64,000 nt of DNA, taken from the UHGV virus genome UHGV-0141541; one strand, given 5' to 3'. The translations under genes were made by a program, and so were the position numbers. The stretch is from a virus. Below the pieces are notes generated by a model, which saw only the letters and a list, made by a program, of their open reading frames with translations, did no database searches and was not told the origin of the DNA. Within the stretch, counting starts at the first letter, position 1, and every line of letters starts with the position of its first letter. This document shows positions 1 to 64,000 of this stretch, one piece after another.

Positions 1-21
1 AAATCGATACTGGAAAAAACT

Positions 22-423
22 CTAACTCGGTGGCCAGTTTTTGTTGACCACTTCAGACACCTTTAATTTTTGACCTTCAAGGATCAGCACATCATCAAGT
101 TGTACAGCCGCTTCTAAAGGGACAACTAACACAGCATCAAACAGCTCCAGACTCGCCTTACCACGACTACCAGAGCTATCAGCACGAACTGACGATTTCT
201 CATTACTCTGTTCGAACTTAACCACGCCGACATTCGTCTTCCTGACGAATTGTAATTGCGCCTCGCCGTAAACGTTCTTTGCGCCAAAGCGGTAGATCGC
301 AATTTCTGTTTGCCACGAAATATTCATGCTCTCTCTCTGTTGTTGTCGGTCGCTCTCATTACTGGCCAAAAACCCTTTCGACCAAAAGTAAATAATGCGA
401 CTGGCGTTACGCACGGCGAACAA
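22..423 (-). CDS. hypothetical protein, downstream end of head module (possible head-tail joining component)
   Basis: 133 aa ORF co-oriented with and overlapping the end of the upstream head-module gene; no motif recognised; true start may be internal (MNISWQ). Confidence 0.4.
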   Translation of the reverse strand: MFAVRNASRIIYFWSKGFLASNESDRQQQRESMNISWQTEIAIYRFGAKNVYGEAQLQFVRKTNVGVVKFEQSNEKSSVRADSSGSRGKASLELFDAVLVVPLEAAVQLDDVLILEGQKLKVSEVVNKNWPPS

Positions 424-1240
424 TCATACGGTTATTGATGTAACTGACCAGCAAGCGCCAGGTACTGCGAGCCACATGCACGTTTGCAGCTTTACCGGTA
501 CGGTACATGTTGGTTGTTTCACCGATTGACTCTGACAAAATGCCATCCTCTCGTGCTGCGGCAACATCATTGCCATTTGCGATCTCACACGCTTCGTTGA
601 CAACGGCAAGCATCAACGCTTCTTTGAAGTAGTCAGGGAACTCTTCAAACTTCTCCTGCGTCATCTTTTCCCAATCGACTAAATCATGCCGGTACGCTCC
701 ATCTGCTCCCCACGGAATGTCATACACATTCAGCATATTTTGAGGGCGATCGTATCGGTCAAAGTCGATACGTAGAATTTTGCGGATTGAGAACGGTAAA
801 GTTTTAATTCGTCTGGTAGCCTCAATGAGACGCTTGCGCATTAAGCCTTCACCATCCGACAGCAAAGTGTCCCCATTCAGCATATCGATCGCCTGCATTT
901 GAGCATCAGCGACAGTTGCAAACGACTGTTCTGGTATCGACAGTTCAAAACTATTCAGCAGAACATACATTTGCCGCTCTTCATGCGTCAGACCCGATGC
1001 AACAGCCTTCACAATGACGTACCGCAGATCTCGCTCTTTCTCAGAGAGCTGGTTATATTCAGCCGACACGACAACCGGAATCGACATTTGACCGCTGGTA
1101 ATTTCTAGCGGCTCGCCATCAACGAGAATAGCCCCGGTGCTGTCCTTTACTGTGTAGGTAGCAGATTCGATATCCAGCACGTTGAAGGCAAATGAAAGAG
1201 AAACAGCTTCACCGCTACGATACGAGTCGATCTGCGCCAT
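407..1240 (-). CDS. hypothetical structural (head completion/neck?) protein
   Basis: 277 aa ORF in head operon immediately downstream of the Ig-like and capsid genes; function inferred from position only. Confidence 0.5.
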   Translation of the reverse strand: MAQIDSYRSGEAVSLSFAFNVLDIESATYTVKDSTGAILVDGEPLEITSGQMSIPVVVSAEYNQLSEKERDLRYVIVKAVASGLTHEERQMYVLLNSFELSIPEQSFATVADAQMQAIDMLNGDTLLSDGEGLMRKRLIEATRRIKTLPFSIRKILRIDFDRYDRPQNMLNVYDIPWGADGAYRHDLVDWEKMTQEKFEEFPDYFKEALMLAVVNEACEIANGNDVAAAREDGILSESIGETTNMYRTGKAANVHVARSTWRLLVSYINNRMIVRRA

Positions 1241-1674
1241 TACTCACCGCCTTGTGCTTTCAGGATGCCGTCAATCATTTCGACAATTCCTTTCGCTTTA
1301 ACACCAACCTGATTACCAATAACTCGTAGACCGGCAATACCTTCGTTGTCTGCAATGGACTCCAGCTCTTCTCGTGTGAAAGTCTGAATCTGTTTGGCCG
1401 GTTCATCTGGTGTCCCACGTTTCATTGGCACAATGTCAGGCGCTGCTGGCTCGGTAATCAGGTCTGCGGTCAATTCACCACGATCACTGTATGCGGCAGA
1501 CGGAGAAACATTTTTGCCCTCTACTGTTGACGCTCGCATTGAAGCACAAATCCTCTGCTGATCGATAAAAGGCAACTCTGCGACGGACACCCCATTCTCG
1601 AACTGAACGCCGCACAACATTCCCGAATAACCGGAAAATTGCGGTTCTAATAAAACAATTTTTGCTGGTTTCAT
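1240..1674 (-). CDS. hypothetical protein (head module)
   Basis: 144 aa ORF, stop/start abutting neighbours in head operon. Confidence 0.5.
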   Translation of the reverse strand: MKPAKIVLLEPQFSGYSGMLCGVQFENGVSVAELPFIDQQRICASMRASTVEGKNVSPSAAYSDRGELTADLITEPAAPDIVPMKRGTPDEPAKQIQTFTREELESIADNEGIAGLRVIGNQVGVKAKGIVEMIDGILKAQGGE

Positions 1675-1718
1675 AACGCTTTCTCTCTACATGGGCGGCG
1701 AAAGCCGCCCAATATCGG

Positions 1719-2639
1719 TTATTCCTGTGCGACAGTAACTTCTACAGTCGCTGTCGCTTTGTGGCTACCATCTTGGGTAGTAACCTCGATTGTGGCAGTG
1801 CCAGCCGCAACACCAGTTACAACACCGGTTTCGCTGTCCACCGTTGCAAACTCGGTATTTTTGGATTCCCAAGTAACGGTTTTATTTGTTGCTCCTGCCG
1901 GCTCGACATTTGCGGTCAGCTGAACAGTTTTGTTTGCCTCAACGGTTGTGCTATTTGGGTCGATTTCGACACCAGTAACAGCCACAACAGGCGCAGTTAC
2001 TTCCACCGTTGCAGTTGCCTTTTTGCTGCCATCTTGGGAAACGATCTCAATCGTCGCAGTGCCAACTTCTACACCAGTAACGTTCCCGCTCTGGTCTACC
2101 GTTGCCTTGTCTTCATTTTTGGAAGACCAGGTAACTGCCTTATTCGTCGCATTTGACGGCTGAACATTCGCTTTCAGACTGACTGATTTCCCTTTCTCAA
2201 CAGAGGTTGAGTCTGGCGTTACCGTTACGGATTGAACGGCTACCGGATTTACGGTGACTTCCACTGACGCGGAAAGCTGGGTTTCCTGATCAGTTGCGGT
2301 AATTTTCACTTTGCCTGGTGCTACGCCAGTTACTAATCCAGTGCCGTTGACGGTTGCAATTTGATCATTGGCTGACTTCCAGGTGAATGAACTGGCACTC
2401 TTACCCATAGTAATACCTGCACTAAGTTGAACAGTTTTCCCAACCAAAACTGACGGTGAAGCCGGGGTTATGTTTACGGATTGGGAGAAGGGAACCGCCT
2501 GCAAACAAGCAGATAGCTGACTTTGTTGTCGCTCGGTTAAAGGTTCATCGGAGATAGAATTGGTAAATCCGGCACGGCACATATGCCCCGTAAAATCCGA
2601 AAATGCCTCTTCCGTAATCTTCATCTTTTGTTCTGGCAT
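1719..2639 (-). CDS. Ig-like (Big_2-type) domain protein, probable capsid decoration protein
   Basis: 306 aa; three repeats of the bacterial Ig-like pattern ATV(x)G(x)VTGVxxGxATIEVT; lies directly downstream of the putative major capsid gene. Confidence 0.75.
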   Translation of the reverse strand: MPEQKMKITEEAFSDFTGHMCRAGFTNSISDEPLTERQQSQLSACLQAVPFSQSVNITPASPSVLVGKTVQLSAGITMGKSASSFTWKSANDQIATVNGTGLVTGVAPGKVKITATDQETQLSASVEVTVNPVAVQSVTVTPDSTSVEKGKSVSLKANVQPSNATNKAVTWSSKNEDKATVDQSGNVTGVEVGTATIEIVSQDGSKKATATVEVTAPVVAVTGVEIDPNSTTVEANKTVQLTANVEPAGATNKTVTWESKNTEFATVDSETGVVTGVAAGTATIEVTTQDGSHKATATVEVTVAQE

Positions 2640-2651
2640 TTCTCGCTCCTA

Positions 2652-2684
2652 CAAAAAGGGTGGGCGTATAGCCCACCCTTTAAC
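2652..2684 (-). terminator. intrinsic terminator/attenuator after capsid gene
   Basis: minus-strand hairpin AAAGGGTGGGC-TATA-CGCCCACCCTTT followed by TTTTT, between capsid stop and Ig-like gene RBS. Confidence 0.5.
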
Positions 2685-2712
2685 ATAGATAATTACTTAT
2701 CTACTGCATTGA

Positions 2713-3588
2713 TTAAATTTTTACATTGGTCAATGCAGCGATAGCCTTATCGTGCTTATTCGCCAGAGAGCAGTACCACTTCACACGGGTACGTACTGCG
2801 TCTTTGTTCTGTACAGTACCAATGTTTTCAACAACGATACCTGCGTTGTCGCCGCCATACAGACCTGTAACGCCGTTCTCTTCTGACAGATGCAGGCAGT
2901 AGATGCTTGCTTTGCCAGAATCGGTCGGGATGAAGTCGTTGATGATGAACGGAACGCCGTTATGACACAGCATCGGACGACCGAAGTTCTCCATCATGAT
3001 TTCAGACGGGCCTACGTTTACTGTACGCAGCAGCGCACGGTAAGCACGCAGGTGCTCTGAACGCATCATGATGCAGTCAGCACCAAGATCTTTCACCGCA
3101 TCGACCAGTTCGTCGAACATAGAGAAAGTCATAGATGCACCGGCGATATCGATCTTCTGATCTGCGTGCATCAGGCGTGGAATGCCGTCAAACGCCTTGT
3201 TGTTGGAGCTGGAGTCACCCAAAATCAGGTTGCGACGGAACGCACGAGCCAGACCTTTAACTTTCTGACGAACCTGAATAGCCAACTGGTTGTTGGTGTC
3301 GGCCATAGTGGTCGCCAGGAATTTATCAACGTCTACGTCACCAGCCAGAATACGCAGTTTCGCAACGCATTCTTCGAAGGTTGCTGCACCTTCAGGGATG
3401 GTGTCGTTAACGTCGATGAAGGTAGCTTCACTCAGCGTTTTTTCACGGTTGTACAGATATGCCTTTGAATTAATTTTCATAAAAGGCAGGATGGCAAACA
3501 GGTCATCGCGATCGATGATAGTTTCGATCACACCCTGTTCAAGTTCGTTGTTAGACAGCTTTTCAGCTTCTTCACGCAGTAATGGCAT
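2713..3588 (-). CDS. major capsid protein (putative)
   Basis: 291 aa ORF in the order terminase - portal - scaffold - this gene - Ig-like decoration; followed by an attenuator hairpin as expected for a highly expressed capsid gene; no sequence motif verified. Confidence 0.55.
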   Translation of the reverse strand: MPLLREEAEKLSNNELEQGVIETIIDRDDLFAILPFMKINSKAYLYNREKTLSEATFIDVNDTIPEGAATFEECVAKLRILAGDVDVDKFLATTMADTNNQLAIQVRQKVKGLARAFRRNLILGDSSSNNKAFDGIPRLMHADQKIDIAGASMTFSMFDELVDAVKDLGADCIMMRSEHLRAYRALLRTVNVGPSEIMMENFGRPMLCHNGVPFIINDFIPTDSGKASIYCLHLSEENGVTGLYGGDNAGIVVENIGTVQNKDAVRTRVKWYCSLANKHDKAIAALTNVKI

Positions 3589-3613
3589 CTATCAATTCCC
3601 TTTGATTTAGATG

Positions 3614-4501
3614 TTACTTAAGTCCAATTTTCCCCAGACCGGAGGCCAACTTATCCATAGTCGACTTGTTCTTCGGTTGGGATATTGTGTAGGTCGATTT
3701 GGAATGTGAGCCTACACCCTGCTTGGCTTCGCTACGCATCAATGCGTCAGCTTCCGGATCTGCCCGCACAATGCGTTCAATCGCGGATTCAAACGGCAAC
3801 GGCTTACCTTCACCGTCAACCAGAACAGCTCGTTCTTTGTGACCTGCCGGTTTGTCATAACCCACTACGCTACCGTCTTCACCCACTTCAAAATGAGAAC
3901 CGTAGATCACGCGGGCTTTGGCCGGGGTCATCAGAACTTTGTCACGTAGGAAGAGAGAGTTACTGAAGGAAGCGCCCACGGTCATCTCGACTAATTGAGA
4001 TTTCAGTGATGCGTTTTCACTTTCCAGTGCTGCATAACGTTCGTCACGCTGTGCCAGCTCTGCCTGGTGTGCTTCGATCATCTGTTTTTTAACAGCATCG
4101 AACTCACCACGACGCTCCAGTTCAGCTTGCTCCGCCTCACGACGTGCGTTTTCTGCGGCCTGTTCAGCTTCTAAAAGCTGGCGAGCACGAGCCGGATCGA
4201 TATCACCGTACTGAGCAAGCTGATCGGCCAATGTGCGCTCTTTCTCTTTGCGCTTCATGTTCTCCTTCAGCAGTTCAGCACCAGCTTTCTTGGTTTTACG
4301 AAGTTCGGCCAGTAACTCTTCCTGAGTCATGCCAGCGTATTCGTCATCGCCCTTCGGCTGCTCTTTTTGTTCACCCTGTTTGTCAGGATCTTGTGTACTC
4401 TGCTCATTATCAGCAGCTACACCGCCAGCGCCTCCACGCTCATGCGCTTCAGCGACATCCATCAGACCACGACGGGCCAAAAGCATTTGCCACAGATTCA
4501 T
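3614..4501 (-). CDS. scaffolding protein (putative)
   Basis: 295 aa; long E/A/Q/R-rich predicted coiled coil in the N-terminal half; located between portal and capsid genes. Confidence 0.45.
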   Translation of the reverse strand: MNLWQMLLARRGLMDVAEAHERGGAGGVAADNEQSTQDPDKQGEQKEQPKGDDEYAGMTQEELLAELRKTKKAGAELLKENMKRKEKERTLADQLAQYGDIDPARARQLLEAEQAAENARREAEQAELERRGEFDAVKKQMIEAHQAELAQRDERYAALESENASLKSQLVEMTVGASFSNSLFLRDKVLMTPAKARVIYGSHFEVGEDGSVVGYDKPAGHKERAVLVDGEGKPLPFESAIERIVRADPEADALMRSEAKQGVGSHSKSTYTISQPKNKSTMDKLASGLGKIGLK

Positions 4502-4522
4502 AAAAATTCCTTTTGTTACTTA

Positions 4523-6097
4523 TCACTCGTTCTCTTGAGTAGATGAGTCCCCATTCCCTCGGGGTTGATCTTGCCCGCTTTCTTGGGCTGCACCACGATC
4601 ATAAGTAAGTACTGACTTATTTTCAAGGGTGTTTAGATCATTTTTTGGAGGAAAATTCAAGAGATCTTTATCAAATTCCTTTTTCATCGCCTCAGTAATG
4701 TTCGGGAAAATCTTCTCAATAAGCATTTCCATCTGGTGACGACGTACAGAGTCCGGTGCCTGAAGTAATGACAGTTTCTCGGCAACAGAAAATTCATCAG
4801 TAAGGCCACGAATATCGAAACTTTCTGGATACGCAATTAAAGAGTGGTCTTCGTCCAGATCTACCCCCATCCATTTCGCAACCAGTAGCATGATTTGGCG
4901 TTCAGCCCTTTCCAGACGCTCTGCTTTTGTGACAAGCAAGCTATTTACACGCTGGAAGTCATACATTTTTGCGGCACCAGATGAATTATCGATTCCCTGT
5001 GCGTTGTCCTGCTTCGTTCGCTCACCAGCTACACCAACTGAATGGTAGATTTCGTTAATCACCGTCTTAATCGTAGTGATGATCATCTGAGCTTGTTTCG
5101 GGTCTGGTGACAGATAAAACGGCTGGTTTCCACCTTCAGAATCGTAGGTGAAGACTCGCTTTGTGCCCATTTCAAGCACTTTAGTGTGGTTTTCATCACC
5201 AGGTAAAAGCGACTGTACCGGTATAGCCAACTGGCTAAATGTCTGATCCTGAATAATGGCATCAAGGTTTGACAGATAGTTTGCAACCGCACGATCAAGA
5301 TAAGCGATATCATCGATTAACGATGGGCTGAAATACGGTGATTCACTTTCTCCAATACAATCAACAGGAAACACAGGAACTACGCCGAGATTATGCTCAC
5401 CGCTATCCTCTAAAATAACTTTTGCCTGACGGCGACCTGCTCCACCAGCGCCCTTCTTCACTTCCTCACGGAACAGATACCACTCGTTTTGTGTCCACAG
5501 ACGATAACGTTGGTATTCCTGACCTGTAGAAGTAAAAGGATCTGCGTCATCACGAGCGACTTCCACAATTAACGCCCATAACATATTCCCGTCGTCGTCC
5601 CATGCCACATCCAGCATTTGCTGAGGTGAAATCCAGTAGGCGTAGGCACGAGCATCTTTCTTTTTCTCGTCAGCTACTGACTCAACATCACCACTCATTG
5701 TGCTATCAACAACAACCCAGATACGGCCGTAGATTGACGATTGCAAATCAATGGCGGCCATAAATGAGTCAATAGAGGCATTCTGGCGAGTCGCACGTTT
5801 CCAGAAATTGCGGATCTGCTCTGGTGCCTCTTCGATATTTCTATGAATGTCTTCTTTAAAGAGATATTTGTTGATGAGGTTTACCACCTCACGAGTGTGG
5901 TTGAAGCGATAAGCACGCTCAACTCGCTCCTTAAACTCCTGATCTCCCTCTTTAAAGTAACGAAAGATATTGTCTGTAAACCAACCACGCCCGCCAGCGT
6001 AAGTGCTGGCGAGGAAGTCCCAATGTTCTTTTTTCTTTTCGTATTCCGGGTGGCGTCGCGCCACCAGATCCTTAATTTGTTTGTCGTTCAATTCCAT
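4523..6097 (-). CDS. portal protein (putative)
   Basis: 524 aa ORF immediately downstream of terminase large subunit; size and position typical of portal; no motif verified. Confidence 0.55.
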   Translation of the reverse strand: MELNDKQIKDLVARRHPEYEKKKEHWDFLASTYAGGRGWFTDNIFRYFKEGDQEFKERVERAYRFNHTREVVNLINKYLFKEDIHRNIEEAPEQIRNFWKRATRQNASIDSFMAAIDLQSSIYGRIWVVVDSTMSGDVESVADEKKKDARAYAYWISPQQMLDVAWDDDGNMLWALIVEVARDDADPFTSTGQEYQRYRLWTQNEWYLFREEVKKGAGGAGRRQAKVILEDSGEHNLGVVPVFPVDCIGESESPYFSPSLIDDIAYLDRAVANYLSNLDAIIQDQTFSQLAIPVQSLLPGDENHTKVLEMGTKRVFTYDSEGGNQPFYLSPDPKQAQMIITTIKTVINEIYHSVGVAGERTKQDNAQGIDNSSGAAKMYDFQRVNSLLVTKAERLERAERQIMLLVAKWMGVDLDEDHSLIAYPESFDIRGLTDEFSVAEKLSLLQAPDSVRRHQMEMLIEKIFPNITEAMKKEFDKDLLNFPPKNDLNTLENKSVLTYDRGAAQESGQDQPRGNGDSSTQENE

Positions 6098-6123
6098 TTG
6101 AATAACCTTAGATAACCACTTAC

Positions 6124-7380
6124 CTATCGAGAACCACCAAGAATAACACGGTTTTTGACTGGATACCTACGATGTACTGGATAGCCCAATGCGTCTGCAC
6201 TATGCTCAATGCCACCTGTCTTATCCATATCTCGTGTTCCAGGCTTGTAGATGACTTTTTCCAGTGAATCAATCAAATGCTTGCACTTCGGATCGATATA
6301 CAGCCGGATATCTCCAGATGCGGACATCAGCATTCGGTTAACAGCATTAACACGATCCGCAATTGGCGGGTGCTTTTTCGAATAATCGACACGTAAGAAT
6401 CCCTTCTCTTTGAATATGTCTACGTCAGACTCCCCACGAGCATGTTGGCGATAAGCACCTGCCGGATCTGGAAATACCGTTACCTGTGATTTCCAGCGCC
6501 AGAAGCGTCTCTCAAGCTCATCACAAACTTCTGCCGTGTTAGAGGAAAAGAGCACCAATTCATCAATTGCCCATAGCTCACCATTTGGCTGAGGTTGCAA
6601 AATTACTGAAGACATCGGGTCAATGTTGAAGTCCTGCCCTACCCATATAGGCAACCGAGGGTTGAACTGAAGCGGTTTTACATGCACGTTACGATCGAAC
6701 GGGTAGTAAACGCGCCCGGACATGTTCTCAAAGCTGGCCAGGTACTCCTGAGCGAACGATTTGGGGTCCATATCGTTCTTAGCAGCTTCAATTTCCGCCG
6801 TAGGTACAAACGGAGAATCGGCAGTTACAAACTGCCAGCTCTTCCACTGTCCCTTTCTTTGCAGCTCTACGTTCTGGCCTATAGTCCACAGTTTGTGAAA
6901 TTCCGAGAAGCCTTTTGGCGTACCAATGATCAGTGCACCGCCGCGTGTCGATGAAAGAGTAGGTCGTAACACCTTGTACCAGGTGTCAGCCTTCATATCC
7001 TGAAATTCATCAAGCACTACAAAATGCAACGCTACGCCGCGCAGAGTGTCAGGCTTATCAGCACCTTTGAGGGCGATCTCCGAACCGTTCTTCAACACGA
7101 TTGTCATCGTGGTGTCGTTCTTTTTCCTAACCCACTTACGAGGCAGAACTTCCTGTAGATCGTCCCACAAAATCTGGCGAGCCATCTGGTAAGTAGGAGC
7201 GACATACCAGACCCTTTGCTTTTTTTCCTTTGCCGCCGCACGAATAATAGTGGAGATCGACAACCGGGATTTTCCCCAGCGTCGACCAGCACAAACAACT
7301 TTAAATCGATGCGGAGACTGGAAGACTTTCATCTGTCCAGAATGCAGTTGCACAAGACTGAGCGAGGACGGGATTGCCAT
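6124..7380 (-). CDS. terminase large subunit
   Basis: 418 aa; Walker A-like CAGRRWGKS, Walker B VVLDEF, C-terminal nuclease-like region; precedes portal. Confidence 0.85.
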   Translation of the reverse strand: MAIPSSLSLVQLHSGQMKVFQSPHRFKVVCAGRRWGKSRLSISTIIRAAAKEKKQRVWYVAPTYQMARQILWDDLQEVLPRKWVRKKNDTTMTIVLKNGSEIALKGADKPDTLRGVALHFVVLDEFQDMKADTWYKVLRPTLSSTRGGALIIGTPKGFSEFHKLWTIGQNVELQRKGQWKSWQFVTADSPFVPTAEIEAAKNDMDPKSFAQEYLASFENMSGRVYYPFDRNVHVKPLQFNPRLPIWVGQDFNIDPMSSVILQPQPNGELWAIDELVLFSSNTAEVCDELERRFWRWKSQVTVFPDPAGAYRQHARGESDVDIFKEKGFLRVDYSKKHPPIADRVNAVNRMLMSASGDIRLYIDPKCKHLIDSLEKVIYKPGTRDMDKTGGIEHSADALGYPVHRRYPVKNRVILGGSR

Positions 7381-8012
7381 TATTCGTCCTCCCCTTCACT
7401 TCCATCATCTGTCGCATCAAATTCGCTTAGAGCTTCTTCTTCCAACGTCTCAAGCAATTCGTCATCGATGATTTCAGGCTCGTCGTCTTCCTGACGTAAT
7501 TTCGCCACCTGGGAAGGCGTAAGCTCACCAAATACCAGGTTCGGAATTTCTTCCTCGTCATTTTCCGCATGATCCATGCCCAATGCTTTGGACGAAACTT
7601 CAAAGCATTTTGCAAGGGTATTACTGGCTCTCTGTAAGCTCTTGAGAGAATCCTCAATCGCCCCTAAAGGCTTACCCTCACGTTTGGCCGTAGTGACTTC
7701 GACCATCACCATCTGCCCCAACGCATACGCCCAGCCGTCATAACGTGTACGACGTTCTTCTATCTTTTCCGCACGGGCTTTAGCGCGAAGCTCTGCGTCA
7801 GATTTAAGAGACTCACGAACCATCTTCCCAACAGAGTCCGCGCCTTTCTCTAATCCTCGCTTTTTGAAATGTCTGGAGAGTGTTTCACGACGAATGCCGT
7901 ACTCTTCCTCCAGCTTTGAGAGTGTATATTCGCCTGACGTCCATTTGGCTTCAGCTTCGGCCCACTCCGCTGGTGTCAGGCGAGTTTTTACCTCGTCTTT
8001 TTCGACCGTCAT
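7380..8012 (-). CDS. terminase small subunit (putative)
   Basis: 210 aa, overlaps terL start by 1 nt; N-terminal helix-turn-helix-like region and very acidic C-terminus; RBS GAGGG upstream. Confidence 0.5.
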   Translation of the reverse strand: MTVEKDEVKTRLTPAEWAEAEAKWTSGEYTLSKLEEEYGIRRETLSRHFKKRGLEKGADSVGKMVRESLKSDAELRAKARAEKIEERRTRYDGWAYALGQMVMVEVTTAKREGKPLGAIEDSLKSLQRASNTLAKCFEVSSKALGMDHAENDEEEIPNLVFGELTPSQVAKLRQEDDEPEIIDDELLETLEEEALSEFDATDDGSEGEDE

Positions 8013-8124
8013 AGATCCCTCTAAAACACACAGAGCGCGTCCATGCGCTCTAAAACAACTTGTTTACTGCATCTGCTAACCAACTTGTTTTCTGGGGTGT
8101 TTAATTAGGTCTGGCATGTCTTAC

Positions 8125-8185
8125 GAAGCCTGCTTCCGTATATATTTAATAAGTTACTTATTATTTATATATACAGATGCAGGTC
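8125..8185. promoter_or_regulatory. IR-flanked AT-rich element (copy A), upstream of terminase operon
   Basis: GCCTGCTTC ... GATGCAGGTC arms around the AT-rich core TATATATTTAATAAG...TATTTATATATACAGA; near-identical to 37174-37233. Confidence 0.5.
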
Positions 8186-8207
8186 TTTAAATAAGCTCCC
8201 AGACCGA

Positions 8208-8474
8208 TTACATCACCAGTAACTTCGCTTTGGCTCGACCTAAAGTGGTTAACCCAAGAGTTCGGCGGTGATAGCGATTGTCACTGCGTTGGCGCGTATG
8301 CCCTTTCTCCACCAGCCCCTTTTTTATCAGAGCGCGAATTGAGAACTGGATACTTTGCTTGGTTGTCTTGTACGGCAAAACTTCAAGCAATTCGTCCAGG
8401 TCAAGTAGATGACCTCGCTCATAACCGAGATTGAGCGTTTTGATGATGTCCTTTTGTTTATCGGTTAACGTCAT
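8208..8474 (-). CDS. small basic putative winged-helix DNA-binding protein
   Basis: 88 aa, last gene of the ParB/ATPase/GNAT operon; helix-rich basic sequence; fold assignment is a guess. Confidence 0.4.
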   Translation of the reverse strand: MTLTDKQKDIIKTLNLGYERGHLLDLDELLEVLPYKTTKQSIQFSIRALIKKGLVEKGHTRQRSDNRYHRRTLGLTTLGRAKAKLLVM

Positions 8475-8483
8475 GGCAAATCC

Positions 8484-9374
8484 TTATGCCGGTAAAGCAA
8501 TTTCTAACGGTTTATCCAAAGGTTGTTTGTCGAATGCCAGCAGTGGCAGCGTGTCAGGCAGTCGACGGCCAAAGTCAGGGTTTCGGTACACACCATACAA
8601 CGGAGACGTAAAGCTCAGGTTGTGAATGTCCTTGAGCAGCTTCACAATGCTGGCCTCGTCCACCAGACTGTCGGCAATGTCCTGAATCGTCGTGCCACGA
8701 TTCCGCCCAGCTTTTGCCAGGGAACTGTTCTTGTGGTAGTCCGCCACCAGATCACGCAGTGCACGGCGACGACGAGACTCGCTCATTGCGAACAACTCTT
8801 TGACGATCGCCTCGTTATCACCCGGGTCGGAACGGAAATGGCGCTGGAATACACGCAGTGCACTTTCATAGCTCTTCGGTCGCTCAGGGCGGATGAACTT
8901 AAACCCTGCTTTCATGGCGAAGGGATTGTATTTGCTCATCGAGGACTGGATCTCAATGATTGGCCGGTCATGCATCCTGCTAACTAGGTTAATCATTCGA
9001 TAAGAGACGCCTACGCCACGATACTGAGTATCCACAACTGAGCGACTGATCACCGCAAAGTTGTTATTCACGTACCGACCCCAGTACTGGTTAGCCACGG
9101 TGGTATTAGTGGTTGGTTTCAACTTAGGAAACATGCGGTGGCGAGGTGCCAGCAGTAGTTTCGGGTAAGCCATAACCACGACGCCCACCAGACGGTCATC
9201 AAGTTCGCAGCGATAGTAAGTTGGCGCGAAAGGTTTGCCGTCTGTTTTGTAGTGAAGCGACTTAAGAGCGTGCCAGTCCTCTACAGTTCCCTTTGTGACA
9301 GTCATTCGCTCCAGAAAGTCCAGATGACGCGGAAACTCTTCAGGGCGGTAGCGTTTAATGATGATGTCCGTCAT
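8484..9374 (-). CDS. GNAT-family acetyltransferase domain protein with C-terminal extension
   Basis: 296 aa; GNAT motif A-like VDTQYRGVGVSYRMINLV and motif B-like NPFAMKAGFKFI; 4-nt overlap with upstream ATPase gene. Confidence 0.55.
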   Translation of the reverse strand: MTDIIIKRYRPEEFPRHLDFLERMTVTKGTVEDWHALKSLHYKTDGKPFAPTYYRCELDDRLVGVVVMAYPKLLLAPRHRMFPKLKPTTNTTVANQYWGRYVNNNFAVISRSVVDTQYRGVGVSYRMINLVSRMHDRPIIEIQSSMSKYNPFAMKAGFKFIRPERPKSYESALRVFQRHFRSDPGDNEAIVKELFAMSESRRRRALRDLVADYHKNSSLAKAGRNRGTTIQDIADSLVDEASIVKLLKDIHNLSFTSPLYGVYRNPDFGRRLPDTLPLLAFDKQPLDKPLEIALPA

Positions 9375-10036
9375 AAATGAACCTCATCATGACTACCATT
9401 GTGATATTCCACCTTCACGCGTTCTTTGTAGTGCTTGGTGATCTGCATATCCGGGCGCAGCGCGTTCTTCAGGTCTTCGTGAGTCGTCGCCACCATTACC
9501 GTCGCACCAACCTTTCGAGCGGCACGCTGGAGGTTAGATGCCACAACCTGAGCGGTTACACGGTCTAGAACAGCACCGAACTCGTCAGCAGCCCACACTT
9601 TAGCGCCTGACTCAATCAGTTTGGCAATCTTGAGACGATATTTCTGACCGTCTGACATTTCAGAAGGCTTGCGAACAAACAGATATGCATCGTTCAGACC
9701 AGCCATAGATAACAACCCAAGCGCATCGCTGGTCGTTTTGCCCAACTGATCGATGACGTTAACCTCATTATCGAAGGTAAAATCATCGATGGAGGCTACA
9801 GACAGCCCTTCATCCTTCATCTGTCGTTGCAACTCGCGCAGCACAACGGATTTGCCGGAACCGGATTGGCCGGTGATGTACACCACATCGCCCTGCTTCA
9901 CTTCCAGCTCCAGATTGTCGTAAAGCGTCCACTCTTTTTCGTCCAGGCCAAGCCCGAACGACTCAGCGATTTCCAACGTGCGCGTGGTTTTATTTACGCG
10001 TGTCTGAAACGATACGTTGATGATGTATTTGTTCAT
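9371..10036 (-). CDS. ABC-type ATPase (nucleotide-binding domain only)
   Basis: 221 aa; Walker A GQSGSGKS, ABC signature-like SDGQKYR, Walker B VWAADEFG, H-loop TTHE; no transmembrane partner adjacent. Confidence 0.7.
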   Translation of the reverse strand: MNKYIINVSFQTRVNKTTRTLEIAESFGLGLDEKEWTLYDNLELEVKQGDVVYITGQSGSGKSVVLRELQRQMKDEGLSVASIDDFTFDNEVNVIDQLGKTTSDALGLLSMAGLNDAYLFVRKPSEMSDGQKYRLKIAKLIESGAKVWAADEFGAVLDRVTAQVVASNLQRAARKVGATVMVATTHEDLKNALRPDMQITKHYKERVKVEYHNGSHDEVHL

Positions 10037-10734
10037 GCAGCCATCTCCCCGGAAGAGATCTTCTCCGCATATGCCACAAATGCGTCTACCCCGCTTTCTC
10101 CCGTCATTTCTTCCATGTGGGCAAGCAAATCACCAACAACAATGGCAGAGCCAGCAGGAAGCGTTTTAAAGCCCAATACGTCGACAACACGTACTTCTTC
10201 CGCTGCAACTTCACGACTGATCTCGGTGTGTTCATCCTTCTGTCGTTTAGTTTCTTCGCCAAGATCGATAACTAGCGAGTCGGTGTCCATTTCTTCTGTC
10301 ATGCTGCCAACGAGAACATTCAACTCACGCTCTTCAAAGCCGAAAACCTCGATATCGTCCAGAACAAGCGACTCAAGCTCTTTCTGTAGCTTAATTGCAT
10401 CGTAATCAATGCTGGCAAGTCGGTTATCTTCAAGGCGCTTCGCACGAACCTCGTCATCACTGAGATCATCGCGAACAATAACCGGTACGCGCTCAAGTCC
10501 AGCAAAAATTGCAGCCTCACGGCGGCCGTGGCCAGTAATAATTACGTCGTTCTTATCGACCGTAATTGGCTGGTCAAATCCGCGCTTTTTAATGGCTGCG
10601 GCTAGATCTCGGATCTGCTGTTCATCATGCTTTTTGGCATTCATCTCATAGGGAATAAGATCTGCCGGGTCGCGATATACGATTTCTAACTTTTTGGTCA
10701 TTACATACGCTCCTTGTAGTAGTCGACCAGCCAC
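10033..10734 (-). CDS. ParB N-terminal (ParB/Srx-like nuclease) domain protein
   Basis: 233 aa; ParB box ITGHGRREAA; acidic C-terminal half; real start may be MTKKLEIVY at 10702. Confidence 0.7.
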   Translation of the reverse strand: MAGRLLQGAYVMTKKLEIVYRDPADLIPYEMNAKKHDEQQIRDLAAAIKKRGFDQPITVDKNDVIITGHGRREAAIFAGLERVPVIVRDDLSDDEVRAKRLEDNRLASIDYDAIKLQKELESLVLDDIEVFGFEERELNVLVGSMTEEMDTDSLVIDLGEETKRQKDEHTEISREVAAEEVRVVDVLGFKTLPAGSAIVVGDLLAHMEEMTGESGVDAFVAYAEKISSGEMAA

Positions 10735-11399
10735 ACCAGAGCCTCACCAGCGTTCTCCATTTCATTACCGGTGTTAATAGCCTGCTCTTTGATGATGTTT
10801 TTTATGGTTTCTGCAACACGATCTGACGCATCGAAAGTTACTTTGAAGCGCATGGTCTGATGTTCCGCACCCACACGTTCGGTTTTCTCTCGTTTGTCGG
10901 TATCGACAGGCTCATCACTACCACGAGACAACGCCTCCAGTGCTTCAAGGTCGATTGCCGCCTCTTTTGCTAAAACCATCGAGATTTCGTCGTCATACGG
11001 GGCGATTTCAGACAGCTGATAGTCAAGTTCTGACTGAATTTCTTCAATGAAGCGTTGCAATGCGATTTGGTCGTCTTCACCGTATCGCTCGTTGTCCACC
11101 AGTGACATCTGTTTAGCTACGACATCGCTAATTTTGCCCACAGAAAGCACCGGAACCGTTGAAATTCCTTGCTCAATAGCAGCACGCCAGCGATGTTCGC
11201 CGCCGAGGATTTCAAAAAATCCATCTTCAAGTTCACGAGCCAAAATTGGCTTAAAAAAGCCCAATTTTTCGATAGAACCTTTCAGTTTTTCAAAATTCTG
11301 CGCACCAACCGAATTGGTGTTCCAGGTATTCGGGCGAAGGTTGGCAACATCAACCTGCAAAATCGTGATTTTTACATCCATTTTATTGCTACAATCCAC
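10701..11399 (-). CDS. ParB N-terminal domain protein (second copy)
   Basis: 232 aa; ParB box ILGGEHRWRAA; directly upstream of first ParB-like gene; start may be MDVKITI at 11381. Confidence 0.7.
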   Translation of the reverse strand: MDCSNKMDVKITILQVDVANLRPNTWNTNSVGAQNFEKLKGSIEKLGFFKPILARELEDGFFEILGGEHRWRAAIEQGISTVPVLSVGKISDVVAKQMSLVDNERYGEDDQIALQRFIEEIQSELDYQLSEIAPYDDEISMVLAKEAAIDLEALEALSRGSDEPVDTDKREKTERVGAEHQTMRFKVTFDASDRVAETIKNIIKEQAINTGNEMENAGEALVWLVDYYKERM

Positions 11400-11463
11400 T
11401 AAGTAATCACTTACTTATTATAATAGCCAAATAACATACAAAAGGCACTAAGGAAAGAGGTTT

Positions 11464-13023
11464 ATGACTGTTCGGATTGTATCTAACGCAGTTAATGCGC
11501 TTATTTCTGGCGCAGATGACAAGGTAAAGCAAATGGTGCAACAGATGTTGAGCTACGAAGTCGAGACTGGCGACTGGAAGGGCACAAGCACGATGTTCAA
11601 CTGGAGTAAAAACTCGTTCCCTGCTGGCTTTGCCAAGCCTGTAGCGGCGAACTTGAACAAGGCGGGCATCAAATGTGTTCATATCCGCAAAGACAAAACC
11701 CCGGCGCTTGGTAAACCAAATCCTGCGGTTAACCCATTCCCATACAATCCTGATTATGCGTATCAGGATCAGACTGTGGAAACACTGGTTCGAGAGGGAA
11801 TGATGATTGCGCAGATCGCTACTGGTGGCGGGAAATCTAACGTTGCCTGCAAAGCAGCTGCACGTATCGGTCGAATGACATTATTTTTAACAACCCGCTC
11901 TGTTCTGATGTTTCAAATGGCCGAAAACTTCCAGAGATCCATCGACTACCGCGCCGAAAATGGCGAACCGTGGTTAAAAGACCAAAAGGTTGGAGTCATT
12001 GGCTCGGGTGAGTTCCAGGTATCACGACATATCAACGTCGCTACAGTTCAAACTCTTGCAAGTTTCCTCGAAGAACCACCACGCGATGCAACACCAGATA
12101 AGAAAAGCTACCACCTCAAACGTCGGGAGTTGGTGAAACGCTTCCTTTCAAGTGTCTCTCTTCTTATTCTGGAAGAGGCGCATGAGTCTTCAGGCTCAAA
12201 TTTCTATGACATCGCCAGATTATGTGTGAACGCAGACTATCGTCTGGCGCTTACAGCCACGCCGTTCATGAAGGATTCGACGGAAGCCAACATGCGCCTG
12301 ATGGCGGTGGCCGGGCGAATTGAAATTAAAGTCACAGAAAAGTACCTGATTGATCGAGGCATTCTGGCAAAGCCGTACTTCCTTTATCATAAAGTTGCCT
12401 ACAAGCCAGACGAGGCCAGAATCAAGGCCGAACTTGCCAACAAACACCTCAATTTTAGAGTTGGTATGAGCACCGCCTACCAAAAGGCTTATCAGTTGGG
12501 GATCGTGTATAATTTGGGACGTAACGAGGCCATTGTTCGCGAAGCATTGCTCTATAAGCAACATTCTCTCAATTGTATGACTCTGGTTCGTCTTAAACGC
12601 CACGGGCAAATCCTGATGGAAATGATGAAAGAGTCCGGCCTTAGAGTTGACTTCATCTATGGGGAATCTAACCAGGCGACAAGGCAAGCAAAGCTGAACA
12701 GTTTAGCGTCTGGAGAAATAGATGTTTTAATAGGCTCGACTATTCTGGATGTCGGTGTTGATGTGCCAAGCGTTGGTGCGGTCATTCTTGCTGGTGGTGG
12801 GAAAGCAGAAGTTGAAATGAGGCAGCGTGTCGGTCGTGGCTTACGAGCCAAAAAAAATCAGGCAAACGTGTGTTTTATCACTGATTTCATTGACATTAGC
12901 AACAAATACCTGTTGTCTCACTCTTATGAGCGAAAACACATCATCGACACCACACCTGGCTTTGCAGAAGGTGTATTGCCTATTGATGGAGCATTCGATT
13001 TTGGAGTTCTGAAACGAGATTAG
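11464..13023 (+). CDS. superfamily 2 DExH helicase
   Basis: 519 aa; motif I ATGGGKS, motif II LEEAHE, motif III TATP, motif VI QRVGRGLR. Confidence 0.8.
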   Translation: MTVRIVSNAVNALISGADDKVKQMVQQMLSYEVETGDWKGTSTMFNWSKNSFPAGFAKPVAANLNKAGIKCVHIRKDKTPALGKPNPAVNPFPYNPDYAYQDQTVETLVREGMMIAQIATGGGKSNVACKAAARIGRMTLFLTTRSVLMFQMAENFQRSIDYRAENGEPWLKDQKVGVIGSGEFQVSRHINVATVQTLASFLEEPPRDATPDKKSYHLKRRELVKRFLSSVSLLILEEAHESSGSNFYDIARLCVNADYRLALTATPFMKDSTEANMRLMAVAGRIEIKVTEKYLIDRGILAKPYFLYHKVAYKPDEARIKAELANKHLNFRVGMSTAYQKAYQLGIVYNLGRNEAIVREALLYKQHSLNCMTLVRLKRHGQILMEMMKESGLRVDFIYGESNQATRQAKLNSLASGEIDVLIGSTILDVGVDVPSVGAVILAGGGKAEVEMRQRVGRGLRAKKNQANVCFITDFIDISNKYLLSHSYERKHIIDTTPGFAEGVLPIDGAFDFGVLKRD

Positions 13024-13025
13024 TT

Positions 13026-13304
13026 ATGAGCGAAAAGAAAACAACTTATTGTCAGGTAGCATTGTCTGATAAGGCCAATGACAAACTTGGAAAGTTTCAA
13101 GTGAAACTAAAAGAAAAAAATATCAAAATGTCTAAGGCTGAAGTCATAAATACCATTCTGGAACAATTGACAATGGCCGACTTTGACAAGGTTATATCTT
13201 CTGTCGGGGCTTCCGCTAAGACTCGTGAGAAAATCATGCGTATCTATGAGAACTCTAATATGACAAAGGAAGATCTCGAAACGCTATTAAGCAGATTAAA
13301 ATAA
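13026..13304 (+). CDS. hypothetical protein
   Basis: 92 aa ORF immediately after helicase stop; K/E-rich. Confidence 0.5.
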   Translation: MSEKKTTYCQVALSDKANDKLGKFQVKLKEKNIKMSKAEVINTILEQLTMADFDKVISSVGASAKTREKIMRIYENSNMTKEDLETLLSRLK

Positions 13305-13330
13305 TCACGCTATCAATTAGGGAGACAAAG

Positions 13331-13795
13331 ATGAAGTCTCCCATACTGTTCACTTTCTGTTCTAAAACTATCATGAAATACTCGCTTCTCCCTCTACTAA
13401 CGTTACCAGTGTTGATGCTTACCGCGTGCCAATCACGCCCAATATCAATCCATGACGCCAAACCAGCACCGCAGGCCAAAGTGTTCAAGTATCAAAGCGC
13501 AGCGCCAGCTACGTTGGTGGTAATGAGAGACACAGGTTTTGTAGGAGCTGGATGTGATGCTTCCATTTTCATCAACGGCGAAACTGTCGCAAAACTGGCT
13601 ACAGGCGAAAAAGCGACTTTCCATTTAAATGCCGGAGAATTAATTGTGGGTGCATCTCTTGAAGGTGCAGGTTTATGTGCTCTAAACCCCGCTCGTCAAG
13701 AGCGAGAAACGACTCTGAAGAATAGAGACACAAAAGCGTTCAGGGTGTTCACCAGCAATTCTGGTGACATCGACATTCTGCCAACAACTCTGTGA
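13331..13795 (+). CDS. putative lipoprotein
   Basis: 154 aa; RBS GGGAG; signal peptide with lipobox LTAC. Confidence 0.6.
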   Translation: MKSPILFTFCSKTIMKYSLLPLLTLPVLMLTACQSRPISIHDAKPAPQAKVFKYQSAAPATLVVMRDTGFVGAGCDASIFINGETVAKLATGEKATFHLNAGELIVGASLEGAGLCALNPARQERETTLKNRDTKAFRVFTSNSGDIDILPTTL

Positions 13796-13799
13796 TGAC

Positions 13800-14324
13800 A
13801 TGACAACCAAAGATATTACCTACGGTATCCAAGCTGAACTCTGGCCGCGAGATTACACTAACGTTGAAAAACTACTGATGTTCTGGCGCAGAGAACAAAT
13901 TCCTGTAAGGGTCACTCTCGAAGATGGCCAGGCGTTTTGCATGTACGTTTATGGCCTCATGCCATCTCGTAACAAAGTTGACCTTTGCCCAGCCCCTTTT
14001 GACAAAGAAAATCGTATAAGGCTCCCACTTGAACGCATTAGTACAATTGAATCAGGTGTGGTTGACAGTATCGCTCACGATTTCAAAGGTCGACTAACAG
14101 TTCACCCTGATTATGTCGATAATCGGCCATCACGCCGCGATTTTTTTGCAATTTGCAACCAAGCCTACAAAGCAAACAAATCTATAAGGGTGTACATGGC
14201 GGATGGCCGTGAAATTGAGGGGGTGTCAGCAGGCGCAGATGCTTGTCAGGTTACACTACGTGTCGAGAACGGTAGAAAAATAGTTGTTTTGTTCGATTGG
14301 GTTGAACGAATTTTGCCTTTTTGA
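13800..14324 (+). CDS. hypothetical protein
   Basis: ORF track 13764-14324; start moved to MTTKD just after the upstream stop. Confidence 0.5.
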   Translation: MTTKDITYGIQAELWPRDYTNVEKLLMFWRREQIPVRVTLEDGQAFCMYVYGLMPSRNKVDLCPAPFDKENRIRLPLERISTIESGVVDSIAHDFKGRLTVHPDYVDNRPSRRDFFAICNQAYKANKSIRVYMADGREIEGVSAGADACQVTLRVENGRKIVVLFDWVERILPF

Positions 14325-14327
14325 GTT

Positions 14328-14636
14328 ATGAAATCGATATTGTTACCACCATTATTTTTACTTTGCTCAGTTGCGGCAAATGCAATGGACTATAAGCCTG
14401 TCATTCAGTCGCTGATGAATGACGTGTGCTCAACGTCTCAGAATGTATCAGTTTGCATGTATCAATTTTCGGCAGCCGTAAAAGCAGGAAAAGCGATAGG
14501 TGAGAATGTGGAACTGTGTAAGAAAGTGGCAAATGAAGAACGGGCAATGTTGGATTGCGAATCTAGCGAGTCATCGGCACAGTTCGTTGATACGCTATTT
14601 GACACCAATCGTAAGGCTGTAGAGTCTGTTCAATAA
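14328..14636 (+). CDS. small secreted protein (signal peptide)
   Basis: 102 aa; N-terminal hydrophobic signal MKSILLPPLFLLCSVAANA. Confidence 0.5.
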   Translation: MKSILLPPLFLLCSVAANAMDYKPVIQSLMNDVCSTSQNVSVCMYQFSAAVKAGKAIGENVELCKKVANEERAMLDCESSESSAQFVDTLFDTNRKAVESVQ

Positions 14637-14648
14637 ATCTATAAGGTT

Positions 14649-14680
14649 AATAACCGGCTAAGTCCGGTTATTATTTTTCA
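14649..14680 (+). terminator. intrinsic terminator
   Basis: hairpin AACCGG-CTAAGT-CCGGTT followed by T-run ATTATTTTT after the 14328-14636 gene. Confidence 0.5.
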
Positions 14681-14826
14681 TATCACTTCTTTATATCTAC
14701 AAATCAAATAACCTAAATATATATAAGGTCTAAAGCCGCAATCGATTATTTATTTAGGGAACACCTTCGACGATCTCGCTTTTATTTCTAGGACTTTCAT
14801 CCCTGCAAAAAATTTTAAAAAAACAC

Positions 14827-14854
14827 TTGCAATCTTTTTTCGCGTATCGATAAT
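14827..14854 (+). promoter_or_regulatory. sigma70-like promoter of AT-rich cassette
   Basis: TTGCAA - 16 bp - GATAAT about 65 bp upstream of the 14920 start codon; read by eye, not scored. Confidence 0.35.
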
Positions 14855-14919
14855 TGAACTCGTCGAAAGCGAAGACGCTAACGACAATAAATTTTAAATT
14901 TACATAAGGAAAAATTATC

Positions 14920-15570
14920 ATGGCTAACATTATCATTTCTAAAAAGTCCATCATTGAAGCTGCATCTATTGTATCCGACGAGCTGCGCGAAAAAGCAGAT
15001 CTGGCAACTCAAACATATAACGAACATTATAAATATGGTACGCACACTAAAGCAGACAAAGCAAATATGCAAGCTGCGACCACTAAACTTGCTTACTTCA
15101 TCAACAACGTCGTAAACGCAGTAGAAGACGAAAAATTATGCTCTGTTTTCTACTATGCGATTAAAGCAAGCAAACAAGCGCCAGAAGTATTTTTCCGTGA
15201 TGCAATGACTAATAGTTATTCTCTGGAAAAACTGGTTTATCTGGTTAAATCAATTAAATCTGGTAAATGCGTTTATTCCATCGCTGATATGTCAGGATCT
15301 CGTGTATTCGCTTTAATCGATATGATTAACGACGAGATCGACACGTTCACCAATGGCGCTGTTTTCGATTTAATGAATGAAGCTAAAAAAGCGTGTGAAA
15401 TTAAATTGGACGCTGGCTATACTCAAGCCAACCAGTTGATCAATCTTTGCGAACGTCTCGGACTTGTTGAAAAAGTCAAAGGAGCTGGGAGCGCCAAAGC
15501 TGGTACGCAGCAATATCGCTTCATTAAAAATGATTTCTACAATTATTTAGCTGATGCTTTCAAAGCGTAA
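14920..15570 (+). CDS. hypothetical protein (AT-rich accessory cassette gene 1)
   Basis: 216 aa; strong RBS AGGA; markedly AT-rich relative to surrounding genes; no motif recognised. Confidence 0.6.
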   Translation: MANIIISKKSIIEAASIVSDELREKADLATQTYNEHYKYGTHTKADKANMQAATTKLAYFINNVVNAVEDEKLCSVFYYAIKASKQAPEVFFRDAMTNSYSLEKLVYLVKSIKSGKCVYSIADMSGSRVFALIDMINDEIDTFTNGAVFDLMNEAKKACEIKLDAGYTQANQLINLCERLGLVEKVKGAGSAKAGTQQYRFIKNDFYNYLADAFKA

Positions 15571-15583
15571 TTAATGGAATCAA

Positions 15584-15603
15584 GCGCCCACTATGGGCGC
15601 TTT
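15584..15603 (+). terminator. intergenic hairpin (attenuator) within cassette
   Basis: GCGCCCA-CTA-TGGGCGC followed by TTT; the identical 17-mer recurs at 16080. Confidence 0.45.
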
Positions 15604-15618
15604 AAAGGAGCTTTAAAA

Positions 15619-15822
15619 ATGGTCAGCTATGACAAGATCCGCGCAGAATATCGCGCAAAGTATCGCGCTTATAAACTGGAATTAATCGATGATTTGATCG
15701 CGCAACGCGACCAATTAAATTTTACGTTTTCTGATTTGCTTAACAGCAAGCGAGATTGCAAGCGCAAACGTGAATACTTACGTTTAAGCGCATTAATCGG
15801 AAAACTTCAAAATTCTATTTAA
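15619..15822 (+). CDS. hypothetical protein (cassette gene 2)
   Basis: ORF track 15574-15822; start moved to MVSYDK (RBS AAGGAG 9 nt upstream) because the upstream part overlaps the hairpin; 67 aa. Confidence 0.5.
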   Translation: MVSYDKIRAEYRAKYRAYKLELIDDLIAQRDQLNFTFSDLLNSKRDCKRKREYLRLSALIGKLQNSI

Positions 15823-15842
15823 TTTTTTTAAGGAGCTTAATC

Positions 15843-16073
15843 ATGTTTGTTCTTATCGCTGGCGTTAACGTCCATAACGAATATTATGTTAATCGCATCG
15901 CTGGGATCGCTGGTTACGCTGGGCGCGCAGTCGAGCTTATAGATGAAACAACGCGCAAAATTGACTTATTGAGCGACCAGGAGCGAAAAAAAGCAGACGT
16001 GAACGACGCTGATATATTTTTAATGTTAAAAGCGTTTGTAGAAATGGGATTTGAAATCAGTTTACATAAATAA
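15843..16073 (+). CDS. hypothetical protein (cassette gene 3)
   Basis: 76 aa; RBS AAGGAG; AT-rich. Confidence 0.5.
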   Translation: MFVLIAGVNVHNEYYVNRIAGIAGYAGRAVELIDETTRKIDLLSDQERKKADVNDADIFLMLKAFVEMGFEISLHK

Positions 16074-16078
16074 AATCG

Positions 16079-16103
16079 AGCGCCCACTATGGGCGCTTTT
16101 TTC
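16079..16103 (+). terminator. intrinsic terminator
   Basis: GCGCCCACTATGGGCGC hairpin followed by TTTTTT. Confidence 0.6.
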
Positions 16104-16123
16104 GTTTCCAATACTTCCACCAT

Positions 16124-16149
16124 AACGCGCCATCATTGGCGCGTTTTTT
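16124..16149 (+). terminator. second tandem intrinsic terminator
   Basis: ACGCGCC-ATCATT-GGCGCGT hairpin followed by TTTTTTA. Confidence 0.6.
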
Positions 16150-16559
16150 ATTGTCTTTAGCTCACTCCAACAACATAAAAATAAGCGCCAAAATAACGCC
16201 ATAGACGCGCTTTTATATCCTTGTCAGTACATACCCATTACTTAACACATTAACGCGCTTAAAATGAGTTATATTGCGCTATAACGTATGGCTAATCATT
16301 AATTTTTATTCTTGCTATGTGATCCGCGTTTATTTGTCGGCGCGGATCGGCATTTTGTTTTGTTCCGTATCCGCTCGCGTATTATGTGCGCGTGATTTTT
16401 CACATAATCACACCACTTAATCACGTATGTGATTACGCTACGAAAGAAATCTGGATGTCTCAGGCGACGAAAGTCATCATAATTTTCCCCGCTCACCTGT
16501 CCGACAACCGCTGGTTGGATTCCACCAGCTTCCCGATGTTTTTTCTACACAAAGGCGAA

Positions 16560-16680
16560 TGCAGCCGTTTCCCGAAAAAATCCTGGCCGTTCCCCGTCGG
16601 CTCATGAATACGTTCCTCGCCGTTTCTGAAAATTTCCCTGCGGCAGCTGGTGGCTATAGAGAAAGGGCCGTTTCTGGCCC
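16560..16680. repeat. iteron-like direct repeats, consensus GCCGTTTCCCGAA (4 copies)
   Basis: copies at about 16564, 16586, 16619 and 16668 in a noncoding stretch; same family recurs at 19690-19830. Confidence 0.6.
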
Positions 16681-16689
16681 TCTTCTCAG

Positions 16690-17172
16690 TTACACGCCAT
16701 CAAGGATGTGGATGCGGTTGCTTGCGTATACATTCAGCATAAAGTTAGCGCAAAACAGTTTCCATGTATCAACGCCAGCGGTATACGTAATGTTTTTGCA
16801 TTTAATTGCATTGTTGGCGATCCGCATCCCCTGCGATACTGCTTCATCGTCGGAAAATTTGAACGACGATTGAGTTTTAATCCAGACAGAAATCTGCGTA
16901 GCGAACTCAATCAGCTTGGACTGGCAGAATCGCCCGGAGCGCACCGGAAAGACGAACGTTCCGAATCCAGAATTTACCACATACGCTTTCTCAAATACCC
17001 GCGAGTAACGACGATTGCCAATGATGTCGCGTGCAATAATGCATTTTTCTTGTGCTGACAGTTCTACCGTCTCATTGTCGCGCCATGCACCAAGTACTCG
17101 TTTTTCAATGTCAGAGAACGTTACAGCGATATTGCCATGTGCGGGTGCGTTTACAGTAGCGATAAAATTCAT
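16690..17172 (-). CDS. hypothetical protein
   Basis: 160 aa ORF preceded by the AACAAATTGTTTTCT motif at 17194-17226. Confidence 0.5.
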   Translation of the reverse strand: MNFIATVNAPAHGNIAVTFSDIEKRVLGAWRDNETVELSAQEKCIIARDIIGNRRYSRVFEKAYVVNSGFGTFVFPVRSGRFCQSKLIEFATQISVWIKTQSSFKFSDDEAVSQGMRIANNAIKCKNITYTAGVDTWKLFCANFMLNVYASNRIHILDGV

Positions 17173-17522
17173 GATTAATTCCTTATCGTAAATAACAAAT
17201 TGTTTTCTTGTTGGCGTTAATTATCGTTGTACGAATAAGGCGTCAAAGTGGAAAGTTACGGTAGCCGGACGGGAACAGGTGGGTTTGTCGGTTGCCTGGA
17301 GGTAAGAGGTTGGTGTTTTTAGCCTGCGGGAAACAAGATGGTCATTTAAGGCCACCAATGCTGATGGCCTTAATAATTATCGCCCGATTACGCTAAGGAT
17401 CTTTTCCTCAACTGATTTGTTGTTGCGACTAAACTGCCTTGCGTATCTGATGACAGAAGAGGCGTTTTGCTTTCTGACCATCTCGGCTCTTTCCTTCAGG
17501 CGTTTCTTGAAATCGCCCATAT

Positions 17523-17897
17523 TTACCACCAGGCGCAGAAGGTCAGTCTGTTATTGTGAAAGTCGTGGTTCTTAATCAGATCTTCCACAAGCTCTTTCAA
17601 CTCCCCCACATCATGCCAGTAACCTTCATCGTACTCCTGACTGCCGAAGAAAAAACCTTCCCGGGTAGGCAAGTACTCTTCGCAATTACTTTCGTTTATG
17701 TGCATCAAATGAGCTTTCAGAAGACAAATGTCATTCATCGTTAATTCTAAAAGCTCACAATTTTCGACTTCACCTACGTTGCGCTCCATCCACCCAACGA
17801 GCGCATTGAACTTACGGAAGTAAGCAACCTGCTTTCTGGATGCCTCGTTATTCAGATCGTTTTTAGGCTGTGTCTCGATATAGATATCAAGTCCCAT
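17523..17897 (-). CDS. hypothetical protein
   Basis: ORF track 17523-17939; start moved to MGLDIY (RBS AAGGAA 6 nt upstream); W/C/H-containing C-terminus. Confidence 0.5.
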   Translation of the reverse strand: MGLDIYIETQPKNDLNNEASRKQVAYFRKFNALVGWMERNVGEVENCELLELTMNDICLLKAHLMHINESNCEEYLPTREGFFFGSQEYDEGYWHDVGELKELVEDLIKNHDFHNNRLTFCAWW

Positions 17898-18014
17898 GAT
17901 GGTTTCCTTATTAAGTTGCTTCAGTGAAATCATTTTCACAAATCAGATAAGGCAGAAAACAAATTGTTATCGGGCTTAATAAAATGGCGCGGTTTACGCG
18001 CCATTCAAAGAGGA

Positions 18015-18410
18015 TTAAGCGAATACGCTTTCAGGAATTAAGGTGTCAGCAGGAATGCCGGAGGTAATGCGCAGGCCGTACTGACCAATCCAGGTAGTGT
18101 TGGTATTCAGGCTGGAGGCGAATACGGTGTTAACCATATTCATCATGGTTTCAAACACCTCTTCATCAACCTGGCGGAAGTAGTTCTCGATTTTCAGCAG
18201 CAGCGGGTCAGTTGCATCGAAAATAGACTGGTATTGAGTCGCGTACTCGCCGCCGGAGGCATCACCTTTACGCACGATCGTACTGGCCTGGACTTCGGCA
18301 CCAGTTTCGGTGTTGTACGTAACAACGGTGATTTTTGCCACATTCTTACCTTCGGCGGTTTCAGAGGCATAGTAAACATCAACTGTCAGTTTTTCGCGTT
18401 TAACGGTCAT
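18015..18410 (-). CDS. hypothetical protein
   Basis: 131 aa; RBS GGAGAG; followed by hairpin terminator AATGGCGCG-GTTTA-CGCGCCATT. Confidence 0.5.
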   Translation of the reverse strand: MTVKREKLTVDVYYASETAEGKNVAKITVVTYNTETGAEVQASTIVRKGDASGGEYATQYQSIFDATDPLLLKIENYFRQVDEEVFETMMNMVNTVFASSLNTNTTWIGQYGLRITSGIPADTLIPESVFA

Positions 18411-18474
18411 TTCACTCTCCGTAGTGTCTTAGTTATTTTTATATTTTATAGTCGTAAGTATGTACTTACAATAC

Positions 18475-18503
18475 AAAAAGCCCCGTAAGGATGGCGGGGC
18501 TGT
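18475..18503 (-). terminator. intrinsic terminator
   Basis: minus-strand hairpin GCCCCGCC-ATCCTTA-CGGGGC followed by TTTTTG, after the 18536-18850 gene. Confidence 0.55.
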
Positions 18504-18535
18504 CGTACTGTCGACTAATTACCACTTGCACATTA

Positions 18536-18850
18536 TCAGGCTATTGCCATCACTGATGCTCTCTGAATCTCTTGCTGGGCCACGCGGTTAACTTCCATCA
18601 AAGCCAGTTCGAGCTGATGTTCCGGCCACATTCTTTGAAATGCCACCCAGCCTTTTCCACGCTGGCGACGAACATTCATTACATAACGAGTAAAGGTGTT
18701 TTTATCGAAAGACACCGCTGTTTCACGGAACAGACGAATAGAGGTTCCATTGGCAACGATGTCCAGCAAAGTTAATTGAGCAACCAGCGCAGGCTTCTCT
18801 TTTCGCTTCTGGTCTTTGTCCAGACCAAGAACCAATGATTTTTTCATCAT
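18536..18850 (-). CDS. hypothetical protein
   Basis: ORF track 18536-18877; start moved to MMKKSL (RBS GGAG) because the upstream part overlaps the conserved intergenic motif. Confidence 0.5.
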   Translation of the reverse strand: MMKKSLVLGLDKDQKRKEKPALVAQLTLLDIVANGTSIRLFRETAVSFDKNTFTRYVMNVRRQRGKGWVAFQRMWPEHQLELALMEVNRVAQQEIQRASVMAIA

Positions 18851-19000
18851 AACTCCGTAAACAACTTGTTTTCTCAATGGCGTAAATAATACCAGTAAGA
18901 AAACGGCTACAAAGCATATTGATCAGGCGCATGAGCGATATGCAGGTTCTTCCCTGCGGCTACAGAGAAGTTAAGCCAGCAATGCTGGCTTTGGTTGGGT

Positions 19001-19330
19001 TTACTCGAATACCTCAAGAAACTCCTGAACGTCCCAATGCTGGACAAGATGAAGATAGACCTTAGAAATCACGTCATTCTCGCTATCGCATGTGAAGTAG
19101 TACTTCTGGCTGCGGTTGTATGTGTCCACACAAAATTCGCTCATATCCATAAAGTCAGCATCTTCACCCAGGTCGCAAATCATCAAAGCAGGTGCGTCAT
19201 CACGAGTCATCAGCTCAAGCACCCACCGCGAATTGATCAGAGTGGAAGACCAACCTTCTAACTCATAAAACTGATCAAACTCTTTTTGAGTTAATTTCTT
19301 GATTTGGTTGATGTCGATATGTGCAAACAT
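19001..19330 (-). CDS. hypothetical acidic protein
   Basis: ORF track 19001-19351; start moved to MFAHIDIN (RBS AAGGA 7 nt upstream). Confidence 0.5.
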   Translation of the reverse strand: MFAHIDINQIKKLTQKEFDQFYELEGWSSTLINSRWVLELMTRDDAPALMICDLGEDADFMDMSEFCVDTYNRSQKYYFTCDSENDVISKVYLHLVQHWDVQEFLEVFE

Positions 19331-19342
19331 AAAGCAATCCTT

Positions 19343-19375
19343 AAACAACATGTTTTCTTATTGGTGTTATTATCG
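19343..19375 (-). promoter_or_regulatory. example of recurrent dyad motif family 1 (AACAAnTTGTTTTCT-TATTGG-N-TAATTATCG)
   Basis: AAACAACATGTTTTCTTATTGGTGTTATTATCG immediately upstream of the 19330 start; near-identical copies listed in findings. Confidence 0.5.
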
Positions 19376-19689
19376 TAATAACGCACAGGCGAAAAAGGAT
19401 TTTATTCCGGTGAATGTTGTTTTGGCAGTGAGTTTTCAGGTTCAGTACCGAGTACACTTTTTACATTATTCTGATTTAGTGGCCGAAAGTGGCTGGTGGG
19501 TAGAATAATCCTCTCCCCGGAAACCTACTGAAATCGATTGTGACCCGTTGGCTGTCTGGCACAATTACGCTGTAACTGGGTATTCAGAGGGAGTCCAACG
19601 GTAAGTTAGTCCGCCTGCACGTGAGCGCCTCTCTTCTTCCCGCACATTACAGGTGGGTAGCTGCAACTCTCCCTATCGCTATACCGGTA

Positions 19690-19830
19690 CGCCGCCGTTC
19701 CTGAACCGGCATCGAGCCTTTTCCCGAAACCCACACAGGCAACTCGACCGTTTCCCTGAAAATCCCCAGCCGTTCCCCGAAGGCAACCCAGCCGTTTCTG
19801 TAGCGGGATGCAGCCTTTTCCCTGTATGGA
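19690..19830. repeat. iteron-like direct repeats, consensus RCCGTTTCCCGAA (6 copies)
   Basis: copies at about 19693, 19715, 19745, 19767, 19789 and 19811. Confidence 0.6.
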
Positions 19831-19859
19831 CCGAAGGCTAACCGTAGGGGTGTTACGGG

Positions 19860-20780
19860 GGGATAAAATCAGGAGTTGAATAAATACGAAAAAGGAGGCG
19901 ACACCCCTCCTTCCCTCCCCACTTATACATACCTGGCTTCTTCGCTATACATGTTGTGTTTTCTTCGTGTTTTATCTGTCTCAACCTCTCTATAGGCGTT
20001 AATGCTCACTCCTTCCAGAACGTTCTATACGGCGACTATTTCTGTTGGTGAATTGGGTGTGTTGTTCTCTCTGTCGGTGTATGTGGTTTCGTTCGTTTTG
20101 CGGTGGTTCTTCTATGGGGTGTTCTCGTCGTTTTGGTGATTGTTCTTCTCCGTGTATGGAGTAATGGCAGGTGGGCGATTCCTTTCGTTATTGTGTTTGA
20201 GTTGTTTGTCTGGAGTGCGTGAAGGGCTTTTGTAGTTATTCGTGTATTGGGTAATGGCGTTTCCCGTGATTGTTATGTTTCGTGTCTTTTGGGATTGAGA
20301 GAAACCTTGCGGTTACAGGCTTCGTTGGGGTTTCAGCGGTTCAGGTGTTTCTTCGCTGTTTGGGTAATGGCGTGTCGTGGGTATCGCGCGTATGAATGTT
20401 TTCGGATTGCCTGTGAAAGTTAGGTTGGTTGTCCGGTAGCCTGGGGAGAAGAGGTGGGTCTTTTCGGTAGCCTGCCATAAAGAGGTTGGTTGTTTTGGGT
20501 AATGGCATATGTGTTATTTGGTTGTTTTGTTATGCCTGAAAATAAGTTGTTTATATGGTTGTGTAACGCAACGGGAGCGATTTTGAGCGTGTGTTTTTGT
20601 TGGTAGTGTGTTGAGTCGTCTGTGGTGAAATTTGGACGCTGTGGCGCTATCTGCTGCGTAGAATTACGGGTATAAGAAGTGATGTGTGATAACGTCAATT
20701 TTTTAGACCAAATCGGGAGAAAGCGTTGATGTTTCGTTGATCTGTTATTTAGTTGTTTTCTTATTGGTATAAACAACCAT
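19860..20780. other. GT-rich noncoding tract with internal repeats (no credible ORF)
   Basis: strong G+T excess on the given strand; repeated GGGTAATGGC (about 4 copies) and a ~60-bp unit shared with 17259-17320. Confidence 0.5.
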
Positions 20781-20895
20781 AACCTATTGATATTTAATGA
20801 TGTGATTGCTGGTATGGGAGGGTAGTAGTGGCGATCAACGGGTTCTTATAGAAAAGAATCAAATTGTGACCGCCATTATCAATAAGTTGCAACCG

Positions 20896-21501
20896 TTAGT
20901 TGTTCAGATAAACATTTGGAACACGGACGTAGAACTTACTGTTACCGGTAAGTTCCAGAGTAATGTTAATGTCATTACCATTGTCTAGTGTAGCCGTCGC
21001 TCTATAGAACTTATCAGTTACCTTTTCGTCAATATTAACCTTGATGCATTTCGCCGCAGTAGAACCATTATGCTCTTTCAGAATAGTTGTCACGACAGGA
21101 CATGCGGCTTCCTCAATGACGCCATCTTCCTGTTTCGGTATTACAATGAAGAATACGTAAGCCAGCAAGGTAACGACTATAATAAATGGCAGTCTACTGC
21201 TCTTTGTTATAGTCGCACGCTTCCATAGGTAGATTGGTATGAAAACTATTCCCCATAAAATAGCAGGTGGCTCATAGCCGGATTCCGAAATCGCCATTCT
21301 GTCAGCCACTAATAATCCGATGGCAGCTAAACTTCCAATTAATACAGCATAATTTGCATACTCTTCGTTCGGAATGCCGAAGCAAATTGGAATAAAAGCT
21401 AAAATCCACGCATAAGTGTTATTCAAAGGTTTTTTTTGTTGGTTATTGGTTTCCATCACATCCATCTCATCACTTAAATTACTTGTATATATTATCAACA
21501 T
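20896..21501 (-). CDS. multi-pass membrane protein of unknown function
   Basis: 201 aa; several hydrophobic segments; lies in an AT-rich stretch; start uncertain (M1 or MDVMET). Confidence 0.5.
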   Translation of the reverse strand: MLIIYTSNLSDEMDVMETNNQQKKPLNNTYAWILAFIPICFGIPNEEYANYAVLIGSLAAIGLLVADRMAISESGYEPPAILWGIVFIPIYLWKRATITKSSRLPFIIVVTLLAYVFFIVIPKQEDGVIEEAACPVVTTILKEHNGSTAAKCIKVNIDEKVTDKFYRATATLDNGNDINITLELTGNSKFYVRVPNVYLNN

Positions 21502-21577
21502 TTAACAAACATAACCTAAACACACAGCAGATATAGCATTACAAACTCATTGTGAAAACCATTATCATAGGAAACGA

Positions 21578-21763
21578 TTAGATGAGATGGTCTAATTCAT
21601 CATCTATCATTGCTTTGACGCTGGAGTCATTCACTCCATATTTATTTATGAGCTGTTTCAGCTCTGGCGAAAACTGAAGGTAGATATCGTGGGCGTTTTT
21701 CACTGTAGGTTCAACGCCGCGCATTTCAAGCGCCTTTAGTAGATATGAGTCTTCTTTAAGCAT
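21578..21763 (-). CDS. hypothetical small protein
   Basis: 61 aa ORF, AT-rich region. Confidence 0.35.
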   Translation of the reverse strand: MLKEDSYLLKALEMRGVEPTVKNAHDIYLQFSPELKQLINKYGVNDSSVKAMIDDELDHLI

Positions 21764-21799
21764 AAATTCTCCGTTATCTAGTATGAAGCGATTGCCGGA

Positions 21800-22099
21800 T
21801 TACCATTGCCAGCACTCAAGCCCTTCAACGACCGGTGCGCCACAATCAAAATGTACAGAGTCAAAGCCTACATCAAGTACTTTCTGAATGTTCGCAATCG
21901 CGCCCTCGGATATACCGTATCGACGCAACTCATCTTTCCAGTCATCGTCCTGTAACCCGGCGTGGACAATGCAACCGTACTCAATTTGTGAAACCCAATC
22001 CAGCTCATTGCTTGCGATCATGAATCGGCAAGCATCTTCCTCTGATGTATGAGATGAGCTGATCAATGCCACCTGGTAGGCTTGGGTAATGTTCAACAT
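21800..22099 (-). CDS. hypothetical protein
   Basis: ORF track 21800-22108; start moved to MLNITQ (RBS GGAG); motif family 1 copy at 22113-22145. Confidence 0.45.
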   Translation of the reverse strand: MLNITQAYQVALISSSHTSEEDACRFMIASNELDWVSQIEYGCIVHAGLQDDDWKDELRRYGISEGAIANIQKVLDVGFDSVHFDCGAPVVEGLECWQW

Positions 22100-22210
22100 T
22101 TCAACCACTCCAAAACAAGTTGTTTTCTTATGTGGTTTATTATCTCCATCAACAAAAGGCAGAAAACAAATTGTTTTAGGTACTGTGTAAATCAGAAGGG
22201 ATTGTGTCTA

Positions 22211-22240
22211 TATGAAAATGCCCGGCGTGTTGCCGGGCAT
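22211..22240 (-). terminator. metG intrinsic terminator
   Basis: hairpin ATGCCCGGC-AACACG-CCGGGCAT followed by TTTTCAT on the minus strand, about 20 bp after the metG stop. Confidence 0.6.
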
Positions 22241-22260
22241 TGCGAAGAGAGGTTGTTTAA

Positions 22261-24294
22261 TTACTTAACCTGGTGGCCAGGTTTAGCACCAGCATCCGGG
22301 CTTAACAGGAAGATATCTTTCCCGCCGGGGCCAGCAGCCATCACCATGCCTTCAGAGATACCGAAGCGCATTTTACGCGGAGCCAGGTTAGCCACCATAA
22401 TGGTGTGACGACCAATCAGTGCCTGTGGATCTGGATAAGCGGAACGGATGCCTGAGAAGACATTACGCTTTTCACCACCGAGATCCAGCGTCAGGCGAAG
22501 CAGTTTGTCAGAACCTTCGACAAACTCCGCGTTTTCAATCAGCGCCACACGCAGGTCAACTTTGGCGAAGTCGTCAAAGGTGATGGTTTCCTGAATCGGG
22601 TCGTCAGCCAGTGGGCCAGTTACCGGTGCAGCTGTGGCTTTCACTTCTTCTTTGGATGCTTCCACCAGTGCTTCCACCTGTTTCATATCGATACGGTTAT
22701 ACAGTGCCTTGAACGGATTCACTTTATGGCCCAGCAGCGGTTGCTGGATACCATCCCAAGTCAGTTCTGTATTCAGGAATGCTTCTGCACGTTCAGTCAG
22801 TTTCGGCAGTACCGGTTTCAGGTACGTCATCAGCACGCGGAACAGGTTAATGCCCATAGAGCAAATCGCCTGCAGATCGGCATCGCGTCCTTCCTGCTTC
22901 GCCACCACCCACGGAGCCTGTTCATCGACATAGCGGTTAGCCAGATCAGCCAGCGCCATGATTTCACGAATCGCTTTACCAAATTCGCGGCTTTCCCATG
23001 CTTCACCAATCACTTCAGCGGCATCAGTAAAGGTTTTGTACAGTTGCGGGTCAGCCAGTTCGCCTGCCAGCACACCGTCAAAACGCTTATTGATAAAGCC
23101 CGCGTTACGGGACGCCAGATTCACCACTTTGTTCACGATATCGGCATTCACGCGCTGAACGAAATCCTCCAGGTTGAGATCGATATCATCAATGCGCGAA
23201 GAGAGTTTCGCAGTGTAGTAGTAACGCAGGCTGTCAGCGTCAAAATGATTCAGCCAGGTGCTGGCTTTAATAAAGGTGCCGCGAGACTTGGACATCTTCG
23301 CACCGTTCACCGTCACATAGCCATGAACAAACAGGTTGGTCGGCTTGCGGAAGTTGCTGCCTTCCAGCATGGCAGGCCAGAACAGGCTGTGGAAGTAAAC
23401 GATATCTTTACCGATGAAGTGGTACAGCTCGGCGGTGGAGTCTTTCTTCCAGTATTCGTCGAAGCTGGTAGTGTCGCCGCGTTTGTCGCACAGATTCTTG
23501 AAGGAACCCATGTAGCCAATCGGTGCGTCCAGCCAGACGTAGAAGTATTTGCCCGGTGCGTTCGGAATTTCAAAACCGAAGTAAGGTGCGTCACGGGAGA
23601 TATCCCACTGTTGCAGGCCAGATTCAAACCACTCCTGCATTTTGTTTGCCACCTGCTCCTGCAACGCACCGCTGCGGGTCCATGCCTGCAACATTTCGCT
23701 GAAAGAAGGCAGATCAAAGAAGAAGTGTTCGGAATCACGCATTACCGGTGTAGCGCCAGAAACCACTGATTTCGGCTCGATCAGTTCCGTCGGGCTGTAG
23801 GTCGCGCCGCAGACTTCACAGTTATCGCCGTATTGATCCGGCGCTTTACATTTCGGGCATGTGCCTTTTACAAAACGGTCCGGCAGGAACATGCCTTTTT
23901 CCGGGTCGTACAGCTGAGAGATGGTGCGGTTTTTAATAAAACCGTTCTCTTTCAGGCGAGTATAGATAAGCTCGGACAACTGACGGTTCTCTTCGCTGTG
24001 CGTCGAGTGATAGTTGTCATAGCTGATGTTAAAGCCTGCGAAATCAGTCTGATGTTCCTGACTCATTTCGCCAATCATCTGTTCCGGTGTGATACCAAGC
24101 TGCTGTGCTTTCAGCATGATTGGCGTACCGTGGGCATCGTCGGCACAGATGAAATTAACCTCGTGGCCGCGCATTCGCTGGTAACGAACCCAGACATCAG
24201 CCTGGATGTGCTCCAGCATATGGCCGAGGTGGATTGAGCCGTTAGCGTACGGCAGCGCGCACGTCACCAGAATTTTCTTCGCGACTTGGGTCAT
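22261..24294 (-). CDS. metG: methionine--tRNA ligase, host-type
   Basis: 677 aa starting [26 protein letters not shown] (HIGH motif), KMSKS present, C-terminal tRNA-binding domain; the 720-aa ORF-track start is an upstream extension. Confidence 0.95.
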
Positions 24295-24451
24295 AGTAGG
24301 CATTACTTCTTTGTAGTGAAAAGGGGCTTGATAGTAACAAAATGGCCTTATGTCTGCCATGTGATAACAGCATTTCTCATAAATGATTAAATGTCGTAGC
24401 TGGAGTACACTACAAGGCGACAATTGCGCAAATTAAAATAAAGGAGACGGG

Positions 24452-25552
24452 ATGAGCGAGTCCAAATCGCCGGATGCCCTGAGAGCAATGGTAGCCGGTA
24501 CGCTGGCTAATTTTCAGCACCCAACCCTGAAACACAACCTGACTACGCTTAAAGCGTTACACCATGTTGCGTTGATGGATGACACACTGCATGTCGAACT
24601 AATCATGCCTTTCGTGTGGAATAAGCCTTTTGAAGACCTGAAAGAGCAATGTAGTGGTGATCTGCTCCGTATCACTGGCGCAAAGGCTATTGACTGGAAG
24701 CTGTCGTACAACATTGCCACGCTTAAGCGCGTCAAAAACCAACCAGGCATTAATGGCGTTAAGAACATTATCGCCGTCAGCTCAGGCAAGGGCGGCGTGG
24801 GTAAATCCTCCACGGCGGTAAACCTGGCACTGGCGTTGGCTGCTGAAGGTGCGAAAGTTGGTATTTTGGATGCCGATATCTATGGTCCATCAATTCCAAC
24901 CATGCTGGGCGCGGAAAACCAACGTCCAACCTCACCTGACGGTACTCACATGGCACCTATCATGTCTCATGGCCTGGCAACCAACTCTATTGGTTATCTG
25001 GTCACCGACGACAATGCAATGGTGTGGCGTGGACCGATGGCCAGCAAGGCGCTGATGCAGATGTTGCAGGAAACTCTATGGCCTGATCTGGACTATCTCG
25101 TTCTCGATATGCCGCCGGGCACTGGTGATATTCAGTTGACGCTGGCGCAGAACATTCCTGTAACTGGTGCGGTTGTGGTAACTACGCCGCAAGACATCGC
25201 GCTGATCGATGCGAAGAAAGGCATTGTGATGTTCGAAAAAGTCGAAGTGCCGGTACTGGGTATCGTTGAAAACATGAGTGTGCATATTTGCAGTAACTGC
25301 GGTCATCACGAGCCAATTTTTGGCACCGGTGGCGCACAGAAACTGGCCGAGAAATACAACACGCAGTTGTTAGGCCAAATGCCACTTCATATCTCTCTTC
25401 GTGAAGATCTGGATAACGGAACACCAACCGTTATTAGTCGTCCAGATAGCGAATTTACAGCTATTTATCGTGACCTCGCAGATCGCGTTGCTGCCCAAAT
25501 GTATTGGCAAGGTGAAGTAATACCTGGCGAAATCGCATTCCGCGCAGTGTGA
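24452..25552 (+). CDS. apbC: iron-sulfur cluster carrier protein ApbC/Mrp, host-type
   Basis: 366 aa; deviant Walker A SSGKGGVGKSS, CxxC motif (CSNCGH); divergent from metG with 157-bp intergenic region, the arrangement I recall for E. coli. Confidence 0.93.
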   Translation: MSESKSPDALRAMVAGTLANFQHPTLKHNLTTLKALHHVALMDDTLHVELIMPFVWNKPFEDLKEQCSGDLLRITGAKAIDWKLSYNIATLKRVKNQPGINGVKNIIAVSSGKGGVGKSSTAVNLALALAAEGAKVGILDADIYGPSIPTMLGAENQRPTSPDGTHMAPIMSHGLATNSIGYLVTDDNAMVWRGPMASKALMQMLQETLWPDLDYLVLDMPPGTGDIQLTLAQNIPVTGAVVVTTPQDIALIDAKKGIVMFEKVEVPVLGIVENMSVHICSNCGHHEPIFGTGGAQKLAEKYNTQLLGQMPLHISLREDLDNGTPTVISRPDSEFTAIYRDLADRVAAQMYWQGEVIPGEIAFRAV

Positions 25553-25553
25553 T

Positions 25554-25580
25554 AAAAAGGCGGTGCATTGCACCGCCTAA
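25554..25580. terminator. bidirectional hairpin terminator between apbC and the UmuD'-like gene
   Basis: AGGCGGTGCA-TT-GCACCGCCT flanked by A-run and T-rich sequence. Confidence 0.55.
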
Positions 25581-25589
25581 TCAGTTCTC

Positions 25590-25979
25590 CTACATCACGG
25601 GACAATCATCAAACTCGCCACTTCTTGCGTCGTTGATAATGTGAGTGATCACACCAAACACGGCATTGCTGCCCGTGCATCCATCGTCATCCTTTGGCAA
25701 TGCTTCCTTCTTACCGGTTCTTAAATCCTCCAGATGCTGACGTGGGTACTTCCGGTATCTTTTTACGCGATATTCCCCATCCAGAGCGCATACAAGCAGA
25801 GAACCATCAACCGGGGTAAGTGAGGAATCGACCACCAGCAATGCACCCTGTAATATTCCCTCACGATGATGACTATCAGCTGCCCTCATGAAGTAGGTCG
25901 CTGAAGGATGTCTAATTATCTGCTGATCAAGAGAAATACGGCTCTCAGCATAATCCGCCGCAGGAGAAGGGAAGCCCAT
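25590..25979 (-). CDS. UmuD'-like protein (P1 HumD-like), lacking the N-terminal cleavable arm
   Basis: 129 aa starting MGFPSPAADY, matching E. coli UmuD from Gly25 (the UmuD' start); ADSH in place of GDSM. Confidence 0.75.
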   Translation of the reverse strand: MGFPSPAADYAESRISLDQQIIRHPSATYFMRAADSHHREGILQGALLVVDSSLTPVDGSLLVCALDGEYRVKRYRKYPRQHLEDLRTGKKEALPKDDDGCTGSNAVFGVITHIINDARSGEFDDCPVM

Positions 25980-26152
25980 AGCGTTTTCACCTCAAAATAC
26001 TGTTTATCCATACAGTATACATTAAAGAAGCACCTTTGGTGCAAACGCGTTATGTACATCAACCACCGCTGATGACTTTGTGCGCTTTGCTACTATTCAT
26101 CACCGCTGGATCAGCGTAACCTCGTTACTAATCAATTAATAAGGAATTAGCC

Positions 26153-26629
26153 ATGCCTGCCCGCATTCCTCTCGATCCTGCATTGCCCAAAAATTTTGAC
26201 TGCACTCCTAACGAGAAACGCTCCAAAGCCCAGCTGGACGCCTGGTGGAACCATCCCTATGGAGTTACAGAACCTGACGGGAAAATTGTTGTTTATTGTC
26301 TGAATGGTGGGGCGTGGGACCGTCCATCCATGCTTTGTTTGGCAGATAACTATGATGAAGCCTGTGAACTTGCCGAAAGACAGCAGGCCAGCTGGGTAAA
26401 AACACGGTCTGAACCGACATTCATGTTTTCAAAAGAACCGCCATTTATACTGGCAAGGATGCCGCAGCGACCGGATCATCAACAAGAAATTGTTGCTGAA
26501 TTTTCCTCAAGGGATGAGATGAATCTCTTCTCATTAAGGCAGGAAGAAAGGGATCACGTCGAAGTGTCTCCAACTCTTGATCACAACCGGATGAACCTGG
26601 CCAACTCGCCTGGTACAGCAAAGAATTAG
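26153..26629 (+). CDS. hypothetical protein
   Basis: 158 aa ORF, no motif recognised. Confidence 0.5.
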   Translation: MPARIPLDPALPKNFDCTPNEKRSKAQLDAWWNHPYGVTEPDGKIVVYCLNGGAWDRPSMLCLADNYDEACELAERQQASWVKTRSEPTFMFSKEPPFILARMPQRPDHQQEIVAEFSSRDEMNLFSLRQEERDHVEVSPTLDHNRMNLANSPGTAKN

Positions 26630-26798
26630 AGATGTCTATTGCCCGACTTGAAAACGAAAAAGCCGCTATCCAAGCCCAGCATGAAGGGGTAGTGACCGGG
26701 TAGCTACGAGAACTGCCAACTATTCGGAAAAACGTACGCTAATTAGCGTACGTTTTCATTCCATTGGGCTTCAGACGCCTTCACCGTCTTGTTCTTTG

Positions 26799-27728
26799 CT
26801 ACGGATATTCGTAATGCATGTTTTCATCCGGATAAGGGTTGTCAAACGCATTTGCAGAAACACGGATCGTCAAATTATCCGATAATCCTTCGATCATCTC
26901 CAAAATCTCAGGCGGACAACTTTTGTCAAAGGTCAACACAAAGTCATAGATCAAACCGTCATCACTACTGTTTTCCTGTGTGTCCCATTCCAGCAATTCA
27001 AGATCTTCGTCTGTTATGCCAAGCTCCGCTGCCAGTCTGCTCTGAGAAGGTTTGCCATACTTTAGCTCCGGGTCAACCCTGTCGTCATTGACGCAGCCTC
27101 CAGCTTCAAGCTCGAAATCGTAAAAACCGCGCTTGCCAGCCATGCGGGGCAATATCACCTTCACAACTATATCAAGGGTGTCACCACAGAACGGCCTATC
27201 GTCCAGAGTCTCGCCCTTGTACTGGGTTTTGGCAATAGCCACCAATTTGTCACCACGATCCTCGATTTGCACATCGTCATAATAAGCATCGAAAAATTCC
27301 GCATTGGTTTCAGCCATCAAACCGGAAAGCTGGTCATCTATAAGAGATTGGCAATCGGGTAGTAAGACTTCGACAATATAGTTTTCAAGTGTGTCATGGA
27401 TCCAGACATTTCCACCACATAGCCCTTCACTGGTAAGCATGTCTGATAGAAGCCTGGCGAGGTCAATTGACTGGGTAAGGTCATTTGGCAAACCGTTGAG
27501 TTTCGAGCGTCTGTCATTCATCAACGGTATATCAGGAATGAAGATATATGCCTCTTCGAGCTGAACCAGCGGGTAGGTCTTCTCGGCCATGAGTGCCGCA
27601 TGGCTCTTGTAACCGAAAAATGCTGCAACCAGCTCTCTTGCATGTGAAGCTTTTAGTTTTTCAGTGGATTGGGAAACATGATTTTGACGTAGGAAATCTG
27701 CGCAAAGTTTTGAGAGATCGGTACTCAT
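26799..27728 (-). CDS. highly acidic hypothetical protein
   Basis: 309 aa with a large excess of D/E over K/R; no motif recognised. Confidence 0.55.
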   Translation of the reverse strand: MSTDLSKLCADFLRQNHVSQSTEKLKASHARELVAAFFGYKSHAALMAEKTYPLVQLEEAYIFIPDIPLMNDRRSKLNGLPNDLTQSIDLARLLSDMLTSEGLCGGNVWIHDTLENYIVEVLLPDCQSLIDDQLSGLMAETNAEFFDAYYDDVQIEDRGDKLVAIAKTQYKGETLDDRPFCGDTLDIVVKVILPRMAGKRGFYDFELEAGGCVNDDRVDPELKYGKPSQSRLAAELGITDEDLELLEWDTQENSSDDGLIYDFVLTFDKSCPPEILEMIEGLSDNLTIRVSANAFDNPYPDENMHYEYP

Positions 27729-28222
27729 AGTAGTGATCCTGTCTTAACAATGCTGGACTTTAAAAGTAGTGGTAAGTGTTTAAGTCACTACGCTTGCCAG
27801 CATGGTTAATAAAGATCAACTGTCATTGGCAGGTAGTTCGACTTGCTGTCTTTTAGGTCACTTACAGCCTTGGCAATCAGCTCCGATACCTAAGATACCA
27901 GAATGGCCGATTTTAGCAAGACGAATAAATGATGCTTTCAGCTAGCCATGTCCTAGCATGGCCAGATTTTGGGTGTTCGTATTTATTTCATTGACCAGCA
28001 TTATAATCGTTAATCTGGTTACTCGGAGACGGGCTGCAACATCGAGCGCAGCGCGTGAAGGTGGAAGGATAAAAGTTGGCAGTTATCTCAGCTACCCGGT
28101 CACTCTCCCATGAAGTAGTTCTGAACCGGATTAGAGAAATGCAAAACGATAACAGAGGCTAAATCGAGGTAGAAAACACATTATTTAAGGCCACTAATTG
28201 TGGCCTTAAAGGGGAGAGATGC

Positions 28223-28747
28223 TTATTGGCTATGGCTAAAAATCAAATGAGACACTTCATGTGGTTGTAGCTCGTCAAGATCCGGTGCCACAAAACCTTT
28301 TCCGAAAGACTTCACAAGTGATTCACCAGCCGCATCCTTGTCACCTATTACACGAAAGTCATACGGCAGCATTGCAAGTTGACGACGTAATCCAGCTGAG
28401 AAAGTCGAACCTAACAGCGCCCATGAATTTCCGCCCGCGTTGTGCACTGCTGCACTTTTAAAAATCGACTCAGTTATCCATATTGGGCCATCTTTTAAAG
28501 GAAGATAGGTTCCCCAAAGTAACTGTCTGCCGTGTGATCGCGTGAAATACCGGGCCATCTTCGGATTGCTATGCTGCTTAGGAGCGCCTGGTCTGTATGT
28601 CTGATACCCAGCCAACATCCCATCAAACCTGTATAGAGGGAATGTAACAACTCCTTCGCTTTCATCGATCCACTGTCTATATGGGTGTATATCATGGCGG
28701 TAGTTACGAGTCAGCAAATGAGCTTCCAGCTTTCCAAATTTGGTCAT
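28223..28747 (-). CDS. putative Toprim-domain protein (primase-like catalytic core?)
   Basis: ORF track 28223-28786; start moved to MTKFGK (RBS GAGGGA); conserved Glu in ITES plus DxD-type VIGDKDAAGE resembles a Toprim signature; weak. Confidence 0.35.
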   Translation of the reverse strand: MTKFGKLEAHLLTRNYRHDIHPYRQWIDESEGVVTFPLYRFDGMLAGYQTYRPGAPKQHSNPKMARYFTRSHGRQLLWGTYLPLKDGPIWITESIFKSAAVHNAGGNSWALLGSTFSAGLRRQLAMLPYDFRVIGDKDAAGESLVKSFGKGFVAPDLDELQPHEVSHLIFSHSQ

Positions 28748-28760
28748 AACTTCGCATCCC

Positions 28761-29615
28761 TCATAACACTTCCCATTTATCACCATATTTCTCCATAGCT
28801 CTTAGCCAGTAAACATGGCCACTAGGCATAGTGATGTGAGGCTCACCAAACTCTTCTCCATGTACATCAAAGATGTCCCCAACAGAAAATTGGGGGATTT
28901 CTGTTCCGTTTTCACCTATATGTGTAATTCGTATACGTTTCGGTTGGGATTGTCCACCTTTGAGCGAGTTGTTCACTGCTCTGGCAATTTTCTCCCGCAA
29001 TTGCTGCGTTCCGTGATACGTAACCGCAATATCCCTCAACTCGTTCACCAGTTCTCGAATCTGGTGATCTTTAAGCTCATTATTTGGGTGATTGGTAACA
29101 ACTCTGGTTAATTCACCCTTGTCTTTTGCTCTTACGTATGCAGCTCTTGTGCATTCGACCCATGTATTACCGCCTACATTAACTTCGTAGATTAGGCTGG
29201 ACTTATCTGTCAATTCGGAACAAATACGGGCCGTGGTCTGGCAACTAGAGCATTCGCAGTTATCGCGGAAACCGTGGTCTACTGGCTTCGGTTTCACATC
29301 ATCAACTTTTTCTACCCTATCGGAATTTAAATACTTCGAAGCCTTGCTATGCCAATCGCTGGTTTTAGGATCTTGTCCATCCATCAAACGCCAGGCTTCA
29401 GCGATTAACTCATAACTAGTGACTGTAGCTTCCTGCGCATCACCAATAAGTCGTGTAATCTCTCTTTCAAGCCGACCGCCTAGCTCTGTTTTAGTGCAAT
29501 GTTCTGACCAATCGCCAGCCTCAAGCAGCGCGAGAATGCTTAAAATATCGTCCAATAGATCAGTGGTATTATCGACTTCCTTCTGAAACTCACCGGCTAC
29601 TGATTTATGCATCAT
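28761..29615 (-). CDS. hypothetical protein with Cys-rich segment
   Basis: 284 aa; CECSSCQ...C cluster; overlaps the downstream Toprim-like ORF by 26 nt in another frame. Confidence 0.5.
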   Translation of the reverse strand: MMHKSVAGEFQKEVDNTTDLLDDILSILALLEAGDWSEHCTKTELGGRLEREITRLIGDAQEATVTSYELIAEAWRLMDGQDPKTSDWHSKASKYLNSDRVEKVDDVKPKPVDHGFRDNCECSSCQTTARICSELTDKSSLIYEVNVGGNTWVECTRAAYVRAKDKGELTRVVTNHPNNELKDHQIRELVNELRDIAVTYHGTQQLREKIARAVNNSLKGGQSQPKRIRITHIGENGTEIPQFSVGDIFDVHGEEFGEPHITMPSGHVYWLRAMEKYGDKWEVL

Positions 29616-29833
29616 TCGTCATCCTCATCCGAGTCATCCTCATCACAGGATGAGAGTAGTGGGTTAGTCATTCGCCCTACTTGAGTGGCGTAGCCACGCC
29701 GACAGAGATTGCGCAGCACACTGTATATTTCGAACATCTCGGTTCGTTCATCGCCAACATCAAACTCAGATGCTATAGCGTGGCATTCAGTCGCGAGAGC
29801 CGATATTTTCTGAAATAACTCTGCTTTATTCAC
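29612..29833 (-). CDS. hypothetical small acidic protein
   Basis: 73 aa, 4-nt overlaps with both neighbours. Confidence 0.4.
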   Translation of the reverse strand: MNKAELFQKISALATECHAIASEFDVGDERTEMFEIYSVLRNLCRRGYATQVGRMTNPLLSSCDEDDSDEDDE

Positions 29834-30330
29834 TCTTCGACTCCTTTACGAAGCTGTTCAGCAATACTTACGCATATCTCTGCGCCTCTAATCAGCCCCG
29901 GAACGTTCTTGTTTGGCCCAACTTCACCATCAACAAAATCAATCATCGCGTTACGAGCCATATCCACGCCTTGCGCACGTACTTCAGCCAGAAAAGCATC
30001 GGTGGCTGGAGTCTCCGTTAATTCGCTAACCCAATTATCTCCGTGTTCGTCGGCACACATCTCATCGAATGCTCGCTCAGATTCTTTCAGGGCTGCATTC
30101 TCCGCCGCTAATGCGTCTCTCTGCGCCCGCAACTTCTCAATTTCGGCAGCCATGTAGTAACCAACCATAGCGAAGACGGCAAAAGAGTTGTCTGCCTCAT
30201 CAGGCGACACTGAGGCCATTAGCAGACCATCGTAATAATCGTGACTCCCATTGGTGATCGCCACCGCATAGGAGTCGTGGTTCTCACGCTTGTGAATGAG
30301 AACTACGGGGTTTTCGATTTTGTTACTCAT
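29830..30330 (-). CDS. hypothetical protein
   Basis: 166 aa ORF. Confidence 0.5.
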   Translation of the reverse strand: MSNKIENPVVLIHKRENHDSYAVAITNGSHDYYDGLLMASVSPDEADNSFAVFAMVGYYMAAEIEKLRAQRDALAAENAALKESERAFDEMCADEHGDNWVSELTETPATDAFLAEVRAQGVDMARNAMIDFVDGEVGPNKNVPGLIRGAEICVSIAEQLRKGVEE

Positions 30331-30468
30331 GTGTTTTTCTCTTCTTTGCTGTTACATAAGCACTACCAAGTGCTGGTTTATTTTCACAAATAAGAAAAGG
30401 TAGAAAACAATTTATTTAAGGCCACAACTTATGGCCTTTATTTATTCATGCCGAAGGATTTGTAGCGT

Positions 30469-30849
30469 CTAATTGCCGGATAAAATGGGGTGAGGTGCTT
30501 GCCAGTAGGCTCCACCGGTCCATGTGAACCCCATGCGAATAAGAGTGTTTATTGCGGCTTTGGTAGACTCAGATTCGACACTGGCTTTTCGAAACTCTTG
30601 AACCTCTTTCGCCAACCTGTATGTAATTGTGCAGGGGACGATTGCAGCCCAGCCTTTCTCATGACTGTTAATGACCATCTGGATGTGACCATCCAGAATA
30701 GGTTGATTAGGCATGTTATTGAAAACGTCTGCCTGTTTTTGAATGTGAATAAAAAGCCTTGCCAGCTCCATTTGCTCACTACGAGACAAGGGATTATCAA
30801 GAGGGCTTTTTGCAAAAGCGGCTATACGCTGTGCGTCAATGCCAAACAT
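30469..30849 (-). CDS. hypothetical protein
   Basis: 126 aa ORF; followed by hairpin GGCCATAAGTTGTGGCC. Confidence 0.5.
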   Translation of the reverse strand: MFGIDAQRIAAFAKSPLDNPLSRSEQMELARLFIHIQKQADVFNNMPNQPILDGHIQMVINSHEKGWAAIVPCTITYRLAKEVQEFRKASVESESTKAAINTLIRMGFTWTGGAYWQAPHPILSGN

Positions 30850-31553
30850 CAGCGCACCTCACCATCTTTATGGCTGGAGTTAACTTCCGCCATTAAATGT
30901 CTGACGTAATCGACAAGAGAGCCACCTGGTGGAATCTGGCATTCCTCAACTAACTGGAAGTAGATATCCGCTGCATTACGTGTATTGCTACCCGCACATA
31001 TTCTTTCTTCCCGAAGTGCATGAAGCTCGTTGATCAAACGGTCACACTCTCCGTTACGCTGATCCACAACGGCCTCAAGCTCTGCGACGCATTCACCTGG
31101 CGTCTTACCTTCTTTGCGTTGGATGGTAACGACGAAATCGCCAATTGCAGGGACGTTGTAATCCAGCTCAAGGTAGTTTTTGGCACCGCTGCGGACGAAC
31201 TCACCCGCGAACATGGTGGCGAACATCGCAGAGGCCACTTCGCCGTTGAAAAGTGACTCAAGATCTAACGGAGTCCCGGCAGCAAGAGCCTCTTTTGCTG
31301 TATCCATTGCATCCATGAACCGATCAAACTCACTAGCGCGCTTTTCCATGTCTTTCCATTGCTCGCTCCAACGTTTGGCAACGAAGTCTATGAATGTTTT
31401 CGCGGATTCATCAAAATTCCCCTCAAACTTAACGATGCCTTTATCAATAATGATCTGGCCTACCGCATCCTCTGCATAACCTTTCAATGTAAACTTGAAA
31501 GGAAAATCAGAATGGCCTGTGACGTTAAAATGCTCTAACTGGAGGTTGTTCAT
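30849..31553 (-). CDS. hypothetical protein
   Basis: 234 aa ORF; motif family 2 copy about 45 nt upstream. Confidence 0.5.
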   Translation of the reverse strand: MNNLQLEHFNVTGHSDFPFKFTLKGYAEDAVGQIIIDKGIVKFEGNFDESAKTFIDFVAKRWSEQWKDMEKRASEFDRFMDAMDTAKEALAAGTPLDLESLFNGEVASAMFATMFAGEFVRSGAKNYLELDYNVPAIGDFVVTIQRKEGKTPGECVAELEAVVDQRNGECDRLINELHALREERICAGSNTRNAADIYFQLVEECQIPPGGSLVDYVRHLMAEVNSSHKDGEVR

Positions 31554-31614
31554 GTGTTTTTCTCTTATCGTTTAGTCACTAAATTCTTACACAAATTAAG
31601 TAAGTATTTACCTA

Positions 31615-33300
31615 TCATTTAACGCGTTTGAAAACGTATACGCTGACTGTGATCCCTGTGTCTTCAAACTCGTTGGTAAACGACTTCCCTCTGGCATAAA
31701 CGTAATTATCCATCGTCATCCAGTCCAGTATTGGCGCAGTGCCCGGCAATACTGCTACAAGACGCCCGCCGACTTTCAGATGCCCCAGCGCAGCCATCGT
31801 GTGCTCTCTATGACGACCAAGCGAGTACGGCGGGTTCATAACGATTTTGTCGAACTGATAACCTGCGTTGTCCTCAGACCACTTTATGAAGTCGCAGCAA
31901 ATCGTGTTCGTATACCCTTTTCCACGCAGGATATCAGCGAAGAGAGGTGCGATTTCTATGCAGGTAACATCTTCCAGATCGGCGTTAATATAGGCCAGAA
32001 GATCCCCACGTCCGGCTTGAGGCTCCAGCAGCTTCTCACCAGGCTTCAATTCAGTGGCTCTGGCAACGTACTCAGCAATCAAGCGTGGGGTAGGGTAGAA
32101 CTGGTGTGATTTTGTATCCGGTATTAAACCGGTAGCCACAATCGTATTTAGCGTATGGCCGATGTCATACGGGAACTGCCAGTGCTTTTTCTCCTGCACG
32201 CCGCCAATGAAGCTCAGTGTGCGCTCAAGCTCTTCCACATGCGACTTCTGGAGAGCTAAATCAGAGAAGTACCATACGCCTTTGTCTTTGCTCAATCGCC
32301 CGTCACGAAGCGCAGTGCGAACCGGCACGGAGATCGTCTTCTGGATTAACCCGAACTGCTTTGGTGCCCGTGTTTTTGGGGCAGTTCGGCATGGCGCGGG
32401 GATTGCAGCAGGCATACTGTAAGCCAGCACCTCATTCAACTTCCAGGCCACGTCAGGATGTATTTCAAAGTGAACGTTGCCGTTCTTGAACATCTTCACG
32501 CGCATCAGATTTCCATCGACGTTCATCCAGTCACCGGTCTGGCAGTCGTTTGCCCTATACGCAGCTGATAGCACCTCAGCAGTGCGGTTGATGGTAATAA
32601 ATTCTTTGTGCGCGAAGAAATGAAGCAAGACACGTAGATCGTCGATGTAGTCCTCTTTGCGATAGTTCACGCTAACGCTGTCCCGCCAGAAATCAGAAAT
32701 GCAGTCAGCGATTATCAGCCGCTCGCTGAAACCGTTTGTCTTATTTGTCTTGTGCGCAGGACTCAGCGCCTTAAACAAGCCATACACGCGCTCAGAGAGA
32801 TATTTGTGCCTGTCATTCAGTAAATTAAGCATCGTGGGTATGACCGTTTCTGCTTTGAACTCCGGTACACCAACGAACTCTTTAACCTTCATCTGGTAGC
32901 CGGTTCTGTCAGTTTTGATGACTTCCTGTTTGCCCTCTATAAACTGCTCGCGCCACTCATCTCGACGGGAAGCTGGCATGATCAGCAAAACGTTAGTCAT
33001 GTCCGTGACCTTCCTCCAGTACTCGGCCCAAATATTCTGTTTCACCCATTCCAGATCGACTTTATCCAACCAACCTCGATTTAAACGCGAGCGATCTTCA
33101 TCTGGTCGATGGTTTAGTCTCAGCAGGCGATTAATCATGTTGTGGCGTTCGTCGCCATAAACGAAGTCGTGTACCTGATACATGAAGGCGATCTCTTTCT
33201 CGCACTCGGCCACGATTTCGTGGATGACATTCATTTCCTGACGATAGTCGATAGCCGTGTTTGAGCTGGCATCGTCGATGATGGAAAGGGCTGTATTCAT
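31615..33300 (-). CDS. large protein with C-terminal gamma-class N6-adenine DNA methyltransferase domain
   Basis: 561 aa; motif X QFYPTP, motif I LLEPQAGRGDL, motif IV VMNPPY in the C-terminal ~200 aa; N-terminal ~350 aa unassigned. Confidence 0.7.
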   Translation of the reverse strand: MNTALSIIDDASSNTAIDYRQEMNVIHEIVAECEKEIAFMYQVHDFVYGDERHNMINRLLRLNHRPDEDRSRLNRGWLDKVDLEWVKQNIWAEYWRKVTDMTNVLLIMPASRRDEWREQFIEGKQEVIKTDRTGYQMKVKEFVGVPEFKAETVIPTMLNLLNDRHKYLSERVYGLFKALSPAHKTNKTNGFSERLIIADCISDFWRDSVSVNYRKEDYIDDLRVLLHFFAHKEFITINRTAEVLSAAYRANDCQTGDWMNVDGNLMRVKMFKNGNVHFEIHPDVAWKLNEVLAYSMPAAIPAPCRTAPKTRAPKQFGLIQKTISVPVRTALRDGRLSKDKGVWYFSDLALQKSHVEELERTLSFIGGVQEKKHWQFPYDIGHTLNTIVATGLIPDTKSHQFYPTPRLIAEYVARATELKPGEKLLEPQAGRGDLLAYINADLEDVTCIEIAPLFADILRGKGYTNTICCDFIKWSEDNAGYQFDKIVMNPPYSLGRHREHTMAALGHLKVGGRLVAVLPGTAPILDWMTMDNYVYARGKSFTNEFEDTGITVSVYVFKRVK

Positions 33301-33441
33301 AATTACACCATTAAATAATTTGTTTTCTGATTGGTGTAATTATCGCAAACTTGAAAAGGCATAAAAGCTGCATTCATAGGCGTTACAGCAGATTTAAGGC
33401 GTAAAAATGGGGGCTGTCGCCCCCTGTCGACTGGTGCTGTA

Positions 33442-34008
33442 TTAGAGTGCGTATTGCGTTTTGTGCGGCTGCTTATTCAAGTCATGGCGATGCGTGAGCT
33501 CCCGCATCATGTCTTCAAGGCGACTCTTTGTGTCGTCAAGCTGGTCGGCCATTGCACCTAAAAGCTGGCGAACGGCCATCGGATCGTCGCTGTTTAGTGA
33601 TGGCATTTTATAACCTGCTTTAGAAGACATAAGGTTGATTGCAGACATCAACATCGTTAGAGAGGATTTAAGCCCGGCAATTTCACGATCTTTGCTGGCA
33701 ATAATCGTCTCACTTTTGTTGCCGTCATCAGTTCCTTGAGTCTCGCTCACCATATCCAAAGTCGCTTGCAACTTATCAGCTCTCTCTTTTTCAGCAAGGT
33801 AATGAACACCGAAATGGTGTGCCAAAGCTACAATCTGAGTTGGCTCTTCAAAGGTGGAATTAAAATTAAGTATTGTAAACAGTCTCTCAAATATGGAAAC
33901 GTCTTCTATTCCTCGAAGAATGGCTAACATTTTGACAAGTTCATTAGCATCCATTTCTTCGAATAGGGCGTTTTGTTCATCAGCTATTGCTTTGCATTTC
34001 TCGCACAT
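33442..34008 (-). CDS. hypothetical protein
   Basis: 188 aa ORF preceded by motif family 1 copy at 34027-34058. Confidence 0.5.
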   Translation of the reverse strand: MCEKCKAIADEQNALFEEMDANELVKMLAILRGIEDVSIFERLFTILNFNSTFEEPTQIVALAHHFGVHYLAEKERADKLQATLDMVSETQGTDDGNKSETIIASKDREIAGLKSSLTMLMSAINLMSSKAGYKMPSLNSDDPMAVRQLLGAMADQLDDTKSRLEDMMRELTHRHDLNKQPHKTQYAL

Positions 34009-34305
34009 GTGTTTTCCTTAATGCTTAAACAAGTTGTTTTCTTATTGGCTTTATTGTGATGTGGCATATAAGGGGAGCAAGCTAAACGTAAAGGTGCAAA
34101 CTCTCTATTTCGGTCAACGAAACACAAGGGCCAAATGGCCCTTGTCATTAACACTTTGCTTTACGAACTAACGGATAAGCGAAGTAGATCGCCAAACCAA
34201 TGAGGACGCCATCAGAAATGACAGACATCATCTTTCCCGTAAAATCCACCAACACCGCCATCACCAGAAGAGCAATGACGATCACAAGCCGGAATCTCTC
34301 AAGCA

Positions 34306-34731
34306 TTAGAGATAAGCATCCAGTGACAACTGAAGCGCCTGGGCGATCTTTTTCAGTGCCTGCTCTTCTTGTTCACCAATGCCATCCTGATCGGCAATAT
34401 CAAGGCACAGACACAGAACATCGACCGCCTCTGGAGTACCCGCAATATCAGACAGCTCACGAATAGCCTGTGCATTAGCAGAACGAGGGGACGCTTCGTA
34501 ACGAGCACGGATATTGGCGCTCATTTGGGCAATTTCACCAGCAAACGGAGAAAACGCAGGCAGAGCTGCAATTGTCTTCTCAAGAATGGCAATTTCTTTT
34601 GCGTCACATGTGCCGTCGGCATAGGAGATCATGTACGCGCCCCACACGGTGGCCTCAACCGCATCACGGTTCTCCATTTTTTTGACTTCGATAACTGCTT
34701 TACGAGTTTTCTTTTTGAAGAAACCTAACAT
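34306..34731 (-). CDS. TerB-like domain protein (tentative)
   Basis: 141 aa; helical, ISYADG/EIAILE-type pattern reminiscent of TerB; RBS AAGGA; own upstream motif family 1 copy. Confidence 0.4.
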   Translation of the reverse strand: MLGFFKKKTRKAVIEVKKMENRDAVEATVWGAYMISYADGTCDAKEIAILEKTIAALPAFSPFAGEIAQMSANIRARYEASPRSANAQAIRELSDIAGTPEAVDVLCLCLDIADQDGIGEQEEQALKKIAQALQLSLDAYL

Positions 34732-34824
34732 GTGTTTTCCTTTTGTTATTTGTCAAAACAAGTTGTTTTCTAGTTAAATAAATTGCTTACGCAAAGACGG
34801 TCAATGCATATGCACTAACAACCG

Positions 34825-35013
34825 TCAGAAATAACCAAGTACCGAACCGACTGGAAAAATAAAAATCCCAACTACACGAGCCAAGGTCATGCCAGCCTGA
34901 AACTGGAGATCGCCAGAGCAAACAAGTTTTATAATGTTCGATACCCAACCGGCGGCCATGAGGGCAAGAATTGCCAGCCAAATTTTTCCAAAGTGATTTG
35001 AAAACCAGTTCAT
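34825..35013 (-). CDS. small two-TM membrane protein
   Basis: 62 aa with two hydrophobic segments. Confidence 0.45.
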   Translation of the reverse strand: MNWFSNHFGKIWLAILALMAAGWVSNIIKLVCSGDLQFQAGMTLARVVGIFIFPVGSVLGYF

Positions 35014-35022
35014 ACAACCGCC

Positions 35023-35517
35023 TTAGTCACAGCATGATCCTGAGTAACTGGATGAACTTGAGGTATCGCATCCACCGCCATCCCATCCAGAGTGACAGGA
35101 CGCTCCACTGGAGTGGTGGTAATTGTCGTCGACGAAGGTATGGTGATGGATGAATCCGGCATCAAAAGGCTCTGACCGGCTGGAACGGCTACCGTCGCCA
35201 GTGAAACTATAATGAGAACGTAGGCCATTGGTTTCAGCCTCTTTCTTTGAAAATTTTCCATTCGAACTGTCCTTGTTGTTTTTCTCCTTCACTAAAGGCC
35301 GTGCATTTTTCGCTTCGCGTGAAGAACCAGAGGCAACAATCGCCCCCACGTTCGCAACAACTGACGCTTGATTATCTAAACGTTCATTCAGCAACCGAAC
35401 GGTAGTCTCTAGTTCATCAAGGCGTGACATAACACGACCGCTAAATAATTCGGCCAAAATTTGACGTAAAGAACGAGGACGTTTAGTTACAGAAGTGAAA
35501 TAGGTTTGACGTGCCAT
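35023..35517 (-). CDS. hypothetical protein with coiled-coil N-terminus and S/G/C-rich tail; contains nested alternate-frame ORF
   Basis: 164 aa; nested ORF 35010-35261 encodes a Pro/Thr-rich protein with a signal-like segment. Confidence 0.45.
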   Translation of the reverse strand: MARQTYFTSVTKRPRSLRQILAELFSGRVMSRLDELETTVRLLNERLDNQASVVANVGAIVASGSSREAKNARPLVKEKNNKDSSNGKFSKKEAETNGLRSHYSFTGDGSRSSRSEPFDAGFIHHHTFVDDNYHHSSGASCHSGWDGGGCDTSSSSSYSGSCCD

Positions 35518-35665
35518 GTGGACTCCATCCAGTGTCAGAAAGAGTTGCGGCTGGCGATTGCCAGCCGCCTTTCTCGTTCCATCCTGGAACTGTGTCTTAC
35601 CGACACATTGTCATCCTGACGCCGATAAGATACATGATTTAAAATGATAGGTAAACACTTACTTA

Positions 35666-36256
35666 CTATTTGTTATAAACAAAACCAATATCTTTCTTGT
35701 GAGGCATATCTGCTGCTGAAAAAGCTGCGATCTTCGCGAGTCGATCACATATTTCATTTTCACGATGCCCGGCGTGACCTTTAACCCACTTCCAGCGAAC
35801 ATTATGTCGACTTGCGGCCTCATCCAGACGCTTCCACAGATCAACATTCTTTACCGGTTTTTTGTCAGAAGTCATCCATCCATTGCGTTTCCACCATTTC
35901 ATCCACTGTGTCATGCCGTTTTTCAGATACTGGCTATCAGAGTGCAAAATAACGTTGCATGGATATTTCAAACGCTCCAGCCCGATAAGTGCCCCCATCA
36001 TCTCCATGCGGTTATTGGTGGTGCTATGAAAACCATCTGAGAACTCGCGTTCCTCACCACGATACTGGAGAACGATACCGTAACCGCCCGGGCCACCCGG
36101 ATTTTTAAGGCAAGAGCCATCACTAAAGATTTTCACGGTTTTAAGCTGGGGATTGAACTCTACGACAGGCGTTGTGGGATTGGTGCGGGGAGAATTTTTG
36201 TTTTTGTCTTTTTTGCGAGTTTTTGCTTGCGATCGGGCTGGTGTCTTCGTCGTCAT
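35666..36256 (-). CDS. rnhA: ribonuclease H (RNase HI family) with basic N-terminal extension
   Basis: FSDGSC...GGYG...TNNRMEM...SDSQY...VKNVDLW...VKGHAGH..NE.CD pattern closely matches RNase HI; start set at MTTKTP (RBS AGGAG). Confidence 0.85.
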
Positions 36257-36837
36257 ATAAACTCCTGAATCAAGCGCCGCGCCGATTTTTCCTCGCGCGT
36301 GCGCACACGCGTGCGTGTTAATAATTATTAAAATAAACAAATTACTTCCCAGAACAGGTTTTTATAAACCTGAACTGAACGAACGAAGTGAGTGAAGTTC
36401 ACCTCGAACGAAGTGAGAGGTTGTCTTTTCAGGTAATACTCTCCCAGGGAGGTGAGTATAAAATTCCTCACCAACCTGGTCGTTTCATAACCTGAAAAGC
36501 TATGGTCTAAGTCTACTGCCAGCTTAGACTTGGGAAGTTATGGATGACAGCACCCCAGAACCGAGATCTTCCCACACTTTATGAAGGGGAGTACTGGATT
36601 CAACCTCTCGAAACACCCCAGACTCGACAATCATAAAGTGACCCTTGTCTCTGCTCACTTTGGTTCCCCCTTCCCCGACACCTATACGGCACCGGTTCTA
36701 CGCTGGTAGTGAGCTTTTTTAAACCTGACGCCAGTGACGCTTACCCCCACCCATCAGGTCGAGCCTCCAGTCTACGACTGGAAACTATCAGATCTTAGCA
36801 CTTACAATTCACTTTATGAATAGTTTGTACTTATCTA

Positions 36838-37068
36838 TCATTGTGATTGATTATTTTCTCGACCATGTAGTTGAACATTCAAGGCAAACACCTCATTGAT
36901 CAACTCACCTAAAAGCTGTTCAACAAGTTCGCGATGCTCGCCAAGATGCAAGCACTTAATTGCCCACTCGTACAAGTTGAAAGCCTGCTCACGATCTTTC
37001 ATCATTTCACGAGCCTGGGCCAGAAAATCGCTCTCTACGAGCGCAACGACATTAGTCGGGTATGACAT
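36838..37068 (-). CDS. hypothetical small protein
   Basis: ORF track 36838-37092; likely start MSYPTN; 76 aa. Confidence 0.4.
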   Translation of the reverse strand: MSYPTNVVALVESDFLAQAREMMKDREQAFNLYEWAIKCLHLGEHRELVEQLLGELINEVFALNVQLHGRENNQSQ

Positions 37069-37173
37069 GTTGGTTTCCTTAAAGTGGTTCATAAAATCGA
37101 TTTTAAAGCGTCTGGGAAGGGGGTCTAGTGGATTCTGTAGTGATGTTCAGGTCTGGGAGTCTCTGATACAAAA

Positions 37174-37233
37174 CAGCCTGCTTCCGTATATTAATAATTA
37201 ATATGTAGTTATTTATATATACAGAAGCAGGCT
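37174..37233. promoter_or_regulatory. IR-flanked AT-rich element (copy B)
   Basis: AGCCTGCTTC ... GAAGCAGGCT arms around a ~40-bp AT-rich core; near-identical copy at 8125-8185. Confidence 0.5.
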
Positions 37234-37254
37234 AATTACAGACGCCAGAACAAA

Positions 37255-37848
37255 CTAAGCAGCCTTCTTTGATGGTCTTTTTTTCCTGATCACATTCGCA
37301 GGATCATACCCTCCCAGACTTTTCATGACGTCCAAAGGGATCTTGCTTATAGAGTGCCCAGCGTCCTGACAGAATCCTCGAAAAACAACGAGCATACTGC
37401 CACCTGGGTTGATGTTTACTTCTACCTGACCCAGATTGACGTCAGGCTCGACAAACGCTACGCGGCCACCAGACAGAATAATCGTCTCATTCGCACACTC
37501 TGTTGCACGCTCATACCACTTTGTATCTAGGGATTGAGGAATTAGCATCACTGTTGTAACTCCGCGAGCCTGCTCACGTATAGCCGCATCAATCCAGGGG
37601 GAGATTTTGGAGTAGGGTGGATTGAGGAAGGCAATTGTACCTGGCTGTCCCCATTCAGATTTCAAAGCATCACGCTCAACGCCTATGAAATTAGGCAGCT
37701 TTGCATTGTCCTTGTTGCAGGCAACGTCAACATCAAATGTCACTCCAAGATAACGTTGAATGGCAGAAAACAGCCAGTCAGGTGTTCTCCAGAGGTCACG
37801 AAGAGAGTTGTCGCGCTTTCGCTGTTTGATTTTTTCGGCTGCAATCAT
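37255..37848 (-). CDS. dam: DNA N6-adenine methyltransferase (phage Dam-type)
   Basis: 197 aa; WRTPDWLF, FDVDVA, FLNPPY motifs typical of small phage Dam methylases. Confidence 0.75.
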   Translation of the reverse strand: MIAAEKIKQRKRDNSLRDLWRTPDWLFSAIQRYLGVTFDVDVACNKDNAKLPNFIGVERDALKSEWGQPGTIAFLNPPYSKISPWIDAAIREQARGVTTVMLIPQSLDTKWYERATECANETIILSGGRVAFVEPDVNLGQVEVNINPGGSMLVVFRGFCQDAGHSISKIPLDVMKSLGGYDPANVIRKKRPSKKAA

Positions 37849-38031
37849 CTTCTTTCTCGATAGGTAAGTAAATACCTATTTTTGCATTTGATTATATGTC
37901 TGGCAATCAAATAAAACGCGCCAGAAATGCAAACGAGAAGCTCTCTGGCGCGTTTTTGTGGTGCTGGGTATGTGATTGGCTTACCCAGCACTATAAAGCT
38001 CTCTATGGGCTTTATTTTCAGTAGGGGAACG

Positions 38032-38841
38032 TCATCCAATAGTGTACTCCGCGACAAACTTCTTAACGATCGGTGATTCTTCGTTCAATGTTAGATTTCC
38101 ACCGTCTCTAACGGCAATTCCTGTCGCTGGAAATACAGCCATCATTTGCCCAGCCTGAGTTGACGCAGTGTTAAGCGGATACGGTTTTTCTGGATTGCTC
38201 ATTAAAGCAATCTTAATACTATTACTTGTAGCCTTCTTTTCTGTGAGAAGGTGTCTCATGGAAATTACCGTGTAAACACTAATATCTGGACCTCCGCTAA
38301 ACCAATTAAGAAGGTTTAATATCTTATCCTTTGCTTTGACAGGCGCGTTATCGTAAGCGTCTAAGAAAATATCTTTTTCTAAGCCCGCTTTATTGAAAAA
38401 CGAATCATCTTTATCACTTAAAGTAAAACGCGGACCTCTTGCAGTACGAGCTTTTTTATTTGTATTGCTATCATTTGACTGTTGAACTTTTAATTCATCA
38501 TTAACCTCAACACACTCTTCAACCTCAATAAATCCCAATTGTTCTGGCTCGTTTTCGGCAGCTTCAACACTTTCAGCGTTAATTACGTTTATAGGCTCAT
38601 GCGCTAACTCCAACTCATTTAAAGCAGAGCTGAAATCACCTGTTTTTTCTTCATTGAACAGTTCTTCGGCAACATCATCAGAACTCATGGCTACGCCAGC
38701 ATCTAGGCCGAGCAGCAGATCGTCAATATCATCAGTATTTTCAACCTGTGCAGCTTTTTTTACTGGTTCATCAAGTGATTGCAACATGGCTGTCAGCTCG
38801 TCCAGATCATCATTTGTCATTACATTTTCAACCGAACTCAT
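38032..38841 (-). CDS. hypothetical protein with very acidic N-terminal half
   Basis: 269 aa; D/E-rich N-terminus; followed by two hairpins at 37925-37995. Confidence 0.5.
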   Translation of the reverse strand: MSSVENVMTNDDLDELTAMLQSLDEPVKKAAQVENTDDIDDLLLGLDAGVAMSSDDVAEELFNEEKTGDFSSALNELELAHEPINVINAESVEAAENEPEQLGFIEVEECVEVNDELKVQQSNDSNTNKKARTARGPRFTLSDKDDSFFNKAGLEKDIFLDAYDNAPVKAKDKILNLLNWFSGGPDISVYTVISMRHLLTEKKATSNSIKIALMSNPEKPYPLNTASTQAGQMMAVFPATGIAVRDGGNLTLNEESPIVKKFVAEYTIG

Positions 38842-38999
38842 GTAAGTCTCCTTCTGTTTGGTTACATTTGCGTTTCGATGGCTACATTTTGACTAAACCT
38901 ATCAGGCGGAAAAGTATTAAATACAGGCAGGAAATGATTGAAAGGCGACTGTTCTTTAAAAGAAAGCCTACTTTAAACTTTTTAAAGTAGGCTTTTGTT

Positions 39000-39557
39000 T
39001 TACACAATTTCAGAGGGTAATTTAAAAAATCCGTACTTATTACGTGCCTTAAAGAAGCATTGCATCATTAAGTTTGTGTCATATAAGGCACTATGTGCTT
39101 TGGCATGATCGTATATAAAGCCAAGAGAGAAGGCCAACTCTTCAAGGCGGGGACGTTTACCGTCTTCTGTGGCCCACAATCCCGATAACATAGTATCTAT
39201 AACAGGAACTTCTGGCAGTCTTACTCCATACCCTGAAAACTCGTGTCGAATAAATGGTATATCAAATGCTTCGCCGTTATGAGCAACCCACACACTACAT
39301 GCCCCCATATAAGCGCCAATTTCGCTGGCATGATTTGACAACAAAGGTTCAGCTGCGAGCTGTTCCAATGAAATGCCATGAACGGCTTGAGCTTTCGGAT
39401 CTATGTTTCTGCGAGGGTTAAAACGCATCTCCAGACTATCAATATGTCTCTGTGTCTCCAGTTCATAGCGGGTAATTGCGATTTCAATAATTTTATGACC
39501 AGCAAGGAAATCCAGTCCCGTAGACTCGATATCGATGCCTGCAACAATCGTTGTCAT
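39000..39557 (-). CDS. DnaQ-like 3'-5' exonuclease (DEDDh)
   Basis: 185 aa; Exo I GIDIESTG, Exo II HNGEAFDIPF, Exo III HSALYD. Confidence 0.75.
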   Translation of the reverse strand: MTTIVAGIDIESTGLDFLAGHKIIEIAITRYELETQRHIDSLEMRFNPRRNIDPKAQAVHGISLEQLAAEPLLSNHASEIGAYMGACSVWVAHNGEAFDIPFIRHEFSGYGVRLPEVPVIDTMLSGLWATEDGKRPRLEELAFSLGFIYDHAKAHSALYDTNLMMQCFFKARNKYGFFKLPSEIV

Positions 39558-39566
39558 CAGAACTCC

Positions 39567-39986
39567 TTACAACTTCTTAGCGCCCTTAAGTAGTGCGCTA
39601 CGTACAAATTGAGCCGCTTTTTTCAAAGTTTCTTCACTGGTTTCACAGACAATCGGATCTTTCCACTTACCTGACACAGTGTTGAGAATATTGATTTGGT
39701 TGCTATCCAGACAAACAGAGATATAAAGCACCGTGCCACCAGCCAGCATCAAATGCATAGGAAACAGAGGCTTTTTACTGCCTTCACTGAACTGAGACAT
39801 GGCGATGTTAATGGCTTCACCTACTTGTGCGCCAACAAGCCCCTGCGCAGTTTCGAATATGGCACGAATAGCCAGACGAGCCTCTCGATCGCTCATAAGC
39901 GACCGGGAATGTTCGTCCGCTACACGAATCAAAGCCTCTGTTGTTTTCCGATCCAGTTCATCTTCAAGCAACATTTCACTAAACAT
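39567..39986 (-). CDS. hypothetical protein
   Basis: 139 aa ORF. Confidence 0.5.
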   Translation of the reverse strand: MFSEMLLEDELDRKTTEALIRVADEHSRSLMSDREARLAIRAIFETAQGLVGAQVGEAINIAMSQFSEGSKKPLFPMHLMLAGGTVLYISVCLDSNQINILNTVSGKWKDPIVCETSEETLKKAAQFVRSALLKGAKKL

Positions 39987-40047
39987 TTTTTATCCTTAAC
40001 CCATTTTGAGAGTTTTATTGTCGCAATGTCGAAGAGGCGAACAATTT

Positions 40048-40692
40048 CTAATGAACGGTCACTCGGCCACAGAACCGGTTTTCTATCTTTTCTACAGCGT
40101 TATCTAGCATTCTCATCACTGATCTGGCTCTTGCTTCAACCGTGCGATACCGGTTGGAAACGACGAAGGTTTGCAGATCTCCCCTTTGCGGATGCAGGTG
40201 AATTTTTGTCAGTTCCCCGCACATCAACGCATCAATACGAGCGACATACAGACGGTCTAATGATGCTCGTTGTGATCGCAAGTAATCTCGCTCTGAGAGA
40301 GCGACTCCCGGGCGTAAGCCAGCAATGGCGTTAAAGTTTGAAATAGCAGTTTTGTGGCAAAACTTTTCGATATCGAGGGCTAACTCAATACACCGATCTT
40401 CATTTGTATGGCCGACCAAATCCAACGTGTAGGCCATAACATCAGCAGGTGTGCGATCGATAACAAAGCCTTCAACACCACGCGTAAGTAGCTCTATATG
40501 CTTTGCTATTTCCATTTGAATCTGAAGCCGCTCATATAGAGGCATAGAATCACCTACTCGAACACCGAGGCGGCTCATCAAACTTCCGACACCAGCATCC
40601 ACGTAAGGGATTCCGTAATGTTTGTCGATATATTTAGCCAGGGTTGTTTTCCCACTGCCCTGAGCACCAGTGATCCCAATCCGGTAATCCAT
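40048..40692 (-). CDS. P-loop kinase, possible dNMP kinase
   Basis: 214 aa; Walker A GITGAQGSGKTT at N-terminus; in nucleotide-metabolism block next to DHFR/ThyA; substrate unverified. Confidence 0.55.
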   Translation of the reverse strand: MDYRIGITGAQGSGKTTLAKYIDKHYGIPYVDAGVGSLMSRLGVRVGDSMPLYERLQIQMEIAKHIELLTRGVEGFVIDRTPADVMAYTLDLVGHTNEDRCIELALDIEKFCHKTAISNFNAIAGLRPGVALSERDYLRSQRASLDRLYVARIDALMCGELTKIHLHPQRGDLQTFVVSNRYRTVEARARSVMRMLDNAVEKIENRFCGRVTVH

Positions 40693-41168
40693 TACGACCT
40701 TCTGTATACGATCTGCGAAAAGCCAGGCTCTTCCTCGCTGGCTCGTTGGGTATAAGCTGTTTCAACAGGCACAAAGCCTAAGTTACGCATCATGCTTGCC
40801 GGGAAGAATGCATCGGCGTTTGGTACATCAACGCCGATGTGGGAGAGCCAAATCTCTTCAACATGCGGCATGAATAGCGAGTAAATTTGTTCCCCGCCAA
40901 TCACCCACACAGGCTCTGGTAATCGCAACACATCATCCATACCAGCAGGGTAGAATCCATTTGGTACAAAGCCATGAGAGCGCGTCAAAACGAGGTTATG
41001 ACGCTCTGGAAGAGGGCGTTTGAGACTTTCCATCGTTTTACGCCCCATAACGACAGTGGCGTTTTTGGTGAGTCTCTTAAATAGCTTCAGATCGGTAGAA
41101 CAACGCCAGGGGAGTTCATTCGCTATGCCGATCTCATAGTTACGGCCAACAGCAGCGATCATCTTCAT
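40692..41168 (-). CDS. folA: dihydrofolate reductase
   Basis: 158 aa; N-terminal IAAVGRNYEIG..LPW, VVMGRKT, VIGG matches DHFR family pattern. Confidence 0.8.
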   Translation of the reverse strand: MKMIAAVGRNYEIGIANELPWRCSTDLKLFKRLTKNATVVMGRKTMESLKRPLPERHNLVLTRSHGFVPNGFYPAGMDDVLRLPEPVWVIGGEQIYSLFMPHVEEIWLSHIGVDVPNADAFFPASMMRNLGFVPVETAYTQRASEEEPGFSQIVYRRS

Positions 41169-41578
41169 TTGCTCACCTCATAGATGACCGGTCGATGGTG
41201 AGAGTCGGCTAAAGCGGCACGGAGTCGAGGATCGTGCACCAGCGCAGCGATAAGCAGATCGCCTTTATGCTCCGCTAATGTGCGCTTAATATGCTTCTCA
41301 TAACTGGTGCCATTCGGTACGAGATGAAGCCAGTCATAATCAACGCCAAAATCTTTCAGCCATCGTTTAGTTGGCGCTTCAAGAGTTTCAGAGCGGCTAC
41401 TGATAAGCACCACTTCAGCCCCTGAGCGAGCAAAACCACGCAACATACGGCTGGTGGGGAAAATGAGTTCATCACCGGCAATGAGCTGGCCTGCATCCGC
41501 GTCAGATACTGATTTACGATGGCTGGCATTTGCCAGCACACCTTCAATTTCGCATAAGACATACATACCTCTTGCCAT
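41165..41578 (-). CDS. hypothetical protein
   Basis: ORF track 41165-41626; start moved to MARGMYV immediately after the thyA stop; HAD-like identity not supported (no DxD). Confidence 0.5.
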   Translation of the reverse strand: MARGMYVLCEIEGVLANASHRKSVSDADAGQLIAGDELIFPTSRMLRGFARSGAEVVLISSRSETLEAPTKRWLKDFGVDYDWLHLVPNGTSYEKHIKRTLAEHKGDLLIAALVHDPRLRAALADSHHRPVIYEVSK

Positions 41579-41579
41579 A

Positions 41580-42683
41580 TCACACCGCCACTGGAACCTT
41601 GATCCACGGTAGAGGGTCATAGCCAAGAATTAAAACTTCGTCCCATTTGAAATCATCCAACTCTGACCATTCATGAGGGAAAATAACGACCGGATCTGAA
41701 TGCTCTGGAGCCTGTCGTTTCATTAGCTCACACACACCTTCCATGTGGTTGTTGTACAAATGCACGTCAAAGCCAAAATGCACAAATGCACCGGCCATGT
41801 GACCCGTAATCTTCGCGAGAAAATGAGTGAGAATGCCATAGCCAGCAATATTGAATGGCATACCAACAAAAGTGTCTACGCTACGCTGTACGAGGCAGGA
41901 GTTGAGGATGCGTTTGGGGATTCCAAGTTCATCCAGTTCAGCTTCAGTAACACTGCCGTCCATCTCCAGATCGTATAGCATCTTGGTGTAGATAGACTCG
42001 TAACCGAGGCGACTGTGTTGAAGACCAATGTCAGTTGCCATCGTTAAACGGGTTTCAAAATCCAGCTCACGACTCCACAAAGAGAAGACAAAGTGGCAAG
42101 GTGGCAGTTTCATATCCTCAAGCTCGCCTACGTTCCATGCGTTAAGCATGATGCGACGATCGGTAGGGTTCGTGCGCAGTGTATCGACAATACGCTGTAG
42201 CTGATCGATTTCACGGGACAGCACTACGCGATCTTCACTGATACCCAGGTATCCCTCGACTTTGTACCCGCGTTCACGGAAAGTAGCGATCTTGCTCAGA
42301 TATTCACTATGGCTCACGATGCGGGTATCTTCCCATCGACGCCACTGCTTACCGTAAACCGGCCCCAAATCGCCATTCTCATCGGCCCATGCATCCCAAA
42401 TCTTAACGCCGTTATCCTTGAGAAATTGGATGTTGCCCGTGCCTTTCAGATACCACTCAAGTTCGACAAGCAGTGGCTTAAGATTTACCGCCTTTCCAGA
42501 AATAAGCGGCACAGTCCCACCAGTAAGCATGTAGTAAGAGGGAACGTAGCAGGTGCTTAAAGTACCAGTGCCTGTGCGATCATCAGCCTGCACGCCGCTT
42601 TTAAGCACCGTCTCAATAACTTTTGCATACGATGCGTTTGTTACCTGACCGTTCGTATGCTCACGATTCAAAAGGAGTGACAC
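41580..42683 (-). CDS. thyA: thymidylate synthase (ThyA-type) with insertions
   Basis: DRTGTGT, WADENGDLGPVYGKQWR, LPPCH (catalytic Cys), PFNIAGY; start uncertain (GTG with RBS GAGG proposed); about 100 aa longer than E. coli ThyA. Confidence 0.85.
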   Translation of the reverse strand: MSLLLNREHTNGQVTNASYAKVIETVLKSGVQADDRTGTGTLSTCYVPSYYMLTGGTVPLISGKAVNLKPLLVELEWYLKGTGNIQFLKDNGVKIWDAWADENGDLGPVYGKQWRRWEDTRIVSHSEYLSKIATFRERGYKVEGYLGISEDRVVLSREIDQLQRIVDTLRTNPTDRRIMLNAWNVGELEDMKLPPCHFVFSLWSRELDFETRLTMATDIGLQHSRLGYESIYTKMLYDLEMDGSVTEAELDELGIPKRILNSCLVQRSVDTFVGMPFNIAGYGILTHFLAKITGHMAGAFVHFGFDVHLYNNHMEGVCELMKRQAPEHSDPVVIFPHEWSELDDFKWDEVLILGYDPLPWIKVPVAV

Positions 42684-42854
42684 AAAAACCTCACAAAGAT
42701 AAGTAATCACTTATTCATTAAGTGAGTTTACATTTATTGTGGGAACAAGGCCAGATAGATAAAAAAATGGTGGCCTATGGCCACCAAAAACGAATAGTTG
42801 CTTCAGGAATTTAACGCGCCAACACAATATACATAGATAGATAACTACCTACAA

Positions 42855-43724
42855 TTATTTTTTGATCATTCCGTACATTGCTGAGGCTTTAGCTTGCTCA
42901 ACAAAGGAGGATAAATCGACATCACTATAGGTTGGAGACTTCAGAATCTTTCCATCGGAAATTCGAAAACCGATCATCTTATCGGTACCATCAGCATGGC
43001 GAAATCCCAGGTCTGAAGAGTCGTATTTGCAGTTGGCCACAGCCTGGCGACGTTCCTCGACATCAGCAGGCCATAATTTTGTCATGTTAGACCGATGAAT
43101 TTCGCCAACCAGCTCGACTACATTGATGCCGAGGAAATCAGCCAGTCGATAGGTCATCATGCACGCCACATAGATTTTGTTCATGACACGGCGCAGTTCC
43201 TGAATCAGCTCAGAATCCTTAACAGTCTTGTTCTCAAGTTTATCTGCCAGCTCTTCGAGCATACATGACGCCTCACGAGCTTCCTGAAATGGCATTGCCA
43301 TATCATCGAAAACAGTGTTACCAGGCACAAAAATTGTCTGCATAAAGCGATCAATGCTCTGTTCCTGCGTGTAATAGGTCATGCCGGTAGAAATACCACC
43401 TTTGATGGCGACCATCGTACCAACACCAACGTATAAAAAGTCGGCCATGGCATCCAGCAGTTGCTCAATATCCCCATTCATTGCGGCTGGAATACCTTCC
43501 ACTACAGCTTCTTCATGAATCAGGCTTGCACGGAGACGAAGCAGCTCTGGTGTCGGCATAACGCGTCTCGGATGCTGGAAGAGTTCATGAAACTGATCGA
43601 CCATCTTGTAAATACTTTCAGTGGCTACACCATGGCCTTCATGCAACTCATATGGTTCTGGCTTAAATCCAATGAGTCGATCGGTGGCAAGTTTCAGGTG
43701 GTCAGTCAGTTTGGTAAAGTTCAT
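42855..43724 (-). CDS. hypothetical protein, possibly MazG-like NTP pyrophosphohydrolase
   Basis: 289 aa; EExxE ... E..LDAMAD pattern loosely resembles the MazG core; weak. Confidence 0.3.
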   Translation of the reverse strand: MNFTKLTDHLKLATDRLIGFKPEPYELHEGHGVATESIYKMVDQFHELFQHPRRVMPTPELLRLRASLIHEEAVVEGIPAAMNGDIEQLLDAMADFLYVGVGTMVAIKGGISTGMTYYTQEQSIDRFMQTIFVPGNTVFDDMAMPFQEAREASCMLEELADKLENKTVKDSELIQELRRVMNKIYVACMMTYRLADFLGINVVELVGEIHRSNMTKLWPADVEERRQAVANCKYDSSDLGFRHADGTDKMIGFRISDGKILKSPTYSDVDLSSFVEQAKASAMYGMIKK

Positions 43725-43801
43725 GCTAGTTTTGTTCCTTCTTAATTCTTGTGATCCATTGTGGCCCAGCGTTGCCAGGCCACATAATGCTTTGTATCGG
43801 T

Positions 43802-44944
43802 TTACAGGTCTGCAAACTGGCTTAGAGAAGCCTTATCCACGGTAGAATCGATCTGACCTACCAGATATGTGCTTTGCTCTGCCTCTTGTGGTGCAATTTG
43901 CAGTGTGTCGGTTAACAACCACTTGTTCATCCAGACCAGCGGATCAGTGGTAACTTCTGGAAATAAAGCCTTCAGGCCAAGACGATTCATAGCCAGATTG
44001 GTTCGGTATTTTACATAGGTCTTCAGAATATCCGCGTTTAAACCAATCATCGAACCGTCTTTGAAGAGATAGTCTGCCCAGTTCATTTCTTGTTCGGCGA
44101 CTGATTTCATGGTGTCGTAAATGACGTTTTCTTCATCAGCAGCAATCTCTTTCCACAATAAACCTTCGCGACCGGTACGCATGAAGCGGATCATGCGTTC
44201 AGTTCCTTCGCAATGCAGAGCTTCATCACGGGCAATAAAGCGCATAATTTTGGTGTTACCCTCAAGCAACTTCCGTTCGCCAAAGGCAAACGTACATGCA
44301 AAACTTACATAGAAACGGATCGCCTCAAGCGCATTAATGGACACCAACGTGCGGAAAAGCTGACGATGCAAAGGGTATGGCTCCCAGCCATATTCATTTA
44401 CGTACAGACGTTCAAACTCTTTCTCACCTAACGACTGGCGCTCGCAGGTCATCCCATAAAGCCTGTCATATTCAGCAGAGATACTGATCGCTCGGTTGAT
44501 GATTTCTTCATCCGTAACAATACCGTCAAAAACAATGCTCGGATCGTCCACCATGCCACGAATAATGTGGGTGTAGCTGCGGCTATGGATAGTCTCAGAG
44601 AAAGACCATGTTTCAACCCACGTTTCCAGTTCAGGAATAGAGATAAGCGGCAGCAGCGTTGCATTTGGGCTACGTCCCTGAACTGAGTCGAGTAACGTTT
44701 GATAACGGAGATTGCTCAGAAAAATGTGACGTTCGTGGTCCCGCAGCTTCGTGTTGAAGTCGATACGATCGCTCGAAATATCAACTTCTTCCGGCCGCCA
44801 GAAGAAAGACAATTGACGTTCAATCAACTTTTCAAAATCACGGTATTTTTGCTGATCGTAACGTGCCACGTTGACAGATTGTCCGAGGAACATAGGCTCT
44901 TTGGTTGCATCATTAGCACCCAAACGGAACGTTGAATATGACAT
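43802..44944 (-). CDS. nrdB: ribonucleoside-diphosphate reductase beta subunit (class Ia)
   Basis: start set at MSYSTFRL (RBS AAGGA); long stretches match E. coli NrdB (e.g. [37 protein letters not shown]). Confidence 0.9.
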
Positions 44945-45049
44945 GTGTTTTTCCTTTTGCTTTTTGATGTGTTTAAACAAGTTGTTATCTTATTTGTTTA
45001 AACAAGGCTTACAAATCAAAGAGAAGGTGGGGTTATACCCCACCATATG

Positions 45050-47365
45050 TCAGATTTTGCAGGCTCCGTCGCACTCATCTTCTGGCTCGACGGCTACAGC
45101 TTGCGTCAGTGGATTCTGCGGTTCGTCGTCATCACGCTTTCCTGCCCCATCTCTGGTGTTGTGGTAGTAAAGCGTTTTAACTCCCATCTTGTAGGCGAGA
45201 AGCAAATCTGACAGTAGCGTCATCATTGGGACTTTATCGCCTTCAAAGCGAGAAGGGTCATAGTTGGTATTGGCTGAAATAGCCTGGTCAAAGAACTTCT
45301 GGATGATCGCCACCTTTGTCAGATAGCCGCGGTTGTCCGGCATATCCCACAGGTATTCATACTGTTCCTTCAGTTTTTCAAACTCAGGCACGACCATCTT
45401 AACGATGCCGTCCTTAGAAGATTTCACCGACACCGGGCCACGAGGCGGTTCGATGCCGTTGGTGGAATTAGTGATCTGGCTGGAAGTCTCGCATGGCATT
45501 TGTGCCGTCAGTGTGGAGTTGCGAAGGCCGTATTTTGCAATACGTTCACGCAGTTCTTCCCACGGCATCTTTAACTCAAAGTTGGTTTCGCCACTTTCGT
45601 CTAATGAAGAACGGTAATGGTCGATCGGCAACTGACCAATTGCGTACTTGGTCTGCTCAAACCAGTCACACTCACCTTTTGCTTCAGCAAGTCGGCAGCT
45701 GGCATCAAGAAGGTAATACTGGATAGCTTCGAACGTTTCATGCACCAGTTTATTGCCAGCGGTATCAGAATAACGAACGCTATTCTTTGCCAGGTAATAA
45801 GCAAAGTTGGTTACACCAATTCCCAAGCTACGACGAGCTTTGGCAGGCACTTCGGCTGCCTCCATCGGATAGTCTTGATAATCCAGTAACGAATCCAGTG
45901 CAGCAACGGCATAGAACGCCACCTCTTTAAGAGACTCCAGTGAACGGATGGCTCCGAGGTTAAAAGCGGATAAAGTGCATAGCGCGATCTCACCGTTCGG
46001 GTCGTCGGTAAATGCCAGTGGACGAGTGGGTAGAGTGATCTCCATGCACAGGTTTGACTGGCGGACAGGTGCAAGAGCAGGAATGAAAGCGCCATGCTCA
46101 TTAATATGATCGACGTTCGCAATATAAATTCGGCCCGTGGACGCTCGTTCCTGCATCAGAGATGAGAACAGCTCAATGGCAGGTACTGACTTCTTGCGAA
46201 TTGAATCATCGGCTTCGTATTTATGGTACAGCTTTTCAAACAGCTCCTGGTCTGTGAAGAAGGCTTCGTACATATCAGGCACATCATGCGGGCTGAACAG
46301 AGTGATGTTCTCGCTTCTGACGAGTCGACGGTACATTAGACGGTTACTCATGACGCCGTAATCAAGATGGCGAACGCGGTTTTCATCAATACCACGGTTA
46401 TTTTTCACCACCAGCAGACTTTCAACTTCAAGATGCCAGATCGGGTAAAACGCTGTTGCTGCGCCACCACGAACACCACCTTGCGAACAAGATTTAACAG
46501 CCGTCTGGAAATGCTTCAGGAATGGAATAACTCCGGTATGGGTGGCTTCACCATTGCGGATCTCGCTGCCCAGCGCACGGATACGGCCAAAACCAATACC
46601 AATTCCAGCACGACGTGAAACGTAGTCGATAATTGCGGCTGAAGCTGCACTAATCCCTTTCAGACTATCGCCAGACTCAATCAGCACACAACTGGAGAAC
46701 TGACGGGTTGGAGTACGGACGCCGGCCATGATTGGTGTGGGCAGAGACAGTTTGAACGTACTTGTAACGTCATAGAAACCTTTGACCATCTCCATACGTG
46801 TTTTGCCAGCGCAGTCGTCTTCCCAATTCTGGAACAGACACATGCCTACCAGCATATAGATATGTTGCGGCCCCTCATGAATCTCACCAGTAACACGGTT
46901 TTGAACGAGGTATTTGCTTTGCAACTGCACCGTAGCTGCATAGCCAAAAAGATCGTCACGTTTCGGCTTAATGTAATTGCCGAGTTCTTCGATCTCTTCA
47001 AACGAATAATGTGTCAGCAAATCCTTGTCATAAACGCCCTTGTTAACGTTCTTGACAATGTGTTGGTAGAAGTTCGGATAGTCGTAACGACCGAAGGCAT
47101 CTTTGCGGATTTTAAAAATGTTCAGGCGGGCAGCCACCTGTGAGTAATTTGGTGCTTCTGGTGAGATCAAATCAGCGGCAGATTTAACCAAAGCCTCATG
47201 CAACTGGCTGGTGGTAATCCCATCAAAAATGCTGGCCGCAGCTCCCATTGCTACAGCGGATGCGCTTACACCACGAATGCCTTCTACGCCATACATTACG
47301 ACGCGGTTGTATTTTTCTTCGGATAACGGCTCTGTTTGGCCGTTACGTTTTACGATGCTTATCAT
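45050..47365 (-). CDS. nrdA: ribonucleoside-diphosphate reductase alpha subunit (class Ia)
   Basis: 771 aa; ATP-cone N-terminus, GVRTPTRQFSSCVLIE, VRQSNLCMEI, C-terminal CDGACKI. Confidence 0.92.
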   Translation of the reverse strand: MISIVKRNGQTEPLSEEKYNRVVMYGVEGIRGVSASAVAMGAAASIFDGITTSQLHEALVKSAADLISPEAPNYSQVAARLNIFKIRKDAFGRYDYPNFYQHIVKNVNKGVYDKDLLTHYSFEEIEELGNYIKPKRDDLFGYAATVQLQSKYLVQNRVTGEIHEGPQHIYMLVGMCLFQNWEDDCAGKTRMEMVKGFYDVTSTFKLSLPTPIMAGVRTPTRQFSSCVLIESGDSLKGISAASAAIIDYVSRRAGIGIGFGRIRALGSEIRNGEATHTGVIPFLKHFQTAVKSCSQGGVRGGAATAFYPIWHLEVESLLVVKNNRGIDENRVRHLDYGVMSNRLMYRRLVRSENITLFSPHDVPDMYEAFFTDQELFEKLYHKYEADDSIRKKSVPAIELFSSLMQERASTGRIYIANVDHINEHGAFIPALAPVRQSNLCMEITLPTRPLAFTDDPNGEIALCTLSAFNLGAIRSLESLKEVAFYAVAALDSLLDYQDYPMEAAEVPAKARRSLGIGVTNFAYYLAKNSVRYSDTAGNKLVHETFEAIQYYLLDASCRLAEAKGECDWFEQTKYAIGQLPIDHYRSSLDESGETNFELKMPWEELRERIAKYGLRNSTLTAQMPCETSSQITNSTNGIEPPRGPVSVKSSKDGIVKMVVPEFEKLKEQYEYLWDMPDNRGYLTKVAIIQKFFDQAISANTNYDPSRFEGDKVPMMTLLSDLLLAYKMGVKTLYYHNTRDGAGKRDDDEPQNPLTQAVAVEPEDECDGACKI

Positions 47366-47438
47366 GTATCACCAAATAAAGAGGGCCACTAAATATAGTG
47401 GCCCATGTTAATAGATAAGCACTTACCTATCAATGAAA

Positions 47439-48008
47439 TCAAATGAGAGACTTAAGAACATCGCGCACCTGGCGGAACTGATCTGTTTGCATACCGGTAT
47501 GGATGGCAGCCACCGCATCAGCCAAATGTTCGTTTTTGTTCACGAGAACATCCTGTCCAGATTGCTTACGACGCAGCCACGGTGCTTTAGGGTGTTTTTT
47601 CGTAGCCCACTGGATAATCTCTTCTTTCGATGTAGTAAGTTTATTGCCGACAAAATGCTTGATTTCGTTTGGAGTAACCTGGATCAATGGCTTATCCACA
47701 CACGCAAGTACACCGATACAAATACCGTAAGACGTCTGCGAACGAGAGTTTTGGCTCCCAACCGGTAGCTCACAAAAAACCATATTTGCCTTATCAATGA
47801 TTGGCTTCGCAACACGCCATATTTCACTGGCTCGGCGCAGATCGTCACTGTTCACACGAACGGTCTTTTTGTTACTCCCCGCTTTAGTCTCAACAAGAGT
47901 AAGGCCGAGAATCTCAAGTTCGTCCGTCTCAAGGTCTAAAGTGCCCACAGCAAGCCCAAAGTTGCTCATTGAGGGATCAACACCAACTACGCTGATTTTT
48001 TTACTCAT
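47439..48008 (-). CDS. RuvC-like Holliday junction resolvase (phage type)
   Basis: 189 aa; N-terminal VVGVDPS..NFG and NEHLADAVA resemble RuvC-fold resolvase catalytic motifs. Confidence 0.55.
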   Translation of the reverse strand: MSKKISVVGVDPSMSNFGLAVGTLDLETDELEILGLTLVETKAGSNKKTVRVNSDDLRRASEIWRVAKPIIDKANMVFCELPVGSQNSRSQTSYGICIGVLACVDKPLIQVTPNEIKHFVGNKLTTSKEEIIQWATKKHPKAPWLRRKQSGQDVLVNKNEHLADAVAAIHTGMQTDQFRQVRDVLKSLI

Positions 48009-48017
48009 ATAGTCTCC

Positions 48018-48761
48018 TTACCATGTTCCCCATATAGGGTTTTCCAATAATCTCGCCTCCAACGAATTGGCTACTATTGCCGTTTGCAACGTTGGTTGGG
48101 GATAGTTTGCAAAGTCTGAATACTCATTTTCCTGCGTGACACGTTTATCTGCGGCATGTTTAACACCACTTGCTATGAAATGACGCATGATGCCCAACAG
48201 CCTCCGACTGTCTGCACTATCGTTTGCTAAAACATGAGGGAGCTGAAGTTCGATTTCTACCATTTCTCCATACTTACCAACAAACTGTAGTTTGTCCGCA
48301 CTGTACTTTTTATCCCTCCTTTGGATAAGGAAACCAGTAAAAGCATCACCTGGCGATGCCAAACTATCCACCCGCTTATTGGCAAGTCGAATAAGGTTCG
48401 TGAAAGCCATACAGTGATGCGCACCCATTCCCCCAAAGAACCCTTCGCTATTAATGTTAAGATCTTCAGTTTCATGGGATGCAATAAACCCAGGCCCGAC
48501 GTTGGGAAGATATCCCCCCTCAACAAAAGGATTAATCAGGATCGGCGCAATACATCCAGGTGGTAGTGATTTCAAACTTTGCATCAATGGCGTCTCGGAT
48601 ATTAGACCAAGCAACGCGGCGAATTGTACTCCGTCAATATTGTTGCTGCCCCACAGAATACGTGGAGCCGCACCATTGGAAGTATGCCCATTGATCAGTT
48701 TTATCGACTGCATCACTGCAAATACCTGCAAAAACTGCGAGCGGCTTAATTTAAACGACAT
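48018..48761 (-). CDS. hypothetical protein
   Basis: 247 aa ORF between resolvase and SbcC-like genes. Confidence 0.5.
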   Translation of the reverse strand: MSFKLSRSQFLQVFAVMQSIKLINGHTSNGAAPRILWGSNNIDGVQFAALLGLISETPLMQSLKSLPPGCIAPILINPFVEGGYLPNVGPGFIASHETEDLNINSEGFFGGMGAHHCMAFTNLIRLANKRVDSLASPGDAFTGFLIQRRDKKYSADKLQFVGKYGEMVEIELQLPHVLANDSADSRRLLGIMRHFIASGVKHAADKRVTQENEYSDFANYPQPTLQTAIVANSLEARLLENPIWGTW

Positions 48762-50667
48762 AGCTGCGCCCCTCTTTAACTTCCAGCGTAATAGTTTCCC
48801 GGAACCATGACTTCATCTCTTTATGGGAGATAATCAGCACAGTACCTCGCTCGCGAGCTTTGGACTCCAGAATACCCATGAGGCGTTCAAGACCGGCTGT
48901 ATCGAGTGCATCGTCAATTTCGTCGCCGATAAACAAATCGATGTTTTTACTCGCCCGGTTACTAACCAGATCCTGCAATGCCAAAGAACACGCAATGCGA
49001 ACCTTCCGCTTCTCACCACCAGAGAGGGTCTGGAACGACTTACTTGAACCTTTCTTCTGCACACTGATGTTGAATTTGTCGCGATACTCACCTTTTTTAG
49101 TGACATCCATCGTCGACCACTCAGCAGTAATATTCCCGTCAGACAACGTATTGAGATACTCGGCAGTGCGTGTATTCAGGAAAGGCGTAACAGACGTCAA
49201 AATATGAGAACGCACCCCGGCAGGAGAGTAGACCTGACGAGCTTTTTCCAATAGCAACGTTTGTTCCTGAATAGCCTTCAACTCATCTTTTAAGGACTTG
49301 AAGGTAGACTTACTGGATACCAAGTTATCTTCGTGTCTGGCGATAAGAGCAATAAACGGATTAATCTCTTTTGATATACGATCGACCTCAGTACGAGCAC
49401 GAGTCACAAGAGACTCAATAGCAACAACCTCCTTCTCACGATGACGCAAAGATGAGAGTTGTTTCGTAAGCTCTTCAATCCGGGCAATGATAGCCGTTAC
49501 ATCAGGTGTCGTTTTAACAAGGGCAGACTCAATGCTTAACGCTTTCTCAAGATTCGTTTTGTGTTTAGCCATTGCCTCTGCAAGTGTCTTCGCCTGACCA
49601 ATTTCCTGACGTGCTTGTTCAATGAAATTCTCCTTCACCGTTGATAGATCTTCTTCGCAGTAGGCTTTGCCACAAGTAGGGCATGGTGATCCCACTTTAG
49701 TACCAACCTCTTCTGCTTTGGTCTTAAAATTACGCGCGCGGTTCATTGCATCAGCCTGACTATTTTCTGTAGCTTTGATGCTTGCCCGAATATCAGTTAT
49801 CGCACCACGAACTTTGAGCAACTTGGCGTCATGTTCTTCTTTTGAGGCTAACTTTTTGCGCTCACTTTCGATTGCCTTCTCGGTATCACGTATCTGTTCG
49901 GGAAGAGTGCGGATCTCAAGTTCAACTTCCGTTAACTCAACTTCGGCACTGGCCAGCCCAGCCAGGGCATCGTCATAACGTTTAGAACGCTCTTGCTCCC
50001 ATGATTCAGAGGAGGCTTTCGCTGACTCAATTTCTGACTGTGTTGCCTCAATGGTCGAGATTGTCGACTCCAATTTGGTTTTAACCACATCCATACGTGC
50101 GGCAGCTGCATTAGCTCGCTCACGAGCAATAGCGTAGGCGCGTGTCAGTCTGTCAACGCCAGCGGCTTCTTCTACGATGGTTTTGAGGTTTTTGTCGGAC
50201 ATTCCAGGTAAATCTGGCATAGCTTCTTGGCTCGCATAGATGGAAGCCATGAAAACCTCTTTAGATGCACCGATCAGACGCTCGACGAACTCTTGCGTCA
50301 GCGCATCTTTGCCTTTCGTCATATCGCCGTCTTCACCACGAACGATAAGCCGATTTTTGAACTCTTTGTGTTTACGGTGACGAATGATCGCATATCTCTT
50401 GCCTTCATCCTCGATGGTTACTGCAACACGACAGTTCTTTTCATGGTCGGTAGACAACACATCGTCACCCTTCACACCATGAGCTGTTTCGCCATAAAGA
50501 CACCACATCAGGCTATTCATTAGCGTTGACTTTCCAGAGCCATTACTTGATGCGGAACTATCATCACTATTAACACCCTGAATGAGCACTAAACCACGCT
50601 GATCTAACTCGACCTCCGCGCTGGCGATAGCCATAAAATTCTCAACCTGGAGCTTTAAAAACTTCAT
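48751..50667 (-). CDS. sbcC: SbcC/Rad50-like ATPase
   Basis: 638 aa; N-terminal Walker A GSGKST, central coiled coil with CPTCGK zinc hook, C-terminal signature SGGEKRK and Walker B IGDEID. Confidence 0.8.
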   Translation of the reverse strand: MKFLKLQVENFMAIASAEVELDQRGLVLIQGVNSDDSSASSNGSGKSTLMNSLMWCLYGETAHGVKGDDVLSTDHEKNCRVAVTIEDEGKRYAIIRHRKHKEFKNRLIVRGEDGDMTKGKDALTQEFVERLIGASKEVFMASIYASQEAMPDLPGMSDKNLKTIVEEAAGVDRLTRAYAIARERANAAAARMDVVKTKLESTISTIEATQSEIESAKASSESWEQERSKRYDDALAGLASAEVELTEVELEIRTLPEQIRDTEKAIESERKKLASKEEHDAKLLKVRGAITDIRASIKATENSQADAMNRARNFKTKAEEVGTKVGSPCPTCGKAYCEEDLSTVKENFIEQARQEIGQAKTLAEAMAKHKTNLEKALSIESALVKTTPDVTAIIARIEELTKQLSSLRHREKEVVAIESLVTRARTEVDRISKEINPFIALIARHEDNLVSSKSTFKSLKDELKAIQEQTLLLEKARQVYSPAGVRSHILTSVTPFLNTRTAEYLNTLSDGNITAEWSTMDVTKKGEYRDKFNISVQKKGSSKSFQTLSGGEKRKVRIACSLALQDLVSNRASKNIDLFIGDEIDDALDTAGLERLMGILESKARERGTVLIISHKEMKSWFRETITLEVKEGRSYVV

Positions 50668-50896
50668 ATAACACCTTTGATACCGTGTGTTAGCTTTTGA
50701 CCTTCTTTCAATCTGAACTCCGTATGCGCCGGGAAGGATCTGCGCCTCAATACGCCTTTTCTGGTTAACCTTCCAAGATAAAACGCTACGGGATTTCCTT
50801 GTGGCGGGTAGGGCTTGTGAAACATCACCGTCTGGCCTCGTTCAAGTCTTTTCATCGTGATGGCAAAGTCTCGAAAGCTCCCATAACGACTTTGCC

Positions 50897-51982
50897 TCAC
50901 ACAGCCTCCGAACTCTCCGCTTCGGTGAGGATTTCCTGACACAAAATATCCAACTTGCTTAGATCAAATCCGCCGTCAGTATCGTGGACAATCTTGCAAT
51001 AAGCAGATACCGACTCTCCCAGGCTATCGATTTTGCTGGTTTCCGTTGTGCTTGCTGTCCCTTCCATCATTGATGACTTACGGATGAAGTTGCACACGAC
51101 ACCTTTTGCACCCATTGTTTTGAGGATGTTCTGGTACTTAATGCCTTCTTCATCGTTCTCAATTACGGCGCGGAAACGCACGTAGTTGCCGCGAATTTGG
51201 TCATCGGCAACATAATCTTCCAGGTTAATGAATTTAGGCGCACTGGTTTCGTAGTGACTGAAACTGCCGTCCGGGTTTACGATCATGTAACCAGCCAGAG
51301 ATCCAACATCTCCCCAATTTTGATGGGTCAGCGCACCGACACTGATAACTCCAGGAATGACCTCTTTGTGGTTGTGGTAATGCCCACTAAGCACGAGACG
51401 AAAGCCGATATCCTTTAACTCCTGCGCATCGATACCGACGTCAGGCATTGTTGGAATGGCTTTGTTAATGGATGTATGGATAACAACGTCATGATTATCA
51501 CCTTCTACGCTCTTACGTAATGCTTTCAGATCGCTGATAAGCTCTGCATGATTGTTACGCCAGCTAATCAGGTGGACAGTCACATCACCAATTTTTATTG
51601 AGTGTGGGCGTTTGCCACATACGATTACCACGCCGATAGAACTCAGCGATGCTGCTGCGTTGGCGCTATATACTGAATCGTTGGTTTCAAGATCGTGATT
51701 ACCGGCCAGCATTACTACTGTCAGATCAAGCTCGTTGATAATCCACTTGTACGTTTCAGTTACGTAATGCAAAACAGAAGGGGACACAGTTCCTCGGACG
51801 TGAAATGTATCACCGGCAACCAACATGTACTTACAACCGGCCTTCTTCATGGCGATGGCTGCTTCTTTCGTTGCTTCCAACTGTATTTCAAGTCTGGAGT
51901 TAAGCCCCTCTGCGTTCGTCGTGGAGAACGCATCCCATTTGTGGTAGTGGCAGTCAGAAATGACGCCGTATGGCAAAGTCAT
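50897..51982 (-). CDS. sbcD: SbcD/Mre11-like nuclease
   Basis: 361 aa; calcineurin-like phosphoesterase motifs ISDCHY, GDTFH, GNHD, GHYH. Confidence 0.8.
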   Translation of the reverse strand: MTLPYGVISDCHYHKWDAFSTTNAEGLNSRLEIQLEATKEAAIAMKKAGCKYMLVAGDTFHVRGTVSPSVLHYVTETYKWIINELDLTVVMLAGNHDLETNDSVYSANAAASLSSIGVVIVCGKRPHSIKIGDVTVHLISWRNNHAELISDLKALRKSVEGDNHDVVIHTSINKAIPTMPDVGIDAQELKDIGFRLVLSGHYHNHKEVIPGVISVGALTHQNWGDVGSLAGYMIVNPDGSFSHYETSAPKFINLEDYVADDQIRGNYVRFRAVIENDEEGIKYQNILKTMGAKGVVCNFIRKSSMMEGTASTTETSKIDSLGESVSAYCKIVHDTDGGFDLSKLDILCQEILTEAESSEAV

Positions 51983-52236
51983 GTGTTTTTCCTTTGTGGT
52001 TATTTTGATACAAATTTTAAGAGCAATGAGAAGGTAAACAACTATGCATAACGGTATGTTAGGAATGAAACGAACGTCTTAATATACAAAATTTATAAGT
52101 AAGTATATACCTATTTGTTGTGACGCAACTTTGCTTGTCTGTATAACTAAAAATAAGACAGGATCACTGTAGAACGCTATGAGAGCTATTTTGAGGAGGC
52201 GTAGATTCTATCTACGCCAATATACGATCTGGAGGG

Positions 52237-52881
52237 TTACAGCGCGTCAGTGGGCTTTTTACGCGCTGCGTTTATGCTTATGACGCCAGCTTTTGGACGT
52301 GGGTCAACAAGGTTAAGCTCTTCTTCGCTGTGGTATTCGAGGTCGAACTCACGTTTTACATGTCTGATGTAGATTGCGGTGAGCAGGCTATCTTTGGTCA
52401 GAAAGTGTCCGTAGGATTTGCGGATCACTTCTTCTACCTTCTCGATTTTCTCACCACCCATACAGAGATGATTAAACCGGCTGTGTTTCCGCAACATTTC
52501 GTCTACTGGGCCTGAGTAAACCTTGTCTACTTTCCCAAAACGGATGATTTTCCCTGTGTCTGCGGATACAAGGCAAATCAGCTTGTCTGGTGATAAACGA
52601 TCTCGCCACGTCACACCTGAACGGAGTGTGTTGAAGTAGGGTGCATCCAATCCGATGATCGGTTTACGAAATGCGAGCAATGGAACGTACCTGATGCAAC
52701 TGTTTAAATGAAAGTTCACACCAGCCTTATCAAGTTTAATTCTGGTTTCGTAGATCGGGCACTTCGCCGCTATACCGCAGATGTCACAAAGCAACTTCTG
52801 CTTATTCAGGTTGGAATTTGATTCGATAGTGTAGGAGCCGTTTTCAAGACGACGAACCCAGCGCGTGCGTTTTAGATCCAT
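52237..52881 (-). CDS. hypothetical protein with putative zinc ribbon
   Basis: 214 aa; CDICG...C cluster. Confidence 0.5.
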   Translation of the reverse strand: MDLKRTRWVRRLENGSYTIESNSNLNKQKLLCDICGIAAKCPIYETRIKLDKAGVNFHLNSCIRYVPLLAFRKPIIGLDAPYFNTLRSGVTWRDRLSPDKLICLVSADTGKIIRFGKVDKVYSGPVDEMLRKHSRFNHLCMGGEKIEKVEEVIRKSYGHFLTKDSLLTAIYIRHVKREFDLEYHSEEELNLVDPRPKAGVISINAARKKPTDAL

Positions 52882-53081
52882 ATGTCATTTTTCTGTGATT
52901 GTTAGCCGAGGCAACGATAACTCACCAGGTGCGCCGAAGGTAGTAAATGCCTGTTTTAATTATTCACATATCCACAGGATAGATCCTAATAAAGAGATCC
53001 ATAGATAGATCCTTGTATAGATCAAATAAGATCCCCGATCGCTGTAAGCCGCGCCACGACTGGTCTGAAGCCATGTTCATG

Positions 53082-53182
53082 TATGCTGCCAGCGGTAATT
53101 GATAGTCTGTCAACGGTTCGCCGTATGCTGCCAACTGTTTTTGGTATGCTGCCAGCGGCAAATCAAGTATGCTGTCAGCGGT
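53082..53182. repeat. iterons upstream of rep (4 copies, consensus TATGCTGYCAGCGGT)
   Basis: copies at about 53082, 53123 (degenerate), 53145 and 53168. Confidence 0.75.
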
Positions 53183-53202
53183 TGAATGACAAAGGTGTCC
53201 AC

Positions 53203-54297
53203 ATGTCCACAAAAAATAAAAAAGGTAAAAATAACAAAGAAGTAGAAGATAATCTCGACAACTTTGAAGAAGGTTCCCTTGAATTGTACACAGGGGAACT
53301 TGTCCCTAATAGCAACAATACAGTCCAACCAATTGCGTTGATGCGGCTGGGGTTGTTCGTGCCCACGCTCAAGGGGACAAAATACAGCAAGCGTAACAAG
53401 CCAAATGAGATCGATGCTTCAAAGGAGCTTGTTCAGCTCGAAGTAGCCCGTTCTGAAGGCTATTCCGATATCAAGATAACCGGTCCTCGTCTCGACATGG
53501 ATCATGATTTCAAAACGTGGGTGGGCGTTGTGCGTTCGCTGGCAGAATACGGCGAACCTAACGGTCGTGTCGAGTTAAGCATCACGAAATTTGCGAAGTT
53601 TTGTGGCTATCCATCGTCACAGATCCGCAAAACACTCCGCGACCGGCTTACAAACAGTCTTTTGAAGATCATGCGTACAACTCTGTCTTTCCAGAGAACG
53701 TATGAAGAAAAGAACGTCGACGGCTCTAACAAGATCTCGCTTCTGATGGTGCACCTCATCAATAGCGTGGACTACAACGAGCAGAAAGATACGGTGGTGT
53801 TCTATGCAGAACCGAAGCTGGCCGAACTATATCGCTTTGACCATAAGGTTCTTTTGCAGTTAAAGGTTATCAATAAGCTACCACGCAAAGAAACAGCACA
53901 GGCTCTGTACACCTTCATCGAAAGTCTTCCAACCAAGCCTGCGCCGGTATCGCTTGCTCGATTGCGTGCGCGACTCAATTTGAGTAGCAGGAATGTCAGC
54001 TCGCAGAATCAGACTATACGTAACGGCTTAAAAGCTCTCCAAGATTTGGGCTATCTCGAATATAGCGAGATTAAGCGGGGGCGGTCGATCTATATCCAGA
54101 TTCACAGCCGCAATCCAAAACTCAAAGTCGCACCGCCAAAACCTGAAGACATCGAACCCAAAAAACCAGATGAGAAAGCCGGGGAAATTGATGCTAAACA
54201 GAACATTATCAACAAGATAACTGAACTTTCGCAGAATTTGACGCCTGAAAATATCAAGATGATTGAGATCCTTTCCAATAGTCTCAAACTGCTTTGA
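53203..54297 (+). CDS. iteron-binding replication initiator (RepA-like), putative
   Basis: ORF track 53083-54297; start moved to MSTKNKKGK (RBS AAGGTG) because the N-terminal extension is encoded by the iterons; flanked by iteron arrays. Confidence 0.6.
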   Translation: MSTKNKKGKNNKEVEDNLDNFEEGSLELYTGELVPNSNNTVQPIALMRLGLFVPTLKGTKYSKRNKPNEIDASKELVQLEVARSEGYSDIKITGPRLDMDHDFKTWVGVVRSLAEYGEPNGRVELSITKFAKFCGYPSSQIRKTLRDRLTNSLLKIMRTTLSFQRTYEEKNVDGSNKISLLMVHLINSVDYNEQKDTVVFYAEPKLAELYRFDHKVLLQLKVINKLPRKETAQALYTFIESLPTKPAPVSLARLRARLNLSSRNVSSQNQTIRNGLKALQDLGYLEYSEIKRGRSIYIQIHSRNPKLKVAPPKPEDIEPKKPDEKAGEIDAKQNIINKITELSQNLTPENIKMIEILSNSLKLL

Positions 54298-54298
54298 T

Positions 54299-54830
54299 AT
54301 GCTGTCAGCGGTGAAATGTATGCTATCAGCGGCTATTTTCCTGAAAAGTATGCTGTGAACGGTTAAAAGATATGCTACCAGCGGTATAGTGAGATAAACG
54401 TATGCTGTGAGCGGTTAATCATCTATCACCACTCAATGCTCTGTCATACCTCCCCAGTGGTTACTAACCTCGAAGAGTGCATTCCATAAAGGTTTGCGCT
54501 CACTAACATTCTATTGCCATTGCGCTGATTGCTTGTAGTGAAAGGCATTTATTGCCTGCTGCTCTCTGATAGAACGTATGCTGTCAGCGGTGTTTTATTG
54601 AGGAATTTTTGTTTGGATATGCTATCAGCGGTAATTAATGGTATATGTCAGACCTTCGTATGCTGCCAGCGGTAATTTTGTTCTGGTTATACCCATACCG
54701 GGACATATTATTCATGCAATGTCTTAAGTATGCTGTCAGCGGTAAAAAATCGAGTAAAGTATGCTGTGAGCGGTGAGATAGACTCTCGATATGCTATCAG
54801 CGGCAGTTGATTGTGTATGCTGTCAGCGGT
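54299..54830. repeat. iteron array downstream of rep (about 12 copies of TATGCTGYCAGCGGT)
   Basis: copies at 54299, 54319, 54349, 54371, 54401, 54577, 54617, 54658, 54729, 54760, 54789 and 54816, irregularly spaced. Confidence 0.8.
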
Positions 54831-54877
54831 GACGACTATGAAATATGACTGCGGCACGTGCCGCAGTCAGTTTGCAT

Positions 54878-55090
54878 TTAGTGTATTTTCTTCAACAGAC
54901 CCCAAAGTGTTCCGGCTTTTGTAGTCAGTTTTCCTGTTTCTGGATCGTACATACGCCATTCACGCCGCTGGTGGACGATATACCCATCTTCACGTTCCAG
55001 ACGCTCAAGAATGCCAGGCTGCTTGAAACCCTTAGCACGCCAGTATCCGGTTGTTTTCTCGATTTCCAGACCTGCCAGTGTTAATGCCAT
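54878..55090 (-). CDS. hypothetical small protein
   Basis: 70 aa; followed by perfect palindrome GACTGCGGCAC/GTGCCGCAGTC at 54848-54869. Confidence 0.4.
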   Translation of the reverse strand: MALTLAGLEIEKTTGYWRAKGFKQPGILERLEREDGYIVHQRREWRMYDPETGKLTTKAGTLWGLLKKIH

Positions 55091-55425
55091 TATCCAACCT
55101 CCTTGCAGTCATCGAAAAGGTAGCTTTGCTGAGAAGCGTGAACGCCATAGAAGCCCTTGTATTTGTTGTATACGAAGTGGTCTTCTCCGACGCCGGTTAA
55201 TTTGCCATTACGGTTTGTGAGATATGGGGATGACAATACTCGATCGTCTCGCACAACATAGAACTGGTCGCCGCTGTCTACGACCATCGCGCCATATGGT
55301 GCTTTTATGACGTCGGTAAGAGCGCCATTCTTAACGTCGGCTACAGACATTTCACACTGATAAACAGTGGTGTCGGCCACAACGATCGAAGAAAGGAACA
55401 ACAGCGCGAATGGGATGGCCTTCAT
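55090..55425 (-). CDS. secreted protein (signal peptide)
   Basis: 111 aa; N-terminal MKAIPFALLFLSSIVVA; RBS GAGGTG. Confidence 0.5.
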   Translation of the reverse strand: MKAIPFALLFLSSIVVADTTVYQCEMSVADVKNGALTDVIKAPYGAMVVDSGDQFYVVRDDRVLSSPYLTNRNGKLTGVGEDHFVYNKYKGFYGVHASQQSYLFDDCKEVG

Positions 55426-55601
55426 GCTGCCACCTCTTTGATTACATCAAATGCTGAATTAAATACGAGCACGATAGCCAAAGCGTTTATGACTACGTCG
55501 TTCACCGGGGAAAAGACTTTACGAATGACACCAGTGAAAATGCAGTCGATGACAAAAGCTATTGACACGATGAGTAACAAGTATTCAATAAAAATCTTCA
55601 T
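55422..55601 (-). CDS. small hydrophobic membrane protein (not in ORF track, 59 aa)
   Basis: translated by hand: MKIFIEYLLLIVSIAFVIDCIFTGVIRKVFSPVNDVVINALAIVLVFNSAFDVIKEVAA; stop overlaps next start (ATGA); no clear RBS. Confidence 0.4.
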   Translation of the reverse strand: MKIFIEYLLLIVSIAFVIDCIFTGVIRKVFSPVNDVVINALAIVLVFNSAFDVIKEVAA

Positions 55602-55640
55602 GATAGGTAGATACTAACTTATATAAATTTTACTGTAAAC

Positions 55641-55916
55641 TCACTCAAAAGTGCTGATGCTTAAAATACGCTCAAGATGTGCGGCATCTTCATCACTGAT
55701 TTGTTGAGTCTCTTCTACGTACCAACAGTTGCCGTTATGCCAACAAACACCATCATCATCAATCATCACTGAATCAGCGTCATGACCTGTATATTCAACG
55801 AGAATACGCTGGATCAGCGCGTCAGTTTCTTCGTCGTTAAGGCCATCGGCTTTGACCATAAAAAGCGGAAACACGTCATAGACAGTGCTGGTAACGATTC
55901 GAACTAAAACTCTCAT
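55641..55916 (-). CDS. hypothetical acidic protein
   Basis: 91 aa ORF. Confidence 0.45.
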   Translation of the reverse strand: MRVLVRIVTSTVYDVFPLFMVKADGLNDEETDALIQRILVEYTGHDADSVMIDDDGVCWHNGNCWYVEETQQISDEDAAHLERILSISTFE

Positions 55917-55971
55917 GTGTTTTTCCTTTTGTGGTTAGTGTTTACTTATTTTGTTAGTTATGAATAGGCGA

Positions 55972-56397
55972 TCAATCTTCTTGTTTAGGGAAAAACTGTT
56001 CAATAACTCTGTCAACGGCTGTGTCTATATGGAGTAGATGCCACACAACCATATCTTTGCTTCCCATGCCTTGTGTGAATATCACGTCATACTTACGCCA
56101 TGCGCAGTGGAACCAATATGCTGAGTCATCAATTGGTAAATCCTCTCCCGCCTCTTTGAAGTATTTCAGCAGCATTGCCTGCTCTGCCGTTGGCGTTGGA
56201 CCTATTTCCTGAGCGTACATACGGATGAATCGCTGCCAGTCTGTCTCGTCGGGGGTTGGATCTGGTGGGGTCATTTCTGCGATAGCGTTTCGTAGCTGAT
56301 GCGCCCAATCAGGTTCAGGAAAGCCTTTTGCTACTTCATCATCAATAACATCCAGAGCCACGTTTGCAGCATCGTAGAGTTTCTTAATAGCTGTCAT
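55972..56397 (-). CDS. hypothetical protein
   Basis: 141 aa ORF preceded by motif family 1 copy at 56414-56445. Confidence 0.5.
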   Translation of the reverse strand: MTAIKKLYDAANVALDVIDDEVAKGFPEPDWAHQLRNAIAEMTPPDPTPDETDWQRFIRMYAQEIGPTPTAEQAMLLKYFKEAGEDLPIDDSAYWFHCAWRKYDVIFTQGMGSKDMVVWHLLHIDTAVDRVIEQFFPKQED

Positions 56398-56488
56398 GTT
56401 TTCTTATCCTTTCAAACAAATTGTTTTCTTAATAAGATAATTGCGATAAAAAAGGCGTCCAACTGGACGCCTGAACTTTTTAGGGGAG

Positions 56489-57319
56489 TTATTTCACTGT
56501 AATGAAAGGAGTGTTAGCCCCTTGAGTCATGTACTGCGGTAACTGGCCATTCCATTTATTGATGGCTTCCAGTTCCATAACGTTCGGGTTTTGACGCAGA
56601 GCTTCACCGCGCAGACGAATGGCGTCTGCTTCTGCTTGCGCACGAGCACGGATAGCATCAGCTTCACCATTAGCCTGTTCACGTAGCATATTCGCCTCAG
56701 CTTTACGTTGTTCAACTTCCTGCTGACGTTGCAGAGTACGCTGGTTAGCCGTTACTTTGGCGTTGATCGATTCAATGACGGTTTTTGGGTAATCAGGCTT
56801 TCCAACCCATGACAGGCTCAGTACCTCAATACCAACCGGAGACATCTCTTTCTGAATATCTTTCAGTGCGTTGTCCAGCAATTGTGCCTTACCACCGTCG
56901 ATAAATGAGTCAGTGGTCATACGGCTGGCCAAACGGTTTAGAGAGTCGGCAATTTTCTGACGCAGATCTGATTCGGTGATATCGTCTACGCCTTTGCGAT
57001 AGGTCTGGAACACCGTCGTTACCTTGTCACGATTAACCAGATACGCAACGCCAATTTTGTGACCAATAGCAGTACCGTCACTCATCTGGAATGTGAACGG
57101 CTCGTCGTAGGTCTTCATTTGTTTGAAGGTCGGAAATACGTAAAGTTCGGTGTTAAGACCTGTCCATTGGCGACCAACGCCAACTACTTCACCAATCCCT
57201 TTGTCTTCACCTAATTTGTTTACTTTGATGCCAACGTATCCAGGCTCCACGCGATCACAGCCAGTAAGACCCATTGTGCAAATAGCCGCCAGAGCAACTG
57301 CAAGTAAACCTTTCTTCAT
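56489..57319 (-). CDS. SPFH/band-7 domain lipoprotein
   Basis: 276 aa; lipobox LTGC; C-terminal coiled-coil region typical of prohibitin/HflC-like proteins. Confidence 0.65.
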   Translation of the reverse strand: MKKGLLAVALAAICTMGLTGCDRVEPGYVGIKVNKLGEDKGIGEVVGVGRQWTGLNTELYVFPTFKQMKTYDEPFTFQMSDGTAIGHKIGVAYLVNRDKVTTVFQTYRKGVDDITESDLRQKIADSLNRLASRMTTDSFIDGGKAQLLDNALKDIQKEMSPVGIEVLSLSWVGKPDYPKTVIESINAKVTANQRTLQRQQEVEQRKAEANMLREQANGEADAIRARAQAEADAIRLRGEALRQNPNVMELEAINKWNGQLPQYMTQGANTPFITVK

Positions 57320-57322
57320 TAC

Positions 57323-57523
57323 TTATTTCCCCTTTGCTTTGATTAATGAGTTAATAAATTTACGACCAGCAATAAGACCGATTACAGGAGCACCAAAACC
57401 AACGATAATTCCAAACATGACGGCTAAATCACTCTTGGTAGAAATCAGCGACGGAACCAGTAAACCGTAGATGAGAGCCACTGAAAGGCCTGTGGTTACT
57501 GCCAATAGATAGATTTTGATCAT
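57323..57523 (-). CDS. small two-TM membrane protein
   Basis: 66 aa, two hydrophobic helices, immediately upstream of the SPFH gene. Confidence 0.45.
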   Translation of the reverse strand: MIKIYLLAVTTGLSVALIYGLLVPSLISTKSDLAVMFGIIVGFGAPVIGLIAGRKFINSLIKAKGK

Positions 57524-57615
57524 GTGTTTTCCTATGTGGTTGTTATGCGAAAATAATAAGTAAGTACTTATATATTTTCAAGAGATAAAAAAGGCGTCCT
57601 GTGGACGCCTTGTGT

Positions 57616-58689
57616 TTACTCTTCTACTGACTCGGTGGGGGTGTCTTTTGCTCTCCGGTCGTCGATTGCCTGCAAAGCCGCAATGATTTCAGCTAGTGGC
57701 TTCTCCCGATACATCTCGACGATCTGTGATTTGGTGTATTTCTTGTCGCCAATTTCTACTCGACCGCTTGCGTTCTTTGGCAGGTATCCTTCATCCAGCA
57801 TGTACTCGACGAGCGATTCGATAACGTCGAGGCCACGAGTAGGATCGAAGTAGAATTTCCAGGTGCACTTGCCATAAGGTGGTGCAACTTTGTTTTTGAT
57901 GCACTCTGCGCCTACGTCCTGACCGATCTTCTCTTTACCATCCTTCATCACCGATGCACCGAGACGGATGCGCACAGAAGCGTAAAACTTCGGCGAATCG
58001 CCACCTGGTGACGTCGTAGGGTCGCCAAACATTACACCGATTTTTGTGCGAACCTGATTCAAGAAGATGATGCAGGCGTTGTATTTGCGTGCCCACAAAG
58101 CCAGAGTGGGGAAGTTCGCACTCGTCGCACGAGCCAGCGCCGTATTGTCATTCATGTTTAGCTGATCTTTGTCTTTGGCAGTGCCTTCAGCCATCTTTTC
58201 GAACTTCTCGGCTTTGGAGTTCGGAACCATAGACGCAAGTGAGTCCGCCACGATACAGATAGGTGCTGATTCAGGGATAAGCTCTTCATCACGTACCAAT
58301 TTAAGTATTGTGCCGATCAACTCCACAGAGTCTTCGAAGGTATCTGGCTGCTTGTATACCCACTGGCCGTCATCTTCATCTGCGTTCAGACCATTGGCGA
58401 CAGCCAGGCCAACGTCAAAACTGTTCTCATGATCGAGGAATACCGCCAGACCATCTTGTTTCTGAGCGGAGATCATTGCTGCCGTTGCCAAAAAGGTTTT
58501 CCCCGCGCTTGGCGGCCCGAATACTTCTACGATACGACCACATGGGAAACCGCCATCGTAACGACCGGAAATCGCTTTGTTTAACGGAGGAAAGCCTGTG
58601 TCAATCCAATGAGTTACTTTCTGTATTTCGTCGTTGCTACCGATTTTCTTTTTCAGAGCAAGTGCCAGTGCGGATTTTCCTTTTGCCAT
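57616..58689 (-). CDS. RecA-family recombinase
   Basis: 357 aa; GRIVEVFGPPSAGKT Walker A in RecA-like context, Walker B region IVADSL. Confidence 0.75.
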   Translation of the reverse strand: MAKGKSALALALKKKIGSNDEIQKVTHWIDTGFPPLNKAISGRYDGGFPCGRIVEVFGPPSAGKTFLATAAMISAQKQDGLAVFLDHENSFDVGLAVANGLNADEDDGQWVYKQPDTFEDSVELIGTILKLVRDEELIPESAPICIVADSLASMVPNSKAEKFEKMAEGTAKDKDQLNMNDNTALARATSANFPTLALWARKYNACIIFLNQVRTKIGVMFGDPTTSPGGDSPKFYASVRIRLGASVMKDGKEKIGQDVGAECIKNKVAPPYGKCTWKFYFDPTRGLDVIESLVEYMLDEGYLPKNASGRVEIGDKKYTKSQIVEMYREKPLAEIIAALQAIDDRRAKDTPTESVEE

Positions 58690-58691
58690 GA

Positions 58692-58964
58692 TCAGGCTCC
58701 TTTTGTTTCGTTGATTCGTTTTAAAGCGGCGGATTCGTCGAATACAATCGCATCGTGGTTAAGGAGTCTGGATACACGAGCGAGGATTTTTACGACCTGC
58801 TCGCTGACTAATCCAAACTCGCGATCTGTCGCTTTCATTCCGGCAGCGCCTAGAATTGACGGCAGCGCGATGACAGCGTACTCACCGTGATAAAAGACAA
58901 TCTCCTTTGCCAGTTGGGCAGGGGTGGTTGTAGCGCCATTAATAATTGATTTAAGCATTAGCAA
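58692..58964 (-). CDS. hypothetical small protein
   Basis: 90 aa; short overlaps with flanking FEN and RecA-like genes. Confidence 0.4.
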   Translation of the reverse strand: MLMLKSIINGATTTPAQLAKEIVFYHGEYAVIALPSILGAAGMKATDREFGLVSEQVVKILARVSRLLNHDAIVFDESAALKRINETKGA

Positions 58965-59902
58965 TACCTTTCGAATGGAAGAACAAACACTTCAAGGTCT
59001 TCAAGGAACGAACGGAAATTCAGCTCGTAGCACAGTTGCTCGAATGCTTTCACGTCACGATTGCCTTTGATTGTTTCGATTTCGGTAGGCGGAAACTTCG
59101 TCTCAATCAGGTTCATTAGCGTGATGTTTCTCTTGAACGCTTCGAGCATTCGACAGCCTGTTTTCTCGTTGAAGGCATTCTTCGCTAGTTTGTTGAAGGC
59201 GGTTTTATGGCGTCCTTTGTCAACCACTATTGAGCCGTCGTTAATGCCGCGCACCATCGTTGCGACGCTTCCCCATTCATGCAGCAGCTCTTTCGCACCG
59301 CCAGCGCCAATGCCACCAACACCGCTAATGTTGTCCGAGTTATCGCCTTGTAATGCTTTTGCTTCCAAAAATGCGCGAGGCGTGGCGAATCCTGTCAGCT
59401 CCGCAAATTGCTCAAAATTAACCTGCTTGTTTTTGGCGTCTTCACGCAGGCTTACCCAGCTTACGTTTTCACGAACTAACTGAAGCCAGTCGCTATCGCC
59501 TGTTAACAGATAGATGTGTTCAACGGTTGGCTGCGGTGCCATGCGGGATACCAGCAGCCCGGCCAGATCATCCGCTTCTGCATCTTTTGCAATGATTTGG
59601 TTAACACCAAGCGCGGTCATCATTTTGAGGATGTATGGCTTCTGGACAGAAAAGCCTTCCTTCATCTTTTTCATATCAGGATCGTCGTCGCGATTTGCTT
59701 TGTAGTCCGGGTAAAAGTCGCGACGCTTGTCACTAAATCCATCCCAAAGAATCATAGGTCGGGCATGGAGGATGGAGGCATAACGACGGACGTTCTTAAC
59801 AAAGCCGAAAGCAGCCTGAACTTCCATTTCGCCGTTGTGCAATTTGTCAGATTGTTGGTGGTAATAACCTAGGCTATTGCCATCTACGAAGAGATAATTC
59901 AC
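58958..59902 (-). CDS. 5'-3' exonuclease / flap endonuclease (FEN family)
   Basis: 314 aa; LFVDGNSL, TGDSDWLQL, helix-3-turn-helix GVGGIGAGGAKELL. Confidence 0.85.
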   Translation of the reverse strand: MNYLFVDGNSLGYYHQQSDKLHNGEMEVQAAFGFVKNVRRYASILHARPMILWDGFSDKRRDFYPDYKANRDDDPDMKKMKEGFSVQKPYILKMMTALGVNQIIAKDAEADDLAGLLVSRMAPQPTVEHIYLLTGDSDWLQLVRENVSWVSLREDAKNKQVNFEQFAELTGFATPRAFLEAKALQGDNSDNISGVGGIGAGGAKELLHEWGSVATMVRGINDGSIVVDKGRHKTAFNKLAKNAFNEKTGCRMLEAFKRNITLMNLIETKFPPTEIETIKGNRDVKAFEQLCYELNFRSFLEDLEVFVLPFERYC

Positions 59903-59963
59903 CGGTGCATTCCTTCCAAAAAAGTAAGGCGTCCGTAGACGCCTTACTGGTCACGTAATGGGA

Positions 59964-60992
59964 TTACAGAGAGTCAAGCTCTCTCAGTAGATCATCCAGA
60001 CCTTCATCTTCCGTCGCAGATGCGGCTGCTACAGATGTCGCTGCGACTGCTTCAGACTCTTTGACTGATACGGCAACGGCAGCGGAACTTGCCTCTGGTT
60101 TAAATTCAGTTTCAACGGCTCGGAGGATTTCTTCATCAACCAGACTGGTTGGTTCAGAAGCTGGGGTGTGAGCGGTTGCTACAGCAGTCGCACCCTCCGT
60201 ATGACCAGTGACAGAGCCAAATCCAGGCAGTGCCGCGGTCGATGTTTTCGCGGTAGAGGAAATTGCTGGTGCAGATGCAGAGGCAGTTGGTGCTGCGATG
60301 CCAATCAGACGACCCATAGTGCGAACTGTCGAGAGAAGACGAGTTTCATCAGCCTGATTTGCGTATGCGATCAGGTCATGCTGGGTATTCCAGAATTTAT
60401 CTTCGATATCGCCTTTGTAGACTTTACGCTTAGGCGAGACGTCATATTTGGTATCGCGACCAGAACCAGTACGTTTAATCAGGAATGCGTAGCCTTCCTC
60501 TTTGCTCAGTGGATTACCGATATCATCAGCGATGTCTTCGGTGATTGCTTTGCAGATATCATCGAATACAGTGGAAGGCAGTTCGATTAACTGGCATTTC
60601 TCTGCATCGGCGAAATCCTCACGAGCTGAAAGAATGCCGTTGACCAGGTAGCGAGGCGTGGCACGCATTTGACCGATGCGTTCTTCCATTGCTTTGTTAC
60701 CCTTGTGACGAGCGCGACCTTCCATCACCATTTCGCATAGCTGACAAGCGCGACCGTGAGTATGTTGCTCACAAATATAAGCGTTGGTTGCTTCTTTACC
60801 TTCCTCGTTCTGATACTTAACGTAGTGCATACCGAAAGTCTGGAAGAACTTACCGTTTGGGTCGTCTTTATTCGGGAAGATGCGGATATAGTTGACGCCG
60901 TCTTTTAAGCGAGTCAGATCAACGTTGTTACCACGTTTGGCGGCAATGTCTTCACGAGTTTTGTTAAGCAAATCAAGTAATGTCTTAGACAT
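59964..60992 (-). CDS. single-stranded DNA-binding protein, T4 gp32-like (tentative)
   Basis: 342 aa; His/Cys zinc site CEQHTHGRACQLC, Ala/Ser/Thr-rich linker, acidic C-terminal tail EDEGLDDLLRELDSL. Confidence 0.45.
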   Translation of the reverse strand: MSKTLLDLLNKTREDIAAKRGNNVDLTRLKDGVNYIRIFPNKDDPNGKFFQTFGMHYVKYQNEEGKEATNAYICEQHTHGRACQLCEMVMEGRARHKGNKAMEERIGQMRATPRYLVNGILSAREDFADAEKCQLIELPSTVFDDICKAITEDIADDIGNPLSKEEGYAFLIKRTGSGRDTKYDVSPKRKVYKGDIEDKFWNTQHDLIAYANQADETRLLSTVRTMGRLIGIAAPTASASAPAISSTAKTSTAALPGFGSVTGHTEGATAVATAHTPASEPTSLVDEEILRAVETEFKPEASSAAVAVSVKESEAVAATSVAAASATEDEGLDDLLRELDSL

Positions 60993-61109
60993 GTGTTTCT
61001 CCTTGTTGTGATTTGGCCGATGGCGCTATGCGCGTTGGGCTTTCGTTCATTCGTGGCTCTTTCGAGCTGTTAAATGATAGATCAGTACTTACTTATTATC
61101 TATCAAAAA

Positions 61110-61541
61110 TCAACGGGGAGTAATAAAGCGTTCAGAGCCTAATCGCTCTAATTCAACGATGGCCATCTTTGACGCCTGAACGATCATGTCTCGGCGATGC
61201 GAAAAGGCGGCGACAGCATGTTTGTATATGTCTGCGATGTGCCGTGCTTCATCCAACTTCTGCCGTTTAGACAGATACTGTGGGTTTGTTTTAACCTTAG
61301 CGTCCAGTACAGATTCGTTGAACTTAATGCCATTCATACTCAAGTTCTTACGCTCTGTGTCGTATAGCTTTGCTTCAACAGCTTCAAGGTTAAGTTTTGC
61401 TTCTGCGACACTTCTTTCTGCATGGGCGAGTTTTGAGCCATATTCCATCAACAGGCGGGGTTGTCTACGCCAGACTTCTTCCAGATTGTCTCGGTCAAAC
61501 TCGAGATCGGACATGATTTTTTCGTATATATTGGTGCTCAT
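61110..61541 (-). CDS. hypothetical protein, possibly UvsY-like recombination mediator
   Basis: 143 aa helical protein next to SSB-like and RecA-like genes; weak resemblance to T4 UvsY central region. Confidence 0.4.
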   Translation of the reverse strand: MSTNIYEKIMSDLEFDRDNLEEVWRRQPRLLMEYGSKLAHAERSVAEAKLNLEAVEAKLYDTERKNLSMNGIKFNESVLDAKVKTNPQYLSKRQKLDEARHIADIYKHAVAAFSHRRDMIVQASKMAIVELERLGSERFITPR

Positions 61542-61785
61542 TTTGATAGATTCTCACTTATCATGATGTATTGATTATAGAGCTTAAATTAACGCTAATC
61601 CAAGATAGACCGTTATGCTATCTGCTCGAACAACCATTTCTTAGGGCTTGTTAATTGCAGGAGTTTCTCCTATTGTGTTCGTGGATTTAATCGAAAGAAA
61701 TATGGGTTTTGAAAAGGATAGAATCTTCATGTTTCCGCACAGCATTTATCATTAATTATTCAAATTAAAAGGAAATATTATCCTC

Positions 61786-62376
61786 ATGTTTGATATTTAT
61801 AATTTATTAAAGCAAATAGCAGAGAACACGAAACCTGACCATTCTGCTATTTGGATTGCTGTAATATCTTCAATATCAGCTATTGCAGGCGCTGCTATTG
61901 GTGCATATTTGTTATATCGAGGCACAAACGAACAAATTAATTCTGCTGCTGCTATTGAAGATAAAAAATTAAAAGCAACTATAATTACCGCAGAAAGACT
62001 TCGTTGGCTTCAAGAGCTAAGGTCAAGAAGTAGTGAGTTTTATGCGAATCTCGATATGAATTACAACTTATTAAAACGACCGATAAATCCGCAGGCAATC
62101 CCGACATATCAACAAGCTGGGGACGAACTGGCGAAAATTGTAATGATTCAATGCAATCAGATAATTGTATTACTTAATCCTAAAAAAACTCATCAGCAAA
62201 CTATTTTTAATAAATGTAATGATGCACTTAAATTTTTCATGGAATGCGTCGAAGAAAAAAATAATGGTAATCTGAACTTTGATGATTCCAAGTATGCGGA
62301 AATAAAAAACGATTACTTTAATGCTTTAACTGAAATAGGTATTGAAACTTGGAAGCAGATAAAAGAGTTAAGTTGA
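61786..62376 (+). CDS. hypothetical membrane-anchored protein (AT-rich accessory gene)
   Basis: 196 aa; N-terminal TM segment AIWIAVISSISAIAGAAIGAYLLY; only plus-strand gene in this region; AT-rich. Confidence 0.5.
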   Translation: MFDIYNLLKQIAENTKPDHSAIWIAVISSISAIAGAAIGAYLLYRGTNEQINSAAAIEDKKLKATIITAERLRWLQELRSRSSEFYANLDMNYNLLKRPINPQAIPTYQQAGDELAKIVMIQCNQIIVLLNPKKTHQQTIFNKCNDALKFFMECVEEKNNGNLNFDDSKYAEIKNDYFNALTEIGIETWKQIKELS

Positions 62377-62437
62377 TGTCTTATTGGCGGAAGATAATTA
62401 ATAACTATCACTACACGGAATCTGCAATTAATAAATG

Positions 62438-62462
62438 AAACCCGCGATTGGCGGGTTTTTTA
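62438..62462 (+). terminator. intrinsic terminator
   Basis: AACCCGC-GATTG-GCGGGTT hairpin followed by TTTTTATTT. Confidence 0.6.
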
Positions 62463-62594
62463 TTTATGCGACTTTCTTACCCAAGATGTTGGATAGAGTG
62501 ACTCTGGTCTGGCGTTTCAGCCTGTACTATCTCACATCGCCAATCTTGTTTACTTTCATAAACTCTTTGGCCTCCTTTATGGTGTTTTCTTTAT

Positions 62595-64000
62595 TCATTT
62601 GCTAATAGTCTCCGCTACCTCTGCCAGAATTGCTTCCAGCTTTTCGCCTTCCTCTGGGCGAAAGTACAAAATATTCGGGTTAAATCCGTAGAAAACAGTC
62701 ACATCCAGCTCCGGCAGATACTCTTTGCGTCCAACCAGGTCGGATGGTTTGATCTTGTTGTTGAAGAGCGACGTTGCCCGGCTGCCACACGTCAGCACAT
62801 AGGTCGGACGCACCAGATTGATCTCTTCACGCATAAAGTCGGTGAACTGGCCGATCTCGTCTTTGGTGTAGTCTTTTTCTTTGTCTTTAACCTTCTTGCA
62901 AACGCCTGTGACATAGAGATCGCCCATGCGTAAATCTCCAGCCGTCAATAGCTTGGCCTTAAAATCGTCGTATCCGTTCTCCATAAAGTAACCGGTTCGA
63001 GCATCATTGCCGTTCGCATTGTCCAGAATGATCATGATTTTCGGCTTAATACCAATGCTGGGGCGGATTAGTTCATCACCTAAGCCCATTTCAGCCGCCA
63101 TCCGTGTCATGAGCACGTTAATCTCAGCCGAACGTTTGGGGTTCATCTCAAACGGACGTGAGGCTTTAACTGCATCTATGACAAGGTTTCCCATCAATTC
63201 AGCCTGGTCGCGGAGGCGCTCTGGATCAGTTGCTGGCAGACTACCTGGCTCGATGGATGCAAACGCCCCTACTTTTTGCAGCGATTCGCGCACTCGACTA
63301 TTACAGGCACGTTTCTCGACAGCTTCTTCGAATTGCGCAAGTGACTCGAATTTGCCGCCAACCTTTTCTCGCGCTCTCATGATGGCCTGGCAGCCATTCT
63401 CAGAACACCCCTTCACAGCAGAGAAGGGCGCATACAGCACCTGGCTGCCATCTTCAAGCGTGCGGATCTCGATTCGGTTAGATGACACGTTAACGTCTGG
63501 TGGCAATACGCGAATACCATAGGTCAGCGCATCTTTAACCAGCCCCTGGTGTTTATCTTCGCCAAGAATAGTGAGAGCAGCAGCGAAAAACTCTGCGGGA
63601 TAATGAGTTTTCAACCACATAGATTGATAACTGATTAAGGAGTAAGCAACAGAGTGTGATTTGTTGAACTGGTAGGCACCATTCTTTTCGAATGCGGTCC
63701 AGATCTCCTTCGCTTTCATCTCTGATAGCCCTGGATGTGACGCTGTAACGCGTACTGCGTTTATAGGTAGTTTTGCACCGAACTCAAGTGCCTCTTCGAC
63801 AGTTTTCAGAGTTCCGTCTTCGCATTTAAAATGTTCCGCACGGTGAATGCGCTGTGTAGTGCCATCTTCCAGCTCAACGTCGATCCAGCCAGCTTGAGCC
63901 TGAACGATGAACTTCTCACCCATGCTCTTCATTTTCTCCATGTCTTTTTTGCCGATCGCTTTACGAACGCCGTCAGCTTCAGCCATTGTGAAGCCGGCAA
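62595..64000 (-). CDS. dnaE: DNA polymerase III alpha (DnaE-type), C-terminal part; runs off the window edge
   Basis: FNKSHSVAYSLISYQSMWLKTHYPAEFFAAAL closely matches the DnaE motif; ORF has no in-window start, so 5' partial; C-terminal ~170 aa unassigned. Confidence 0.8.
   Translation of the reverse strand, partial: AGFTMAEADGVRKAIGKKDMEKMKSMGEKFIVQAQAGWIDVELEDGTTQRIHRAEHFKCEDGTLKTVEEALEFGAKLPINAVRVTASHPGLSEMKAKEIWTAFEKNGAYQFNKSHSVAYSLISYQSMWLKTHYPAEFFAAALTILGEDKHQGLVKDALTYGIRVLPPDVNVSSNRIEIRTLEDGSQVLYAPFSAVKGCSENGCQAIMRAREKVGGKFESLAQFEEAVEKRACNSRVRESLQKVGAFASIEPGSLPATDPERLRDQAELMGNLVIDAVKASRPFEMNPKRSAEINVLMTRMAAEMGLGDELIRPSIGIKPKIMIILDNANGNDARTGYFMENGYDDFKAKLLTAGDLRMGDLYVTGVCKKVKDKEKDYTKDEIGQFTDFMREEINLVRPTYVLTCGSRATSLFNNKIKPSDLVGRKEYLPELDVTVFYGFNPNILYFRPEEGEKLEAILAEVAETISK

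Follow-up and report, generated by a model that had tools for sequence, protein, structure and literature searches.

Two open reading frames (ORFs) adjoin on the minus strand of a 64,000-nt stretch of viral DNA (the window), and they raise the question of whether a single primase has been divided between them. The upstream ORF encodes 284 amino acids with a cluster of cysteines, the downstream ORF up to 187 amino acids with residues arranged like those of a Toprim domain, and an earlier note on this sequence had proposed a two-subunit primase, a programmed frameshift or a sequencing frameshift. We find an ordinary pair of genes in which nothing is split or frameshifted. For this window the answer is of little consequence, since the pair is already annotated, correctly, and nothing is broken. 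As an overall explanation, the locus probably comprises two genes, independent of each other, that close a leftward operon of accessory genes.

The window is 100% identical to plasmid pS2-S1K81-2, and we classify the host element as an SSU5-like phage-plasmid of E. coli. Both genes are present in RefSeq, one as a 'hypothetical protein' and the other as a 'toprim domain-containing protein'. The 174-aa Toprim protein is identical to the RefSeq entry so named, WP_047659493.1. The features of the locus are as follows.

28761–29615, minus strand: gene for the 284-aa protein, by PHROG segment matches and alignment a mosaic Ea22/EaA-like accessory protein (WP_047659447.1, phrog_20174)
28223–28747, minus strand: gene for the 174-aa protein, very probably a stand-alone DnaG/T7-type primase core (Toprim), from PHROG 849, hhalign, Foldseek and RefSeq
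28223–28786, minus strand: maximal 187-aa ORF, in a different frame from the 284-aa ORF and overlapping it by 26 nt
28748–28786, minus strand: 13-codon in-frame extension MVINGKCYEGCEV, outside the Toprim gene; it lies within the upstream coding sequence and is absent where the upstream gene differs
28757–28762, minus strand: Shine-Dalgarno-like GAGGGA, 9 nt 5' of the ATG at 28747, read from the sequence
28184–28210, minus strand: terminator-like hairpin with an 11-bp stem and a T-rich tail, from a consensus scan only

Gene layout and the start codon

The two maximal ORFs have the coordinates listed above, which confirm the earlier note: they lie in different frames and overlap, by 26 nt. The overlap is a property of the maximal ORFs, however, and is an artefact of taking the longest ORF with the first ATG. 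The true start of the Toprim gene is the ATG at 28747, which gives a protein of 174 aa and turns the overlap into a gap of 13 nt between the stop codon of the 284-aa ORF and this ATG. The same start is used in both the RefSeq and the PhiR41_1 annotations, and divergent Toprim homologues begin at a methionine equivalent to M14 of the 187-aa ORF. The GAGGGA motif overlaps the TGA stop codon of the 284-aa ORF (28761–28763). Just 5' of ATG 28747, 14 of 20 near-identical loci have a wholly different sequence, and where near-identical copies of the Toprim gene follow another upstream gene the similarity begins exactly at this ATG. At the other end of the gene the terminator-like hairpin begins 13 nt past the stop codon, so the Toprim gene is probably the final gene of a leftward transcription unit. 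A consensus scan found no promoter-like site between the two genes.

These observations bear on the proposal that one primase gene has been broken by a programmed or accidental frameshift between 28761 and 28786. Such a break would fit two ORFs that lie in different frames and overlap by 26 nt if the first ATG is used, but we regard it as hardly credible. The shift needed would be +1, and a search of the junction finds neither a slippery heptamer of the form X XXY YYZ nor a homopolymer of at least five nucleotides; the alternative arrangements become alike only from ATG 28747 on. Two independently assembled plasmids carry a 100% identical sequence, and other contigs show this two-gene arrangement too, with the 284-aa ORF 95–98% identical; a sequencing frameshift is therefore excluded. 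No fused homologue is present among the 1030 relatives of the 284-aa protein or the 493 representatives of the Toprim family, and the relatives show unfused, unrelated ORFs, which is the second of the outcomes that the earlier note had named as refuting its proposal.

A Toprim protein and its mosaic neighbour

The suggestion that the downstream ORF encodes a Toprim domain of primase type, which had been offered as a weak one, is borne out by PHROG 849, by hhalign to DnaG and by Foldseek, all of which agree; the first refuting outcome named in the note, a lack of primase or Toprim matches, thus does not apply. The profile search gives a match to PHROG 849 ('DNA primase') with an E-value of 1.9e-52 and 179.7 bits, which covers residues 14–179 of the 187-aa ORF and positions 142–333 of the 435 in the profile. 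hhalign aligns the protein with residues 202–318 of E. coli DnaG (probability 95.8, E 7.5e-9), pairing E93 with E265, D136 and D138 with D309 and D311, and K57 with K229. In Foldseek searches of the PDB the best matches are the RNA-polymerase domain of DnaG and T7 gp4, over about 165 columns with a probability of 1.0; in BFVD the matches are 'DNA primase' proteins of 165–173 aa from Providencia and Proteus phages, with E-values down to 1.4e-12. Three acidic motifs can be placed on the DNA.

28469–28471, minus strand: codon for E93, the Toprim catalytic glutamate (TESIFKS), equivalent to DnaG E265 by hhalign and from 31 family members
28334–28342, minus strand: codons for D136-K-D138, the Toprim DxD in GDxDxAG, equivalent to DnaG D309/D311 by hhalign and conservation
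28274–28282, minus strand: codons for D156-L-D158 (DLDE), a third acidic motif resembling DnaG motif VI, at least 90% conserved

The glutamate and DxD elements, the basis of the original suggestion, are invariant or nearly so in the 31 family members: E93 and D138 never vary, and D136 is conserved to at least 90% (174-aa numbering). D156 and D158 may be equivalent to D345 and D347 of DnaG, a pairing taken from their pattern, as they lie outside the block aligned by hhalign. The protein also has a reduced N-terminal subdomain, in which residues 32–80 align to DnaG 202–250 by hhalign. This subdomain carries motif II, FPL..F.G.L.GYQ, and motif III, PK...RYFT...WG; FPL..F.G.L.GYQ pairs with FPIRD..GRVIGF, PK with PK(Y) and WG with YG.

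In identity and architecture, the 174-aa protein is very probably a minimal catalytic core of a DnaG/T7-type primase. It contains no cysteine, and a Pfam scan gives no match to the zinc-binding domains zf-CHC2 and Prim_Zn_Ribbon. The same scan finds no helicase-binding domain or fused DnaB-type helicase (DnaG_C, DnaB_C), and the protein terminates 36 residues beyond the DxD. Against this reading, hhalign places K97 at the equivalent of DnaG D269, the Foldseek E-values for the PDB are modest at about 1e-3, and the structure model is moderately confident, with a pLDDT of 74 and a disordered loop at 56–67. In the Pfam scan the 174-aa protein has no match at E up to 1 and is below all Toprim gathering thresholds. 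An NCBIfam scan of the Toprim ORF gives nothing significant, and the family profile has no match among PDB sequences at E up to 10. Membership of the Toprim superfamily is therefore by homology and not by a direct score, because it is the T5 homologue that passes Pfam Toprim_2 (score 24.5, cut-off 22.1), and the link to DnaG is shown only by fold comparison and hhalign. When the family is compared by hhalign with the plasmid's own 371-aa primase, using a shallower alignment than in the DnaG run, only motif II is aligned (E 0.022).

The 284-aa protein is of a different kind. To judge from its sequence, it is a recombination-shuffled mosaic protein of the Ea22/EaA type that is unrelated to the Toprim gene. 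Its PHROG matches are segment-wise, with residues 1–63, 99–219 and 175–222 assigned to different families. The N-terminal module is common to DUF551 and 3'-5' exoribonuclease fusions, and alignment shows the middle and C-terminal modules to be swappable. The ORF is labelled 'EaA protein' in PhiR41_1 and its relatives are annotated as EaA or Ea22; the AlphaFold model of the protein is unusable, with a pLDDT of 39.6. Its cysteines include the cluster below.

29220–29258, minus strand: cysteine cluster C120-x-C122-x2-C125-x6-C132, within the swappable middle module of the 284-aa protein

The cluster is real, as had been observed, and contains four cysteines, but it is modest, has no zinc-finger profile match and is not a CxxC...CxxC zinc ribbon; the whole protein has six cysteines. 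Its presence is one reason to consider a two-subunit primase, in which the 284-aa protein would provide zinc and DNA recognition in trans to the Toprim protein. The two genes are also adjacent on the same strand with no promoter-like site between them. The zinc domain of T7 is able to act in trans. Primases split into ZnR and Toprim proteins have been described (PMC7824862). We nevertheless consider a two-subunit primase very improbable here. Searches of Pfam, NCBIfam and PHROGs find no zinc-ribbon, zinc-finger or primase signal in the 284-aa protein, and the C-x-C-x2-C-x6-C spacing differs from that of the CHC2/C4 ribbon of primases. Most homologues lack the cysteine module, which only the close relatives P0017 and P0026 possess; P0027, P0045 and others are without it. 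The 284-aa ORF precedes only 6 of the 20 near-identical Toprim genes and no divergent homologue in other lineages. More generally, no protein neighbour of the Toprim gene is kept across lineages, about 100 loci having been compared for a conserved partner. No further C-x2-[CH]...C-x2-[CH] motif occurs in any frame in the 20–40 kb part of the window.

A different candidate partner is phrog_3797, a 101-aa protein with a C-x2-H-x18-C-x2-C motif that precedes the Toprim gene in 12 of the 20 near-identical loci. We rejected it as a ZnR partner because it has no zf-CHC2 match, is absent from this plasmid and from the divergent lineages, and occurs in P22-like and other phages outside the Toprim matches listed.

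The mini-primase family and its possible roles

The Toprim protein belongs to a widespread phage family, represented by T5 ORF071 and PHROG 849, whose members are natively stand-alone. A profile search of 1.84 billion representatives yields 493 matches (clusters at 50% identity). The proteins are overwhelmingly stand-alone and of about 150–200 aa (128 of 160 retrieved fall between 150 and 200 aa), and they occur in T5-like, Jersey-like and jumbo phages as well as in phage-plasmids. Every close homologue that reaches 150 aa is 164–185 aa long, and at least 80% of the Toprim protein is covered in 456 of 490 phage records. In Jersey-like, P59 and Atu_ph04 phages the gene lies within replication or nucleotide-metabolism modules. 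Searches of the literature turned up no experiments on this mini-family.

A +1 frame break, conserved at a G(A/G)AAATT(A/G) site, is present in the gene at 25 jumbo-phage loci. This frame break strengthens the case for unusual selection on the mini-DnaG family.

The name 'DNA primase' given to these proteins of 150–200 aa rests on homology to half a primase. It may mislead as to function, because a complete primase is also present in the three lineages checked and the T5 copy is deletable. The plasmid encodes a canonical primase of 371 aa (phrog_47, E 5.7e-63; DNAG_N and Toprim_2), the gene for which adjoins a DnaB-like helicase gene; its Cys-rich N-terminal motif CPVC...C....H is, in our reading, a putative zinc ribbon. 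T5 has a canonical primase (AAX12049) besides ORF071, and Proteus phage P59 additionally has a 570-aa protein with Toprim_2 and DnaB_C. The T5 homologue falls within the T5st0 deletion.

The Toprim protein would then be an auxiliary, dispensable gene product and not the replicative primase. Dispensability is also in keeping with the presence of the gene in some Jersey-like phages only and with its decayed remnant in P1. We suggest that it is a Mg2+/Mn2+-dependent nucleotidyl-transfer enzyme of the primase lineage, which would make or act on short RNA. Primer synthesis on DNA is a tentative choice for its activity, somewhat more doubtful than not. With no zinc finger, the protein alone would presumably be unable to recognise template sites, and T7-type primase cores that lack the zinc domain are not known to make template-directed primers, which counts against primer synthesis. 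Placement of the gene in tRNA arrays and its fusion or adjacency to CCA-adding enzymes also point to RNA and not to DNA replication.

An alternative is that the mini-DnaG protein acts on RNA and specifically on tRNA, in the processing or repair of phage tRNA transcripts or in the cleavage of host tRNAs, for which the phage would then supply replacements. Several Toprim proteins act on RNA, including RNase M5, the DnaG of the archaeal exosome, and the tRNA-cleaving AriB and P2 Old. Action on RNA would explain the placement in tRNA arrays, the adjacency or fusion to tRNA nucleotidyltransferase and the co-existence with a canonical primase, which the plasmid, T5 and P59 genomes already own. In T5-like phages the homologue lies in the tRNA array, on the same strand, with tRNA-Ser just downstream; in Arash-like phages of 180 kb it lies between tRNA-Ser and tRNA-Tyr, again on the same strand; and in jumbo phages of 300 kb it is 2–3.5 kb from the tRNA array. 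The homologue of Vibrio phage F89 abuts a tRNA nucleotidyltransferase gene, and P0205 is a fusion of Toprim with a PolyA_pol head. Other fusions in the family involve HAD phosphatase-like, Arr/ADP-ribosyltransferase-like or cytidylyltransferase-like domains. Within the window, metG is about 4 kb from the Toprim gene, and the Toprim domains of RNase M5 are among the Foldseek fold matches. Toprim nucleases that target tRNA have been documented (PMC12409363, PMC12445682).

Even so, we consider action on tRNA to be unlikely. Both the N-terminal subdomain and motifs II and III are specific to primases, and it is primase cores that match the structure best, in alignments that span the full length. 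Scans of the window for tRNA and Rfam families found nothing, and the gene has no tRNA in its vicinity in the window, in Erwinia jumbo phages or in Jersey-like, P59 and Atu_ph04 phages. Phages in general collect accessory and homing-endonuclease genes in their tRNA regions. Gene and tRNA arrays could have travelled jointly as one block, and fusions in metagenomic gene calls may be artefacts. That the zinc-less mini-DnaG family (T5 ORF071, PHROG 849) as a whole consists of phage tRNA/RNA-metabolism enzymes and not of DNA primases is likewise unlikely in our view. If it did, the enzymes may process tRNA transcripts, act in repair beside CCA-adding enzymes, or destroy host tRNA in a manner coupled to the phage tRNA supply. 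The recurring link to tRNA arrays is the only intriguing lead on the mini-primase family; were it functional, this abundant family, with 490 phage records and 493 clusters, would represent a new class of primase-derived phage enzymes of RNA metabolism.

The distribution of the gene is patchy among close relatives. In Jersey-like phages it is found in some members only (PMC10783031), and P1 retains merely a decayed 3' remnant. Together with the fragments and remnants P0006, P0008, P0010, P0011, phrog_17952 and phrog_14043, and the location of the gene in tRNA regions rich in homing endonucleases and beside an intein-bearing helicase, this pattern could suggest a selfish freestanding homing nuclease, or an inactive primase remnant nearing loss. 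We find either quite improbable. Across many lineages the protein keeps its full length and its catalytic residues, down to about 31% identity, which speaks for an active enzyme under purifying selection and not for decay. The copy in the window is intact, and it has no recognisable DNA-targeting domain for homing.

A defence nuclease of Toprim type (OLD, GajA, AriB or retron Toprim) was also considered and rejected. A PADLOC scan of both ORFs gave nothing significant, and the Toprim protein has no match at E up to 1; its neighbours have no Pfam-recognisable ATPase domain, and its N-terminal subdomain is of primase type.

Comparison with known systems

The reading that we prefer, a minimal primase core beside an unrelated mosaic gene, can be set against several known systems. 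The RNA-polymerase domains of DnaG and T7 gp4 (PDB 1EQN, 1DDE, 4E2K, 6N9W) share their fold with the entire 174-aa protein; motifs II–V align, and the catalytic glutamate, the DxD and the motif III lysine are in place. Unlike these proteins, the Toprim protein lacks the zinc-binding domain, the C-terminal helical subdomain and the helicase-binding or helicase domain. Its size is roughly half that of the DnaG RNA-polymerase domain, and only profiles detect the similarity in sequence.

Some jumbo phages encode a stand-alone primase-type zinc ribbon and a DnaG-Toprim protein (Iyer et al. 2021, PMC7824862). These split primases resemble the present gene in having a Toprim core without a fused zinc ribbon; they differ in that no primase-type zinc-ribbon gene adjoins the Toprim gene here or is conserved across the family.

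RNase M5, OLD and AriB share the Glu/DxD metal centre of Toprim, and RNase M5 is a lower-ranked fold match. The matches to these nucleases, which lack the DnaG-type N-terminal subdomain, span only the Toprim half of about 100 residues. The Toprim protein of the window has neither a PADLOC match nor an ATPase partner.

The 284-aa ORF has the modular, shuffled architecture of the 'ea' proteins of the Lambda Ea22/EaA type (phrog_20174, phrog_21749, phrog_19524). Its combination of modules, including the cysteine cluster, is restricted to a few E. coli phage-plasmids, unlike the general Ea22/EaA set.

The T5 ORF071/PHROG 849 family gives the best structural match to the Toprim protein, with a TM of 0.76. 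Members of PHROG 849 include the 165–173-aa 'DNA primase' proteins of Providencia phage PSTCR5 and Proteus phage Privateer and the 'TOPRIM primase' of Jersey-like phages. T5 ORF071 itself (AAX12008.1, 172 aa, 'DNA primase') is 42% identical to the Toprim protein over residues 6–169. The T5 protein passes Toprim_2, whereas that of the window is below all Pfam Toprim thresholds. The present gene differs in that it resides in a temperate phage-plasmid, within an Ea22-like mosaic region and not in a tRNA array or replication module. The two proteins are alike in being stand-alone, of similar length and with the same invariant motifs, and in both T5 and the host element the mini-gene is extra to a canonical primase.

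The Toprim gene and its product

The 284-aa and 187-aa ORFs were said in the earlier note to lie in different frames and to overlap, and ORF reading finds them so, with an overlap of 26 nt. The second methionine of the 187-aa ORF is codon 14, an ATG at 28747.

Features around the Toprim gene (positions in the window)
28761..29615, minus strand: 284-aa ORF
28223..28786, minus strand: maximal 187-aa ORF, in the other frame
28223..28747, minus strand: Toprim gene, 174 aa, with 13 nt between the upstream stop and its start
9-nt spacer before the ATG at 28747, minus strand: Shine-Dalgarno-like GAGGGA, overlapping the upstream TGA stop (28761-28763)
28184-28210, minus strand: GC-rich terminator-like hairpin after the Toprim gene, AAGGCCAC....GTGGCCTT
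27958-28113, plus strand: 51-aa ORF in the gap of 495 nt that follows the Toprim gene
30418-30438, plus strand: similar GC-rich terminator-like hairpin, between 166-aa and 126-aa ORFs

Twenty IMG/VR loci, each with a Toprim copy of at least 97% identity, were compared. The 284-aa ORF lies upstream in six of them. In the other 14 the DNA directly 5' of the codon-14 ATG is wholly different, so the two arrangements diverge exactly at this ATG. Divergent homologues (48-77% identity) start at the equivalent methionine. RefSeq has a separate 284-aa hypothetical protein and a 174-aa 'toprim domain-containing protein' starting from the codon-14 methionine, and the annotation of both ORFs in phage PhiR41_1 agrees. 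We therefore place the gene at 28223..28747. The 26-nt overlap is an artefact of ORF extension, and the gene pair is an ordinary one that had been annotated before.

The Toprim gene is probably the last of a leftward operon and is followed by the first of the two hairpins. No Rfam match was found in the window. The product of the 51-aa ORF would begin with a strongly hydrophobic stretch and continue with an Arg-rich one (MARFWVFVFISLTSIIIVNLVTRRRA...); the ORF is conserved in one comparison locus (L019), and the product could be a small membrane peptide of toxin type.

Searches of the Toprim protein against Pfam, NCBIfam, PADLOC and PDB sequence profiles gave no matches. In PHROGs it matches phrog_849 'DNA primase' (E 1.9e-52, profile positions 142-333 of 435). 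AlphaFold modelling from an alignment of seven sequences gave a pLDDT of 74 and a pTM of 0.71. The top 15 Foldseek matches in the PDB are the RNA-polymerase domains of E. coli, S. aureus and P. aeruginosa DnaG and of T7 gp4 (~160-177 columns, probability 0.97-1.0, query TM 0.48-0.56); RNase M5 Toprim domains rank lower and match over only ~100 residues. Among viral models, Foldseek ranks highest the proteins labelled 'DNA primase' (165-173 aa) from Providencia phage PSTCR5 and Proteus phage Privateer, with E 1.4e-12 and TM 0.76 for the top one. A profile of 31 family members aligns with residues 202-318 of E. coli DnaG (probability 95.8, E 7.5e-9). The weak Toprim assignment of the first reading was right, and it can be sharpened by PHROG 849, Foldseek and the DnaG profile alignment: the 174-aa protein is a minimal DnaG/T7-type primase catalytic core. 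It lacks a zinc domain, because it has zero cysteines, and a helicase-binding module, because it ends 36 residues past the DxD motif.

Candidate partners of the Toprim protein

The 284-aa protein contains six cysteines, four of them clustered as C120-x-C122-x2-C125-x6-C132. This cluster had been taken as a possible zinc-binding half of a primase; the four cysteines are there, but a zinc-finger and primase domain search of the protein gave no signal. The whole length of the protein matches phrog_20174, and segments of it match other PHROGs, none of assigned function; its structure model is unusable. It has 1030 relatives, and the annotations found among relatives are EaA or Ea22. Alignment shows a widely shared N-terminal module that in other proteins is fused with DUF551 or with a 3'-5' exoribonuclease domain. 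The cysteine cluster sits in a middle module seen only in a few close relatives and deleted in P0027, and the C-terminal module is likewise variable. Compared in both directions with the retrieved Toprim-family proteins, including their N-terminal extensions, the 284-aa protein showed no similarity, and none of these proteins joins the two families.

Joining the two ORFs would need a +1 frame change. The junction holds neither an X XXY YYZ heptamer nor a homopolymer of at least five, and the suggested slippery sequence is absent. Independent assemblies are identical here, and other contigs show the same arrangement with a 284-aa ORF of 95-98% identity, which rules out a sequencing error.

A partner gene was sought more widely. 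No neighbour family is common to the major lineages (ORFs <=2.5 kb clustered, ~100 loci, 13 lineage groups), and three divergent metagenomic contexts share only the Toprim gene itself with the window. In the majority E. coli arrangement a 101-aa phrog_3797 protein ending in C-x2-H-x18-C-x2-C lies upstream. In this arrangement, seen in twelve near-identical loci (L021 4334-5004 and 11 others), tandem paralogues of 121 and 101 aa precede the Toprim gene, with a coiled-coil N-terminus and the same C-terminal motif, and the stop codon of the 101-aa paralogue runs into the Toprim start codon (ATGA). The Cys/His spacing resembles a CHC2 zinc ribbon, with no Pfam zf-CHC2 match. phrog_3797 also occurs in P22-like, LASTA, D6 and RCS47 phages, of which the P22-like phages and others are not among the Toprim matches listed. 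We rejected it as a primase zinc-ribbon partner, since it has no primase zinc-ribbon match and is absent from the window's plasmid.

In Jersey-like phages (Jerseyvirus, L008 1515-3980) a SNF2-type helicase gene lies directly upstream of the Toprim homologue and is split by an intein carrying a LAGLIDADG homing endonuclease (Hint + LAGLIDADG_3).

Split zinc-ribbon and Toprim primases exist in some jumbo phages (PMC7824862). The locus studied here does not fit that definition, and no zinc-ribbon-like motif was found in any frame between 20 and 40 kb of the window. The earlier note is partly confirmed: it was right that the protein is Toprim and primase-like, and wrong about a split or frameshifted primase, given a stand-alone family, no slippery site and an upstream ORF without primase signal.

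A stand-alone family and its host element

Searched with a profile, 1.84 billion cluster representatives gave 493 matches; the best 150 listed of these, with close homologues, make up 160 retrieved proteins. No close homologue of 150 aa or more falls outside 164-185 aa, and 128 of the 160 are 150-200 aa. The 16 longer members have heterogeneous added domains. Only one of ten scanned has an N-terminal zinc finger (P0171, DUF3268); others carry a PolyA_pol head (P0205), Arr-like, HAD-like or cytidylyltransferase-like domains. With tblastn the protein was found in 490 phage records, at coverage of at least 80% in 456, including T5-like phages (T5 AAX12008.1, 'DNA primase'), Jersey-like siphoviruses, Erwinia, Dickeya, Serratia and Klebsiella jumbo phages, and Vibrio, Proteus and Agrobacterium phages. 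The native architecture of the family is stand-alone.

In 25 jumbo-phage loci (IMG/VR, L065-L093) the coding sequence of the homologue is spread over two frames; the loci come from Erwinia/Dickeya phages (~260 kb), Serratia/Klebsiella phages (~300 kb) and a single contig of 287 kb. The break is at ~5200-5230 in each locus (for example L071 5190-5240), just past a conserved (W/F)G-x-E, at G(A/G)AAATT(A/G). Measured against the N-terminal part, whose frame stops 10-20 codons after the break, the Toprim (C-terminal) part is always in the +1 frame. Because the break is conserved across diverged lineages, it points to programmed +1 frameshifting or to a gene split on purpose. In one Arash-like locus (L039) a break falls at another place, probably through an error.

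Across 24 kb the window and E. coli plasmid pS2-S1K81-2 (NZ_CP107145.1, 111,932 bp) are 100% identical, as are the window and the counterpart plasmid of E. coli strain R7. The host element is a phage-plasmid with siphovirus-type structural genes, RepB and ParB, and genes for Pol III alpha, a DnaB-like helicase, ligase, RecA, RNase HI, NrdAB, ThyA and DHFR. Its gene content suggests that it is SSU5-like. Related phage records are PhiR41_1, CMS-2020a and Cyrano. Cellular-type genes lie nearby (window 22261-25552 and 40692-41168; RefSeq, identical plasmid): metG (methionine-tRNA ligase), apbC and DfrA51, a trimethoprim-resistant DHFR beside thymidylate synthase.

The canonical primase of the plasmid has 371 aa and adjoins the DnaB-like helicase gene (NZ_CP107145.1, L010 29400-32003, outside the window). 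It matches phrog_47 (E 5.7e-63) and contains DNAG_N and Toprim_2 domains; its N-terminal CPVC...C....H is read as a zinc ribbon, and its annotation is 'hypothetical protein' only. Besides the mini-gene, T5 carries a primase of 296 aa next to its polymerase, and Proteus phage P59 a gp4-like 570-aa Toprim_2 + DnaB_C protein. The T5 mini-gene (37201-37719) is inside an 8.5-kb segment absent from T5st0, a viable laboratory strain. The mini-gene is present in only some of the near-identical Jersey-like phages (PMC10783031). In P1 all that is left of the gene is a degraded 3' third, which shows that the locus next to humD is a hot spot of recombination and decay. This remnant (L002 3544-3741, minus strand; MH422554, between Upf93.6 and the next CDS) corresponds to residues 109-174 at 85% identity, with invariant or near-invariant glycines changed (G113D, G141S), and is an unannotated pseudogene. 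The Toprim gene is an extra copy beside the canonical primase and probably dispensable.

Function and relation to DnaG

The Toprim protein has a conserved primase-type fold and metal-binding residues and is translated independently. We infer a divalent-metal-dependent nucleotidyl-transfer enzyme of the primase lineage that would serve an auxiliary function. Sequence-specific template recognition should be missing, because there is no zinc domain. That the protein really primes DNA synthesis is a tentative reading.

An RNA- or tRNA-directed role has also been considered, and its case comes from context. In T5-like and Arash-like phages the mini-gene is embedded in tRNA arrays and shares their strand; in 300-kb jumbo phages it lies 2-3.5 kb away from such arrays (L036-L064, L067, L065 and L077, around 5000-5700 in each; T5, L007 3989-4768). 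In Vibrio phage F89 (L014 1631-3465) it abuts a tRNA nucleotidyltransferase gene, and P0205 fuses it to the PolyA_pol head. This placement may hint at such a role. However, no tRNAs lie near the gene in the window or in Erwinia jumbo phages, Jersey-like phages, P59 or Atu_ph04, and phage tRNA regions are known to collect accessory genes. We consider the RNA-directed role unlikely, and priming the better-placed candidate.

The residual value of the locus lies in the mini-DnaG family, with its predicted activity, its association with tRNA arrays and the +1 frame break in jumbo phages. In the profile alignment with E. coli DnaG, the family has equivalents of motif II, the motif III lysine (K57=K229), the WG/YG motif, E93=E265 and D136/D138=D309/D311, whereas D269 of DnaG is replaced by lysine in the mini-Toprim protein.

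Follow-up and report, generated by a model that had tools for sequence, protein, structure and literature searches.

Why a mobile genetic element should carry two DNA methyltransferase genes with no evident restriction partner, one of them encoding a large additional N-terminal region, is the question raised by the 64-kb stretch of DNA analysed here (the window). Our sequence comparisons identified the window as an SSU5-like phage-plasmid of E. coli, sharing 97-98% DNA identity with Escherichia phage Cyrano/pLF82 and CMS-2020a and 83% with SSU5. The synteny of both methyltransferase genes is kept in Cyrano, SSU5 and Klebsiella pJN2-26, and a scan of ORFs of at least 120 aa for the motif [DNS]PP[YFWH] revealed only these two methyltransferase ORFs in the window. 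Both are already annotated elsewhere, the exact 561-aa sequence in 264 public contigs and the exact 197-aa sequence in at least 1000. The large gene was present in 251 of 5,426 complete E. coli genomes, nearly always on plasmids of ~110 kb. Both genes encode catalogued, ordinary, partner-less adenine methyltransferases, probably acting on DNA, of an SSU5-like phage-plasmid that were already known, the exception being the DUF4942 domain of the larger enzyme, which is conserved and has no known fold or function. The explanation we favour, with a probability of about 0.65, is that both are orphan DNA N6-adenine methyltransferases which methylate phage DNA against restriction during the lytic cycle, with DUF4942 serving as a DNA-binding module.

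The large enzyme and its catalytic module

The large gene, its domains and its upstream region are arranged as follows.

31615..33300, minus strand: DUF4942 + N6-adenine methyltransferase gene, 561 aa (ORF; orthologues CYRAN_90, SSU5_095)
33055..33300, minus strand: variable helical N-terminal segment, aa 1-82 (identity and AF2 model)
32383..33054, minus strand: conserved N-domain core, aa 83-306, containing the Pfam DUF4942 match
32416-32883, minus strand: Pfam DUF4942 (PF13708) match, aa 140-295 (E 1.7e-20; 73.9 bits, gathering threshold 25)
32116..32349, minus strand: small alpha/beta sub-domain before the methyltransferase, aa 318-395 (AF2 secondary structure; conserved IGGV and W-x-F-P-Y)
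31618..32115, minus strand: minimal gamma-type (TaqI/HsdM-like) N6-adenine methyltransferase catalytic domain, aa 396-561
32086-32100, minus strand: motif X FYPTP, aa 401-405
31999-32028, minus strand: motif I LEPQAGRGDL, aa 425-434
31825-31836, minus strand: motif IV NPPY, aa 489-492
33301..33441, minus strand: upstream non-coding region of the large gene (hairpin, conserved stretch, inverted repeat)
33409-33424: terminator-like hairpin of the preceding gene
33299-33310 / 33332-33343: 12-nt perfect inverted repeat overlapping the large-gene start codon

The original prediction confined motifs X, I and IV of the 561-aa protein to its C-terminal third, and their positions at aa 401, 425 and 489 confirm this, since the span aa 401-492 puts all three there, within the last ~165 residues and in the gamma-class order X-I-IV. 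The motif match is not a product of chance, as the DNA-methyltransferase HMMs of PADLOC agree with it (mad2, E 2.6e-15; MTase_II, 2e-10), and the TP cap together with the three motifs is at least 90% conserved across 136 family representatives. The catalytic domain has a class I Rossmann methyltransferase fold superposable on M.TaqI, although the Pfam N6_Mtase score (18.2 bits) falls below its gathering score of 20.4 and that of Eco57I (12 bits) below 25.3. At aa 561 the protein stops with the final strand of this domain, so that a C-terminal target recognition domain is absent. This distinguishes the protein from M.TaqI and HsdM, as does the ~395-aa N-region of unmatched fold that precedes the catalytic part.

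The DUF4942 region and its family

The first ~350 residues had been regarded as unassigned and their fusion to a methylase as unusual, and neither view can be upheld. Residues 140-295 match Pfam DUF4942, and DUF4942 followed by a methyltransferase is an invariant, Pfam-catalogued architecture: in a family of 609 N-domain representatives, (D/N)PP(Y/F/W/H) lies C-terminal in 126 of the 129 full-length ones (median length 536 aa), and the order and spacing of the two parts are constant. The PHROG family phrog_6263, 'DNA methyltransferase', matches the 561-aa protein over its full length (E 7e-299). The N-terminal segment of aa 1-82 has a mean identity of just 13.5% to the 136 representatives; the AF2 model places long helices at aa 15-48 and aa 52-62, with pLDDT <50 for aa 1-17. 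At the other end of the N-region, phrog_9133, a family of larger phage proteins, aligns with aa 328-560 (E 9e-50), the sub-domain and the methyltransferase being common to both.

Across Proteobacteria, conservation of the DUF4942 region equals that of the catalytic domain, with the polar residues H183, D221, R223, D262, H277 and E279 invariant in its core. Searches of PDB and BFVD yielded no structural relatives of this region. In the N-region, structure searches recovered no known DNA-binding fold convincingly, and neither a nuclease fold nor a match to known catalytic folds or HMMs was found. An N-terminal recognition or regulatory module had been proposed, and target recognition would account for the region most simply, given that the protein stops after the catalytic module and has no counterpart of the C-terminal recognition domain of M.TaqI; the conservation of the region is, however, not what is seen in enzymes of diverse specificity, whose recognition domains vary. 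As the N-region and the catalytic site are conserved to the same degree, the members of the DUF4942-methyltransferase family probably have a single specificity in common, conserved or relaxed, and not many different ones. The DUF4942 region is most likely a DNA-binding module.

The conservation of the N-domain and its invariant His, Asp and Glu would also fit an enzymatic role. A tentative alternative, to which we assign a low but appreciable probability, is that DUF4942 represents an unseen fold with unconventional target selection, by a conserved or relaxed specificity or by DNA structure such as replication or packaging intermediates, or else contributes a second catalytic activity through these invariant residues. 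If so, the 561-aa protein would be a compact two-function anti-defence enzyme, not a plain site-specific methylase.

The small enzyme

The features of the small gene are given below.

37255..37848, minus strand: phage N6-adenine methyltransferase gene, 197 aa (PF05869/TIGR01712; orthologues CYRAN_79, SSU5_088)
37612-37623, minus strand: motif IV NPPY, aa 76-79
aa 20-23 and aa 38-44 of the protein: WRTP and FDVDVAC

A separate small methylase of Dam type had been placed 4 kb from the large gene. The position is accurate (the gap is 3,955 bp), but the protein is 'Dam' by Pfam name only, being of the Stx-phage type: it scored 131.8 bits for PF05869 'Dam' (cut-off 28.1) and 113.9 bits for TIGR01712 phage_N6A_met (cut-off 97.05), whereas PF02086, the alpha-class family of E. 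coli and T4 Dam with which it shares the name and not the family, gave no match at E<=0.01, PF05869 alone being matched. Phage T1 Dam is another example of the PF05869/TIGR01712 type. We found relatives of the 197-aa protein in 1,979 phage records; the Stx-phage enzymes are 39% identical to it. As in M.EcoVT2Dam of an Stx phage, NPPY is present, size is minimal, a separate recognition domain is missing, and the gene is phage-borne and partner-less. M.EcoVT2Dam is listed as GATC-specific (PMC6602927). Because identity to the characterised members is below 40%, the protein differs from them enough that we infer its specificity rather than assign it; GATC would be the most likely target, as for the Stx-phage relatives. 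The adenine type of both methyltransferases, also part of the original prediction, is supported by motifs and HMM matches.

Missing restriction partner and genomic context

Scans with Pfam and PADLOC found no restriction endonuclease, and no other nuclease or defence match, among the neighbours of the methyltransferase genes, and the whole-genome annotation of the close relative Cyrano contains no restriction endonuclease. Among 64 loci of the family from different species no conserved neighbour was found either, the best-shared one being a repressor (7/64). These loci are phage and prophage early regions, where cI-like repressors, integrases, YqaJ, RDF-like proteins and other orphan methyltransferases accompany the gene. 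The two enzymes are solitary, as had been claimed; a nuclease that evolved too fast to be recognised is conceivable. The MADS defence system, suggested by the mad2 match, was rejected as a candidate, the match spanning the methyltransferase only (aa 394-523) and 10 neighbouring proteins having no PADLOC matches.

Expression and restriction pressure

In the LF82 lysogen, CYRAN_90 and CYRAN_79 have FPKM values of 7.8 and 6.0, compared with a background median of 9.8 and 148 for a repressor-like gene (supplement of PMC9928086). In this state neither gene is transcribed above background, and therefore any protection would be laid down during lytic growth. The proposal of self-protective genome methylation is accordingly narrowed: it cannot act in the plasmid or lysogenic state, while methylation of phage DNA against restriction is kept as the best reading for lytic growth only. 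Both genes would be essentially silent in the plasmid state and expressed during lytic development, when newly made phage DNA would be methylated, and packaged genomes may reach the next host pre-resistant to enzymes that cut the unmethylated target. The large enzyme would act through its minimal TaqI/HsdM-like module and the family-specific N-region, composed of the DUF4942 core and the alpha/beta sub-domain, which is most likely the part that binds DNA and brings the target adenine into position.

The element shows extreme avoidance of 6-bp palindromes, and many Type II sites are avoided outright; site avoidance already lets it evade many Type II enzymes. GATC is not avoided (289 observed vs 324 expected), and enterobacterial hosts that are Dam+ would have no need of additional GATC methylation.

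Adenine methylation may also have a regulatory purpose, as in phage P1, which uses it at pac. A main role of this kind, with methylation of the element's own DNA timing replication, packaging or expression, or of host DNA during infection, appears rather unlikely to us. It would agree with the GATC counts and with a GATC-type enzyme that adds no protection in Dam+ hosts, as well as with the control region of the large gene, where an inverted repeat covers the start codon and a TTTGnGATAAT/AATGGTG stretch is conserved; this conservation reaches elements of Salmonella, Klebsiella, Kluyvera, Xenorhabdus and Morganella, and the hairpin folds in the E. coli lineage only. However, regulated methylation sites were not identifiable in the sequence, the family occurs in very different phages and prophages that have no replication or packaging module in common, and its clustering in prophages with further orphan methyltransferases fits a multi-specificity anti-restriction set better.

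Comparison with known systems

According to Iyer et al. (PMC5512222), the EcoKI/TaqI-like adenine methyltransferases of polyvalent and DarB-like phage antirestriction proteins are marked by H-Q-F-Y-P-T-P with its TP cap and by NPPY. The large enzyme shares this clade signature, and its catalytic module and the preceding ~70 aa are homologous to theirs: PHROG matches of the module include giant proteins, in families of 1259-3925 aa, and a 3066-aa protein of Vibrio phage D96a and the 'DarB-like antirestriction' protein of Skulduggery are matched as well. An anti-restriction purpose is presumed for both groups. In contrast to the DarB-like proteins, the 561-aa protein ends after the methyltransferase, an HMM search finding no SF2/SNF2 helicase in it; its gene lies among early/accessory and not structural genes, virion packaging is not indicated, and DUF4942 takes the place of their LPD-type partners. 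With regard to LPD36, aa 328-395 travel with the methyltransferase in phrog_9133 and conserve IGGV (LPD36: GxGU); they are predicted to be alpha/beta, not four-helical.

This embedding of homologous modules in giant multi-domain phage proteins (PMC5512222) would also suit a bifunctional protein, in which DUF4942, tethered to the DarB-like module, works on its own as an effector or enzyme, perhaps with an anti-defence activity, and is not a recognition domain. The match of phrog_38825, a 299-aa PHROG family, to aa 129-302 alone points the same way, as do the conservation of the DUF4942 core, which equals that of the catalytic domain and includes six invariant polar residues, and the lack of a convincing DNA-binding fold. 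We nevertheless regard it as an unlikely arrangement: the fusion is one-to-one in 126 of 129 representatives at constant order and spacing, the catalytic module has no recognition domain of its own, and the N-region resembles no known catalytic fold or HMM.

A role of the large protein in host takeover as an RNA (rRNA/tRNA m6A or m2G) or protein (Gln-N5) methyltransferase is quite improbable. Enzymes for rRNA m6A have fold and profile scores near those of DNA enzymes, but motif X (QFYPTP with TP cap) is an HsdM/TaqI-type DNA-methyltransferase signature, DNA methyltransferases are the strongest HMM matches, the structures of highest identity are the DNA enzymes CamA (27%) and TaqI (24%), and other DNA methyltransferases accompany the gene in genomes. 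Least probable is a restriction-modification enzyme in one chain (Type IIG/IIL-like) with a cryptic N-terminal endonuclease. In its favour, Pseudomonas phage Dolphis has a homologue of the same size that bears the annotation 'RE endonuclease', PADLOC REase_MTase_IIG gives a weak match (E 1.1e-3) covering just aa 456-521 of the methyltransferase domain, and D262...E279-x-H281 on a three-stranded beta-meander in our reading faintly recalls PD-(D/E)xK; however, the 561-aa protein was tested for the N-terminal endonuclease domain of Type IIG/IIL (MmeI-like) enzymes and none was found.

The protection proposed here has counterparts among other orphan adenine methyltransferases, namely Hia5/Hin1523 of Mu-like prophages (PMC3299994) and M.EcoGIX, encoded by conjugative plasmids (PMC7736820). 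These enzymes are likewise partner-less and borne on mobile elements; they are not expressed or detectable while the element is resident, and have been proposed to protect its DNA on transfer. The sequence class differs, Hia5 being Dam-related (alpha) and M.EcoGIX of the beta class with DPPY, whereas the DUF4942 protein is gamma-type; relaxed or single-strand specificity was shown experimentally for Hia5 and M.EcoGIX.

Significance

Our analysis adds to the existing annotation three points only, all concerning DUF4942: its fusion to a TaqI-like module devoid of a recognition domain (126/129), its conservation at the level of an active site, and its lack of a solved structural relative. Clinical Enterobacteriaceae commonly carry SSU5-like phage-plasmids, whose host range depends on restriction evasion. 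Knowledge of the target sites of both enzymes would help to explain this host range, and would also provide a functional assignment for a Pfam DUF that hundreds of proteobacterial prophages carry.

Element and prior annotation

Over the region analysed here, the window shares 97-98% identity with Escherichia phage Cyrano (pLF82 of E. coli LF82) and with phage CMS-2020a, 83% with Salmonella phage SSU5 and about 78% with SSU5-like phage-plasmids of Klebsiella, and these identities place the window within an SSU5-like phage-plasmid. Two methyltransferase ORFs lie inside a long leftward gene block:

31615-33300, (-) strand: 561-aa ORF, DUF4942-methyltransferase (the large enzyme)
37255-37848, (-) strand: 197-aa ORF, PF05869 adenine methyltransferase (the small enzyme)

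We consider it probable (roughly 0.65) that the two encode orphan DNA adenine methyltransferases that pre-methylate phage DNA during lytic replication and thereby protect it against restriction. As an orphan-methylase reading, the original prediction was broadly right: both genes are solitary and no partner was found.

Synteny and annotation of both genes are retained in the records of relatives. Cyrano labels the large protein "DUF4942 domain-containing protein" and the small one "Adenine methyltransferase", and the SSU5 GenBank labels are "putative DNA modification methylase" and "putative N-6-adenine-methyltransferase", respectively. The exact 561-aa sequence is public on 264 contigs and the exact 197-aa sequence on at least 1000. 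Among 5,426 complete E. coli genomes, 251 have the large gene; its matching places number 256, of which 247 are on plasmids. The literature on DUF4942 contained passing mentions only, and papers on phage-plasmids did not discuss either methyltransferase gene. The finding is an ordinary one: the two genes already have catalogue entries and annotations, and such genes are typical for temperate phages.

Catalytic module of the large enzyme

The motifs of a gamma-class methyltransferase, FYPTP (aa 401-405), LEPQAGRGDL (aa 425-434) and NPPY (aa 489-492), follow the gamma-class order and are confined to the C-terminal third of the protein, as had been predicted. The methyltransferase identity goes beyond motif spotting, since the enzyme was matched by PADLOC methyltransferase models (E 2.6e-15 and 2e-10) and, over its full length, by a PHROG "DNA methyltransferase" family, and the best PDB sequence match of the family profile was M.TaqI (E 2e-4). 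Pfam DNA-methyltransferase models scored just under threshold (N6_Mtase, 18.2 vs 20.4). Among the ORFs of 120 aa or longer in the 64-kb window, the two methyltransferases alone carry a (D/N/S)PP(Y/F/W/H) motif. Membership in MADS or Type IIG systems was rejected, and an M.EcoGIX-like identity was ruled out, M.EcoGIX being of the beta class (PMC7736820).

The catalytic module and the approximately 70 residues preceding it matched PHROG families of very long proteins (1,259-3,925 aa). Among phage records searched by tblastn, the module forms part of a 3,066-aa protein in Vibrio phage D96a and of a protein in phage Skulduggery annotated as "DarB-like antirestriction"; when the C-terminal 244 aa served as query for a word-indexed search, only fragments from the enzyme's own family were retrieved. 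The methyltransferases of polyvalent proteins have been described as a monophyletic EcoKI/TaqI-like adenine methylase group with an N-terminal TP cap and NPP(Y/F) (Iyer et al., PMC5512222), features which match those of the large enzyme. In contrast to polyvalent and DarB-like proteins, the large enzyme lacks the helicase and shows no sign of virion association.

The small enzyme

The small enzyme had been described as a Dam-type methylase, of which the adenine methyltransferase part stands and the Dam part holds only as the name of its Pfam family: the protein falls clearly within Pfam PF05869 and TIGR01712 and has no match to the E. coli/T4 Dam family. Its relatives occur in 1,979 phage records, the Stx-phage enzymes being 39% identical. 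Membership in the non-specific Hia5/Hin1523 family was likewise ruled out, those enzymes being related to E. coli Dam and carrying DPPY/FxGxG (PMC3299994). By analogy with its family, the target of the small enzyme is probably GATC.

The intergenic stretch 5' of the small gene (37849-38031) is dense in inverted repeats, among them a perfect 13-nt pair, AAAACGCGCCAGA/TCTGGCGCGTTTT, that resembles a terminator. A promoter-like site lies upstream of the gene at 37906-37878 (-). A mechanically called 70-aa ORF (37845-38057), without annotation in relatives, is probably spurious.

Genomic company and the search for a partner

That no restriction endonuclease partner is evident held at every level inspected. 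None of the ten neighbouring products matched a nuclease or defence system, the nucleases in the full Cyrano annotation were of recombination and repair types only, and none was shared when all ORFs of 64 loci, drawn from different species and each 9 kb or longer, were clustered. The only gene common to these loci was that of the DUF4942-methyltransferase; the next-best cluster, a cI-like S24 repressor, was present at 7 of 64, and the remaining clusters comprised integrases, YqaJ recombinases, DUF932, a Gp3-like recombination directionality factor and orphan N6_N4 methyltransferases. Distant homologues (Variovorax; an Enterobacterales bacterium) are located in lambdoid early-right operons, adjoining other methyltransferases. 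Hence, the family is carried by phages and prophages, and is solitary.

Several annotations in and around these loci deserve mention. Two same-size homologues of Pseudomonas phages carry names without support here: Dolphis gp121 (record L009, 1936-3624) is named "RE endonuclease" and MR13 gp23c (record L010, 1969-3600) "restriction alleviation protein, Lar family". The stretch 34148-34731, which separates parts of the leftward block carrying the two methyltransferases, encodes a 141-aa TerB-domain protein similar to P1 TciA and a 52-aa TciB-like membrane peptide; at the equivalent position SSU5 has an Ant antirepressor instead. The start of an RNase H ORF (35666-36340) is ambiguous, giving 224 aa (mechanical call, TTG), 197 aa (Cyrano) or 254 aa (SSU5), with the Pfam RNase_H match at aa 68-206.

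Restriction sites and CRISPR targeting

The 108-kb genome of Cyrano, reassembled from four records, shows strong avoidance of many 6-bp palindromes that are Type II restriction sites, a trend seen also in the window.

Observed and expected palindrome counts in Cyrano
AAGCTT: 0 / 29.9
AGCGCT: 0 / 24.8
GAGCTC: 0 / 18.3
CCATGG: 0 / 13.7
GGATCC: 0 / 8.6
GCATGC: 1 / 16.9
GAATTC: 2 / 18.5
GGCGCC: 2 / 20.9
CTGCAG: 7 / 27.7

Avoidance was absent for GATC (289 observed against 324 expected in the window), TGATCA, AGATCT and CGATCG.

One of the nine chromosomal matching places for the large gene, that of E. coli AST85, was inspected and proved to be a CRISPR spacer (record L093, 602-633) matching 32/32 nt at 32594-32625, in the DUF4942 part. 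The spacer follows the first repeat shown beside cas2e in a chromosomal type I-E array adjoining cas1e-cas2e; with the last repeat base the match extends to 33 nt. ATG, a functional type I-E PAM, precedes the protospacer.

Expression and upstream region

In RNA-seq of LF82, the mean FPKM was 7.8 for CYRAN_90 and 6.0 for CYRAN_79, the Cyrano orthologues of the large and small genes, against a background median of 9.8, a "moron" cut-off of 49 and 148 for the repressor-like CYRAN_98 (supplement of PMC9928086). These values leave the two genes effectively silent in the plasmid or lysogenic state, a silence that parallels that of Hia5-type prophage enzymes (PMC3299994) and M.EcoGIX (PMC7736820). 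A primarily regulatory role of the enzymes is an unlikely alternative.

The non-coding region 5' of the large gene (33299-33441) is terminator-bounded and the gene's own, and is conserved in SSU5-like elements of six genera, from Escherichia to Morganella, with TTTGnGATAAT (extended -10-like) and AATGGTG as conserved elements. A perfect 12-nt inverted repeat, ATAATTACACCA/TGGTGTAATTAT, overlaps both the Shine-Dalgarno-like sequence and the ATG and could serve as an operator or translational control element. Its RNA form has a folding energy of -12.6 kcal/mol in the window; in Cyrano, where one change is compensatory, the value is -19.1 kcal/mol. A family-wide regulatory role for this hairpin was rejected, as SSU5 and Klebsiella pJN2-26 lack it. 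A further comparison set approximately 33301-33441 of the window against 8302-9357 of record L001, located in Cyrano between the DUF4942-methyltransferase gene and the next gene.

The DUF4942 region

Contrary to the view that the N-terminal region is unassigned, residues 140-295 match Pfam DUF4942. The predicted fusion to a large N-terminal domain is real, and it represents a fixed architecture of a large family: a HMMER scan with aa 1-383 yielded 609 cluster representatives, of which 129 are full-length, with a median of 536 aa, and in 126 of these motif IV occupies the same place in the C-terminal part. Across 136 representatives, identity to the query was 37.6% in the DUF4942 core (aa 83-306) and 36.6% in the catalytic domain; the first 82 residues were variable (13.5%). 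Invariant polar residues of the N-domain in this set include S180, H183, T185, N186, R194, D221, R223, D262, H277, E279 and N289. An AF2 model of aa 78-395, run separately, was confident (pLDDT 86.8, pTM 0.76); it had no significant structural match in BFVD, and the N-domain had no match in a PDB sequence-profile search.

An independent effector activity of DUF4942, to which such invariant polar residues might belong, is about as unlikely as the regulatory role. Neither a nuclease fold nor a nuclease HMM was found in the N-domain. RNA or protein as the substrate is improbable beside the DNA-methyltransferase matches of the large enzyme, and a cryptic single-chain restriction-modification enzyme is the least credible explanation.

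Under the preferred reading of orphan protective methylation, the DUF4942 region would supply the DNA binding missing from the truncated TaqI-like module, and both enzymes would act when the element replicates lytically. That the two halves are equally conserved points to one conserved or relaxed specificity throughout the DUF4942-methyltransferase family.

Follow-up and report, generated by a model that had tools for sequence, protein, structure and literature searches.

Organization of the locus

The window, by which we mean the whole 64,000-nt stretch of DNA analysed here (UHGV virus genome UHGV-0141541), belongs to an SSU5/pHCM2-like phage-plasmid of E. coli, matches NZ_CP107145.1 at 99.996%, and is related to SSU5, Cyrano, and phage-plasmids of Klebsiella. 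The locus lies between rnhA and a TerB gene, in an early replication and nucleotide-metabolism region that holds nrdAB, thyA, dhfr, an exonuclease gene, dam, and rnhA, and every gene at 34,148-35,517 is carried on the minus strand. At its center is a pair of overlapping genes, referred to below as the outer and the nested gene, and the 1.6-kb region around this pair is matched by 450 plasmids in PLSDB. The features of the locus, in order of coordinate, are as follows.

34124..34145, minus strand: terminator-like hairpin 3' of the DUF3927 gene (consensus scan only)
34148..34306, minus strand: gene for a DUF3927/P1 TciB-like small membrane protein (Pfam PF13064, E 3.4e-12; phrog_1470)
34306..34731, minus strand: TerB-family gene, P1 TciA-like (Pfam PF05099, E 2.4e-7; phrog_632)
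34825..35013, minus strand: gene for a 62-aa protein with two hydrophobic segments (phrog_6006)
35010..35261, minus strand: putative nested +1-frame gene, 83 aa (residues 12-83 match phrog_15659)
35023..35261, minus strand: putative dual-coding stretch of 239 nt (frame 0, outer tail; frame +1, nested gene)
35023..35517, minus strand: outer gene, 164 aa (phrog_10411)
35518..35669, minus strand: conserved leader upstream of the outer gene (promoter-like element, structured RNA, SD)

Much of this arrangement had been anticipated in the original prediction. An outer ORF with a helical N-terminal half and an odd low-complexity C-terminal half is indeed present at 35023-35517, as are the Pro/Thr-rich second-frame protein with a hydrophobic start (35010-35261, KD17 1.8-2.8 in all lineages), the 62-aa protein with two transmembrane (TM) segments (34825-35013, KD17 1.86 and 1.92), and the TerB-like neighbor (34306-34731, 31.5 bits against a PF05099 gathering cut-off of 24.4). 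The outer, nested, and 62-aa proteins all match families of unknown function, the first over residues 1-164 of the 169 positions of phrog_10411 (E 7e-79), the second with residues 12-83 on positions 1-72 of 72 in phrog_15659 (E 5.9e-46), and the third against the phrog_6006 profile (E 2e-25).

The outer protein, which is labelled a hypothetical protein in RefSeq, Cyrano, and SSU5, is predicted by AF2 to form a single long amphipathic helix (residues 17-70, pLDDT up to 93), with the remainder of the chain disordered. Its last 60 residues are 73% Ser, Gly, His, Cys, Asp, and Thr, the tail ends in Cys-Asp-stop in every case, and the protein has no hydrophobic segment (maximum KD17 0.35-1.25 across six lineages). 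A RiPP- or microcin-like reading of the Ser/Gly/Cys tail was considered and dropped, as the gene has neither modifying enzymes nearby nor a leader motif. The AF2 models of the outer and nested proteins have pLDDT values of 55.6 and 54.5, and each consists of one helix plus disorder.

Downstream, the TerB gene shares ~75% nucleotide identity with P1 tciA and was found in 41 of the 64 loci with enough flank; judged by this distribution, it is a variable neighbor outside the core pair. The adjoining DUF3927 gene is likewise no constant companion of the pair. In P1 the TerB-like tci genes form a 'tellurite/colicin resistance or inhibition of cell division' cassette, a function that the P1 record assigns by homology only, and a literature search on tci function found nothing. 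The hairpin at 34124-34145 is a possible 3' end of the transcription unit.

A probable second gene in the +1 frame

The start that had been proposed for the second-frame product, MAYVLIIV behind an AAGAGG ribosome binding site, did not hold up. That methionine is codon 12 of the nested ORF (ATG at 35228) and is unconserved, being Ile or Leu in lineages L080 and L077, and AAGAGG is likewise unconserved, SSU5 having no SD at that site. The conserved start lies 11 codons upstream, at the ATG at 35261; each of the six deep lineages has ATG or GTG there, and the codon is preceded, 8 nt upstream, by a purine-rich SD-like AAGGA (35270-35274), a motif also kept in six of six. Nor is this gene fully embedded, as the word nested would imply: offset by +1 from the outer frame in each of the six lineages, it runs on for 13 nt past the outer stop (10 nt in L077). 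The start, the SD, the stop-start overlap with the following gene, and the hydrophobicity pattern are all conserved.

The nested protein opens with a positive N-terminus, MENFQRKRLKP (net charge +1 to +3 over the first 11 residues in the six lineages), continues into one hydrophobic helix (MAYVLIIVSLATVAVPA) and a linker rich in Pro and Thr, and carries the conserved motif L[DE]GMxxDxIP...VT toward its C-terminus; LLMPDSSITIPSSTTITTTPVER is an example of a peptide from this frame. Hydrophobicity peaks at residues 10-29 (KD17 1.8-2.8, six lineages), and AF2 places a helix at residues 3-24. The product has the positively charged n-region and the h-region of ~15-20 hydrophobic residues expected of a Sec-type signal peptide or signal anchor, and in most lineages candidate signal peptidase I sites, with small residues at -3 and -1, can be placed by eye after a conserved Pro (G-Q-S↓L, T-Q-A↓L, S-Q-A↓L), with L080 a poor fit. 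A literature search for Ribo-seq or proteomics covering either frame found none, and a search on SSU5_091/092 and on the overlap likewise returned nothing.

Both frames are open in all 42 distinct full-length variants, which were drawn from 71 loci, and in three further deeper lineages (L077, L080, and L082). Across the six deep lineages there are no stops in the two coding frames, as against 1-9 in each of the other four, and the outer and nested frames co-occur in every lineage. If the residues of the outer tail are fixed and synonymous codons are chosen at random, the +1 frame is stop-free with a probability of 0.43-0.72, or of 0.09 for the Klebsiella type. That this frame is open is by itself unsurprising; its conservation, on the alignments, is far beyond chance.

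These probabilities are what would be expected if the +1 ORF were a non-coding by-product of a stop-poor, Ser/Gly/His/Asp/Thr-rich tail, its conservation stemming from the outer gene or from RNA structure, and the ORF is indeed unannotated in four of the five annotated records checked (RefSeq NZ_CP107145.1, Cyrano, SSU5, and pJN2-26). The pattern of substitution nevertheless makes such an origin highly improbable. Among three deep clades, the fraction of variable columns at outer third positions falls from 0.76 outside the overlap to 0.38 inside it (p = 1.3e-6), so that the outer third positions become the least variable sites of the overlap. In outer numbering the three codon positions of the overlap have variable fractions of 0.57/0.51/0.38, and in nested numbering 0.42/0.32/0.56, which is a coding pattern; with all six lineages the values are 0.36/0.29/0.56 for the nested frame vs 0.51/0.41/0.41 for the outer tail. 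Variability therefore follows the nested frame in both period and phase, being lowest at nested position 2, and a three-base periodicity is not expected from RNA structure. The nested protein is also the best conserved of the three segments compared, with a mean pairwise amino acid identity over the six lineages of 0.49 (outer tail 0.40, outer N-terminal half 0.39), and its start, SD, hydrophobic helix, C-terminal motif, and ATGA persist where outer identity is only ~27-40%.

Synonymous divergence gives a similar picture. At conserved residues, synonymous differences amount to 0.57 in non-overlapping reference genes vs 0.19 in the outer frame of the overlap (p = 5e-13) and 0.41 in its nested frame (p = 0.0013), these pairwise p-values being inflated because clade comparisons share ancestry, and the column-based three-taxon tests being the safer figures. 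By NG86, dN/dS is 0.35-0.47 in the nested frame, where dS is 0.7-0.8 vs 1.25 or more; in the outer tail dN/dS is 0.93-1.79, and dS drops as far as 0.32-0.45 vs 1.25 or more. The non-overlapping half of the outer gene has a normal coding signature (0.52/0.37/0.76 at the three positions, dN/dS 0.22-0.26). Polymorphism within clades, just 42 changes (NN/SN 0.87, NN/NS 0.72), is too sparse to discriminate selection by frame, and codon usage was uninformative as a clue to the ancestral frame, all segments lying within or near the weakly biased range of the genome.

The embedded gene pair that had been suspected is thus borne out, in that the nested frame bears a coding substitution signature and is kept in every relative found. 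As to whether only one frame is conserved among relatives, the answer is mixed: by naive dN/dS the nested frame looks constrained and the outer tail does not, although the outer tail finds support in its staying open, in its Cys-Asp-stop ending, and in the depressed dS of the nested frame.

Is the outer tail functional?

The weaker signal of the outer tail raises the alternative that function in the 3' half belongs to the nested gene alone, with the outer gene encoding a helical protein of ~85-100 aa followed by a tolerated, functionless tail. The overlap does lack coding periodicity in the outer frame and has the high naive dN/dS given above, and the tail is low in complexity and predicted to be disordered. 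Moreover, the conserved outer motifs coincide with nested ones (SGWD with LDGM, and CCD-stop with AVTK), and the nested gene could account for part of the conservation of the tail. Yet, given the nested residues, the outer frame would be open with a probability of just 0.04-0.12 per lineage, and it is open in six lineages and in the 42 variants. The position of its stop is homologous throughout the six lineages, and the three four-fold degenerate nested third positions that spell Cys-Asp-stop (xxT GTG/GCG ACT) are invariant in six of six. Synonymous divergence in the nested frame is depressed by both measures, and the most diverged homolog, P0058 (~25-30% identity), keeps a His-rich tail ending in Cys-Asp. 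A functionless tail is, in light of these observations, improbable. Both frames seem to be under selection, the nested one more strongly, with the outer tail apparently being kept.

It could also be imagined that programmed +1 ribosomal frameshifting fuses the outer N-terminus to the nested C-terminus. Such fusions recur in the databases: the T4 run CCTTTTG is the point of fusion in four clusters (P0011, P0013, P0014, and P0018), and others are joined at different points (L056, L070, P0022, P0024, P0026, and P0047). These are, however, DNA-level 1-nt indels at many different sites, of the kind expected where two open frames meet assembly errors or pseudogenes. The T4 run is unconserved, the SSU5 type having GAGTCTGTTGAT, no conserved slippery site or stimulator was seen, and a start and SD of its own are conserved in the nested gene. 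We consider frameshifting exceedingly unlikely.

Taken together, the comparative evidence argues that the overlap is in all probability a genuine out-of-frame dual-coding pair, specific to SSU5/pHCM2-like phage-plasmids of Enterobacterales and organized in the manner that we propose below.

The 62-aa gene and the case against a role in lysis

The 62-aa gene begins within the nested stop, its ATG sharing the sequence ATGA (35010-35013) with the nested TGA; in the Klebsiella type the overlap is GTGA, and ATGA or GTGA is kept wherever the 62-aa gene occurs. This gene is present in most relatives and missing from some, and is therefore not a constant neighbor. Distant stand-alone homologs of its product are encoded by Aeromonas, Vibrio, and Acinetobacter phages. 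Holins typically end in a charged C-terminal tail, and a holin reading of the 62-aa protein was rejected: the protein has no such tail, and its phage homologs lie among early hypothetical genes, not lysis genes.

A small two-TM protein next to an overlapping gene pair does recall the lysis genes of phage lambda. In lambda Rz/Rz1, as here, both genes are phage-borne, the second gene lies in the +1 frame inside the first or overhanging it, the small product is rich in Pro and begins with a hydrophobic segment, and the larger product has a long, coiled-coil-like helix. The pair might on these grounds be a two-component spanin that disrupts the outer membrane during lysis, partnered by the 62-aa protein in a holin-like role. 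Spanins, however, combine an i-spanin that has an N-terminal TM segment with an o-spanin that is a lipoprotein with a lipobox Cys, and they are encoded next to the holin and endolysin. Unlike Rz, the outer protein lacks a TM segment in every lineage (its maximum KD17 never exceeds 1.25), and unlike Rz1, the nested product shows neither a conserved Cys nor a lipobox. The E. coli, SSU5, L080, and L082 types lack Cys, and where one does occur, in the Klebsiella type (LITIC) and in L077 (LAVC), its context is non-canonical. There is no sequence similarity to Rz/Rz1. Nor does the pair belong to a lysis cassette, lying instead among replication and nucleotide-metabolism genes. In Cyrano the holin, endolysin, Rz, and Rz1 are annotated elsewhere, at 26.7-28.2 kb, and a Cyrano-type lysis cassette, 94% identical and including an Rz with an N-terminal TM segment, lies at 37715-38997 of NZ_CP107145.1, outside the window and ~55 kb from the pair. 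The original prediction had itself regarded an Rz/Rz1 reading as unsupported, and we concur: the defining features are absent in six of six lineages, the likelihood of a spanin is close to nil, and on its sequence features the pair is not one.

A conserved, structured leader

Upstream of the outer gene, the leader carries a promoter-like TTTACC-17-TATCTT inside a repeated 23-nt motif (35642-35664). The ~95 nt of RNA that follow this element are predicted to fold into three hairpins closed by a long-range helix. Hairpin 3 presents GGA in its loop (CAGGAUG), and a second CAGGAUG is found in the 5' arm of the closing helix, where it would be in a loop only in an alternative local fold. A GC-rich hairpin at 35547-35568 is followed by the SD GGAG at 35523-35526.

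Conservation of the leader is far above that of coding DNA. A covariance model of it (R1) hits each of 35 loci exactly once, with 98% of cells paired vs 34-49% in slid controls, and covariation is seen at six of six pairs in helix 2 and at three of five in helix 3. A search of Rfam gave no family, the sole match being weak and CsrB-like (E 0.09).

Proposed organization and role

We postulate that a single mRNA with a structured leader carries the outer gene, the product of which would be a cytoplasmic protein made up of a long helix and a disordered His/Cys/Ser/Gly-rich tail ending in Cys-Asp. The same mRNA would be read in the +1 frame from the internal SD and the ATG at 35261 to give the 83-aa protein, the N-terminus of which may act as a signal peptide or signal anchor. 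Export of this product would place a Pro/Thr-rich peptide of ~50 residues, bearing the LDGMxxDxIP motif, outside the inner membrane. Since the nested stop overlaps the start of the 62-aa gene (ATGA), translational coupling of the nested gene and the two-TM gene would follow. Export, internal initiation, coupling, and any physiological role are all inferred.

With regard to function, searches of the outer, nested, and 62-aa proteins against Pfam, NCBIfam, PADLOC, and PDB sequence profiles returned no known function above noise, and a profile search of 1.84 billion representatives yielded 20 hits, none with known function. With no homology to families of known function to go by, the role that we suggest is a guess from topology and neighbors. 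It is tempting to speculate that the locus is an envelope-directed accessory module of small cytoplasmic, membrane, and periplasmic proteins, perhaps active in superinfection exclusion or in envelope or metal stress rather than in lysis, although we regard this as a tentative proposal that could well be wrong. A more elaborate version, which strikes us as more doubtful still, is that of a new, small trans-envelope module in which a cytoplasmic helical protein with a metal-binding-type His/Cys tail, an exported Pro/Thr-rich peptide encoded by the same DNA, and a coupled two-TM protein would serve these same ends while the plasmid is carried, under the control of a CsrA-type or other protein- or ligand-responsive leader switch (CAGGAUG/GGA).

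SSU5/pHCM2-like phage-plasmids are common in clinical E. coli, Klebsiella, Salmonella (including Typhi), Shigella, and Cronobacter, and a conserved gene has apparently been missed in four of the five records of the family that were examined (RefSeq NZ_CP107145.1, Cyrano, SSU5, and pJN2-26). The case also suggests that what looks like an 'odd low-complexity tail' can betray a second gene. Behind its conserved structured leader, the locus offers a compact group of possibly envelope-directed small proteins as candidates for exclusion, stress, or regulatory roles; should the products do nothing special, this would be just another overlapping gene pair of unknown function.

Comparison with known systems

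Among known systems, the tciA-tciB-tciC cassette of P1 resembles the downstream flank of the locus, in that 34148-34731 encodes homologs of P1 TciA and TciB with ~75% nucleotide identity. Unlike our locus, P1 has no homolog of the overlapping pair or of the 62-aa gene beside tciA, and SSU5 and other relatives retain the overlapping pair without TerB. The neighbors of tciA in P1, upl, plp, and tciC, were considered as counterparts and rejected, their sequences being unrelated.

Phages are known to encode small membrane or periplasmic proteins for superinfection exclusion, such as Imm and Sp of T4 and gp15 of HK97. The products described here resemble these proteins in their small size, in having an N-terminal hydrophobic segment or two TM segments, in an early or lysogenic expression context, and in lacking an enzymatic domain. 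The analogy is a functional one only; PADLOC found nothing, and no similarity of sequence or fold could be shown.

The overlap itself can be compared with overprinted genes of small phages and viruses, for example A*/B/K/E of phiX174, in which disorder and odd composition are typical of the overprinted regions. As in phiX174, one stretch of DNA would encode two proteins, with the synonymous variation of one frame suppressed by the other, and both products are predicted to be disordered and are compositionally odd in the overlap. Unlike phiX174, the pair resides in a phage-plasmid of ~110 kb, a large dsDNA element under no obvious pressure to compress its genome. The locus may provide a clean example, open to testing by comparative analysis, of dual coding over a long out-of-frame overlap in such a mobile element, one for which compression is not the obvious driver.

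Results

The window and its relatives belong to the SSU5/pHCM2-like phage-plasmids, elements of ~110 kb. Around the gene pair, 1.6 kb is 100% identical to the E. coli plasmid pS2-S1K81-2 (NZ_CP107145.1) and 95-98% identical to Escherichia phages CMS-2020a, Cyrano, and PhiR41_1, and window positions 3270-53202 form a 49.9-kb alignment with the same plasmid at 99.996% identity. Every gene of the region around the pair lies on the minus strand, in the following order:

35666-36260 (-), rnhA, first in gene order
35518-35669 (-), core ~35523-35620, conserved structured leader, 5' of the outer gene
35023-35517 (-), outer ORF, 164 aa, the gene directly after rnhA
35010-35261 (-), nested ORF in the +1 frame, 83 aa counted from the first ATG
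34825-35013 (-), 62-aa ORF, encoding a two-segment protein
34306-34731 (-), TerB gene (P1 TciA-like)
34148-34306 (-), DUF3927 gene (P1 TciB-like)
(-), 188-aa hypothetical gene, then a DUF4942 methylase gene, last in order

In the wider surroundings, nrdAB, thyA, dhfr, exonuclease, and dam genes serve replication and nucleotide metabolism. The constant unit of the locus is the outer/nested pair; the TerB and DUF3927 genes are found in 41 of 64 loci, and the 62-aa gene, whose family also occurs on its own in Aeromonas, Vibrio, and Acinetobacter phages, is absent from the deeper lineages L077 and L080 and from eight further loci. In Klebsiella phage GArcari-2022b (L005, 3164-5233, minus strand), an opposite-strand 689-aa ORF replaces the 62-aa gene, which points to the position 3' of the pair as a cargo-exchange hotspot. 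Elsewhere in the window, two host-like genes, for methionine--tRNA ligase (metG) and an Fe-S carrier (apbC), lie between phage regions at 22261-24294 and 24452-25552, a stretch that looks like a captured chromosomal segment; these coordinates were transferred from the annotated plasmid with 99.996% identity.

When the amino acids of the outer tail (the C-terminal part that overlaps the nested ORF) were fixed and synonymous codons drawn randomly, the share of trials without a stop in the +1 frame was 43-72% for E. coli-type and SSU5-type sequences and 9% for the Klebsiella type. The presence of the nested ORF alone is not beyond chance; evidence must therefore come from evolution, and relatives were gathered by tblastn against phages and from 62 viral and 4 genome loci, and profile searching of 1.84 billion representatives added three deeper lineages. 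Both frames are open in all 42 distinct full-length variants, in every one of which the nested frame ends 13 nt past the outer stop, its stop codon sharing bases with the next start codon in ATGA or GTGA (here the ATGA at 35010-35013, formed by the nested TGA and the ATG of the 62-aa gene). Among six deep lineages, outer-protein identity is as low as 14-40%, and the overlap contains no stops in the outer and nested frames and one to nine in each of the other four. The most distant lineages retain the same plan in the nested ORF, an N-terminal M-E-x-[FY]-Q-x-K-x-L-x-P followed by a hydrophobic helix, a Pro/Thr-rich linker, L[DE]GMxxD, and ...VTxA.

The original prediction had placed the nested start at MAYVLIIV, preceded by AAGAGG. 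The conserved start is further upstream, an ATG or GTG across lineages (window 35261); at Met12, which opens MAYVLIIV, L077 has Leu and L080 has Ile, and no SD precedes this codon in SSU5. A purine-rich SD-like motif stands 7-10 nt 5' of the upstream start (AAGGA at 35270-35274; TGGAGA or CGGAAGG in other lineages), and the longer N-terminus brings a positive n-region, RKRLKP, as expected before a signal or anchor helix. AF2 predicts a single confident helix at residues 17-70 of the outer protein (eight-sequence alignment) and mostly disorder at 71-164 (pLDDT <50 at 68-87, 93-96, and 98-164), and, for the nested product, a helix at 3-24 with disorder beyond.

The nested ORF is unannotated at this locus in RefSeq, Cyrano, SSU5, and pJN2-26, four of the five annotated records examined, and is included in a few NCBI, ENA, and Logan gene calls. 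It matches PHROG family phrog_15659 (E 5.9e-46), the outer protein matches phrog_10411, and the 62-aa protein phrog_6006, all three without assigned function. Pfam, NCBIfam, PDB, and defence-system searches found no relative, and the family is scarce, with 20 representatives in total among 1.84 billion clusters.

In representatives of the three main clades, the half of the outer gene that lies outside the overlap has the pattern of a normal gene, the fractions of variable columns at codon positions 1/2/3 being 0.52/0.37/0.76. Within the overlap, outer numbering gives 0.57/0.51/0.38, the third position being the least variable site (a fall from 0.76 to 0.38, p = 1.3e-6), and nested numbering gives 0.42/0.32/0.56, a normal coding pattern whose minimum at position 2 counts against an antisense frame. 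Over six lineages, the nested values are 0.36/0.29/0.56 versus 0.51/0.41/0.41 for the outer tail, and the nested protein has the highest mean identity of the three segments (0.49; the others 0.40 and 0.39). Where a residue is conserved between clades, the reference genes (outer N-terminal half, 62-aa gene, rnhA) use different codons in 57% of cases; the share is 19% for the outer frame within the overlap (p = 5e-13) and 41% for the nested frame (p = 0.0013), p-values that are generous because the compared pairs share ancestry. The dN/dS ratio (NG86) is 0.22-0.26 for the outer N-terminal half, 0.35-0.47 for the nested gene, and 0.93-1.79 for the outer tail, where dS has collapsed to 0.32-0.45. 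Taken together, the position pattern, codon differences, and dN/dS indicate that the nested frame is genuinely coding and exerts the dominant constraint on the overlap.

The outer frame has no codon periodicity within the overlap, and outer-tail motifs coincide with nested motifs, as they might if the tail were a functionless run-on of the reading frame through the nested gene. We consider such a run-on improbable: with nested amino acids fixed and codons randomised, the outer frame is expected to be open in only 4-12% of draws for each lineage, yet it is open everywhere, and its stop occupies the identical homologous position in six of six lineages. Invariant in all six, too, are the three nested third positions of four-fold degeneracy by which the outer Cys-Asp-stop is encoded (xxT GTG/GCG ACT); nested synonymous divergence is below that of non-overlapping genes, and the most diverged outer homologue keeps a His-rich stretch and the terminus ...SGCD. 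Judged from these comparisons, the outer tail is probably also under selection.

A likeness to Rz/Rz1 spanins had been raised and judged unsupported, and our results agree: the outer protein has no TM segment (17-residue Kyte-Doolittle mean <=1.25), the nested product has neither a conserved Cys nor a lipobox, and the lysis cassette is elsewhere, its holin, endolysin, Rz, and Rz1 genes following those for the tail fibre in the Cyrano annotation. The homologous cassette of NZ_CP107145.1 (37715-38997, 94% identical, Rz with an N-terminal TM) lies ~55 kb from the pair, outside the window. Programmed frameshifting was likewise rejected, as database fusions of the outer N-terminus to the nested C-terminus stem from 1-nt indels at many positions. 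Four fusion clusters share a T4 run (window 35164-35167, minus strand, CCTTTTGATG) that is not conserved in other clades, and fusions at other sites include loci L056 and L070; in the public entries, a 1-nt deletion gives a 168-aa product and cuts the nested ORF after its signal-like segment. These entries are probably assembly errors or pseudogenes rather than recoding.

The 150 nt from rnhA to the outer ATG are far better conserved than coding DNA. A promoter-like TTTACC-17-TATCTT in this leader (score 8/12, under the scan threshold) is followed by ~95 nt of structure, three hairpins within a closing long-range helix. A covariance model finds exactly one copy per locus (35 of 35), and 98% of alignment cells are paired versus 34-49% in slid controls, the alignment being fitted to the model and so favouring structure; pairs covary at 6/6 positions in helix 2, 3/5 in helix 3, and 2/9 in helix 4, and helix 1 is invariant. 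Two copies of the 7-mer CAGGAUG are present, one in the hairpin 3 loop and one in the closing helix, on its 5' arm (there a loop only under an alternative local hairpin), with an additional GGA within the SD of the outer gene; these motifs resemble CsrA sites. Rfam has no family for the leader, yielding at most a weak CsrB-like match (E 0.09), and the leader may be a new cis-regulatory RNA.

Across the leader runs an antisense 43-aa 'ORF' (35511-35642, plus strand; pJN226_0020 in pJN2-26) whose protein sequence appears conserved in relatives; since the structured leader on the other strand explains this conservation, the ORF is probably not a gene. A 37-nt inverted repeat (31584-31620 (+) and 35642-35678 (-), 84% complementary) flanks a 4.0-kb block from the DUF4942 methylase gene through the outer/nested pair. 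Its 23-nt core, AAGTAAGTRTTTACCTATCATTT, has three copies in the window versus zero expected in shuffles, the third at 61072-61094 (-), and the copy at 35642 includes the -35-like TTTACC; the repeat could act as an operator or promoter motif or mark the boundary of a cassette. The near-palindromic motif AAACAAGTTGTTTTCT (33313-33328, 34027-34042, and 34756-34771) precedes three minus-strand genes in a row (DUF4942, 188-aa, and TerB), ~20-25 nt 5' of each start, and the 188-aa and TerB genes have the identical SD/start context AAGGAAAACACATGT (34005-34019 and 34728-34742), an arrangement resembling a common operator or 5' UTR module.

Discussion

In our judgement the nested gene is almost certainly real, and there is a good likelihood that both genes are. 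The pair sits in the early region, with a conserved hydrophobicity pattern and a conserved internal start, SD, and stop-start overlap with the 62-aa gene. We postulate that one transcript would give three products: a cytoplasmic helix protein whose tail is rich in His, Cys, and Asp, as is typical of metal-binding tails; a Pro/Thr-rich peptide, made by internal initiation, that would be exported or membrane-anchored; and, via coupling, a 2-TM protein. Perhaps, going by topology and neighbours, these products have an accessory role directed at the envelope, for instance in exclusion or envelope/metal stress, which we propose only tentatively.

No description of the pair, of its conservation throughout a phage-plasmid family of wide clinical occurrence, or of its omission from annotation was apparent in the literature searchable here. 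The kind of finding is not new, since phages are well known to have out-of-frame overlapping genes. The neighbouring TerB/TciB cassette is common to P1 and this locus, at ~75% nucleotide identity.

Follow-up and report, generated by a model that had tools for sequence, protein, structure and literature searches.

A putative large structured noncoding RNA, apparently of an undescribed class, in SSU5-like phage-plasmids of Enterobacteriaceae

Known phage and plasmid RNAs and the present locus

Large, intricate RNAs are rare in bacteria and their phages, and those that are known are often ribozymes, sensors or self-assembling particles. Among the phage-encoded examples, the ornate RNAs ROOL and GOLLD measure ~600–800 nt or more, are highly conserved and contain many helices and long-range pairs, and no protein-coding role or function is known for either of them (PMC12286853; PMC5737381). 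Both were shown by cryo-EM to self-assemble into homo-oligomers (PMC12286853). The putative RNA described here was identified on the minus strand of a 64,000-nt stretch of viral DNA (UHGV virus genome UHGV-0141541), which was analysed over its whole length and is referred to below as the window. The RNA is of the same kind as ROOL and GOLLD in being phage-borne, several hundred nucleotides in length (>400 nt), multi-domain, noncoding and highly conserved, with many predicted helices and pseudoknot-type long-range pairs, and in having no known protein-coding role or function. These ornate phage RNAs are its nearest known kind, yet it is a member of neither family: it matches neither the ROOL nor the GOLLD model of Rfam, is shorter (~445 nt) and is carried by phage-plasmids of Enterobacteriaceae, whereas ROOL and GOLLD are associated with Firmicutes, rumen and marine phages. 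Unlike both, it is located away from tRNA islands, in a window in which ARAGORN detected no tRNA or tmRNA, and it occupies a fixed slot after a gene encoding a 76-aa protein and, in most cases, before rnhA.

Among plasmid systems, ColE1 RNA II is a structured transcript of ~500 nt with a constitutive-type promoter, and RNase HI is the enzyme that matures it. The present RNA resembles RNA II in its length, its structure and its constitutive-type promoter (here predicted), and has as its neighbour a gene for RNase HI, while a gene for a small helical protein is located within its module. It differs from the ColE1 system in that no RNA I homologue or antisense unit is present, the small protein exhibits no match to the Rop fold, the would-be origin region is poorly conserved and a protein-based replicon is present. 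Phage-plasmids and satellites also encode immunity RNAs (P1/P7 c4, P4 CI and N15 CB), which, like the present RNA, have variants that differ from one lineage to another. These RNAs measure ~70–80 nt and act through antisense pairing, whereas the RNA described here is six times larger and has no complementary target of at least 13 nt within the 64-kb window. Two 12-mer matches were found there, which is about the number estimated for chance, and a function as antisense regulator was rejected.

RNA-based replication has also been described for the mycobacterial phage-plasmids Alma, LadyBird and RedRock, in which a noncoding RNA origin of ~400–500 bp is required for prophage replication; these elements lack a rep protein, and the RNA adjoins parABS (PMC7157519). 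The region described here is similarly noncoding and of comparable length (its transcription being predicted), but in the SSU5-type element the rep and par functions are encoded elsewhere and the RNA is situated within a DNA-metabolism operon, and no sequence relationship is expected.

Conservation and distribution of a noncoding interval

The interval from position 36257 to position 36837, which the sequence-only reading had described as an ORF-free region between an RNase H gene and a small gene, was shown to correspond exactly to the gap between rnhA (35666–36256, minus strand) and the gene encoding the 76-aa protein (36838–37068, minus strand). The gap is real: it contains seven short ORFs (30–48 aa, on either strand), all of which are interrupted in relatives by frameshifts or stop codons, and as none of the seven is conserved the possibility of a protein-coding gap was rejected. 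The 621 bases around the gap exhibit 100% identity with the Escherichia coli plasmid pECOH89 (NC_023916.1) and are 87–99% identical in Salmonella phage SSU5, Escherichia phages PhiR41_1 and Cyrano and several Klebsiella phage-plasmids; the source element is an SSU5-like phage-plasmid. All neighbouring genes are located on the minus strand and form a single long DNA-metabolism array, whose members include nrdAB, the genes for thymidylate synthase, DHFR and a 3'-5' exonuclease, dam, the 76-aa gene, the gap itself, rnhA and TerB, among others, and the genes downstream of the RNA share this strand for >20 kb. A terminator-like hairpin (37166–37232) is located after dam, and in some relatives the operon also contains Ant- and Rha-type genes further downstream.

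The usual downstream neighbour of the RNA, rnhA, encodes an RNase HI (PF00075, E=1e-44, residues 41–179) with a basic N-terminal extension of ~40 aa. The 76-aa gene, which is always located upstream of the RNA, was found in 728 plasmids; its product matches phrog_5343, a group of unknown function, and has no match in Pfam. An AlphaFold2 model of this protein (pLDDT 79) consists of three helices, for which a Foldseek comparison with solved structures in the PDB returned no match below E=5 and no known RNA-binding fold, while a profile search of PDB sequences gave weak matches to designed helical proteins only. The Rop fold was not matched in the Foldseek/PDB comparison either, leaving a Rop-like identity of the 76-aa protein unsupported.

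Pairwise comparison with four diverged relatives revealed 88–95% nucleotide identity across positions 36341–36762, compared with 72–77% for rnhA, the small gene and dam, and 46–73% for the segments on either side of the RNA core. The noncoding core is the most conserved DNA of its neighbourhood, and these identities show that purifying selection constrains the predicted RNA sequence more strongly than the protein genes on either side.

The gap containing the RNA is conserved in 687 PLSDB plasmids of eight or more genera (Klebsiella, Escherichia, Enterobacter, Salmonella, Citrobacter, Cronobacter, Shigella, Kluyvera and Raoultella), 677 of which are non-mobilizable. The RNA was also observed in 12 phage records. 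Of 5,426 complete E. coli genomes, 232 (~4%) carry it, and in these the NCBI pipeline had annotated nothing under the match. A 21-mer scan of viral contigs identified 80 loci, every one belonging to the SSU5 type; when one genome per species was scanned with a two-block pattern, only Buttiauxella gaviniae and two Kluyvera were returned, and relatives of the small protein added loci L097–L101, all of which carry the same type of RNA (type 1, see below). Within the 64-kb window, no paralogue of the RNA was found. One further match (L026, identical to L053) is located inside a 442-aa ORF with unalignable flanks in an unrelated context and was discarded as an estimated chance match, while an apparent domain deletion at L099 proved to be a run of N in the assembly. 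The RNA class is confined to SSU5-like phage-plasmids of Enterobacteriaceae.

No match to Rfam 15 was obtained for the whole window at gathering thresholds, in a comparison that included ROOL, GOLLD, OLE, HEARO, RNase P, tmRNA, group I/II introns, 6S, RNAI, Sok and pRNA, and the gap is conserved in relatives without matching a known RNA family or containing a protein gene. A permissive Rfam scan of positions 36100–37300 gave only chance-level miRNA and snoRNA matches, mostly on the hairpin at 37166–37232, and nothing at E≤0.1 was found for the relatives L003 and L090–L092. In the literature on SSU5, phage-plasmids and pHCM2 in combination with ncRNA or sRNA, no description of the RNA was found, and the RNA is unmentioned in a Klebsiella paper on an SSU5-like plasmid. 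The RNA apparently represents an undescribed class of large structured RNA.

Predicted fold, strand and transcript ends

The RNA core, designated here as type 1 (~445 nt; 36342–36786, minus strand), is supported by sequence identity, covariation, strand signal and folding z-score. The minus strand of positions 36341–36790 was predicted to fold with an energy of −168.5 kcal/mol (z=−5.44), compared with −137.9 (z=−3.06) for the plus strand, and in each case none of 100 shuffled sequences folded as well. RNAalifold analysis of 21 sequences gave −239.9 for the minus strand and −210.6 for the plus strand. The cells of predicted pairs contained 285 G-U and 25 A-C combinations on the minus strand, as opposed to 128 G-U and 92 A-C on the plus strand; this tolerance of G-U and avoidance of A-C, together with the z-scores, favours the minus strand.

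The comparative alignment confirmed the helices across relatives through covarying pairs. Alifold analysis of 56 distinct minus-strand sequences predicted 96 pairs, and compensatory (double) changes were seen in 30 of these. The consensus model has 19 helices made up of 141 pairs; pairing holds in 97.9% of cells, and double changes were observed in 30 of the 141 pairs, compared with 14.1±2.3 in shuffled alignments (0 of 500 reached the observed value). At the level of individual cells, 196 double changes were counted as against 38 in the shuffles, although the independent events are fewer than these cell counts suggest, as the covariation is derived mostly from a few lineages, chiefly the Cronobacter group (~68% identity). 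Slid controls, in which the partners were moved by one to three columns, yielded 5–10 double-change pairs and 36–49% of cells paired, and the minimum-energy fold of the single sequence recovers the same helices as the consensus. The predicted RNA was shown in this way to have a fold of about 19 helices, which compensatory substitutions maintain. A structured noncoding RNA, which the sequence-only reading had raised as a candidate, is strongly supported at the level of prediction: the sequence is conserved, its helices covary, the pairing signal is strand-asymmetric and a promoter-like site is kept (see below). This RNA would be encoded on the minus strand, the same strand as all neighbouring genes.

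From its predicted 5' end, the minus-strand model opens with a terminal hairpin (helix 1; 36763–36785), the sequence of which differs fully between lineages (CCAGTCGTAGACTGG, GGCAGATACATCTGCC, TTTCGACCTGAATCGAAA and others) while its pairing is always kept, with double changes in four of its six pairs. The 5' domain (36653–36760; helices 2–6 of the consensus) consists of a G-rich hairpin (36722–36760), an A6 linker and a three-way junction, which contains GGGGAAGGGGGAACC and is closed by GCUCACU/AGUGAGC (36708–36714 with 36653–36659). Helices 2 and 3 exhibit compensatory changes, for example from GCUCAC/GUGAGC to GCCCAC/GUGGGC, and to CCUG/CAGG. The central domain (36425–36640; helices 9–16) encompasses a long hairpin (36575–36640), a helix (36531–36537 with 36568–36574) around a small hairpin, a further hairpin (36505–36529) and a second long hairpin (36425–36499), and double changes were found in helices 9 (five pairs), 11 (three), 14 (five) and 16 (two).

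The 3' domain (36344–36423) harbours the longest invariant run of the family. Its components are the invariant block CAACCUCUCACUNCGUUCGAGG, a small hairpin with a tetraloop (GAGG-UGAA-CUUC; in the Cronobacter group, GAGG-GAAA-CCUC), a second copy of the repeat CUUCGUUCG, a hairpin (36349–36378) and the closing helix ACUUC/GAAGU. In addition, the segment GAGAGGUUG (36601–36609) may form a long-range pairing with CAACCUCUC (36415–36423). The two arms represent a perfect 9-nt complement and are near-invariant, and at the divergent locus L100 a compensatory change from G:C to U:A was observed; a pseudoknot-type pairing may be inferred from this single event, and in the nested model helices 8 and 10 would be its competitors.

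The repeats that had been noted from the DNA are all present, with one wrong base in the first string, a GC palindrome at 36294–36317 that actually reads CGCGCGTGCGCACACGCGTGCG. The other inverted repeats are AGGTTTTTATAAACCT (36357–36372), GTGAAGTTCAC (about 36389–36399), GGTGAG/CTCACC (36451–36456 and 36467–36472) and the TAAGTCTA/TAGACTT hairpin (36509–36530). Most of the inverted repeats correspond to helices of the predicted minus-strand RNA, whereas the GC palindrome (36294–36318) falls outside the conserved core. The direct repeat CGAACGAAGTGAG (36380–36392 and 36405–36417) represents two CUCACUUCGUUCG copies on either side of the tetraloop hairpin.

Upstream of the core, a sigma-70-type promoter was predicted by consensus match (36820–36792, minus strand), consisting in the window of the −35-like hexamer TTCATA (36815–36820), a 17-nt spacer and the extended −10 element GTGCTAAGAT (36792–36801; TGcTAAGAT, conforming to TGnTAnnAT). 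A TTtAcn-type hexamer is located 17 nt upstream of the −10 element in every type-1 lineage (54 unique upstream sequences), and TGnTAnnAT is present at the same position in 46 of the 54 unique variants, the Klebsiella variants reading TAGAAT. The position of this putative promoter is kept in every lineage, while the segment around it is otherwise 46–58% identical between lineages. Its placement predicts a transcription start at ~36786, such that the RNA would open with a hairpin of free sequence but kept pairing.

At the opposite end, identity falls from about 90% to 62–73% past ~36342. The order of elements 3' of the core is an A/U-rich linker, an alternating tract, an A-run, a GC hairpin and the rnhA ribosome-binding site. 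The linker (36319–36341, minus strand) is poorly conserved, contains U-runs in many lineages and is a candidate 3'-end site. The region of the alternating pyrimidine-purine tract (36286–36318) comprises a 25-nt, strictly alternating GC-rich tract (36294–36318), followed by CCTC and a T5 run, which reads A5–10 on the RNA strand in relatives; in an alignment of 49 unique 3' flanks the alternating tract is kept and the length of the A-run varies. The GC-rich hairpin preceding the ribosome-binding site of rnhA has a weak U-tract and shows little covariation, and no canonical or conserved intrinsic terminator was detected after the type-1 RNA by scanning and by alignment of the 3' flank. At loci L069, L081 and L082, similarity stops at the A-run, where different downstream DNA starts.

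Downstream cargo, a second RNA type and the role of the RNA

The genes downstream of the RNA were compared among 79 type-1 loci with enough downstream sequence. In 64 of these (~81%), rnhA is the next gene, and the other 15 carry other cargo or nothing. The alternative cargo includes a 207-aa ORF together with a Tad2-like (Thoeris anti-defence) gene, and a 222-aa ORF, with Tad2-like genes located downstream of the RNA in the Cronobacter group. Convergently oriented cargo includes a Gabija-like pair (L101), a transposase (L082) and other ORFs (L081 and L104). The constant, same-orientation rnhA that would characterize a cis-acting leader is thus not what was observed, as 15 of the 79 loci are without rnhA and four or more have a convergent next gene, and this other, sometimes convergent, cargo indicates that the RNA is not simply an rnhA leader.

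In 30 Klebsiella plasmids, a more distant version of the small protein (~50% identical) is encoded and a gap of 570–650 nt is present in the same slot. No homology between the type-1 RNA and this sequence, designated here as type 2, was detected at the level of sequence profiles, with nhmmer in both directions. An alignment of six type-2 sequences gave 149 predicted pairs, 14 of which are compensatory, and the gene strand folds better than its complement (−293.8 versus −234.1). Type 2 has its own promoter-like site and 5' hairpin, and at two type-2 loci (L094 and L095) a convergent gene is found in place of rnhA. By these predictions, the sister Klebsiella lineage holds a different structured RNA in the same slot.

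A comparison of the window with the type-2 locus L090 revealed 72 and 82% identity for Dam and TerB, respectively, as opposed to 51% for the small protein and 37% for RNase H, with the RNA being unalignable. As the small protein, RNase H and RNA diverge more than Dam and TerB, this segment behaves as a faster-diverging, or exchanged, module, and it is positioned where the DNA-metabolism operon gives way to a variable stretch of defence and anti-defence cargo. As a rather unlikely possibility, we entertain the idea that the small protein, the RNA and RNase HI constitute a three-part module with the RNA at its conserved centre, swapped as a unit between phage-plasmid lineages, with types 1 and 2 as non-homologous RNA 'alleles' of one slot, and that this module performs an RNA-dependent task undescribed for temperate enterobacterial phages. 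The task could lie in an RNA-primed origin of lytic replication; alternatively, a device of RNA and protein, placed at the margin of the defence and anti-defence cargo region, could counter host defences or act as a decoy for them.

With respect to the RNA itself, we consider it probable, if only just, that the locus specifies an independently transcribed structured noncoding RNA that functions in its folded form, either by itself or together with protein. Transcription would proceed from its own sigma-70 promoter with a start at ~36786, a protective hairpin would open the RNA, and the 3' end would be generated in the A/U-rich tract near 36320–36341, either through weak termination or because nucleases process a longer precursor transcript, which could extend into rnhA. 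As the RNA remains intact where the downstream gene is replaced or reversed, it would act in its own right rather than as a switch for rnhA. Judging from this context, its likeliest partners would be the preceding 76-aa helical protein and its usual follower, RNase HI, since both diverge with the RNA as a module.

A rather unlikely alternative is that the region is a cis-acting leader, i.e. the 5' untranslated part of the rnhA mRNA or of a long operon transcript, which would serve as an antitermination element, a stabilizing 5' structure or a sensor. The predicted promoter is located directly upstream, the hairpin after dam (37166–37232) suggests that a new transcription unit begins here, rnhA is next in 64 of the 79 loci and all downstream genes lie on the same strand for >20 kb. 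Moreover, no clear terminator separates the RNA from rnhA, and with no conserved terminator the RNA may exist only as the 5' part of an rnhA or cargo mRNA. However, the core is intact (at least 88% identity) beside a convergent or absent next gene at L101, L081, L082, L104, L069 and L102, and the type-2 loci L094 and L095 are likewise without rnhA. The RNA is also more conserved than the gene it would regulate, and conservation is lowest in the stretch that leads from the RNA to the ribosome-binding site of rnhA. To our knowledge, antitermination RNAs and riboswitches are far smaller than a 445-nt fold of 19 helices; the antitermination RNAs put and EAR measure ~70 and ~120 nt, respectively.

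Distinctly less plausible is a primer of the ColE1 RNA II type, in which a 3' RNA-DNA hybrid would be cut by RNase HI and extended by polymerase at a lytic replication origin. Such a role would be in keeping with the adjoining RNase HI gene, which diverges with the RNA, with the distance of ~500 nt from promoter to A-tract and the conserved structure, both of which recall RNA II, and with the presence of G-runs (GGGUGGGGG and GGGGAAGGGGG) followed by an A/T-rich stretch and then by the GC-rich alternating tract. RNA-based prophage origins are known from mycobacterial phage-plasmids (PMC7157519), and plasmid-mode replication of SSU5 uses a rep protein (repB marker; bioRxiv 10.1101/2025.09.12.675607), which leaves the origin of lytic replication unassigned. 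That these elements already possess a separate protein-based replicon can equally be held against this explanation, as can the lack of an Rfam RNAI match and of a plus-strand promoter-terminator pair over the 5' region of the RNA. The region in which RNA would switch to DNA is the least conserved (62–73%) and varies in homopolymer length, although the A/T-rich stretch and the GC tract are themselves kept in this would-be origin segment. Furthermore, the RNA persists where rnhA is absent, though host RNase HI could substitute, and the idea of a Rop-like 76-aa protein is unsupported. Cumulative GC skew showed no inflection at 36 kb, which is weak evidence against a unidirectional origin; a bidirectional origin at the gap was rejected on the same basis.

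The suggestion of the sequence-only reading that the region is a replication or recombination site received no direct support, given this lack of a GC-skew inflection, the lack of an RNA I match and the poor conservation of the 3' flank. A function at the DNA level, be it that of a hotspot for recombination or insertion, of a site bound by protein or of a structure formed by single-stranded DNA, is regarded as very improbable. The A/T tract immediately 3' of the RNA is the exact point at which the downstream cargo switches between relatives, the 25-nt alternating pyrimidine-purine tract adjoins the RNA, and hairpins of single-stranded DNA also tolerate G-T pairs. These cargo breakpoints, however, are located outside the conserved core, and a multi-helix fold of 440 nt with long-range pairs, 30 compensatory pairs and a conserved inward promoter would not be expected of a duplex DNA site. 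Leading-strand single-strand promoters are unlikely as well, as 677 of the 687 plasmids are non-mobilizable and not conjugative. The RNA also resembles hok mRNAs, which measure ~400–450 nt and have strong structure and long-range pairings. That it is a highly structured mRNA of the hok/sok type, encoding a small peptide with a toxic or regulatory role, is scarcely credible and largely refuted, as none of the seven candidate ORFs on both strands is kept in relatives and no match to Sok or another type I antitoxin was found in Rfam.

For the favoured reading, an independently transcribed RNA acting as a folded molecule, tractable hosts are available (SSU5 on Salmonella LT2 and PhiR41_1 on E. coli K-12), which makes its function, partners and three-dimensional structure directly testable, more readily than those of ROOL and GOLLD. 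Clinical E. coli, Klebsiella, Enterobacter and Salmonella are common hosts of SSU5-like phage-plasmids, and the missed RNA is situated in some of the best-sequenced bacteria. An unannotated RNA of this type, with an unrelated counterpart in a sister lineage, points to an RNA-based function in these phage-plasmids that has been missed by annotation.

A second RNA type behind the 76-aa gene

The slot following the 76-aa gene, which in the window holds the ~445-nt structured RNA (type 1), was found to be occupied in 30 SSU5-like plasmids of Klebsiella by a second structured RNA of ~480 nt, designated here as type 2. This RNA is represented by the plus-strand locus L090:3762-4243 of Klebsiella oxytoca pCAV1099-111, with further loci in L091 and L093 through to L096. 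No alignment between the type-2 RNA and the RNA of the window was obtained using nhmmer, and no Rfam match was found for type 2. Its predicted structure comprises 149 base pairs, 14 of which are compensatory among six sequences, and within its 3' part lies a hairpin that resembles a terminator, accompanied by an A-tract and a run of seven to eight U residues.

Both RNA types are absent from L092, a plasmid of Moellerella wisconsensis and a distant relative, in which the 76-aa gene is retained and followed by a 113-aa ORF, a ~970-nt non-coding stretch (L092:4179-5148) and a convergent type I restriction gene. This non-coding stretch could harbour a third RNA type.

Other matches and ORF-free stretches

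An exact copy of the 21-nt invariant block of the type-1 RNA was observed in an unrelated viral contig (L026:6290-6330; L026 is the same as L053), located within a 442-aa ORF. It was rejected as a homologue of the RNA, as its flanks did not align and its context is unrelated, and was taken to be a chance match, since the number of such matches expected by chance in a collection this large was estimated at ~0.2-0.7.

Elsewhere in the window, four further stretches of 490-1070 nt (15823-16558, 19352-20419, 27729-28222 and 54298-55089) lack an ORF of at least 80 aa on both strands, and no Rfam match was found in any of them. Separately, the window at ~21.4-24.7 kb corresponds to positions 80165-83456 of the Escherichia coli plasmid pECOH89, whose record lists metG, the gene of a full-length methionine-tRNA ligase, and apbC, both host-type housekeeping genes borne by the phage-plasmid.

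A constant flank and a variable flank

Directly after dam, the window encodes a long hairpin (37166-37232), whose arms measure 17 nt and whose loop is rich in A/T; on the minus strand, GUUUUGU comes next. This hairpin, to which all weak miRNA-type Rfam matches were confined, resembles an intrinsic terminator and would divide dam from the unit formed by the small gene and the RNA.

On the rnhA side, the phage-plasmid RNase HI (35666-36256, minus strand) carries a basic N-terminal extension of ~40 residues, which falls outside the Pfam RNase_H domain (residues 41-179). Between the RNA and rnhA, within 36286-36318, lies a 25-nt GC-rich tract of strictly alternating pyrimidines and purines, a sequence of a kind prone to Z-DNA formation. 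The tract is conserved in relatives, with differences limited to transitions, and is adjoined by an A/T homopolymer of 5-10 nt, at which similarity stops in relatives with other downstream cargo. Across lineages, the cargo downstream of the RNA encompasses Tad2-like genes (L003 and L097), a Gabija-like convergent pair of OLD-TOPRIM and UvrD-helicase genes (L101), a transposase (L082) and a type I restriction R subunit (L092). The opposite flank, consisting of dam, the small gene and the RNA, is constant across lineages. The DNA immediately downstream of the RNA is a cargo hotspot, harbouring defence and anti-defence genes that vary by lineage.
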